From contig JBNGIO010006380.1 in NCBI GenBank assembly GCA_049999805.1, positions 174,769 to 208,785 on the forward strand: a DNA stretch of 34,017 nt, in the 5' to 3' direction. Shown here piece after piece: positions 1 to 34,017 of the stretch; positions within the stretch are counted from its first letter, which is position 1, and each line of letters starts with the position of its first letter. Both the position numbers and the translations under genes were made by a program. The DNA comes from Folioceros fuciformis (taxonomy: Eukaryota). The notes under the pieces were generated by a model. It was given only the letters and a program-made list of their open reading frames with translations. It was not told where the DNA came from and ran no database searches.

Positions 1-1115
1 CTTCCAGATTTGCTGGCTGTATCGGTAAGCCATATCTTAGGCAGCCCAGTCTGTCTTCCCTTGAATGTCTTGTTCAGGTCACCTGTGGGCCATGAAGCAA
101 ATGCGCAGCGCGTTTTACGCTTGGGCCACGGCATTGCCCATGGCCACGAGAAAGGCTTCCTGCAACAGAGTGGTATACCAGGAATGGAAGTGATTCCAGC
201 CGACGCTGCCCTTCTTCAGTGTCACCCGTTGAGACCATTTCATGACGGGGAGATCGTAGGATGGCGTTCAGATGGAGATGTGGGCTCACAGTTGAGATAT
301 GGGCGAGTTGTGGAGGATGTACGCGCATCTGCAGGGCAAGCTTTATACAGGCTCCAGGTTGAAACAAGACCAGGAGAGCTCCAGTTCGTCCTCTCCTCTA
401 ATGTGCTTTCATTCAAAGGGACTGCTTCAGCAGTTCAGGACTTCCCTAATCTTTACAACTCGCCCACCTCTGTGGCCCCCAACACTAAGCTTCCCAGTCG
501 ACCAGGAGATCTGGTCAGACCAAACGTGGATGTGGCGATGACAGCTGATCTACCGTTGCAGGTATTGCCCGTTTCTCTCTCGAGTCACAGTAACTCATCA
601 TTTGAAAAGTCGTTCGAAACTCGCTCACCTATCATTATCAACGGCAGGGTCCGATTGAGAACACACCATCAAGCGAAGTCCCTGCTGCCGAAGTAGTGCG
701 GGCTGTGAAGGACATGCTTTCTGCAGTTGGAATGCCAGTTGGTCTCCAGCAACTTACACTGTTGGAGAAAAATTTGAGTTTGCAGGAACAGTTGACCGCT
801 GCTGATACAGCTCTCTCTATAGAGCAGGTCTGTTTCTGCCTTTGATTTCTGTGCCAATTTGCTCATGCCTGTTTTGGGTCCCAAGAGTATCCCTCTTACG
901 TTGGTTATCTCTTGCAGGAGAGAGCAGATGCAGCTGTGAAGGACGCCGAAGCAGCAAAAGCTGCATGGCAATGCAGAGTGTGTCTGAGCGCAGAGGTGGA
1001 CACCACCGTTGTGCCTTGCGGGCATGTTCTATGTCAGAGGTGTGCTGCTGCTGTCAGTCGGTGTCCCTTCTGCCGCCACGCTGTAGCCAAAGCTCTCCGG
1101 CTGTACCGGCCTTGA
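1..1115 (+). CDS. Sacsin-like protein with C-terminal RING (C3HC4) finger, 3' end only. Exons <1-561, 648-827, 918-1115
   Basis: HPLRPFHDGEIVGWR...LRYGRVVEDVRASAGQALYRLQVET, then EVVRAVKDMLSAVG...LQEQL, then WQCRVCL...PCGHVLC..C...CPFCR...RLYRP*. This matches the C-terminus of plant sacsin-like proteins (At5g23110 type). GT-AG introns 562-647 and 828-917 keep the frame. Confidence 0.9.
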
Positions 1116-1551
1116 CGAAAGATTCTTTTTAGTCCAAGACTCCGAGCTACAGAACATATGTACATAGATACAGAATTGTAGAAGGGCCACTGCCAGAGTC
1201 TGTCTATGCATCGGGTTCCGTCTTGATTAATTTCGTCTTTTGCAGTCGAAATGACTGCCGTACTTTAGGTGGGCGGGTGTGTGAACCCGTCTAGCGAAAT
1301 ACAGTCTTTCCCAAAGTGAAATGTGAAAGACGTGCCTTGAAAGAAAGTTCGGTAGGGTGTTCTTCAAGCATCCACCAACAGCTCATTCGAACGCGGCACT
1401 GTTAAGGATAGGTGGACATCGGGATTTGCTCGGCGGAATCATCAAAGGACGCTCAACGCGCAAGGAACGCGCTTTGTCACTTTCCACCTCACGACTGAAT
1501 AAGAGTGTAAGGCATCGCGATAGAGCTGGTGTAGTCCGATTCCATGTTTCC

Positions 1552-3660
1552 ATGGCGCAACCGAGGGTGGTTGTTGGTTTAGATTTCGGGTCGACGTTCT
1601 CAGGATTTGCGTACTCTCATCTGGCTGATCCGCAGGAGATTCACACGTTCTACGAATGGCCGATGCAGGCGAAAGGAGGTGGAAAGCCCTACTGCAAGAC
1701 GCAGACGAGCCTGTACTATGTGCGCAATGCCGGAAAGAGCAGGGCAGGGTCCGATCCCGAGTTTGTGCTCAAGGATTGGGCATGGCCGGCGCAGGTGCAG
1801 TATCTGGAAGCTCTGCAGGCAGCGTCCAAGAATCGGAACCAGCAGGCGGGGGATTCGGGGACGGTTTCGGTCAAAGGCCGGCAAGCTGCGTCCGCCAGTG
1901 CGCGGGATGTCCAGCAGGAGGTAGGCTTTTTCGTAAGAAGGTTTAAGCTGCATTTGGCAAGTGCATCTGACAGGCCGGACTTCAAGGAGTTCTCCCCGAA
2001 TGAATCCTCCTTGACTGAGAAGAAGGTGAAGGGATTAAAGGAGGCGGAGATTGGGTTGAAGAAAATGTTTGGATTTCGATTCCTGAATCCGTTCGCCACT
2101 AGCTCCTCCAAGAAACCGACAGACGTGGAGACAGAAGAGGAGATCAAGCTTGGCCCAGCTCCAGCGGAATCTGCTCTGGTGAAGCGGACGCCGACTGCGA
2201 AGGAGAAGACTGGGAACGTTGTGTATGGCGAGCTTCCGCCTGGCGTGACTCTGGAAAGAGCCATAGCTGACTACCTTGCGAGCATTGCCGCTTTCATCGT
2301 ATCACACTTGCAGAGGACGTACGGCAAGCATCTCTCCAGGAGCGATGTGCAATGGTGTCTGACAGTGCCTGCCATTTGGGACGACAAGGCCAAGCAACAG
2401 ATGAGGTACTGTGCGCAGAGAGCTGGGCTGGTGACGGGGCCTTACTGTCCGCCCGAGATGGCCTACGCTGCCAGCACCTTCCCTCTGATTATAGTTCTGG
2501 AGTCGGAAGCGGCGTCCGTTTACTGCACCAAAAAGTCTAAGCAACTGAGTCTACAAATGGGAGCGCAGTTTCTGGTTGCTGATGTGGGAGGAGGGACGGT
2601 GGACATTGTGGTGCACGTGAAGGAGAGTGATGGGGCTGCTGGAACCAAGATCCGGGAGGTGAAGCAGAGCATGGGGGGACTGTGCGGAGGAACGTTCGTG
2701 GACAGGAATTTCATGGATTTCCTGTCCAGGAAGGTGAGCTGTTTTCCTGCATTTGTGCAGGAGAATCCTTTGGCAATTGCAGCATTGCTGCGGAAATGGG
2801 AGGACTTGAAGTGCAGCTTTGACGGGACCTTTACGTCCGAGTTGGACTTTGAGCTGCCCGTCAAGTTGGCCAAGGCCTGGCAGGTGCACGAAGCGATGGA
2901 GCTAGCTGGCACTGGAAAAACGCCCAGGGAGAGCTACGACGAGATCGAGATCACGAAGCAGGACATGCTCGACATTTTCGACCCTGTGGTGGATCAAATC
3001 CTGAGTCTGATCAAGGATCAAATGTCTCCCAGCATTCAGGTGCTGATGATGGTGGGAGGGTTTTCTGCATCGCCATACTTGATGAAGCGTGTGCACCAGG
3101 CCTTCTCTAAGCAGGTGAAGGAAATCCTGTGCCCTCCGGACCCGGGCAGCGCCATCTGCCAAGGTGCAGTCGTACTAGGGGTGTCGCCTGACATCATTAT
3201 GTCGAGGATTTCACGCAAAACATACGGCATCAACGAGTACAAGGACTTTGTGAAGAACAGGGATCCACCGAACTTGCTTGAAGTTGTGGATGGCAAACCA
3301 AAGTGTAAGGACGTCTTCTGCGTGTTTGTCAGGAAAGGGGAAGAGTTGAGGGTGAATCAGTGTGTGGAGAAAAACAGGTATCCTGTGTATTCAGGGCAGA
3401 AGGTAATAAATGTGAGACTGTACAGCACCGTTGATCCCAACCCACGGTACATCACTGACCCAGGAGTAAAATTGGAAGGATCTTTCATTCTCAACATCCC
3501 CGAGGACACCAACAAGCTTGACACTGGCCGTTGTGTTTCTATCTCGCTTTACTTTGGAAGGTCATGCATCCAAGTCAAGGCAAAGCGTCAAAATTTTGGG
3601 AATACGTCGGAAGTGGTCCAAGGACTTGACAGCATAGAGTTTGTCCATGAAGGAGTTTAA
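1552..3660 (+). CDS. Atypical Hsp70, HSPA12-like family, intronless, 702 aa from ATG 1552
   Basis: Actin-fold ATPase motifs VVGLDFGSTFSGFAY, WCLTVPAIWD, LESEAAS, VADVGGGTVD, CGGTFVD and MVGGFSASPYL, plus the HSPA12-type C-terminal SRISRKTYGI. No EEVD tail. First in-frame ATG is 1552 (the track starts at GTG 1357). Confidence 0.9.
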   Translation: MAQPRVVVGLDFGSTFSGFAYSHLADPQEIHTFYEWPMQAKGGGKPYCKTQTSLYYVRNAGKSRAGSDPEFVLKDWAWPAQVQYLEALQAASKNRNQQAGDSGTVSVKGRQAASASARDVQQEVGFFVRRFKLHLASASDRPDFKEFSPNESSLTEKKVKGLKEAEIGLKKMFGFRFLNPFATSSSKKPTDVETEEEIKLGPAPAESALVKRTPTAKEKTGNVVYGELPPGVTLERAIADYLASIAAFIVSHLQRTYGKHLSRSDVQWCLTVPAIWDDKAKQQMRYCAQRAGLVTGPYCPPEMAYAASTFPLIIVLESEAASVYCTKKSKQLSLQMGAQFLVADVGGGTVDIVVHVKESDGAAGTKIREVKQSMGGLCGGTFVDRNFMDFLSRKVSCFPAFVQENPLAIAALLRKWEDLKCSFDGTFTSELDFELPVKLAKAWQVHEAMELAGTGKTPRESYDEIEITKQDMLDIFDPVVDQILSLIKDQMSPSIQVLMMVGGFSASPYLMKRVHQAFSKQVKEILCPPDPGSAICQGAVVLGVSPDIIMSRISRKTYGINEYKDFVKNRDPPNLLEVVDGKPKCKDVFCVFVRKGEELRVNQCVEKNRYPVYSGQKVINVRLYSTVDPNPRYITDPGVKLEGSFILNIPEDTNKLDTGRCVSISLYFGRSCIQVKAKRQNFGNTSEVVQGLDSIEFVHEGV

Positions 3661-4724
3661 GGTTCAAAACGTGTATTCTCATCCAAGCATCGGACAACTT
3701 GGTATTCAGTTACAATCCATGTGTGAAGTGATACAAGAACCTTTTGCCAACACCGTCCCTACCCAATCCACGTTTGTGCTCCTTGTGTAAGGAGAAACCC
3801 CATCTCCAATGGTCCCGGGACTATGTGGGTTTCTCCAATGGTCCCTTATGTGAGTTGGGAAGAAGCCCCCCATCTCTAGTATTCTTGTGAGGTGTCAAGC
3901 CCCCCATCTCTATGATTGTGTGTTGGTGCTTGATTGTGTGCTGGTGCTTACATGAATGTAAATAATAATTGGTTAATAATTAAATATTTTAATGAATGAT
4001 ATTATTAATTATTAATACTTAATTAATATTGATTAATAATTATTAATTATTTAGGAAAGATTATTATCTAATATAAAGTCAATTAGATAGACACACAATT
4101 AGATGTGTGAATGTGGTTGCAGCAAGTCTTATGTAGCATGCATGTTGTCTACTGCAATTGTAAGTTTGTATTCTCTTACTTTCTAGGAATAGGCTCTCTC
4201 TTGAAGGAGCATTCTTTTGTTGGAAATCCGGTTGAGGTGTGCGTGTGCGCAGTGTGCAAGATCATGTGACTCAATCGAGGATTTGAGAAGCCAAGTTACA
4301 GCTCTAAGAAGTGTGGATGCAGGTGAAGGAGATTTTGTAGTGTCTAAAGGAAGCAAACACTTCACTCTTACAAGTTTACAGCTCCTAGGTAGGCTCGTTG
4401 AAAGAATACGAGTTGCTGAAAGGTTAGATTGAGCTTGGAAGTGTCAACTTTGCAAGCTTGTTGTAAGGCACAAGTTGCTGAAGATCTGAAGTGCTACAAC
4501 TTTTGAGGTTGCAAGGAAGAGCTTTAGCAAGTCGGAAGAAAGAGCAGCAACCTAATCGCCAAGAAGGAGCTGCCCTCAGCTCTGTCAAGGAGGTGGAGAG
4601 CGGGGCGCAGCTCCATTGTGAGGCACGGGCGCAGACCACATACAGCTGACAGCGAGAGCCCCTAGGGGGGCACGGGCGTGGGCGCAGCCCGATTGATTCT
4701 TATAGAAACATAAGACCCAAACCT

Positions 4725-6322
4725 ATGGTGCAGGTCGAGATTGCTCTTTGGCCCAACATGGACCACTAGAGGGTCCGGGCAGGTGAACTACTAGAGAACA
4801 TGGGTCTTGGGTTCATGGCAAAACACTGGAACTACGCAAACCCAGGCCTGGTGCAGGAGTGTGCACAACAGCTGTGGGCTAAGGCGCCGATGAGAGGAAT
4901 CAAGGACAAACCACAAGATTGGGACCTGGACCTGGTCAGAGTGGTGTATGGTGCAACGCGGAGGAAGCTGGAGGGATCATAATTGAATCCCTTCGGAAGC
5001 GCAGCACGGTGGCAACAGCAACAGCGCTATTCAAGGCGGGCATAGGGCGGGAGGCCAATGGTTGACTAACGCGCGAGATGGCGTCTGCTCAGTTCATGGG
5101 CCTAGCCAAATGGCTCCTCTGCTTCCTACAGCATAAGAAGTAGGACTATTTATCCGATCATTTGCTGCTGTTCTTGCATGTGGTGATCAAGGGAAGTAGG
5201 ATCGACTAGGGGAAGATTATTTTTGACAGACTGATCAAGGAGAGGCAAATTCTGACCTCCCTCACTCCTTGGCCATCCTTAATTTCCCCCTTCCTTGTCC
5301 ATCTATATTTCTATGTTAACTACTTACCAGAGTTGGATATTGTGGCTTCCTTGCACATGTGGAAACCTATTAAGGACATCAAGTGGAAGACAGATGAGCC
5401 CAAGGAAGAGGCAAAGACGGAGTCCAGCAACTAGGAATCTGGAGCAACTAGTAGCTCTAAAGAGGAGGTCACCGTCACCAAGAAATGGAAGGTTAGGAGA
5501 AGTAAGAAAACTCCTGCGAAGAGGAAGAAGGCGAATGCGCACATCACCAGGTCTAAATCAAACCTAGCACTGTAGGAGACGGCCAAGAAAACAGAGACCA
5601 AGCAAAAGGCCACCCCATCTGTAGAACCCAAGGAAGAGGCACCGTTGGCGGAAGAGAAGCCTGTTGATGTGGCTGCAAGAGTTTCGGAGAAATTAGGGCT
5701 AACCCCGATGGTGGACCTCTTTCCTAGATGGGAAGAGGTTTTAAAGAGCACCCCTCTGGTGGCGAATTTGCAGACAAAGGAGCTAGCTAGAGTGCGCACC
5801 TTGTTGGGGAAGGGAATATTAGACAGAGGGATGGCTACTGGCGGAACCCCTCAGCAGGTGGATTTACTGGGGTTAACAGCGGCCATGGTCCGGGCACAGG
5901 CGGACATGTTGGATCAGGCCACACTCGTGCTCACTTGGTTGAGCATGCAGGGACAACGAGACGAGGAGGCGTAGGCCAAGCTAGTTGAAGTGGAGGCAAG
6001 ACGGAAACAGCTGGAAGAAGCCCAACAGGCCCTTGACGAAGTAAGAGCTCTAGTACAGGAAGAATTGCACAAGGCACGGGAAGAAGTGCAATCCATGAAG
6101 AACCAACATGAACTGCTCCTGACCCAAGACAAGGAAGGGTGTGAAGCAAATCAGGAAATACAGCAGGAATTGCTGTGGGCACAGGAGCAAGAGGCAGCTG
6201 CAGTGGAGAAGGTCCAGAAGCTAGCGGATTGTTACAAACGGGAACGGGATAAGGCCCGGAGCCGAGTCAAGGGGAATTGTAAAGTCAAACAAAGCTGCAG
6301 GTCCTCGACTGAGGTAGCGTAA
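4725..6322 (+). pseudogene. Degraded ~530-codon ORF, probably a retrotransposon accessory ORF (helical N-terminal domain, Lys/Glu linker, coiled coil)
   Basis: The ATG 4725 frame runs to ~5000. After one frameshift a single frame reads NG*LTREM...RID*GKIIFDRL...ISPFLVHLY...KKTPAKRKK and runs into track ORFs 5645-5974 and 5990-6322, interrupted only by isolated stops. Confidence 0.6.
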
Positions 6323-6949
6323 GCCGCTACTAATACGAGAGAAAAAACAGTAGGATTTCCCGCTACTAGTAGAGGGAAATCCTATCGTGGTCAGGGAAGC
6401 AACGATAGTGAGGACCCGGAATGGATGCTTCTTCTATTGTGTCCAGGTATGGGGGTTAACCCCCTATTATTCGGAGGCAGTCCTGAAGGAGCTCACAAAG
6501 GAAGAGGTAAGAAAGAACCTGTGATGGTCCTTAGTAATAGGCGGCCAGTGGAGGAAGAGAGGACTTGAAGGCGGACTCCACCTATGCCTAGCCAGGAGAG
6601 GTCAGTCAGTAGTGGGAGTGAGGTGGAGATTTTATGGGAGGACATGCATGACCAGCAGCGAGGAAGGAGAGCTTGGGGATTTGGTGGCAGAGGAAGGAGG
6701 GCTAGAAGAACGGATAGGAGGAGGGCATGGCGCTAAGGTAGGCCACGAGTTATTGCATATCAAAAATAAAATTTAGATGAGATTTGGTAAAGATGCTATC
6801 TTTGACATGATGCCACCCGTAATTAAGGGCACCTTTCAAGTTGACTGTTCTTAAACCAGATTTTATGGCAGGTTGTGCCACCCGCTTTGAAAACTTTGTA
6901 CAAAGACGCCTGTTGGTGCCTTTCTAATCAGACAACTCCTTAGACAACT

Positions 6950-6978
6950 TCCCGGTTGAGATCCCCACGTTGTCAAGG
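6950..6978 (-). mobile_element. Candidate LTR 3' end (CCTTGACA) followed by a primer-binding-site-like 18-mer
   Basis: Minus strand reads CCTTGACA-acg-TGGGGATCTCAACCGGGA. Its complement ends in CCA, like a tRNA 3' end. I could not assign the tRNA. Confidence 0.35.
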
Positions 6979-8260
6979 TGGGTAGTGTGTGCGAAAAGCT
7001 CATAGGGGTAGTCGAGAGCGTTGCTCCGCAGCTGGTGGTGAGGGGGATGAATCCGCAAGTTTTGCTGGCACTAGAGAGGAGGTGAAGGATTGGTGTGGGG
7101 TGGGTTTGTAGCTTGCTTGTAATGCTGCTGGGCTGTCCAGAGGTTTCCCCTCCCTTATTCCCTGAACTACCCGCTGTGTTCTGAAATTTCGAGTGTGGAA
7201 GCGTGTGTGCGAAGACGAAGGTTGAAGGGGTGAGTGAAGAGAATGTGTGTGTGAGTAGGGTGAGTTGAGAAGAGAAGAAGAGAAGAAGAGAAGGAGAGAA
7301 GTGTGGCCAAGCACTGAACGCGATGCAAGGTGTGAGGCAGGTGATTGAGATTGAGAAGAACGAACTGAACTCACTGGAAAACTGTATGAAATTGCTAAGA
7401 GATTGGAGATGATTCCTAGAAAAAATCTGGGATATTCCTGGATGTTTGTGGAAGGCTGTTCAAGATTGGAGGAGATTGTGGAGGATTGCTGAAGATTGGT
7501 GGACATTGCGGGAGGATTGGAGACATATGGAACCAGGCCTGTGAGGAACGAGTGTGAGCCAGAGTTTTCGTGTGTGTTTGCATGTGTGGAGAGACTTGCA
7601 TGTGTGTGAGGAAGTGTGGCTGATCCACGGGGTTTTGTTCCCCAAGGATTGGCATCTGCATGTGTGCAGAGCATCCAATAAGACTAGATCTATGAGTCTG
7701 GAAGCCCCTGGGGTAGGAACTCGTGGTGGAAACCTGCAGTGGCGCTTGCACCGGAAAAATACTAGTTAGGGTTTTTGGGTGGGTCCCACCTCGGTCATGG
7801 GAACAACTACCAGTCGCAAAACTACTGACCGTGGTCATAGAGTAGGAACCGAAGTCGTAGAGTAGGGTCCGTGGTAGCTGGGCTAACTAGGGGTAGAGGA
7901 AGTTGAGCTGTTAGGTAGTAGACGTAGTAATGGGTCAGTCATAACTTAGGTAAGGGTCAGTAGCGATAGAAGTTAGAGTTCCTTGGCACAAATCATTCCC
8001 TTGGTAGCGAATCATACAAGTACAACGACATAGAGGGTGAATGTGGGCCTCACGGTGTCCCTGGACACAAGATTTCACTCCACATGATATAAGGCATATA
8101 GAATGAGAGCAAATCCAGGGATTGGGAGTGTCAATAAACTTGATCATTGCCGGGTGGGAATGTCAAGGCATGTCATTGGCAGGAGCAGGAAGGGGATTGT
8201 TGGATCCAAGGTCAGCACTATTCATTGAGTTGCGATTGAGCACTATTCTTTAAATTGCAG

Positions 8261-10939
8261 GAAGAGACACCTATAAGAATGCGGCGTCGTAAGCTCAGCA
8301 AGGCTGAGTGGGACGTTGTGGAAGAAAGGTGCTAGGAACTGCTCAAGGCAGGATTGATCAGGGCCTCAAATCTTGATTGGGCAGCGGCCACTATGTTGCC
8401 GTTAAAGAAGAATGAAGCTGGAGAATGGGTGGACCGATAAATGTGTGGAGATTATCGTTGCTTGAATGCTGTCACTAAATTGCATTGGTATCAAATGCCT
8501 ACTCTTGATGAAATCTTTGATGACATCATAGAGGAGGATCGGTGCAAGACCACATTTTGGGGACGAGATTCATTATATGAATGGCTAAGGATGTCATTTG
8601 GGCTAAAGAATTCTGTTGTGGTGTTGCAACAGAATGCTGATGGTGCATTGGCAGATGTGCCTGAGGCAAGGTGTTATGTGGATGACACATTATCTTCATC
8701 AAGACTTTTGAAGAGCAAATTCAAGTGCTGGAAAAAGTCTTTGCTATGTTGAAGGAATGGGGGCTTAAATGTCATCCTCGTAAGCTTACGTTTGCGTACA
8801 ACAAGGTGTTGTACCTAGGACATGAGATTACTCTAGAGGGAATTTCACCGTACATGGCCAAAGTGTTAGTTATTATCAAAGGTACATACTTAACATGAGT
8901 TCAATTGTGAGGCCATTCACTTGTTAGTTATTATCAAAGTGCTAGCACAAGTTTTTGGGGATGGAGAAGAACACTCTATTGCTTATGCTAATCACAGTAC
9001 GAACGTAGCAAAGGCGAACTATTGTTCTTATGAAGGAGAGTGTCTCGCACTTGTGTGGGCAGTGATGCATTTTCGAGTCTATCTACATGGACGAAGATTC
9101 GAAGTCGTCACAAATCATCAACCATTGCATTGGTTGATGACAAACAATAAGTTGACAGGGAAACTTGCTAGGTGGGCTATGATCTTGCAGGAGTTTGACT
9201 GCACTATGACACATTGTGCAGGGAAGACACATTTAAATGCTAATGCACTATCCAGGAACCCATTGGAAAGTAGCATGTATCTTAATGAGGCGTGACATGA
9301 TTCGATCGTGACATTGCAGGTCATCATTGTTAGTCGCAACTTGGCTAAGCTTGCAACGTATGAACCAAAGGAGGAAGCCTACGTTATGAGGGCCAATTGT
9401 GTTCGAGATGCATGGGTAGATCAATAGTTAATGGATTACATTCGGACTGGCCAGATAGTTGAGGGGACTAGTCAACGGCCTAGGGATCAGCTGCAACATA
9501 GAGCAAAACGATACATGTGGGAAGATAGCAAGTTGTACGTGTTGCAGTTTAATGCTTAGCGTAAGGTGGTGCTAGCACCAACGGAGCGTGAGGCATTAGT
9601 TACGCAAGTGCATGAGCAACTTGGACATTTTGGTATCAATTGCACGTTGAGCATGTTGACGCCAAGATATTGTTGGGCAGGCATGCACAAGCAAGTGCAG
9701 GAGATTGTTGCCTTGTACGAATCATGTGATCAAATCAAGGCAAGATTCATGGCGAATGATGTGGTCTTTCATTCTCTACCTATAAGAGGGATCAAATCAA
9801 GGCAAGATTCATGGCGAATGATGTGGTCTTTCATTCTCTACCTATAAGAGGATTGTTCTACATGTGGGGAGTTGACTTGTTGCCGGAATTTCCAAGGACG
9901 TCGTGAGGAAATCGTCACATGATGTTGATGATTGAGTACTTCTCCAAATAGATTGAAGTTGGTGTCTTTCATGAGAAGACGTTGTACAACACTAGCTAGG
10001 CATTTTTGCAATGTGTGTTGTCAAGGTTTGGTGCATGTGCTGAAGTTGAGACGGATCAGGGAATAGAGTTTAGAGGGGAATTTCATCAACTTATGGATAA
10101 GGTACTCATTGATCATCGTCGCACAAGCAGGGATCATCCGCAAGCAGATGGTTGGCCTGAAAGGGGAGTGCAAACTGTCAAGCATGCCCTACGGAAGTAT
10201 TGCTTGCAAAATAGCACGAAAGATTGGGATGAAGTGGTGCCATACATGTTGCTGGGCTATCGGGTAAGCACTCAAGCCGCACTTGCCAACTTTTCTCTGT
10301 ATTTTCTATTGTTTGGGAGACATCCATAATTGCCTAATGTGCAGCAAGCTAATATGGAAAGACTAATATCATGGCAAGATGTGGATGGTTGCATGAGCGA
10401 GCTGCAAAAAGACGAGCAATGTTGTTTCATCATATAATGCTTATGGCAATGGAAAATAAGGCCATTGAAAATAAGGCCATTGCACAACATAGGGACAGAC
10501 TGCGCTATGCTCATACAAAAGAAGGAAGTTGGAAGCCCAAAGTGCATCGATTTAAACTTGGTGATTACGTATACTTGACTCAACAACCTTCAGATACACT
10601 TGATAGTAGTGTTGGGCGCACAATTCTGTGAGTGGTTGTTGTCAAGGACATTGGGTGGTGGAGCTGGAGGGATTTGACGGACGAAGGTGGCAAGATCATT
10701 TGAAGAACCTAGCTCCTTGACATTTGCTAGATCTGGATCCAAAGCTACGACCTAGCACTTGGATACCACCCAAGGACTTGGAATGCCGCATTTGTAGTCG
10801 CACTAATGAAGAAGATGCTATGCTCTTGTGCTACCGTTGCAATAAAGGGTATCACCTGTTTCGTCTACAGCCACCCTTGCAAGAAGTATCGTAAGAAGAT
10901 TGGTTTTGCCTAGACTGTGCGAAGTTGCCAAAGCCATGA
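8261..10939 (+). mobile_element. Ty3/Gypsy pol pseudogene: RT (~8261-8880), RNase H (~8939-9262), integrase (~9570-10330), C-terminal PHD finger (10784-10918)
   Basis: RT: MCGDYRCLN, KTTFW, MSFGLKN, YVDD, YLGH. RNase H: IAYA..YEGECLALVWAVMHFRVYLHGRRF..KLARWAMILQEFD..NANALSR. Integrase: HEQLGHFG..YESC, WGVDL, TDQGIEF, HPQADGWPER. Domain order RT-RH-INT is Gypsy. Many stops and frameshifts. Confidence 0.95.
9728..9851 (+). repeat. Perfect 62-bp tandem duplication in integrase
   Basis: gatcaaatcaagg...cctataagagg occurs at 9728-9789 and again at 9790-9851. Confidence 0.95.
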
Positions 10940-11081
10940 GCCAACAACCTGATCTTCATTAACATGTGATACAATTTGATGGATGATTGATGTTGTGTTC
11001 AAGAGTTATATGTATGTTTGAATTCTTAGTATGTTGTAGCAGTGCTATAGCATATATGTGTTGGTCAAGTGCTAACCAGCT

Positions 11082-11520
11082 GGGGGGATAGAGCTGCAGC
11101 ACCATCATGCTGTGTTTAATGGGTGTGTAATGTGGTGTGGCGTGAGTATTGTTAACTAATGAACCATGCATGAGTGTGATGTTTAGGGGCAGAGCACAAC
11201 CGCTGTGGAGCATGATTGTATACTGTCGCTTAAATGCATGCAAATAGTAATTAGTTAATAATTAAGTGATGGTTATGAATGACATTAGTGATAATTAATA
11301 ACTATTTAGTGAAGATGATTAGAGCTGTAGCATCATGACGCAGTGTTTAATGTGGTGTGGTATAAGTATTGTGAACTAAAGAACCATGCATGAGTGTGAG
11401 GTGTGGTATAAGTATTGTGAACTAAAGAACCATNNNNNNNNNNTGCATGAGTGTGAGGTGTGGTATAAGTATTGTGAACTAAAGAACCATACATGAGTGT
11501 GATGTTTAGCGGCACTGCAC
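11082..11520 (+). repeat. Candidate polypurine tract and start of a 3' LTR, with a diverged ~230-bp-period repeat and a 46-bp tandem unit spanning the N gap
   Basis: GGGGGGATAGAG (11082-11093) is followed by TGCAGC at 11095. 11089-11200 resembles 11320-11520. The unit gtgtggtataagtattgtgaactaaagaaccatgcatgagtgtgag starts at 11355, 11401 and 11458. 10 N at 11434-11443. Confidence 0.65.
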
Positions 11521-11984
11521 GATAGGGAAAAATCAAATCATTAGGGAGAGAGCAATTTCTATGATTTTTTTGCAAAGAAAATAATTCAAATTTGAACAAC
11601 TAGAAGCCACTATTAAGATTACAAAGGCGAGAAACAAGCACATAGGATGCGAAGCCAATCTCAAGTAGCATTCTAGATCTAGGGGCTAGAAGGCATAGCT
11701 TTCATCTTAGTTTATGTATCAACCTAGACAAAGACAGGCGTCAACTTTTCAAGTTGAGTAAGAAAGATGATCGCCATTAGAAGGTTAAATCAACCAACGC
11801 ACCAAGAGCTACAAACTTCCCTACCTTCCTTAAGGACACTTATGATTCCATAGCCCGCCATTCATGTGATTGTGATAAGCCTTTGCACAATCATCAATAG
11901 GTCTCGAAAAGTCCTTGACCATGGTCTCATAGGTCTTAAGAAGGATAAAACCATCTTTTATGTCTTTTATAGGAGGGTACTTAT

Positions 11985-12050
11985 GAACCTTTCTATTGCA
12001 TAGTGAACCTTCCTATTGTGCATCAAACCTCCCCATTGCACATCAAACCC
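11985..12050 (+). repeat. Degenerate 20-bp tandem repeat, about 3.3 copies
   Basis: gaacctttctattgcatagt / gaaccttcctattgtgcatc / aaacctccccattgcacatc / aaaccc. Confidence 0.7.
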
Positions 12051-13222
12051 TCGTGTATGTATTACAGGTCCTCAATTATTTAGCCTTGAGAGTTGATGAT
12101 GACAAGCTTGTAAAAATATAGTGCAAATCAAACTATATAAATTTTCTTTAATATTATATTAATATTTTTAGATGGTTAATAAATTATTGAATCATTGAAT
12201 ATATTCCACCATATCATTAGACATAGTCTAAATATGTGATGCATGACTACATGCATAGAGTAAGTTAGTTAATGTTCTAATAGGTCTACTCTTACATTTT
12301 TCCTTTCTCTCTAGAATTGTTTATTTGGTGAATGTTGAGGGATCCATGACCTAAGATGGAAAAGATTGAAAAAGGAACTCAAAGGTCTACTTCTCATAAG
12401 CGTTTCCTTTGAAATAAGCTTTTGTATTAAATTTGCTCCACCATCCCAACTCTTATTCCTCTGAAACTTTATGATAACAACAGTGTTGGAAACCTTACAA
12501 ATTCTTGGTAATACAAACTACCTAATTATTTGGATTCCCTAGAACCAATGTACTAACCAATTAGTTGTTTACAACCATGATAATTTGTGGAAAGTATGAT
12601 GGAGTGCTTTTAAATGAATTCTTTGTGTATACTACCAAATACTTATTTTGCTTATCTCATGTTTTGTTATGCTCATCTCATATTTTGTTTAATGTCTTGG
12701 TAGTGTATTGGGGAATTGACCTTCATTGAAGTTTATGGGCATTTCTTGTCATTGGCTTGAAATTAATACTCGAATTTAATGTTTTCCACAAACAATAGAA
12801 CAATAATTCATCAATGCATGGAAAACTTGACATCACCTTTGCAAGTAGTACTGATAAATCTATGCACATAGGAAATGGTTTTGCTAATCTATGCCATGAG
12901 TGATTGAGTATGGTTAAGTCATCTTTAGCATGAGTGTGTCAAAAAGCTAGCGCTCTAATGCTACATATTGGATTTAGCTAGTCCGAGCTCTTGCCTAGGC
13001 GAGTACACATGAATTACAAAGTTCAAATTTCAAATGATGACTTCCAAGTTTCATGTTTCATCTTTTCACATGCAATTGTAGACATAACTACTGTAATCAT
13101 TGTTTTCAACCTCAATATCATCTTGTCAACCTTTGTCTTGAATATTATGCATTACATACAAGTTCTTTTGAATAATGTTTTGGGTGAGCACCAACAAAGT
13201 TATGCGTGCACCTAGAAAGCAT

Positions 13223-13285
13223 GTTTGAACTTACTCGTCAAAAAGAGCCAAATTAAAAGCTTTTTTTTGACAAGTAAGCTCAAAC
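13223..13285. repeat. Imperfect inverted repeat, ~26-bp arms with a 10-nt loop
   Basis: gtttgaacttactcgtcaaaaagagc (13223-13248) versus the reverse complement of 13259-13285, gtttgagcttacttgtcaaaaaaaagc. Confidence 0.7.
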
Positions 13286-15357
13286 TCATATGCCAAAATG
13301 TGTATATCTACCACATACAATTTGTCCTACAGGTTTTCGTAGTTGGGGGCTGCATTGTGAATAATGACCTCCCCTAGACGAAGCTCAGGGTATCCTTGTC
13401 TCGTAGAACTATTTTCTCAACATACTTTCTTTTGAATGCGTTTAAGGACTTTGTCACCACCAATGCACAATGATAAGCGTTGGTCACATGAGAAGCTCAT
13501 TAGGATAACTTTAGCAAGCTAGAAAGGTCTGTTATCAATGTCCGGGGGGCCTGTTACCAATGTGTTGTTGATGGCAATGGAGAACCCCGTTGCATGCACG
13601 GATGAGAAAATGGCGGCAAGCCCTAGAAACCAACCGTGCGCCACCGTTGAGGAAAATGTGCGAGGGGGGCATTATCAAACGTAGTCGAATTCATAAGACC
13701 TAATCCCGAACGCGAGGAAAGTTCATGCATGCGCTGTCGGTCCTAAAGCGCATGGGCGGGGGCGCAGCACATTGTAAACATAAGGATCGACAGAAATTCA
13801 GTGCTGACTGAACGGCGTACAATGCGTAAAGAAACGTAGGTTTAAGCATAACGGACAAAAAAAGCATGTTATGACGTGAAGAAGAAGACTTTTCTTCCAC
13901 TTGTCCGTCCTCGGGAGCACTAGGTCCGCCGCAATAGCTGTGGACGAGCAGCAGCTGCTGGTGCTGGGTGTGGGTCATGCACAACGGGGTGGTCACTGGT
14001 CAGGGTAACCACAGAAGGGGGGACCGGGCCGTACAATGCGGGTTAGAACACGGTGCGTGAAAGTGTGCCGGTTGGGTCCAGGTTGGAACATGGTTGCACA
14101 ACAGCAGGGTCCACAGTCACACACATGCGCGAGTCGTGATGAGACGCGATTCGAGACGCTGGCTGGGCAGTGCGGGCCATGGCGTCGTCCCGTGTGCTTG
14201 TGCTTATTGAAGCGTTACAGAGTGAGTGTACTATCCGAGTTATTACCTCAGTAGAGCTAGAGGTAGAGCGAGGTGGGCAGAATTGAATCTGGGCGTGGTA
14301 GGTACGACTGGATTGTTACTCTGGTGCGTGGGAGAATTTGGAGGAGGAGGGAGCGAGGGAAGGAAGGATTGCCTCATGGTGTGTGGCGAGGCGAGCAGTA
14401 CAGCTTGATCGGAACACTTGGGAGTGACGAAAGTGTTAATTTCCTTAAAAGGAGGAAGGGTCCCGTCCCCGGGAAGGCGGGGGGACAGATGGTGTAACGA
14501 GAAGTGCGGGCCCGGAGGTCCGCCGCTAACTGGTGATGCCAAGGATCTGTTATCCTCGAACGCACACACACGAACCAAGAGTGGAGCAGAAGAGAATCAC
14601 TCGGAAATGGGAGAGCGGTGCAGCAATAATGGTGAGCAGGGCAGGAGAGGAGGGCTGGGCAGGGCAGTCTGAGAGAAACGGAGAGCGCGTCGAATCACCT
14701 CACCTAGTTTCACCACATGTGTATATGTATGAGTGTTGGAAAGTTTTTGACCACATCGGAAGAGGGCAGATTCCAACTAAGCGCGGGTGGCAAAGGCAGG
14801 GCAGTGCAGGGGACTGACTGAACCCGAAGAGGCACATTCCCCAATCACAGCCCAGTACAACAATTGCGTCCCATTCAAACCGTCCGATTGCCGAAGCTTA
14901 TTTTTTTCCGGTTCTATTTGGGAATTGTCCATCTTGACTCGACTGTCTGTCCATCCGAGACATGACAGGACAAGAGTATTAATAACCTCGCCTAGCCTCA
15001 CCCGGGCTGTCCCGATGCATTCGTCAGGCATCGCATTCAACCTAGGGTTACATCTCATCAAACAGTTATCGCAATCGGGTTTGTGTGCAAGGTGCAAGGA
15101 AGTACATCTTGCAAGCAAGCATGCTTGCCTTGCATCTGAGGCACCTTCTTCACTTGCTTGCCAGCCATGTTGCACCAGCAGCAGGAGCAGGCCGCAGCAA
15201 ACTTCCTTCTTGAGCATCTTATTCTTGCCCGCCTCATTCTTGACTGATTGATTCTTGACCCTGCTCCTGCACAATCCGGGGGCGAGCCGAGCCTCACATG
15301 GTTGTGCTCGCCTGCTGCTGCACTGCCACGATTGCTTCTGCAGCCCGGTACGATTTC

Positions 15358-15390
15358 GGGTCCGGGTCCGGGTACGGGTCCGGGTCCGGG
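15358..15390 (+). repeat. (GGGTCC)n hexamer microsatellite upstream of the ARID gene start
   Basis: gggtccgggtccgggtacgggtccgggtccggg. Confidence 0.8.
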
Positions 15391-15471
15391 ATTCTGGAGC
15401 TTAACGCACATCGTCAACGTGTTTTGTTGGCCGGGCTGTGATGGGCTGTTGACTCCGTGGGCCGGGCAGCG

Positions 15472-18400
15472 ATGGGGTCCGCGGCTCTCTGCGAGCCCGC
15501 TTTTGTCAAGGAGGAGGCGCACAAGGAGTGCCCCCAGGGCGAGGCGGATGCCGGAGATGTGTCAGTATTGCACTTTTATGACGACGAGACTCAGCTTCGA
15601 ATTCTTGTCTGCGGGGTGGCCAGCCTGCTGGTGGGTAGCCTAGTGTGTTTCGCGACGCACTAAAACTATAGCTCTAGCTGGCCATGGCGTGTTGCTGCAT
15701 AGGGGGCGATTATTGACCTCGCCTGTAGGAGAGAGATGGATGGTGTGCCTTGTGCTCTCAGCTTCTTGTTTGCACTTCCATCTTGCCATACAGGTTGCCG
15801 GGTGCTGCTGGCATCTTTTCCAGCTTGTGCTGTCTGTCTCTAGTTTTAGTTTCTCTATCATCTCTCGTGTCAATCAGCACACTTGTGGTATGTGCCATGT
15901 CCTCTTCTGCTGACATTATTCCTCCACGGCAGGATGCCCAGAGGCTGAAGGATATTGAAGCTGGCTTGAGTTCTTTGATGACAATTGAGGTAGCCCGTTT
16001 TTCTTCCTCATCTGCTGTTCTTTTGGTTTGTCGTCCTTAGTCTTTGCACAAGTCGACTGGCACTGATTTCATTGCTAAACCAGAGTGCTACATCCATGGT
16101 TTCTTGCTTATAACCTGCTTCTGCATTTTATTTGTCTCATCTTCAGGTTAAAGCCATTCGACTTCTGAATCGTCTCAGGTGAGCAATTGCTGTCACGAGT
16201 ATTGGCGACTATCGCAGTTAGTTTTCCTTTCAGATCGTCACGTTTGAATGTGGTCTCCCTCTCGCAGTGCTCCTCCTCCCCCAAAGGCAGCTGCAGTTAT
16301 TGTTCGGGGCGTGGTTACAATGAGATGTGATGTGTGCACTACGAATGGTGCGAGGATACCTCTGCTCGTTTCTGGTGGAGGGCACACCTGTTTTGACGAC
16401 CAGGTGCGTAAAAGTCCTTCTCCTTGTAAGTTCTCTGGATATGATTTGAACGCAACAATGTGAAATACTGCCCAGTGGATTCTGACATTGGCTCTTTTTG
16501 CAGCTCCTGGAAGCAGCCATACGCAAGGAACTGGCTGCAAAGACTAAGGTAGTTCAGCTCGTGAAGTGCAAGGATGAAGGAAAAGCTGCTCCTATCACCT
16601 CTGGATTGCGAAGGTCGTTGTCTGTAGCGGCTGGTGCGCCTGTTGTGGAGCTTAGAATTATAACAACTGGATGGGCTGCACAGGTGAAACTGCCCGCCCT
16701 TTTATTTTTATTTTAATATTCATTTTTGGTATATCTATTCATTTACAAAACTGGCAGATTGATTACTCGAAGTGGCCATTGCAGATCCTGAGACAGCTTT
16801 CATCTGAGGTCTATTACAGAAAATTTGCTGAATTGGGGGTGGCTGGAATAGAGGGAGCACCGGTCGCTGCTTTTCAGAGAGCAGATGTCACACGGCTTGA
16901 AAAGCTTCTTAGGAAGCCTTACAGCTCTGAGGGATCAAGCCAACTTGAATCCAAGTATGTAGCAAGTATACCCTCGTGGCTTTCGCCACCAGAGCCAAGT
17001 ACAAAAAGGCGCAAATTGCTCCACCATCCCTGTCCATCAAATGGTGGGGTGAATGATGAAGATGCTTTGCTGCATGGAAATAAGGAAGATAGCAGCGGGA
17101 ACTGTGGATTCCGTGCGGGGAAAAATGGAGTTGTGGAAGGTTCCCGTCAGGGGATCCAAAAACCACAATTACTTGCAGCCATGAAGCCTGTGCCTCATTC
17201 AACGCGCCGAAAACTCATGCCATTTGCTGCAGCTGTGCTTGCTGGCGCTCAAACAGGGTGGTCTATGAAGCTGCCATTGGCAAATGGAGGTACCAGTAGG
17301 GCAAGGCCTAGCACTGGGGCTGGGCTGACGGCTATCAATATGAATGGGAGTACTCCTGCATCAGAAGGCCATCAACCAACGGGTGGACTGCCTGGTCCTT
17401 TCTTTCCAGCCTCTCTGGTGCCGCCACATAACTGTTCGCGGAAGCCCATGAATCAGTGCTCCGAGGTAAGAACCTGTGTGGGTCTGCATATGCTTCTCAT
17501 TGTACTTAAGCCTTTGGTTTAATATGCTAATTCCTTTGGGTTTTTTTATGGACCAGGAAGAATTCTTGCAGGACGTCATTCAGTTTCTTACCTCAAGAGG
17601 ACATTCGAAGCACGTGCCTCCTGGTGGTCCGGATAATTTCCCTGAGGCTGTCCTTAATGGAGCCAAGCTTGACTTATATAATCTGTATAAGGAAGTGAGT
17701 GCCAGCTTAATGATCCATCAGAACTCTTTACCTTCCTTGGCTGTCCCTTTGAGGTAGTAGGGTGGTTTCTCAACCACTCTTGACCGTATTGATGTTGTGC
17801 AGGTAGTGTCAAGGGGCGGTTTCCATGTTGGCAATGGTATCAACTGGAAGGGCCAGATTTTCTCGAAGATGCGTAACCATACCACCATCAACAAAATGAC
17901 AGTAAGAACATGCCTCCCCAGTACGGGTTTTGTAAGTTTGCCATTTATGCCATCTTGTGCTGACCATCTGGCACTCTGTTACCTGACATAGGGTGTGGGA
18001 AATACCTTAAAGAAACACTACGAGACTTACCTACTCGAGTATGAGTTTGCACACAGTGACGTGGATGGAGAGTGCTGTATCTTATGTCACAGGTAGTCCT
18101 GAACTTCAAGATTTGCATGTCAGAGGTGCTTATGTCAGATGTGCAGTCCTTGAGGGACTGTGTTCTGAAGTGTTTAGTGTGCCAAATCCCTTGCAGTGGT
18201 GCAGCAGGAGACTGGGTGAACTGTGGAGTCTGCGGGGAGTGGGCCCACTTAGGTTGTGACAAGCGAATTGGCCTTGCGGCATTCAAAGTAAGTTCTGCTG
18301 TGCATGGTGACTTCCCCTCATGGATGATCATATAGCTGGTCGGGGTACAGTAGACATCCAATGGCGTTTAGCTGCATATTGTTGTCTTCCGTCTTTGTGC

Positions 18401-18533
18401 TGCTTTGTTAATGGGGTTTTGGGACATGCAGGATTACGCGAAGACTGATGGGCTGGACTACATATGCCCGAATTGTACTGGCAATGGTAAAGTCATGCCA
18501 AGGCGGGCAAAAATGACGAGCCCTCGTAAGTGA
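15472..18533 (+). CDS. ARID4: ARID4-like (ARID + PHD) protein. Exons 15472-15630, 15933-15989, 16147-16178, 16268-16403, 16504-16683, 16785-17465, 17557-17694, 17803-17901, 17992-18092, 18197-18287, 18432-18533
   Basis: RGVVTMRCDV, SGGGHTCFDDQLLE; ARID domain LNGAKLDLYNLYKEVVSRGGFHVGNGINWKGQIFSKMRNHT..GVGNTLKKHYETYLLEYE; PHD domain ECCILCH..WVNCGVCGEWAHLGCD..YICPNC. All introns are GT-AG with consistent phase. Start codon and last exon are less certain. Confidence 0.92.
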
Positions 18534-19626
18534 TCTTTTTGGTTCCTGAGTCACGAACGTAGAGCTTCCAACATTTGTAAGTTCCTGTAGATTGTGAGGC
18601 AAGGGTGGAAGTTCCGGTGTTTTTTTTTTAATTTTTTTTTTTTTTGGGGGTTAGGCCGACTTGCCTTAATGTTTCCATCTTGTTAACTTCCTTACAGTGC
18701 TGGCCGAAAATCCAGACATTAAAGAGCAAGTCAAGGCAGCATAGTCAGATAGAAAAGCCTGTATAACTTGGTGGGCCGGGGTTTGCTGTCGCATCTCTGG
18801 TGAGTTGGACCATAGGAGGTGTTCTTTCGCCTTGAGATCTCTCCCAAGGCGAGTAGCGTTTCTGAGGACTGATTTCATTGCTCCAACTCCTACGGCATTA
18901 TTCCACTCTCAAATACCCTTAACAATTCTATCCTTGTTGTTCTGGGTGTTCAGGGGACACCGACAACCACTTCAACCAACCTGGAAGTGACAGTTGGTGA
19001 GACTCGGGGTTCGGTTCTGACGGCATGTACTATGCTGTGGAGTAGATTGACTGAATTTACCGTTAGTGGTGAATCCGGAATTCATATCCAGGCACTTGTC
19101 TCGAAGTTCTTGCTGCCGGAATTTTTGCTACCTATCAGACACTGCAGGTGTACGAGAAGCTGATGGTGTTCGATGGGGTGATGGCGGCAATCACCACTCG
19201 CACGGTGTTGACGCTGGTAACAGTAGATATGTGGAGTGTACTGAATTTTGTCAATACGGTTGGGGGGGGATTCTTGTTAGTAGTATCGCTCAGTGTGGCA
19301 AACGGTTCGATGCTCAGCATGGCTCCCGGTTATGGGAGTATTCGTGCAGGCGACAGCATCATGGTGGACAAACTGTAGGAGTTATTCTGGTTGTAACCAA
19401 TTGTAGGACCATTGTACCATACTTATATCAGATAGGTGGAACTGTGAACGGCCCGACCATGTGTCGCATTCAGCAGATGTATTGATTGGTGACAGCCGTC
19501 AGCTGTCAGTCTGCATTTGAATGCTTGTCAGCCACGAGAGGAAGATCGGCACCTATTTACTGTGACGAACCTCCTGTTCGTATCAAAGGTCAGTGCGCCG
19601 TGTCCGTTGTGCAGTGAAACTTGGAA

Positions 19627-21911
19627 TCATATTGCGCCCCTCGCTACACCCTCCTTCATGTACTCCGTGGCAGCAACGAGTTCAGCAGAAATTCCAGTCT
19701 CGTTCGCCGAGTGACCCGCATTTGGGACCACCTGCACTGGAACAACTCACTAAGATCGACTGTTCATGAAGTCAACTACAACCAAATTCTGCACATACCT
19801 TGAATTGAGCTTCTGGCCAGGCCTTGTGAAGATCCCAAGCACTCATGATGGGGCAAACGATATCATATCGGCCCTGCTCAAACCAGAAAATGTAGCCTGA
19901 GTCCCCTATCCAGACACAACGGATCCCTTGCGATCGGCAGCCTTGCAAGATATATCACCTGAACGATTATGCATGGCACGTGTCGAATCTTGTCTATGTT
20001 GTCGAGCAGGAAGGAATCAGACGGGAAGAAGCCTTTGTTTACGAAATAATGGTTCTCTACTCGGGCAAAAGCCTGCACAACGCGATGTTCGGAAGTCAAG
20101 CTGTGAAGAAGGCCAGAGGCCAGTGGCACCACCAAGAAAAGTCTGCCAACACACAAGAGGCAGAACCTTCATTACCAAAGCAAAACGTTCGCTTTCTCCG
20201 CGCTTCAGTGAGTCCTCAGTGGGCACAAGGTAGGATGTTGCCAGCTCCCAGTTCGTCCAGGCTCTGGCTGCAGCTAGCTGTATGAGGCTATGTCAAAACA
20301 CCAGTATCTTGAATTTGACATCTTCATTGGACATGCGAGAAACGATGTGCTGACCTGCACTTTAGTATCGCTCCCACTCAGCCGTTTGCCATAGGCTTCC
20401 ACGAAATCACTCCTTTCCTCCTCAGGGATGAAGTTTTTGTAAGACTCCCACGCTACATGCCCCCTTCCCACAGCATTACCCTTATTAATCACCACAAAGC
20501 GTCTGGAACTCTAAAAAAAAGCAAGAGTTGGTCGAGATCATGTCCTACCATCAGGAAAGATTGCTGCAGCACCACCCCGGTAGAACCAGTCAATCTCCTT
20601 CTTCCGCACTAGGAAAATACCCCGAAGTATCAATGCTAGGACCTGGCATACACAACAACATTGTTAATCAGAAGACTATTTTAATTGGAAGATCAGACGA
20701 TCCGTAAATGTGCGGCCAGGACTTACTCGATCTGGATATTGCTGAGCATAAAAGAGACCGAGAGTACTGCCCCATGATCCCCCAAAGACCTGCAGGAAAT
20801 AATTGGCGTCAGGAGTCTGAACACACAACAGCTTCCAAAACGATCACAAAATAGATCGAACAATCACTGGAAATTGTTTTCAGACCATCCACTTTGAGAT
20901 TCCTAAATGTTCCCGCAGTTTCTCGATGTCTTCAGCCAGACGCCAAGTGTCATTTTCTTCCAAGCATGCATGTGGTGTGCTCTTGCCCGAGCCTCGCTGT
21001 GAAAATGTGCAGCAAAAACATTCAAAACCATGTGCTGGTGCAGAATATCAGAAAGCCTCACACGTCTTGGGCGTACCTGGTCATAAAGAATGATGCGGTA
21101 GAACTCTGGATCAAAAAATCTCCTGTTCCCACTGCTCGTACCGCTTCCAGGTCCACCATGGAGGAAAACCACTGGCTGCCATTGCATAGACTACTCGTGA
21201 TAAGGACAACCGTCGACACCATAGTTTGAGAGAAAGCAGAACATTGCAGGGGACTCACTAAGTTGGCTTTCGACAGCACCACAAAACGCCAACCGGGAAA
21301 TTTCTACGATTGATGCACGTACCTGGCCATCCGGATTTCCGTTTTCCTCCCAGTAAAGATTGTGAAGATCCGACACTTGTAGAAATCCAGATCTATACGG
21401 CTCAATTGCTGGATAGAGTTCCGTTCTTAAAAGAGGCAGCTCAACTTCTGAAGGAAGCACTTCGTCCGTCTTCACGTTCAGGGGGGCGGAAGGTGGGCCC
21501 ATTGTCACCCCTGCAAGAGACACTCGCCGATGACGTGAATCCAGATCTTCAGGAAAGGCAAACACAACCCACAGGCATGTGCAACTCATCAAGACACACA
21601 GACAGGAGAAGGGTCATCGGGCTGTCCGCCATTCCCCTACCTGAGGGACCGTTAGAGGGGGACGGTGAGCAGCACTTCGAACCTATCGTCGTGCCTAGGT
21701 CAAGTCTGCCAGACGTAGCGAACACGAGCCACCAAAGCCTGAGAGCAGCGGTCGACGAAGCACGATGCGAAGAAGACGATGGAAACCCACGGTGAAAACC
21801 TGCTGGAGCAAATGCCAATAGGGTGCGAGTGGAGAAGGCTCGATCACATCCAATAACCCCAGTCAAACGTGTTGAAGACGAAGAGGTCACTGAGGGAGAC
21901 AGAAATGCCAT
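19627..21911 (-). CDS. PIP: Proline iminopeptidase (peptidase S33), multi-exon, with Ser-rich N-terminal organellar transit-like peptide
   Basis: LYPAIEPY..LYWEENGNPDGQ / PVVFLHGGPG..FFDP..DQ / RGSGKSTPHACLEEN / VFGGSWGSTL (Ser) / LILRGIFL / AFARVENHYF / GRYDIVCP (Asp) / VVPNAGHS (His). Stop at 19627. First intron boundaries uncertain. Confidence 0.95.
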
Positions 21912-22148
21912 GCCAAGAGATATGGAATTTCTTACGCAAACTTGCTATTCAGGCGAGCTAGAGAAAGCTCGAATCAGCTTAATCACCACCGAGGGTCAGG
22001 TGGTCCCGAATGCCGATCTGGCCAATTTTTTTTTTCCTACGGATGGTTGTTGAAGGTCTGATTGCGGATCAAGCGTGTTTGATATACGCAGAAGCTATGC
22101 CTTGCTAGTTTGGTTTCCCAGAAGTTCTTGCTTCAAAGATTCTGGCAT

Positions 22149-23987
22149 ATGGGGCGGCGTGACATGGAGGGGCAAGAGGAGGAGGGAGTGTTGCTATATT
22201 ATAAGTTTACCAGCATCCCGGACCGAGAAGCAGCGAAATCGTGGTTCTTGTCGCTCTGTACCAATCTGTGTCTAGTGGGACGCATCCGTGTAGCGCCTGA
22301 TGGAGTCAGCGTGACTGTTGGAGGGAAGATGGTGGCCTTGCAAGCTCACGTTGAGGCTGTTTCTGCCAACCCACGGTTTGAGGGCACTGATTTCAAGCTG
22401 GCATACTGCACAAATCCTGTGGATGAGGAGAAGGCTCGGCAATGTGGCTTCGATTCGCTATCAGTCCGTGTGGTGAAGGAGCTGGTGACCTTAGGCATGC
22501 TTTCCTCGAAACCCGAGATTTCTATCTCCCAGGCAGGAGAACACCTGTCTCCCGAACAGTTTCACAGGGTACTTAAAGACGCTGGAGAACGTTGTATGGC
22601 AACAGAGCCTACGACACCTTCCTCCGGAGTTGTGATGGTGGATGCCAGGAACATCTACGAGACAAGGATAGGAAAATTCTGCCCACCAACGGGAGTGCAG
22701 TGTTTGGATCCAGGTGTACGTCAGTACAGTGACTTGCCAAAGTGGATTGACAGGAACGAAGACAATCTGCGGAACAAGCGGATCCTCATGTACTGCACAG
22801 GTGGCGTGAGGTGTGAGATGGCATCCGCCTACATCCGTTGCAAGGGTGAAGGATTCCAGGACGTGTTGCAATTGTCGGGTGGCATTCAGAGGTACTTGGA
22901 GGCATTCCCACGTGGTGGGTTCTTCAAGGGGAAGAATTTTGTTTTCGACCATAGGATATCCGTCCCCAGTCTGGATAGTGGTGTCGTGGGCTCTTGCTTG
23001 CTGTGCAGTGTTTCGTTTGACGATTACTCTGCCAGGGTGCGGTGTTCCCTCTGTCGTATGCTGGTGCTTGTCTGCGATGACTGTCGCAAGGAGGGCAAAT
23101 CAGGGTCGGGGTATGTCTGTGAATTATGTCAGAGTCTTGACGGAGTTACAAAAGCTCTCGCAACAGCTGATGAAATGCCTGATGAGGCAGAGGTATCCGC
23201 TTTCACTGTTGCTGTCGGCTGCATAGCTCAATCCCCCAAGTCTTTGCGGAGCCAGAAACTGCGGATCCTGTGTCTGCACGGGTTTAGACAAAGTGCCTCC
23301 ACTTTCAAGGGCAGAACAGCAGCCTTTAGGAAGAAGCTGAAAGGGGTAGCAGATTTCGTCTTCATAGATGCACCACACGAGCTTCCCTACGTACGAGCAA
23401 TGGTGGAGAGATCTGAAGAAGCAGGAGCAAGCTTAGAGAATCTTCCGGTACAGGGAAGGAAGTATGCTTGGCTCGTCACGCCTGAAACCTTGCAAGCATC
23501 GAAGCATCTGGAGAGATGTTCAATGCTGGAGGGACCCTTCGACCCACTGCAGTACAAAACCCAAACTGCAGGGTGGGCAGAATCATGGCTCTCTCTGCAG
23601 AACGTGTTTGCGGAGCAGGGCCCCTTCGATGGAGTGCTGGGTTTCTCACAGGGTGCGGCAGTAGCTGCAGCCCTGTGTGCTGCTCGTCGCACAGATCCAC
23701 TGAAACTAGTGGATTTCAAATTTGTGATTTGTTGTTCAGGATTCCTATCCCCTGCCCCTGAGCACGTCCTGGCCATGCCATCCGGCGAGCTTGTGGACTG
23801 CCCGTCACTACACATTTACGGCGGAACCGTTGGCCATGACAGACAGATCACTCCTGCAGAAAGCCAGCAGTTGGTATCCATGTTCGAGCCAGGTTCTGCA
23901 GTCTCCATCAGACACGAATTCGGACACTTGATTCCTTCAAAGCGGAATTACATCCAGGCTTACCTACAATTCTTCAATAAATTCTAA
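22149..23987 (+). CDS. STR6: Rhodanese-like domain protein 6 type: TrhO/UPF0176-like rhodanese fused to an FSH1 serine hydrolase, intronless
   Basis: GVLLYYKF, GRIRVAPDG, DARNIYETRIGKF, MYCTGGVRCE, GKNFVFDHR, Cys-rich linker, then LRILCLHGFRQ, FDGVLGFSQGA, GHLIP. Start is ATG 22149 or 22164. Confidence 0.92.
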   Translation: MGRRDMEGQEEEGVLLYYKFTSIPDREAAKSWFLSLCTNLCLVGRIRVAPDGVSVTVGGKMVALQAHVEAVSANPRFEGTDFKLAYCTNPVDEEKARQCGFDSLSVRVVKELVTLGMLSSKPEISISQAGEHLSPEQFHRVLKDAGERCMATEPTTPSSGVVMVDARNIYETRIGKFCPPTGVQCLDPGVRQYSDLPKWIDRNEDNLRNKRILMYCTGGVRCEMASAYIRCKGEGFQDVLQLSGGIQRYLEAFPRGGFFKGKNFVFDHRISVPSLDSGVVGSCLLCSVSFDDYSARVRCSLCRMLVLVCDDCRKEGKSGSGYVCELCQSLDGVTKALATADEMPDEAEVSAFTVAVGCIAQSPKSLRSQKLRILCLHGFRQSASTFKGRTAAFRKKLKGVADFVFIDAPHELPYVRAMVERSEEAGASLENLPVQGRKYAWLVTPETLQASKHLERCSMLEGPFDPLQYKTQTAGWAESWLSLQNVFAEQGPFDGVLGFSQGAAVAAALCAARRTDPLKLVDFKFVICCSGFLSPAPEHVLAMPSGELVDCPSLHIYGGTVGHDRQITPAESQQLVSMFEPGSAVSIRHEFGHLIPSKRNYIQAYLQFFNKF

Positions 23988-24045
23988 AAGGCATTAGTCC
24001 CTGCCTAGTCTCACTCTTGAACGTATGTACTATCCAAATTCCGCT

Positions 24046-24900
24046 CTACAAAACCAGTCTGCCCGCGAGATACCAGGAGTGGACTGCCAAGCCTCCGAAA
24101 GCAAAGAGATTGGACAAAGACGACAATCCATGAACCATCCCGAATCTCTTGTTCATAGCAGCCAGCTTGGGGCTCCGCTTCGCAACCTCCAGGTTCTTGG
24201 ACCTGCCAACCTCGTCCCCGATGTTCTCCTCCCGTTCAATCTTATGCCTCTCCCGCATCAGCTGCCATCCAAGAATTCCACGCGCTCCCAGTTAACACTC
24301 ACCACAACGGCGCGATAAACAGCTCTCCTCAGCGGCCTCACATTGCAACTCACCTTGATGGTGAGCGGCTGGAAGAAGGCGAGATTGAGGAAGATGAAGA
24401 AAAGCGAGGCTCCCAGCGACGCCAGCTGCAACCTCTCAAGCCCGCTCGCAGAACTCAAGGGATGCAGGGTGGCGAACGCCGCAGTGCAGATGGCGGCACA
24501 GGCGGCAACCAACTTAAAGAAGACAGGGAACATCTGGGCCTGCAGGTTGCCGAACTGGTGCCGAGGCAAATGCCTGCGCGCGAGAGGAGCAAAGGCACAC
24601 TGAGGTGCCGATGCCTAAACCAGCTGCTGCAATCAATCAATCCAACCAATTCCGCACTCAATCCTACTTGAACATGATGATGCCGCCGATGAAGGTGACC
24701 CAGAGCGAGGACCCGAAAGCCGTGGCGAAACTGAGAAGATGCGCCAGCCGCAACGCCAACAGGCCCCCACTGCTCGGGAAACTCTCCTGCTCCGCCAGGC
24801 CCCCTGCATCCTTCAGCCTGCCTGTCCAGGCCTCCGGCGACACCACCAGTCCCGCAGCCAGGAAACAGAGCATCACGACGAACCTGGTGATCCACGCCAT
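24046..24900 (-). CDS. TMEM205: TMEM205-like (DUF4149) membrane protein. Exons 24900-24668, 24573-24354, 24261-24046
   Basis: LAHLLSFATAFGSSLWVTFIGGIIMFK-HLPRHQFGNLQAQMFPVFF..NLAFFQPLTIK-LMRERHKIERE..NKRFGMVHGLSSLSNL. GT-AG introns in phase. Confidence 0.92.
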
Positions 24901-26393
24901 GTTTCCGCTTCCTCCTATTCTTGCGACCCAGGTCCGGCTACACAAGTTTTGTCCCCACAACACTGCTCCTTGTCATGGTCTTTTTCCCCCCAAAAATGTT
25001 CCTCAGCTAGGTGGGTAGATGCCACCCACTAGATACCTTCGGTGCAACCCGAGGCGCGAGTAGGTAGGTCTTGCAGCTTTACCCGAAGCTCGCGGGCTCT
25101 GGGTAGTGGAAATCACCCCTAGCTCCCAGGACGCGTTTGATGATCAGTGTAGGAAGTGGGCACACGGTCGTTGTTGCAAGCGTAGGTTTATGAACCCTCC
25201 GGTTGTTGACGACGTAGCGGTAAGGATGGAAGACGGGGTCCAGCTTGCAGAGGGTCTACGCCATACCTACGCAACTACGTCGGGCGCACTGATCGTCCCG
25301 TTGTTTGTCGTCAGAACAATCCACCGGTGTGCAATTGGGGTTCCTATGTTGACTCCTGTTTGTAAATGGGCAGGACGTCACATTGACGGTGACCGCTGCG
25401 TCATCCAGGACGATAGTTAAATCTACCATAGACTGGTTTTGGGATTGATACTGGGAGAGTTGTGCTAGAAGAGAAGCCCAGGCTGCTTAAGAAGTGGTGC
25501 AGTGTAGTTTGGGGATAGAGGAAGCCATTCCTTCTTTCAAAGTACCTCTGGTGAAGGAAGACGGGATTCCCAGAGCTAAGGTGGTCCTCGATGTCGAGAA
25601 AGAGTGTCGAGCAAAGGCTGCAACATCAGGGGCAAGGCTTGCTGGTGTTTCTGAAAGTTCAGCTCCAGTATTTTGAATCACAGCTGGTGCGGGCAAAGCC
25701 TCTGCAGCTCAAGAACGGATTGAACCAGAGAGTGACTTGAGCTCGTCAGAAACTTATGACTACGAAGCCCATGTGGACTGAAAAGCTTGTTCGGGTTTGC
25801 GCTTGAAAATTTGTGGTGGTTTGTGGCTTCTGATTGCCTACGTCATTGTTGGGTGTCTACTTGTACAGCTCATACGTAACATAAATCGGTGTGATGTATG
25901 CAGTGAGCAAATATGAAAGAAGCTGCAAGTTAGCCATCACTTCACCTGCAGAAGGAGAAGGAGGGAGAGAGATCAAAGAGCAATAGGCTAAGGCTCATAC
26001 GAAGGTGGACGAGTTTGAAATGAAAGTACAGCAGGGCTACTCAAATCTGGCTAATGACTTGCCCCAGGATTTCGCACGGTGAAACAATCAATAGATGGTT
26101 TGGTCTTTGTCGTAGCCAGGGGCTATGGTAAGTGATTTTTAAGTGTAAGATTTGGCTGATTCCAGCTTGGGATTAGGGTGGAAAGAGTGTGCTTCACGAC
26201 GAAGCCCATGCATTTTTAGTGAATCTTCTGGATGGATTATGTTTTGAGTTGGTCTTTCGGAGGAGGAAAACGTGCTTGGAGAACAAAATGGCGACGAAGA
26301 GAAGCAGCGTTGCAGTCTTCATCAAGGACAAGCTTCAAACATCCTCGAAGTGCAGGCTTGGCAAGTGCTCCTTTGAGGACAAGTTTGCTGTCC

Positions 26394-27499
26394 TCAGTTT
26401 TTGCTAGCAGTCTTCTGCTTTGTACCTTTGTGTGTGAGTGGAGGGTCTGGAGAGGGAGGGGCTGGGGATCTTATTTCCTTGTTGCCCTTCTTTTGTTTGC
26501 CCGCAGCTTCCGGGGGAGGCGGAGGTGCAGCAGGAGCATCTGGCTGTCCCCGCTTTCCTTGCTTCTGCTTGCCATCTGCAGCAGCGTTCGGAGGAAGCGC
26601 CTGTGTGGAATTAGGGTTAGGGTTGGAGTCGGAAGCGGGTGCGGCATCCAGTTGTTCAGGCGGGATCCGCTTGGGGAATGTCTTGATGGGGTGGATTGGA
26701 AGCGGGCCAGGATCGGCCCAAGGGAGCATCTGGAGAGCTTTGCGGGAAGTGTAGGGGAAGATGGTAGAGAAGCGGGACTTGATGGGAGGCAGGTGCTTGC
26801 CGCCGCTCGACATTAGGCCCTGGCCCGTCTTGAGGATCTTGCGGGGCCTGGGTGGTGGGGGAATGTAGGGCTTCGGCGGAGGTCGCGGAGCGGGATCGTC
26901 CCACATGTGCTTGCCGTCCTGCCATACTTTGATGGGGGCATCGGGGGGGGGCCCGGGTCCGCCCAGTTCACCATGGCAATGGCCTTGCGCGACGTGTATG
27001 GGAAGAGGCGGGAGAAGCGGGACTGCATAGGCGGGAGATGCTTGCCGTCGCTGGCCATCAGTCCGCTAGGGGGCTTGCGCACGGGGAAGTCGGGGTGGCG
27101 CCGCCGGTAGCTCTTGCGGGGGTGGGCGATGATGCCGGCGTCCAGGTACGGGATCATCTTGAGCGCCTGCCGGGAGCTGTAGGGGAAGAGGACAGAGAAT
27201 CGGGACTTGTCAGGGACCAGGTGCACGCCATCGCTTGACATAATCCCTCCTCCTTTCTTGAGGAAGACGAAGGGAGGAGGCGGCGGGTCTTTCCACTCCG
27301 CCTCGTCCTTGAGGCAGTGAGGGCACCGCGCCGGAAAGGAAATGGCGAACCGGTCCCAGAACTCTAGCCATTCGTCGCTCCATTCCTCTAGCTTCTCCCT
27401 CTGGTGGATGCGCGCTAGGAGATGGAACACCTCGCAGCTGTGGAATACTGCTGGCTTAGGGAAGTCGATGATGTGAACCTCCTCCGGCAGGGGCCACAT
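26394..27499 (-). CDS. Unrecognised Pro/Lys-rich protein with three copies of a ~38-aa motif, split by a 1-nt frameshift at the G9 run 26943-26951
   Basis: Motif G(L/I)M(S/A)S(D/G)G(K/V)HL.P..SRFS.(L/I)FPY(T/S)SR.A..M....D.G occurs twice in ORF 26813-27553 and once in ORF 26394-26906. The region is GC-rich and coding-like. ATG at 27499. Confidence 0.7.
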
Positions 27500-28203
27500 C
27501 GTACCTCCTCCTCTCCTGCCTCCCGGGACCACGGGCACGCACCGAGCCCTCACTCTACTTGCAGGTTTACCCGCACACCGTCCATGAAAAGTCCCTCAGC
27601 CGCGCAGATCTCAATGGTTGTCCCTCCGCACCTGTCTGCCCTGAAAGGGCAGCACCCTCCACATACATGGGCAGGATAAAAGCACTTCAAGACACTTCAA
27701 GCCAAGACACAACCTCCGTAAAATGTCGTCTACTCTGCGTAAGCATCAAAATGTGAAGCATGACATCGTACTTTTGATACTCCTATGAGAAAAAAGTGTA
27801 GAGAAGAGTCCCTGTCCCTCCTTCCATGTTCACATTGCTGCTCAGCATCAGAGCCTCGACATCACCTACACAATCAGAGCATTATACTCGTGCTCCTAGG
27901 AACCTATCCTACCTGTGCGGAGAGACAAGCATAGGCCACAATATTCGAGCCCGATGTCTGACTTGCGAAGACCTTGTGGAGAGGCATCTCTTACTGCAGG
28001 CGTTGCCCTCCTGAGCAGTTTGCAGTCCAGATGTTTCACAAGGACCCAGGTGGAGCCTGACGGTGTGAACATGGCCAAAGAATCAAATCTGGATTGTGCA
28101 TTGACATGAGCAGCGGAAAGAAGGGAGAAGGTTGTTGCTGTCAGCATCCGCATGGAACAGACGTAGCAGCCAAGGACTGCATAGTACTCTGTATGGGCTG
28201 TCG

Positions 28204-28857
28204 TCAGGTTGACCTTGGCTTGGGGGCAACATACTCCTCGAAGCGGGTATGGCCGGTCTGCTTGCAATGTTCGGCCGCCCCGGTTTCCCCGACCACTCCC
28301 ATCTGGCAGATGCCACAGCGCAAAGTAAACTTGGCTGTGTCGGTAAACTTCCTAGCTCTGTGGCACTCGTCGATGAGCTTCTCCGCCAAGCTACCAGCGG
28401 CGCCGATGCCGCCATTCTTGTCCACGTTGAAGATGGTCTGGTCCACCTCGTCGGGGGCGTCGGGGAAGGGAGCCATGGCCAGGGCGTCGTAGTGCAGGCC
28501 GTCGTAGATGAGCATGACCCGCTCCTTGTACGCCTTTCCCTGCCCGTATACGTCACATCTCTTAGTCTGGATGTCGTAGGCGGCGATCTCCCGCTGGTAG
28601 TAGTCCGCCAGGATGGCCAGCTCGATGGCTCCTCCCCATTTGCTGGGCGTGAGGATCCAGCGGCAGTACTCCTTGTTATCCTTCCCCAGAATGGCATTTG
28701 AGTACGTCTCAGGATCGCTGCTGACAGCGGTAGCAATAACCTTCCTCAACTCCGCTGCCTTCTCCCTATTGTGCTCCATCACGTAGCCAACGGCGTTGAA
28801 GAGGCAGCTGTTGTCCGCCGGGATCACCCGCCTCACCACCACTCCCCCGTCCTCCAT
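28204..28857 (-). CDS. OTU2: OTU-domain deubiquitinase (OTU1/YOD1 type) with C-terminal C2H2 finger, intronless
   Basis: VVRRVIPADNSCLFNAVGY (catalytic Cys), WGGAIELAIL, LIYDGLHYDAL (His), LRCGIC..AAEHCKQTGH. Confidence 0.95.
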   Translation of the reverse strand: MEDGGVVVRRVIPADNSCLFNAVGYVMEHNREKAAELRKVIATAVSSDPETYSNAILGKDNKEYCRWILTPSKWGGAIELAILADYYQREIAAYDIQTKRCDVYGQGKAYKERVMLIYDGLHYDALAMAPFPDAPDEVDQTIFNVDKNGGIGAAGSLAEKLIDECHRARKFTDTAKFTLRCGICQMGVVGETGAAEHCKQTGHTRFEEYVAPKPRST

Positions 28858-28985
28858 CGCTGCTGAAAGGCCAGAAAAATGCAAACCTCGCACGCTAAAG
28901 CAACCCTAGGCCGAGGCGGATGTAATTCCGATGGGGGCTCCGACTTTATCTGCGCTACGTGCCGTCGGGAGGGAAGAGCGCCGAG

Positions 28986-30252
28986 TCAGGTTGTCTTCTT
29001 CTTGTGTCTGGGTGAATATCCAGGCCCACTTCGGAATTTGTACCAAGGGACGCATACAGACGTGCTTCTCTGGTACTCTCGATATTGAGCAGCACGGGAC
29101 TCGGATTCTAGCATCTTCCGTTCCACAAGAACAGTGACATATGCTAGGCAGGCAGAATTGACTGCAGCACCCACGGACTCCCAGCCTTGCCCCAGGTTCC
29201 AGGAGAACAAGCTCAGGCCCCACCACCATAGCTGCTCCCCGAAGTAGTTAGGGTGCCGAGAGTAGAACCACAGCCCCTGCTGGAGGACGAGCGGTGCAGG
29301 GGCTCCCAGTTGCTTCAAGATTTGTTTCCTTGTCATGTAAGTGTGGAGCTGCGTATCTGCGAAGTATGCGATGACCAGGGAGCTGAAGCACACCAGCGTT
29401 GTCAGTGTGTCGTATGTGTTCCAGGGCAGGGTGCTGGTGTGGATGGTGTACAGGGGGAGGCAAATGCCTACGAGAAATACCTGTCAGCCAGCAAGCAAGA
29501 AAGCAAAAGCATAAAGAGATGGAATTCATTACCAAACTTCTTCCAGATGCAGAAGGTGCGAGGTCGTCTGACACAAACCTGCTGGGAAACATACACTATG
29601 AAGAAGGAAATCCACCACCAGTTCCCCCGATGCTTGGCCCGTAGGGCAGCAAACCTCCAATCTTCTCGCTCGCCCCAGTTCCAATTTTCCCTTCGGAAGT
29701 AGGAGTGCGTGAGGCGCAAGCTCCACAGCCACAGCAGGCTTAACACCACTCGGGACCGCCACTTGTCAGAGCTGGCTGACGGGTGGCTGGCATAGTAGTG
29801 GCCCATCATCACAGGCAAGATCGTCCAGTAGACGTCGATGAGCTGAGCCATGGAGGGACAAGACAAGCATCCCCAAGTAGTGTCAGCTTCCATCGTCTGC
29901 CCTACTCGTGCCAATATCGCAGAGGCAAGACAAGCAATCGGAAGAGTCCATCTTCTGCCCTAATTGTGCCAAAATAGTATGCATGAAGGTAGCTCACCCA
30001 TGTGCTCTGTTGCACCAGGCTGATGATCCAGAACAGCACATTGACGTTGAGGAGGAAGAGAACATTGAGCAGAGCAATCGGGTGACTAATGCCCCACTCA
30101 CAGATCCAGCCCCACCAGCCTGGCTCCTCTGCTGCTGGTCGAAGGTTGAGGAACGCATAGAAGAAGAGAAGAGATGGAGTGGCTACGGCAACAGCCAGCA
30201 GCCCGTTACGCCGATTCCGAGCAGCTTGAGCTGCTCCACCTGCGCCCACCAT
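28986..30252 (-). CDS. DUF1295 steroid 5-alpha-reductase-like membrane protein. Exons 30252-29998, 29842-29579, 29480-28986
   Basis: QQSTW-LIDVYWTILP, WSLRLTHSYFRRE.W.WGEREDWRF, ADTQL, GLWFYSRHPNYFGEQLWWWG, YREYQRSTS. Confidence 0.92.
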
Positions 30253-30656
30253 GGATCCCAGACTACCCAACCAGCCCTCCAGTCAATGCAAAGGATCCCA
30301 ACGTCCACTCTCCTCGTCTAAGTGCGGTCGGAAACAAACTGCCTGATACGGTGGGTGTTACAGAACCGTGATCTGGAGAAAGCGATAATGAAAAATTCGT
30401 GTGTCAATGTCCGGAGAACCAAGCCCGCTCTTCTCTTGTCCTTCACCAGATAAGCAATCCATACGTACGCACACGTAGCTCAAACTGAGCGCGTGACAAA
30501 CGGCACCAGAGTCTCGACTCCCTCGTTCCTTCCGGCCCTGCATACTATACGATGATTTGGACACAGGAACGGATACATCGTATAGCAGCCCTTGACAAAG
30601 AAGGGGACTTTGTGTGACAAGGTTTTCTTCTTGTGGAACTCATTGGTTTCCAACAT

Positions 30657-33600
30657 TCAAAGGTGGTCCACAACAACATTAGCTAGCGCAGGTCTGTACA
30701 CGTCCGACCGCGGGTTTCGGACAAGCAAAAAAATGTCCTCGTCGGGGCCCCAAAGCCGGTATAAGCCCTGGGCCGCCCTCATCTTCACCAGCTCGCAGAA
30801 AGCGACGGCATTTGCAGGGTTGCTGGGACAAAAAGCGTTTTAGCGTCAAATGGCCATTGCAATCACTACAGATGCGTCAACTCTACAATGAAGTTAAGTG
30901 CAGACGACAGCCTCACCTGCCGCGGACTTCAGGGGACGTCACAAATCCAATGGGCTCCCTGCACTCAAGAGTCGGTCTTGGTCCAGGCTCTTCTGCTTCA
31001 GTGGGTTTCTCTACTGAGGAGAGGCCTGAAGAGGATGGCTTCCTTCTCTTCCGCCGCCCCTCCCCTTGCCCTTCTGGCCATTCAAGTTGGTCTTCGTGTT
31101 TCCTTTTTTTATCGTGCCCGTTGAAATGGTGTCCCTGCCATTGGATCAGTCTGATACATACCACCAGTCGATTCTGTAAGAAAAGATGAAGCAACGAGGA
31201 TGGCATGATCATAACCTGAAGTGTAAAACCAAGTCAGGAAGACTGATCACCTGTTGGACCAAGCATCTTTGTCTTCTGAGGCAGGCAAGCACACAACAGC
31301 CCCTTCCTCGATTAACCCCTTTCTCGGAGCCCTCATAAGAACTCTCACAAAGCAAGTATCTCCTTTCCTCAGGGTGGAGAGTGGTGCTCCTGAAACTGCA
31401 TTTGCATTGAAACCTACCTGCAAATGCATACCCTCAACGGCAAGAGCTTGAGTGATCGTTGCCAGACTCCTGGCGACAAAGCTGAAAGACTGAGTTTTGC
31501 TCGAGGACTTTGAGCAAGCATGTAGAGCCTGAGCTGGGCCTGCTGTTGGTGTTCCGACTGTTGCTATCGTGGAAACCGGGCCATCACCATCTGAGGCCTG
31601 ATCAGGTGCCTCTAATTGCTGACCACTATCATTTCCACACACTACTATTCGCGACTCCATCGACTCATTTCCAGCCAACTTTGGATCTTTAACATCCGCC
31701 ACACACTCTTCTGGAATTGTGGTACCATCAACAACAAGACTGTGCATATCTGTATCTTGGGCCTGATCAGGTGCCTCTATTTGCTGACCACTATCGTTTC
31801 CGCACACTACCATTCGAGACTCCATCGACACATTTCCAGCCAACTTTGGATCTTCAGCATCCACCGCACATCCTTCTGAATGTGTAGGACCATCAACAAC
31901 ACGACTGTGCATATCTGCGTCCGCGGCAATACAATCCGCTTGCACTTTGGAATCACCATTACATAAGTCCGTAGTAGCTGTTGTTTGTTTCTCATACTGA
32001 AAACCCCAGGACCAAGGTGCACAGAGCGGCTTCCGCTTTCCAGGGGGACGTTTGCTGTTGTATTCCTGCTCCGACGCATCCTTCTCACGCATATACTGAT
32101 CATAAGACCTGCAATCAGGGAAGTCGAAAGGAAACGAGGGAAGTCCAGCCTGAATTCCAAAGCAAAGTAGGTCAGATCAAGACGGATTGATAAAACGGAA
32201 AACACGCCACGTCCACCGGAGTCACTGAGCTAAAAACAAAACGAGAACAAGGACTCACATCAGTCATCAACCATCGTAGCTCTCTCAGGCCAATCACATG
32301 GCCACCAGCGAATACAAGAGGTACCCAGAATGCTCGAACCCAAGATATCGGCATGATGATAGACCACCTGCACCAAGGTCCCTCACGTCAAGTCATATAA
32401 AAAGGGAAAATCCCACCTAGCAAGAAACAAAATCCAGGTACGACTTTCTTACCCAGAAGCAGATGGAGATTGAGCTTCGTGTCTTAAGAGCAAAACAGAG
32501 CATCCGGAATAGCCCTCAGGCTGCACAATCTCATTCCTTTGTCCTGGTTGTGAGGGATCATACAGACATAACCGCTGTTGATGTCTCTTGGCACTTAGAG
32601 CTTTCTCTGTCAAAGGATGTTCCCATGTACAAGGTTCTGTTTCCTGGGTGGCCCCCTTCTGGTGCGGATGCCACCAGTGTCGACATACACAGTTAGTCTC
32701 TGCGATCAGCTCAGTAACCTCACTGCCCACACCAGCCATCATCAAGTCCCTGCAGTCTTCTTCCTCCATGAAACTGTCCTCTTCTCCCATGGACGGATTG
32801 GAAAGGATAGAAAACGGTCTAGGCAGGTATCTAGCTTGCTTCTCAGGCGTCTCCCGAGGATCATAAACATACATAGCCAAAATCGCTCTGCCTGGGAGAG
32901 AATTGACTGCTTTGGCAAAGAGGTCAACTGAGACAGGTATTGATGGTTGATTAATCTCCTTTGCACATTCATCAATCTCTGGAATTCCTGGTTGCAAGCT
33001 GTCTCGAGACTTCTCCTCACAGTTTCCACTAGGTGGGCGGCTTCTGTGAACAATACAAGGAAGTCAGAGCTCCATATCTCTGATTAGCCCACTCCAACTT
33101 GCAGCACTCTTCTGATAGTGACATACCTAAGATAAGGATGCACCACTTTCTGTAAGACTTGCAATGAACCAGCCCCTAGGACTTCAAGCCTTCCAAATTC
33201 TCCAGTCCTTGACCGACAATTTACCAAACCACCCTGAAAGGCTCGAAAACTACGTGACCCTGACCATCCCATACCAGCCATAAAACCCTTTTGATGCTAC
33301 ACTAACAGTCTGCAGTATCTTGTACCTGCAATTTGCACGCTCCCTGAAGTGATTTCAACGACTCCTCATGAGCAGCAGGATGAACCCATATCCAAAGACG
33401 ACGTGCAACTGCAAGTGCTACTGACATTTCTTCCTCCCCAGAATCATTTGACAGGTTTGCAGAACAGGAGGGACGCCACATATACTGAACAGGACCAACA
33501 GTCCCATGAGGAGCTCTTCCTGGCTGGTGGAGCTGCATGCCGAAGAAAGGTGGTAAATACAAACCAGAGCACGGCACAACCTTGTTTCAAACTCAGCACA

Positions 33601-34017
33601 TTTCCCGCACCTTGAACCTAAACCCTAGTCAACCTAGACAAAGACGACGATTATCGCAATTGTCACGCACCACAGCATTCCCATATCGTGCACCCGAAAA
33701 CTCTTCACTTTTCATCACGTCCTGAACTCCAACTGGAGCAGGGTCCAGCACCACAGACAGGACCTGCAGAATATCGCCCTGCCCCATCCCTGAAACGCTT
33801 AGAAACAACCCTTAAGTACCCAATCCACTTTCCCCTTCCCAAAGCAAAAAAACAGTCAACCCTTACAGCAGCTCCCTCCAGCTCGATAGGACTGTAATAA
33901 CTTGCATCATGAAGAAGACCAAACTTCTTCGTCCACTTGATCACAGCTCTGGAACCTTTCCCTCTGCAGGATAGAAGGCAACAGTCAAAAAATTGCAACC
34001 ACTAGAGAGTCCAACAA
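30657..34017 (-). CDS. POP1: RNase P/MRP protein subunit POP1, multi-exon, 5' end outside the window
   Basis: LLHDASYYSPIELEG, GPVQYMW, RRLWIWVHPAA, RLEVLG, POPLD region WSIIMPISWVRAFWVPLVFAGGHVIGLRE, RPPGKR, REPIGFVTS. Last exon 30822-30657 reads AVAFCE..LLVRNPRSDVYRPA. Confidence 0.9.
31595..31917 (-). repeat. In-frame 165-bp (55-aa) tandem duplication within a POP1 exon
   Basis: ggcctgatcaggtgcctct at 31595 and 31760; tgtgcatatctg at 31741 and 31906. Confidence 0.95.

Follow-up and report, generated by a model that had tools for sequence, protein, structure and literature searches.

Does the PHD finger that follows a Ty3/Gypsy integrase in the genome of Folioceros fuciformis belong to a retroelement lineage, and if so, what is that lineage and how does it copy itself? 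We analysed the 34,017-nt stretch of DNA that contains the finger (hereafter, the window) and compared it with other copies in the genome and with relatives in databases. By itself, fusion to a PHD is an addition already known from such elements, and the weight of the case lies in the element's ends. On balance, we favour an explanation in which a Ty3/Gypsy lineage found across green plants carries both a PHD finger and a DNMT3-like methyltransferase, has split-repeat ends and would integrate from end-joined DNA.

The window copy

The element in the window belongs to a Ty3/Gypsy lineage and is an old copy that is now dead. It is non-canonical because of its DNMT3 domain and split-repeat ends, both of which were absent from an earlier, sequence-only reading of the locus. 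Its features are as follows.

3893..4369, +: repeat A1, left end, starting TGTC, locally scrambled (72–79% to full-length A copies of the genome, 78% to the truncated A2)
4155..4169, +: putative self-primer site within A, decayed, where the RNA is predicted to start
4370..4383, +: primer-binding site of a non-tRNA type, adjoining the end of A1
4693..8085, no strand: separate high-copy repeat outside the family, in place of Gag, protease and the DNMT N-terminus (93 matches)
8086..8235, +: remnant of a DNMT3-like cytosine methyltransferase with catalytic motif IV (Cys codon 8161–8163)
8261..8880, +: reverse transcriptase remnant with deletions, a frameshift and stops (PF00078; tblastn)
8924..9292, +: RNase H remnant (PF17917, E = 7.8e-27)
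9560..10383, +: zinc finger and DDE core of the integrase, interrupted by stops (PF17921, E = 2.4e-13; 56–62% to uninterrupted relatives)
10398..10783, +: integrase C-terminal region and linker, with a frameshift near 10650 and a stop at 10718
10784..10918, +: broken C4-H-C3 PHD finger, with Arg as its sixth ligand, a TAA within it and Tyr following Cys3
11082..11087, +: polypurine tract in the form of a G-run, immediately ahead of B1 and at the same place in sister copies and other families
11088..11201, +: repeat B1
11198..11207, +: decayed B1/A2 junction AACC-GC-TGTG (in young copies, the palindrome GACA-GC-TGTC)
11204..11319, +: repeat A2, cut to about a quarter of its length
11320..11524, +: partial B copies including the right end (ending GATA), with a 10-N gap at 11434–11443

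The PHD frame proposed at 10655–10939 (+) reads as described, and a profile search with both stops entered as X matched the full length of the PF00628 model (E = 8.3e-10, 39 bits, cut-off 24). The finger extends from Cys1 at 10784 to the end of Cys8 at 10918. Re-reading the frame bore out the reported CGT at ligand 6 (10862–10864), and the reported internal stop is a TAA inside the finger (10892–10894); two further stops are a TGA in the linker (10718–10720) and the terminal TGA (10937–10939). The residue after Cys3 (10832) is Tyr in the window copy and Asp in most relatives. A point missing from the earlier account is that the PHD frame differs from that of the integrase core. The Pol remnant changes frame several times, with the core in frame 1 to 10383, the C-terminal part in frame 3 (10398–10655) and the PHD in frame 2, and a 62-nt tandem duplication lies within the integrase region (9728–9851).

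The methyltransferase remnant matched PF00145 (E = 1.2e-4, 22.1 bits, cut-off 22), with 56% to residues 1052–1102 of the uninterrupted relative L055 and 92% DNA identity to the copy L021. The repeat upstream of it had no tblastn match to the family's Gag or protease, and the genome search for it gave 620 first-look candidates and the 93 matches listed above. Repeat A had 58 matches elsewhere in the genome, partial ones included. No target duplication is left at the ends of the window copy, which lies 232 bp behind a host gene. The CpG observed/expected ratio was 0.57 in the window copy and 0.63–0.73 in host genes, which is no convincing separation, and 0.40–0.43 in young copies.

The PHD finger and DNMT3 domain across the lineage

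In relatives, the lineage encodes Gag, protease, DNMT3, reverse transcriptase, RNase H, integrase and PHD in one frame. L055 has a single uninterrupted frame of 2,386 aa with Pfam protease, C5 methylase, RT, RNase H, integrase and PHD domains, and its integrase is of the D,D(35)E type (D2032, D2092, E2127). Its order of protease, RT, RNase H and integrase, repeated by the window remnants, supported the assignment to Ty3/Gypsy. As had been claimed, uninterrupted relatives have the finger joined to integrase within one frame, and it stands there rather than a chromodomain: PF00385 was absent from the two uninterrupted integrase–PHD frames scanned (L055 and L057) and from the precomputed domains listed for relatives.

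The finger is a family trait, since 10 of the 11 other window-family copies extend over it, and it shares one frame with the integrase core in L003, L006 and L007. When the genome was searched with the integrase core alone, 23 of the 30 best loci had a PHD immediately behind integrase; two of the other seven met contig ends, and in five a deletion or insertion had disrupted the copy within the finger or shortly ahead of it, and none of the seven was seen to be an intact PHD-less variant. Among long database relatives, PHD was present in 118 of 120 and DNMT in 111 of 120, counts that are biased since the query contained the PHD. The idea of a host PHD fragment caught once by the window copy, to which the frame difference in the window could point, is ruled out by these other copies and by in-frame fingers in other families and taxa, leaving it a negligible probability.

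An unrooted integrase tree set 37 PHD-clade integrases apart from four other Gypsy integrases of the genome (SH-aLRT 98); the latter (L064, L066, L069 and L072, other Gypsy types, most with frames cut by contig ends) served as tree outgroups only. The lineage had been taken for a land-plant one, which proved too narrow: its carriers are chlorophytes, Klebsormidium, a liverwort and the present host, with at least four families in the last. A tree built from one host gene put the host among the non-seed plants. Comparison between families showed saturation at the synonymous sites of the PHD (pS 0.86–0.97; pN 0.18–0.33). Young copies also exist in the genome, with two 99.8% identical and A1/A2 at 97–99%.

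All 29 PDB matches of the element's methyltransferase were DNMT3A/B/C (best E = 1.2e-10), and motifs I, IV, VI and VIII are present in L055. The position of the DNMT varies between sub-lineages, and in named chlorophyte relatives it follows RNase H and precedes integrase rather than standing ahead of RT, while the PHD stays at the integrase C-terminus. Because young copies of the lineage occur in a land plant, an element-borne DNMT3 may add to bryophyte methylomes.

The earlier suggestion that the finger senses the state of H3K4 is plausible, and its residues point to unmethylated K4. The closest solved PHDs are KDM5 PHD1, BAZ1B/2A/2B and UHRF1/2, and also ATXR5, ORC1b, AIRE and PHF21A. Across 159 fingers, the KDM5A residues that bind A1/R2 recurred in most: L309 in 140, D312 in 148 (with Glu in five more), P331 in 127 and G333 in 118. 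The acidic-wall positions held an acidic residue in 106 of 159, the acidic-wall position itself being acidic in 53, and the D315 equivalent was Asp in only 13. None of the 159 has Trp two residues before His, which we take to be the position of the methyl-K4 cage Trp. At family level, the finger combines an A1 pocket and an R2-binding Asp with the lack of a cage Trp, which are features of the KDM5-PHD1/BAZ2/UHRF1 class; the R2-binding Asp is lost in the window copy. Taken together, these residues are probably those of an unmethylated-H3K4 reader without a methyl-lysine cage.

Such a finger would probably dock the integrase on unmethylated H3 tails (A1/R2/K4me0), and this docking would, with slightly better than even probability, steer insertions away from H3K4me3 promoters. 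If so, plant retrotransposons would have a second way, beside chromodomains, of avoiding active promoters. In animal DNMT3, ADD domains have a K4me0-reading role. By analogy, and more tentatively, the element's DNMT3 would methylate the cDNA or new copy, and the PHD would fill the ADD-like role.

Less probable, although the strongest alternative here, is a PHD that acts after or apart from site choice, for example by bringing DNMT3 to the newly inserted copy, making the intasome more stable or binding a partner other than a histone. The co-occurrence of PHD and DNMT in almost all long relatives and the presence of PHDs in unrelated algal elements fit this reading, as does the fact that the authors on Gypsy-7a_cRei leave targeting versus selection open for its 2.6-fold intergenic excess (main account in PMC9940879). 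The place of the finger, however, is that of the targeting chromodomain of chromoviruses, and it is constant while the DNMT moves. A finger that recognises methylated H3K4 and attracts insertions to promoters is very improbable: cnidarian retrotransposons have fusions with PYGO-like PHDs that read K4me and the window copy lies close behind a host gene, but the cage Trp is missing throughout the fingers compared and the best structural relatives read unmodified tails.

Split-repeat ends and a candidate copying route

The element does not end in two complete identical LTRs. Its layout is A1...PPT-B1|GACA-GC-TGTC|A2-B2, with A only at the left end and B both before and after A2. The outer ends are TGTC...GACA, of the TG...CA type, and are flanked by 4-bp target duplications, exact (ATCT) in the complete element G000:C6246 and in 13 of 15 family-2 and two of two family-1 A-B units. 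Collapses in the assembly may account for young solo A-B units. Elements with this layout may be overlooked, or given wrong bounds, by standard LTR finders.

In sister copies, a candidate self-primer site, located about 31 nt downstream of a CATAAAA box, can pair with the bases that follow A1. In three families the complementary stretch begins 25–34 nt behind a TATA-like box, and a fourth has it in a like place. Across these four families of differing sequence, five of eight tests reached 4 in 1000 shuffles or better; the three that failed were L084, L148 and the window, where the match is 6 nt (850 of 1000 shuffles). Priming by tRNA was rejected, as the bases after A1 have no TGG start in the families seen.

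The A2/B2 joints hold leftover bases: primer-site bases in nine of 19 window-family and two of 20 family-2 joints, and one to three purine-tract G in eight of 12 family-1 joints. The palindromic B1/A2 joint keeps its spacing. No palindrome followed B2 at the right ends of 19 family-2, nine family-1 and about 17 window-family elements. Several copies end at B1 (L016, L019, L023, L056, L070 and L057), and L125 has a B|A-PBS 5' end. The palindrome pattern alone was uninformative (38 hits versus 26 in the control), and 11 of the 38 lay 0.8–1.1 kb behind integrase hits. Of four sequencing runs, X2 and X3 contained both joints; they are one sample, possibly the assembled one, and do not count as independent support.

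These observations suggest the following route. RNA would start inside A1, and its first 10–18 bases would, very probably, pair just after A1 and prime the minus strand, as in Tf1. The plus strand would be primed at the G-run before B1, so that, by standard LTR logic, reverse transcription would duplicate B-A rather than A-B. Both cDNA ends may then be joined as a circle or dimer, creating the A2/B2 joint, a step to which we give about an even chance. With similar confidence, the DDE integrase would cut the internal palindrome, whereby TGTC and GACA become the element ends. End-joined '2-LTR circle' DNA is a by-product in retroviruses, and integrase action on the palindromic junction of retroviral circles is an old, disputed idea. 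The route, if true, would provide a natural case of integrase acting on an internal palindromic junction, and would answer how an integrase element can have the DIRS-like split repeats noted in 2018.

A rather unlikely rival is Ngaro/PAT-like copying with an integrase, in which RNA runs from A1 into B2 and template jumps to the internal B1/A2 junction restore the missing ends; the cDNA would be linear with ordinary TG...CA ends, no ends would be joined and the A2/B2 joint would be inherited. The A1-B1-A2-B2 order is that of tyrosine-recombinase elements, and only one permutation was seen: a circle model predicts a second one (A-B|A at the left end), and none of the B2 right ends counted above is followed by the palindrome. 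Moreover, identical joints were found in 17 of 20 young family-2 cases. This weighs against end joining, since inheritance would give the same. Against the rival, the purine tract before B1 and the primer site after A1 mark B-A as the reverse-transcribed repeat, and the primer-site and purine-tract leftovers in the joints are unexplained by inheritance. A hidden tyrosine recombinase was also rejected, as the Pol frame of L055 contains no such Pfam domain; three near-complete copies had no other sense frame of at least 170 aa.

Comparison with known elements

A PHD in Gypsy Pol (Gypsy-7a) and a DNMT3 with A-B-A-B repeats (Klebsormidium) have been published separately. We found no description in the literature of a lineage uniting PHD, DNMT3 and split ends, or of the end mechanism, parts of which may stand in Craig's 2021 thesis, Repbase notes, work on REM1 or figure panels.

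In Tf1-type self-priming, the primer site pairs with the RNA's own 5' end and no tRNA is used; the complementarity described above, significant in five of eight tests, would be compatible with priming of this kind. Bacterial DDE transposases of the IS3/IS911 type integrate from a circle with abutted ends and a 2–3 bp spacer; they too act on the junction of two ends, but belong to DNA transposons without reverse transcription, and the likeness is an analogy only. Ngaro, PAT, VIPER and SymbioDIRS-Dnmt3 share the A1-B1-A2-B2 order and solo A-B remnants, the SIRE of VIPER being a solo A2-B2 (as outlined in PMC6681497 and PMC5890265), whereas the present lineage has a DDE integrase, TG...CA ends and 4-bp duplications. 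Chromoviruses (REXdb Chlamyvir, Tcn1, Tekay, Reina, Galadriel, as well as CRM) likewise have a chromatin reader at the integrase C-terminus, and their Tcn1/Tf1 members self-prime (Neumann et al. 2019, PMC6317226). They differ in having a chromodomain instead of a PHD and in lacking split repeats and a DNMT; the text consulted of that paper gave no hits for PHD or methyltransferase.

In Chlamydomonas, REM1 (Perez-Alegre et al. 2005) is cited as a PHD-encoding retrotransposon in passages of PMC6673714 and PMC9940879. Gypsy-7a_cRei of C. reinhardtii, set beside our elements by its description, has a PHD in Gypsy Gag-Pol that was suggested to limit harmful insertions, and a single laboratory strain showed 86 new insertions of it (Craig et al. 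2023, PMC9940879). Part of the repeat library in the supplement of that paper shows the G-run and palindrome layout at nine of 11 places, its entries reading G-run, short B, GACAGCTGTC, and the Gypsy-21_cRei entry, read by eye, encodes integrase–PHD. Both elements were curated there as ordinary LTR elements, and the figure legend names no DNMT.

There is also a close likeness with KnitGypsy-Dnmt3 of Klebsormidium nitens (de Mendoza et al. 2018, PMC5890265), which has Dnmt3 inside Gypsy Pol and repeats 'the same as a DIRS retrotransposon' (A-coding-B-A-B), the arrangement of the window family. Its main text and three supplements contain no hit for 'PHD', and the paper as available regards the Dnmt3 capture as confined to the K. 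nitens lineage and does not say how the repeats would work. The partial K. nitens proteins KFL_015960010 and KFL_005000010 have integrase and PHD, and a quick tree placed them in the same integrase clade. The present case differs in its land-plant host with four or more families, its palindromic junction, its candidate self-primer and its 4-bp duplications. We consider it an evenly balanced proposition that the Chlamydomonas PHD Gypsy elements and KnitGypsy-Dnmt3 are members of one green-plant-wide integrase lineage, in which the attachment site would have moved to the middle of the reverse-transcribed repeat, self-primed, end-joined DNA would be the normal substrate, and one polyprotein would carry a DNMT3 writer and an H3K4me0 reader.

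PHD finger and polyprotein

The sequence-only reading of 10655-10939 as a Ty3/Gypsy integrase ending in a PHD finger was confirmed by translation, and the Pfam PHD model matched over its whole length with stops set to X (E=8.3e-10, 39 bits versus a cut-off of 24). The finger of the window copy is broken, with Arg as sixth ligand, a TAA inside the finger and Tyr after the third Cys, and the linker before it carries one further stop. Several frame shifts in the Pol remnant leave the finger in a different frame from the integrase core. The window copy also has no Gag, protease or DNMT start, and an unrelated high-copy repeat occupies that place.

Features of the window, with one host gene from elsewhere in the genome
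1327-3660, + strand: Hsp70-like gene, open 777-aa frame (PF00012)
4693-8085: high-copy repeat (93 matches, 620 candidates)
8086-8235: DNMT3 piece with catalytic motif IV, window copy
10784-10918: PHD finger, window copy, broken
17470-18332, + strand: host gene with ARID and PHD pieces; its finger, unlike the element's, has Trp two residues before the His
22083-23987, + strand: putative rhodanese/hydrolase-like fusion, long uninterrupted host frame (by eye)
28204-28905, - strand: OTU deubiquitinase, long uninterrupted host frame
G000:C1919:3950-4891: LCIB-family gene

The element begins 232 bp past the stop of the Hsp70-like gene. Within the repeat lies a degraded frame, rich in coiled coil and at least about 300 aa long, two pieces of which gave no Pfam match above cut-off. 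The OTU gene marks the host as a non-seed plant: of its named matches, those from Calypogeia (75%), Physcomitrium (73%) and Selaginella (71%) are nearest. The genome encodes both EPF peptides and LCIB, which among land plants is known from hornworts, and this combination suggests a hornwort host.

When the genome (87 Mb, 7,240 contigs) was searched at the DNA level, 11 further substantial copies of the window family came up (83-88% identity), ten of which reach over the PHD. Three of them (L003, L006 and L007) hold the integrase core and PHD in one shared frame interrupted by stops only, and the sixth ligand is Cys in all seven other window-family fingers that align without gaps. The PHD also lies in frame with integrase at another locus, L055, whose single 2,386-aa frame encodes Gag-protease-C5 cytosine methylase-RT-RNase H-integrase-PHD (Gag zinc knuckle identified by eye). 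All 29 PDB matches of this methylase are DNMT3A/B/C, and motifs I, IV, VI and VIII were found; neither the methyltransferase nor the end structure figured in the sequence-only reading. The integrase core alone gave 151 genome matches, with a PHD directly behind integrase in 23 of the 30 best loci; of the other seven, two lie at a contig end and five have a deletion or insertion at that place. Between families, synonymous sites of the PHD are saturated (pS 0.86-0.97) and pN is 0.18-0.33 (22/34 loci, those aligned without gaps), and therefore the PHD has been kept under purifying selection.

Split-repeat ends and priming

The weight of the finding rests mainly on the end structure. No ordinary paired LTRs were found in the window family, in families 1 and 2 of the same genome or in further families, all of which have the order A1 - coding - G-run - B1 - A2 - B2. 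A begins TGTC and B finishes GACA; B1 and A2 meet in the palindrome GACA-GC-TGTC. G000:C6246, a complete element, has an exact ATCT duplication at its borders, and its A1 and A2 are 97% identical. Exact 4-bp duplications surround A-B units in 13/15 cases in family 2 and 2/2 in family 1; in the older window family, 2/10 are exact and 4/10 have one mismatch, and the window copy no longer has one. The family 2 flanks (L187-L204) have G before the duplication at 11/13 sites and C after it at 10/13, a weak symmetric target preference. A palindromic B-A junction with the primer site and leader behind it is present in a head-to-tail tandem (L068, G000:C2204) and at a left end retaining B (L125, G000:C4012).

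The bases directly after A1 show complementarity to a stretch within A over 18 nt in family 1 (matched by 0/1,000 shuffles), 14 nt in family 2 (1/1,000), 12 nt in a fourth family (2/1,000) and 10-11 nt in each of two copies of the window family (4 and 1 per 1,000). The test failed in L084 (111/1,000), the window copy (850/1,000) and L148 (457/1,000), whose A end was probably mis-set. In three families the complementary site starts 25-34 nt past a TATA-like box, at the expected RNA start. The two sites are arranged as in Tf1-type self-priming; REXdb predicts this mode of priming for Tcn1 elements as well (PMC6317226).

Given that the purine tract precedes B1 and the primer site follows A1, reverse transcription of the ordinary kind would give a linear cDNA B-A ... 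B-A with the palindrome inside each repeat, and could not template B2. Joining of both cDNA ends would create an A/B joint, and a cut at the left palindrome would then yield exactly A1 ... B1-A2-B2. The A2/B2 joints look like end-joining products. Among 19 window-family joints, eight are precise, two have G for A, four retain 1-3 primer-site bases and five retain at least 10, the last five being joined at a short shared word. Family 1 joints carry 1-3 purine-tract G in 8/12 cases; of 20 young family 2 joints, 17 are precise, two have the first primer-site base and one has the start of B twice. Spacing at the palindromic joint is constant, except for a 1-nt loss in L024. Against end joining, none of about 45 B2 right ends showed the mirror product, which would have A-B-A as its left end. 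Some copies do end at B1, and one left end (L125) has the form B-A-primer site, but both may also be explained by recombination or assembly collapse. We give the end-joining model an even chance; an Ngaro-like linear route in its place appears unlikely.

Predicted ligand of the finger

The top PDB matches of the finger are KDM5 PHD1, BAZ1B/2A/2B and UHRF1/2, with ATXR5, ORC1b, CHD4, AIRE and PHF21A also among the 60 listed. KDM5A PHD1 holds H3 A1 through a pocket of L309, P331 and W335 and the G333 carbonyl, binds R2 via D312 and prefers unmethylated K4 (bioRxiv 10.1101/715474). Among the 159 of 240 database proteins matching a strict C4-H-C3 pattern, which itself fixes the W335-equivalent Trp, the L309, D312, P331 and G333 positions are Leu in 140, Asp in 148, Pro in 127 and Gly in 118. 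The methyl-K4 cage Trp and an acidic wall are mutually exclusive (PMC5415848). An acid occupies one of two wall positions in 106/159 fingers; the D315 equivalent is not conserved. None of the 159 has Trp two residues before the His, which we take to be the cage position. Because the A1/R2 residues are kept and the cage Trp is missing, the finger is likely to be a reader of the unmethylated H3 tail. By its position and by analogy with chromoviruses, its use in insertion-site choice seems slightly favored.

Relatives and known systems

The best 120 long database relatives (P0001-P0120) have a PHD in 118 and a DNMT in 111, counts biased because the PHD was part of the query. They include Haematococcus, Tetrabaena and Chromochloris; shorter matches extend to a liverwort, Calypogeia fissa (72% identity), and to Klebsormidium nitens, two proteins of which have integrase and PHD. 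A quick, unrooted integrase tree of 41 rows picked by similarity separated 37 PHD-lineage rows from the remaining four, Gypsy integrases from the genome of the window (SH-aLRT 98); within the 37, a streptophyte-rich subclade (97) and a chlorophyte one (91) were resolved. The sequence-only interpretation is supported in part: the fusion of PHD and Gypsy integrase stands as a family trait, and the description as a land-plant lineage does not, since chlorophytes and Klebsormidium have relatives. In 96/120 long relatives, the named chlorophytes included, the DNMT follows RNase H and precedes integrase; in 10/120 it stands before RT, as in this genome. The two placements would reflect either a domain move or two captures. 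Judged by eye, many algal-type relatives (P0004, P0201, P0209 and others) have a tail of 100-400 aa beyond the PHD; it contains a small domain rich in beta structure and in some cases motifs resembling adenine methyltransferase, for which DAM-LTRs offer a comparison (bioRxiv 10.64898/2026.05.21.726589).

PHDs are already known in algal and cnidarian elements, including the Gypsy Gag-Pol of Chlamydomonas Gypsy-7a_cRei (PMC9940879). In Klebsormidium, Dnmt3 in a Gypsy Pol with DIRS-like repeats has been published; the available portion of that paper mentions neither a PHD nor DNMT-bearing chlorophyte Gypsy elements (PMC5890265). In the accessible part of the Chlamydomonas repeat library, an identical G-run and palindrome layout occurs at 9/11 motif matches, some entries being related. 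By eye, Gypsy-21_cRei has a curated LTR TGTC...GACA, an internal part beginning GC-TGTC and an integrase-PHD encoded on the other strand of the library entry. Our literature search, outside whose reach lay a thesis, Repbase notes and figures, found PHD, Dnmt3 and split ends nowhere joined as one lineage and no explanation of the ends. DIRS identity was rejected: the relatives' D,D(35)E integrase triad is intact, no recombinase frame was found in them and duplications are 4 bp. Chromovirus identity was rejected too. In the way it works, the element would be chromovirus-like at its integrase tail and Tf1-like in priming, and it most probably belongs with the KnitGypsy-Dnmt3 elements described from Klebsormidium.
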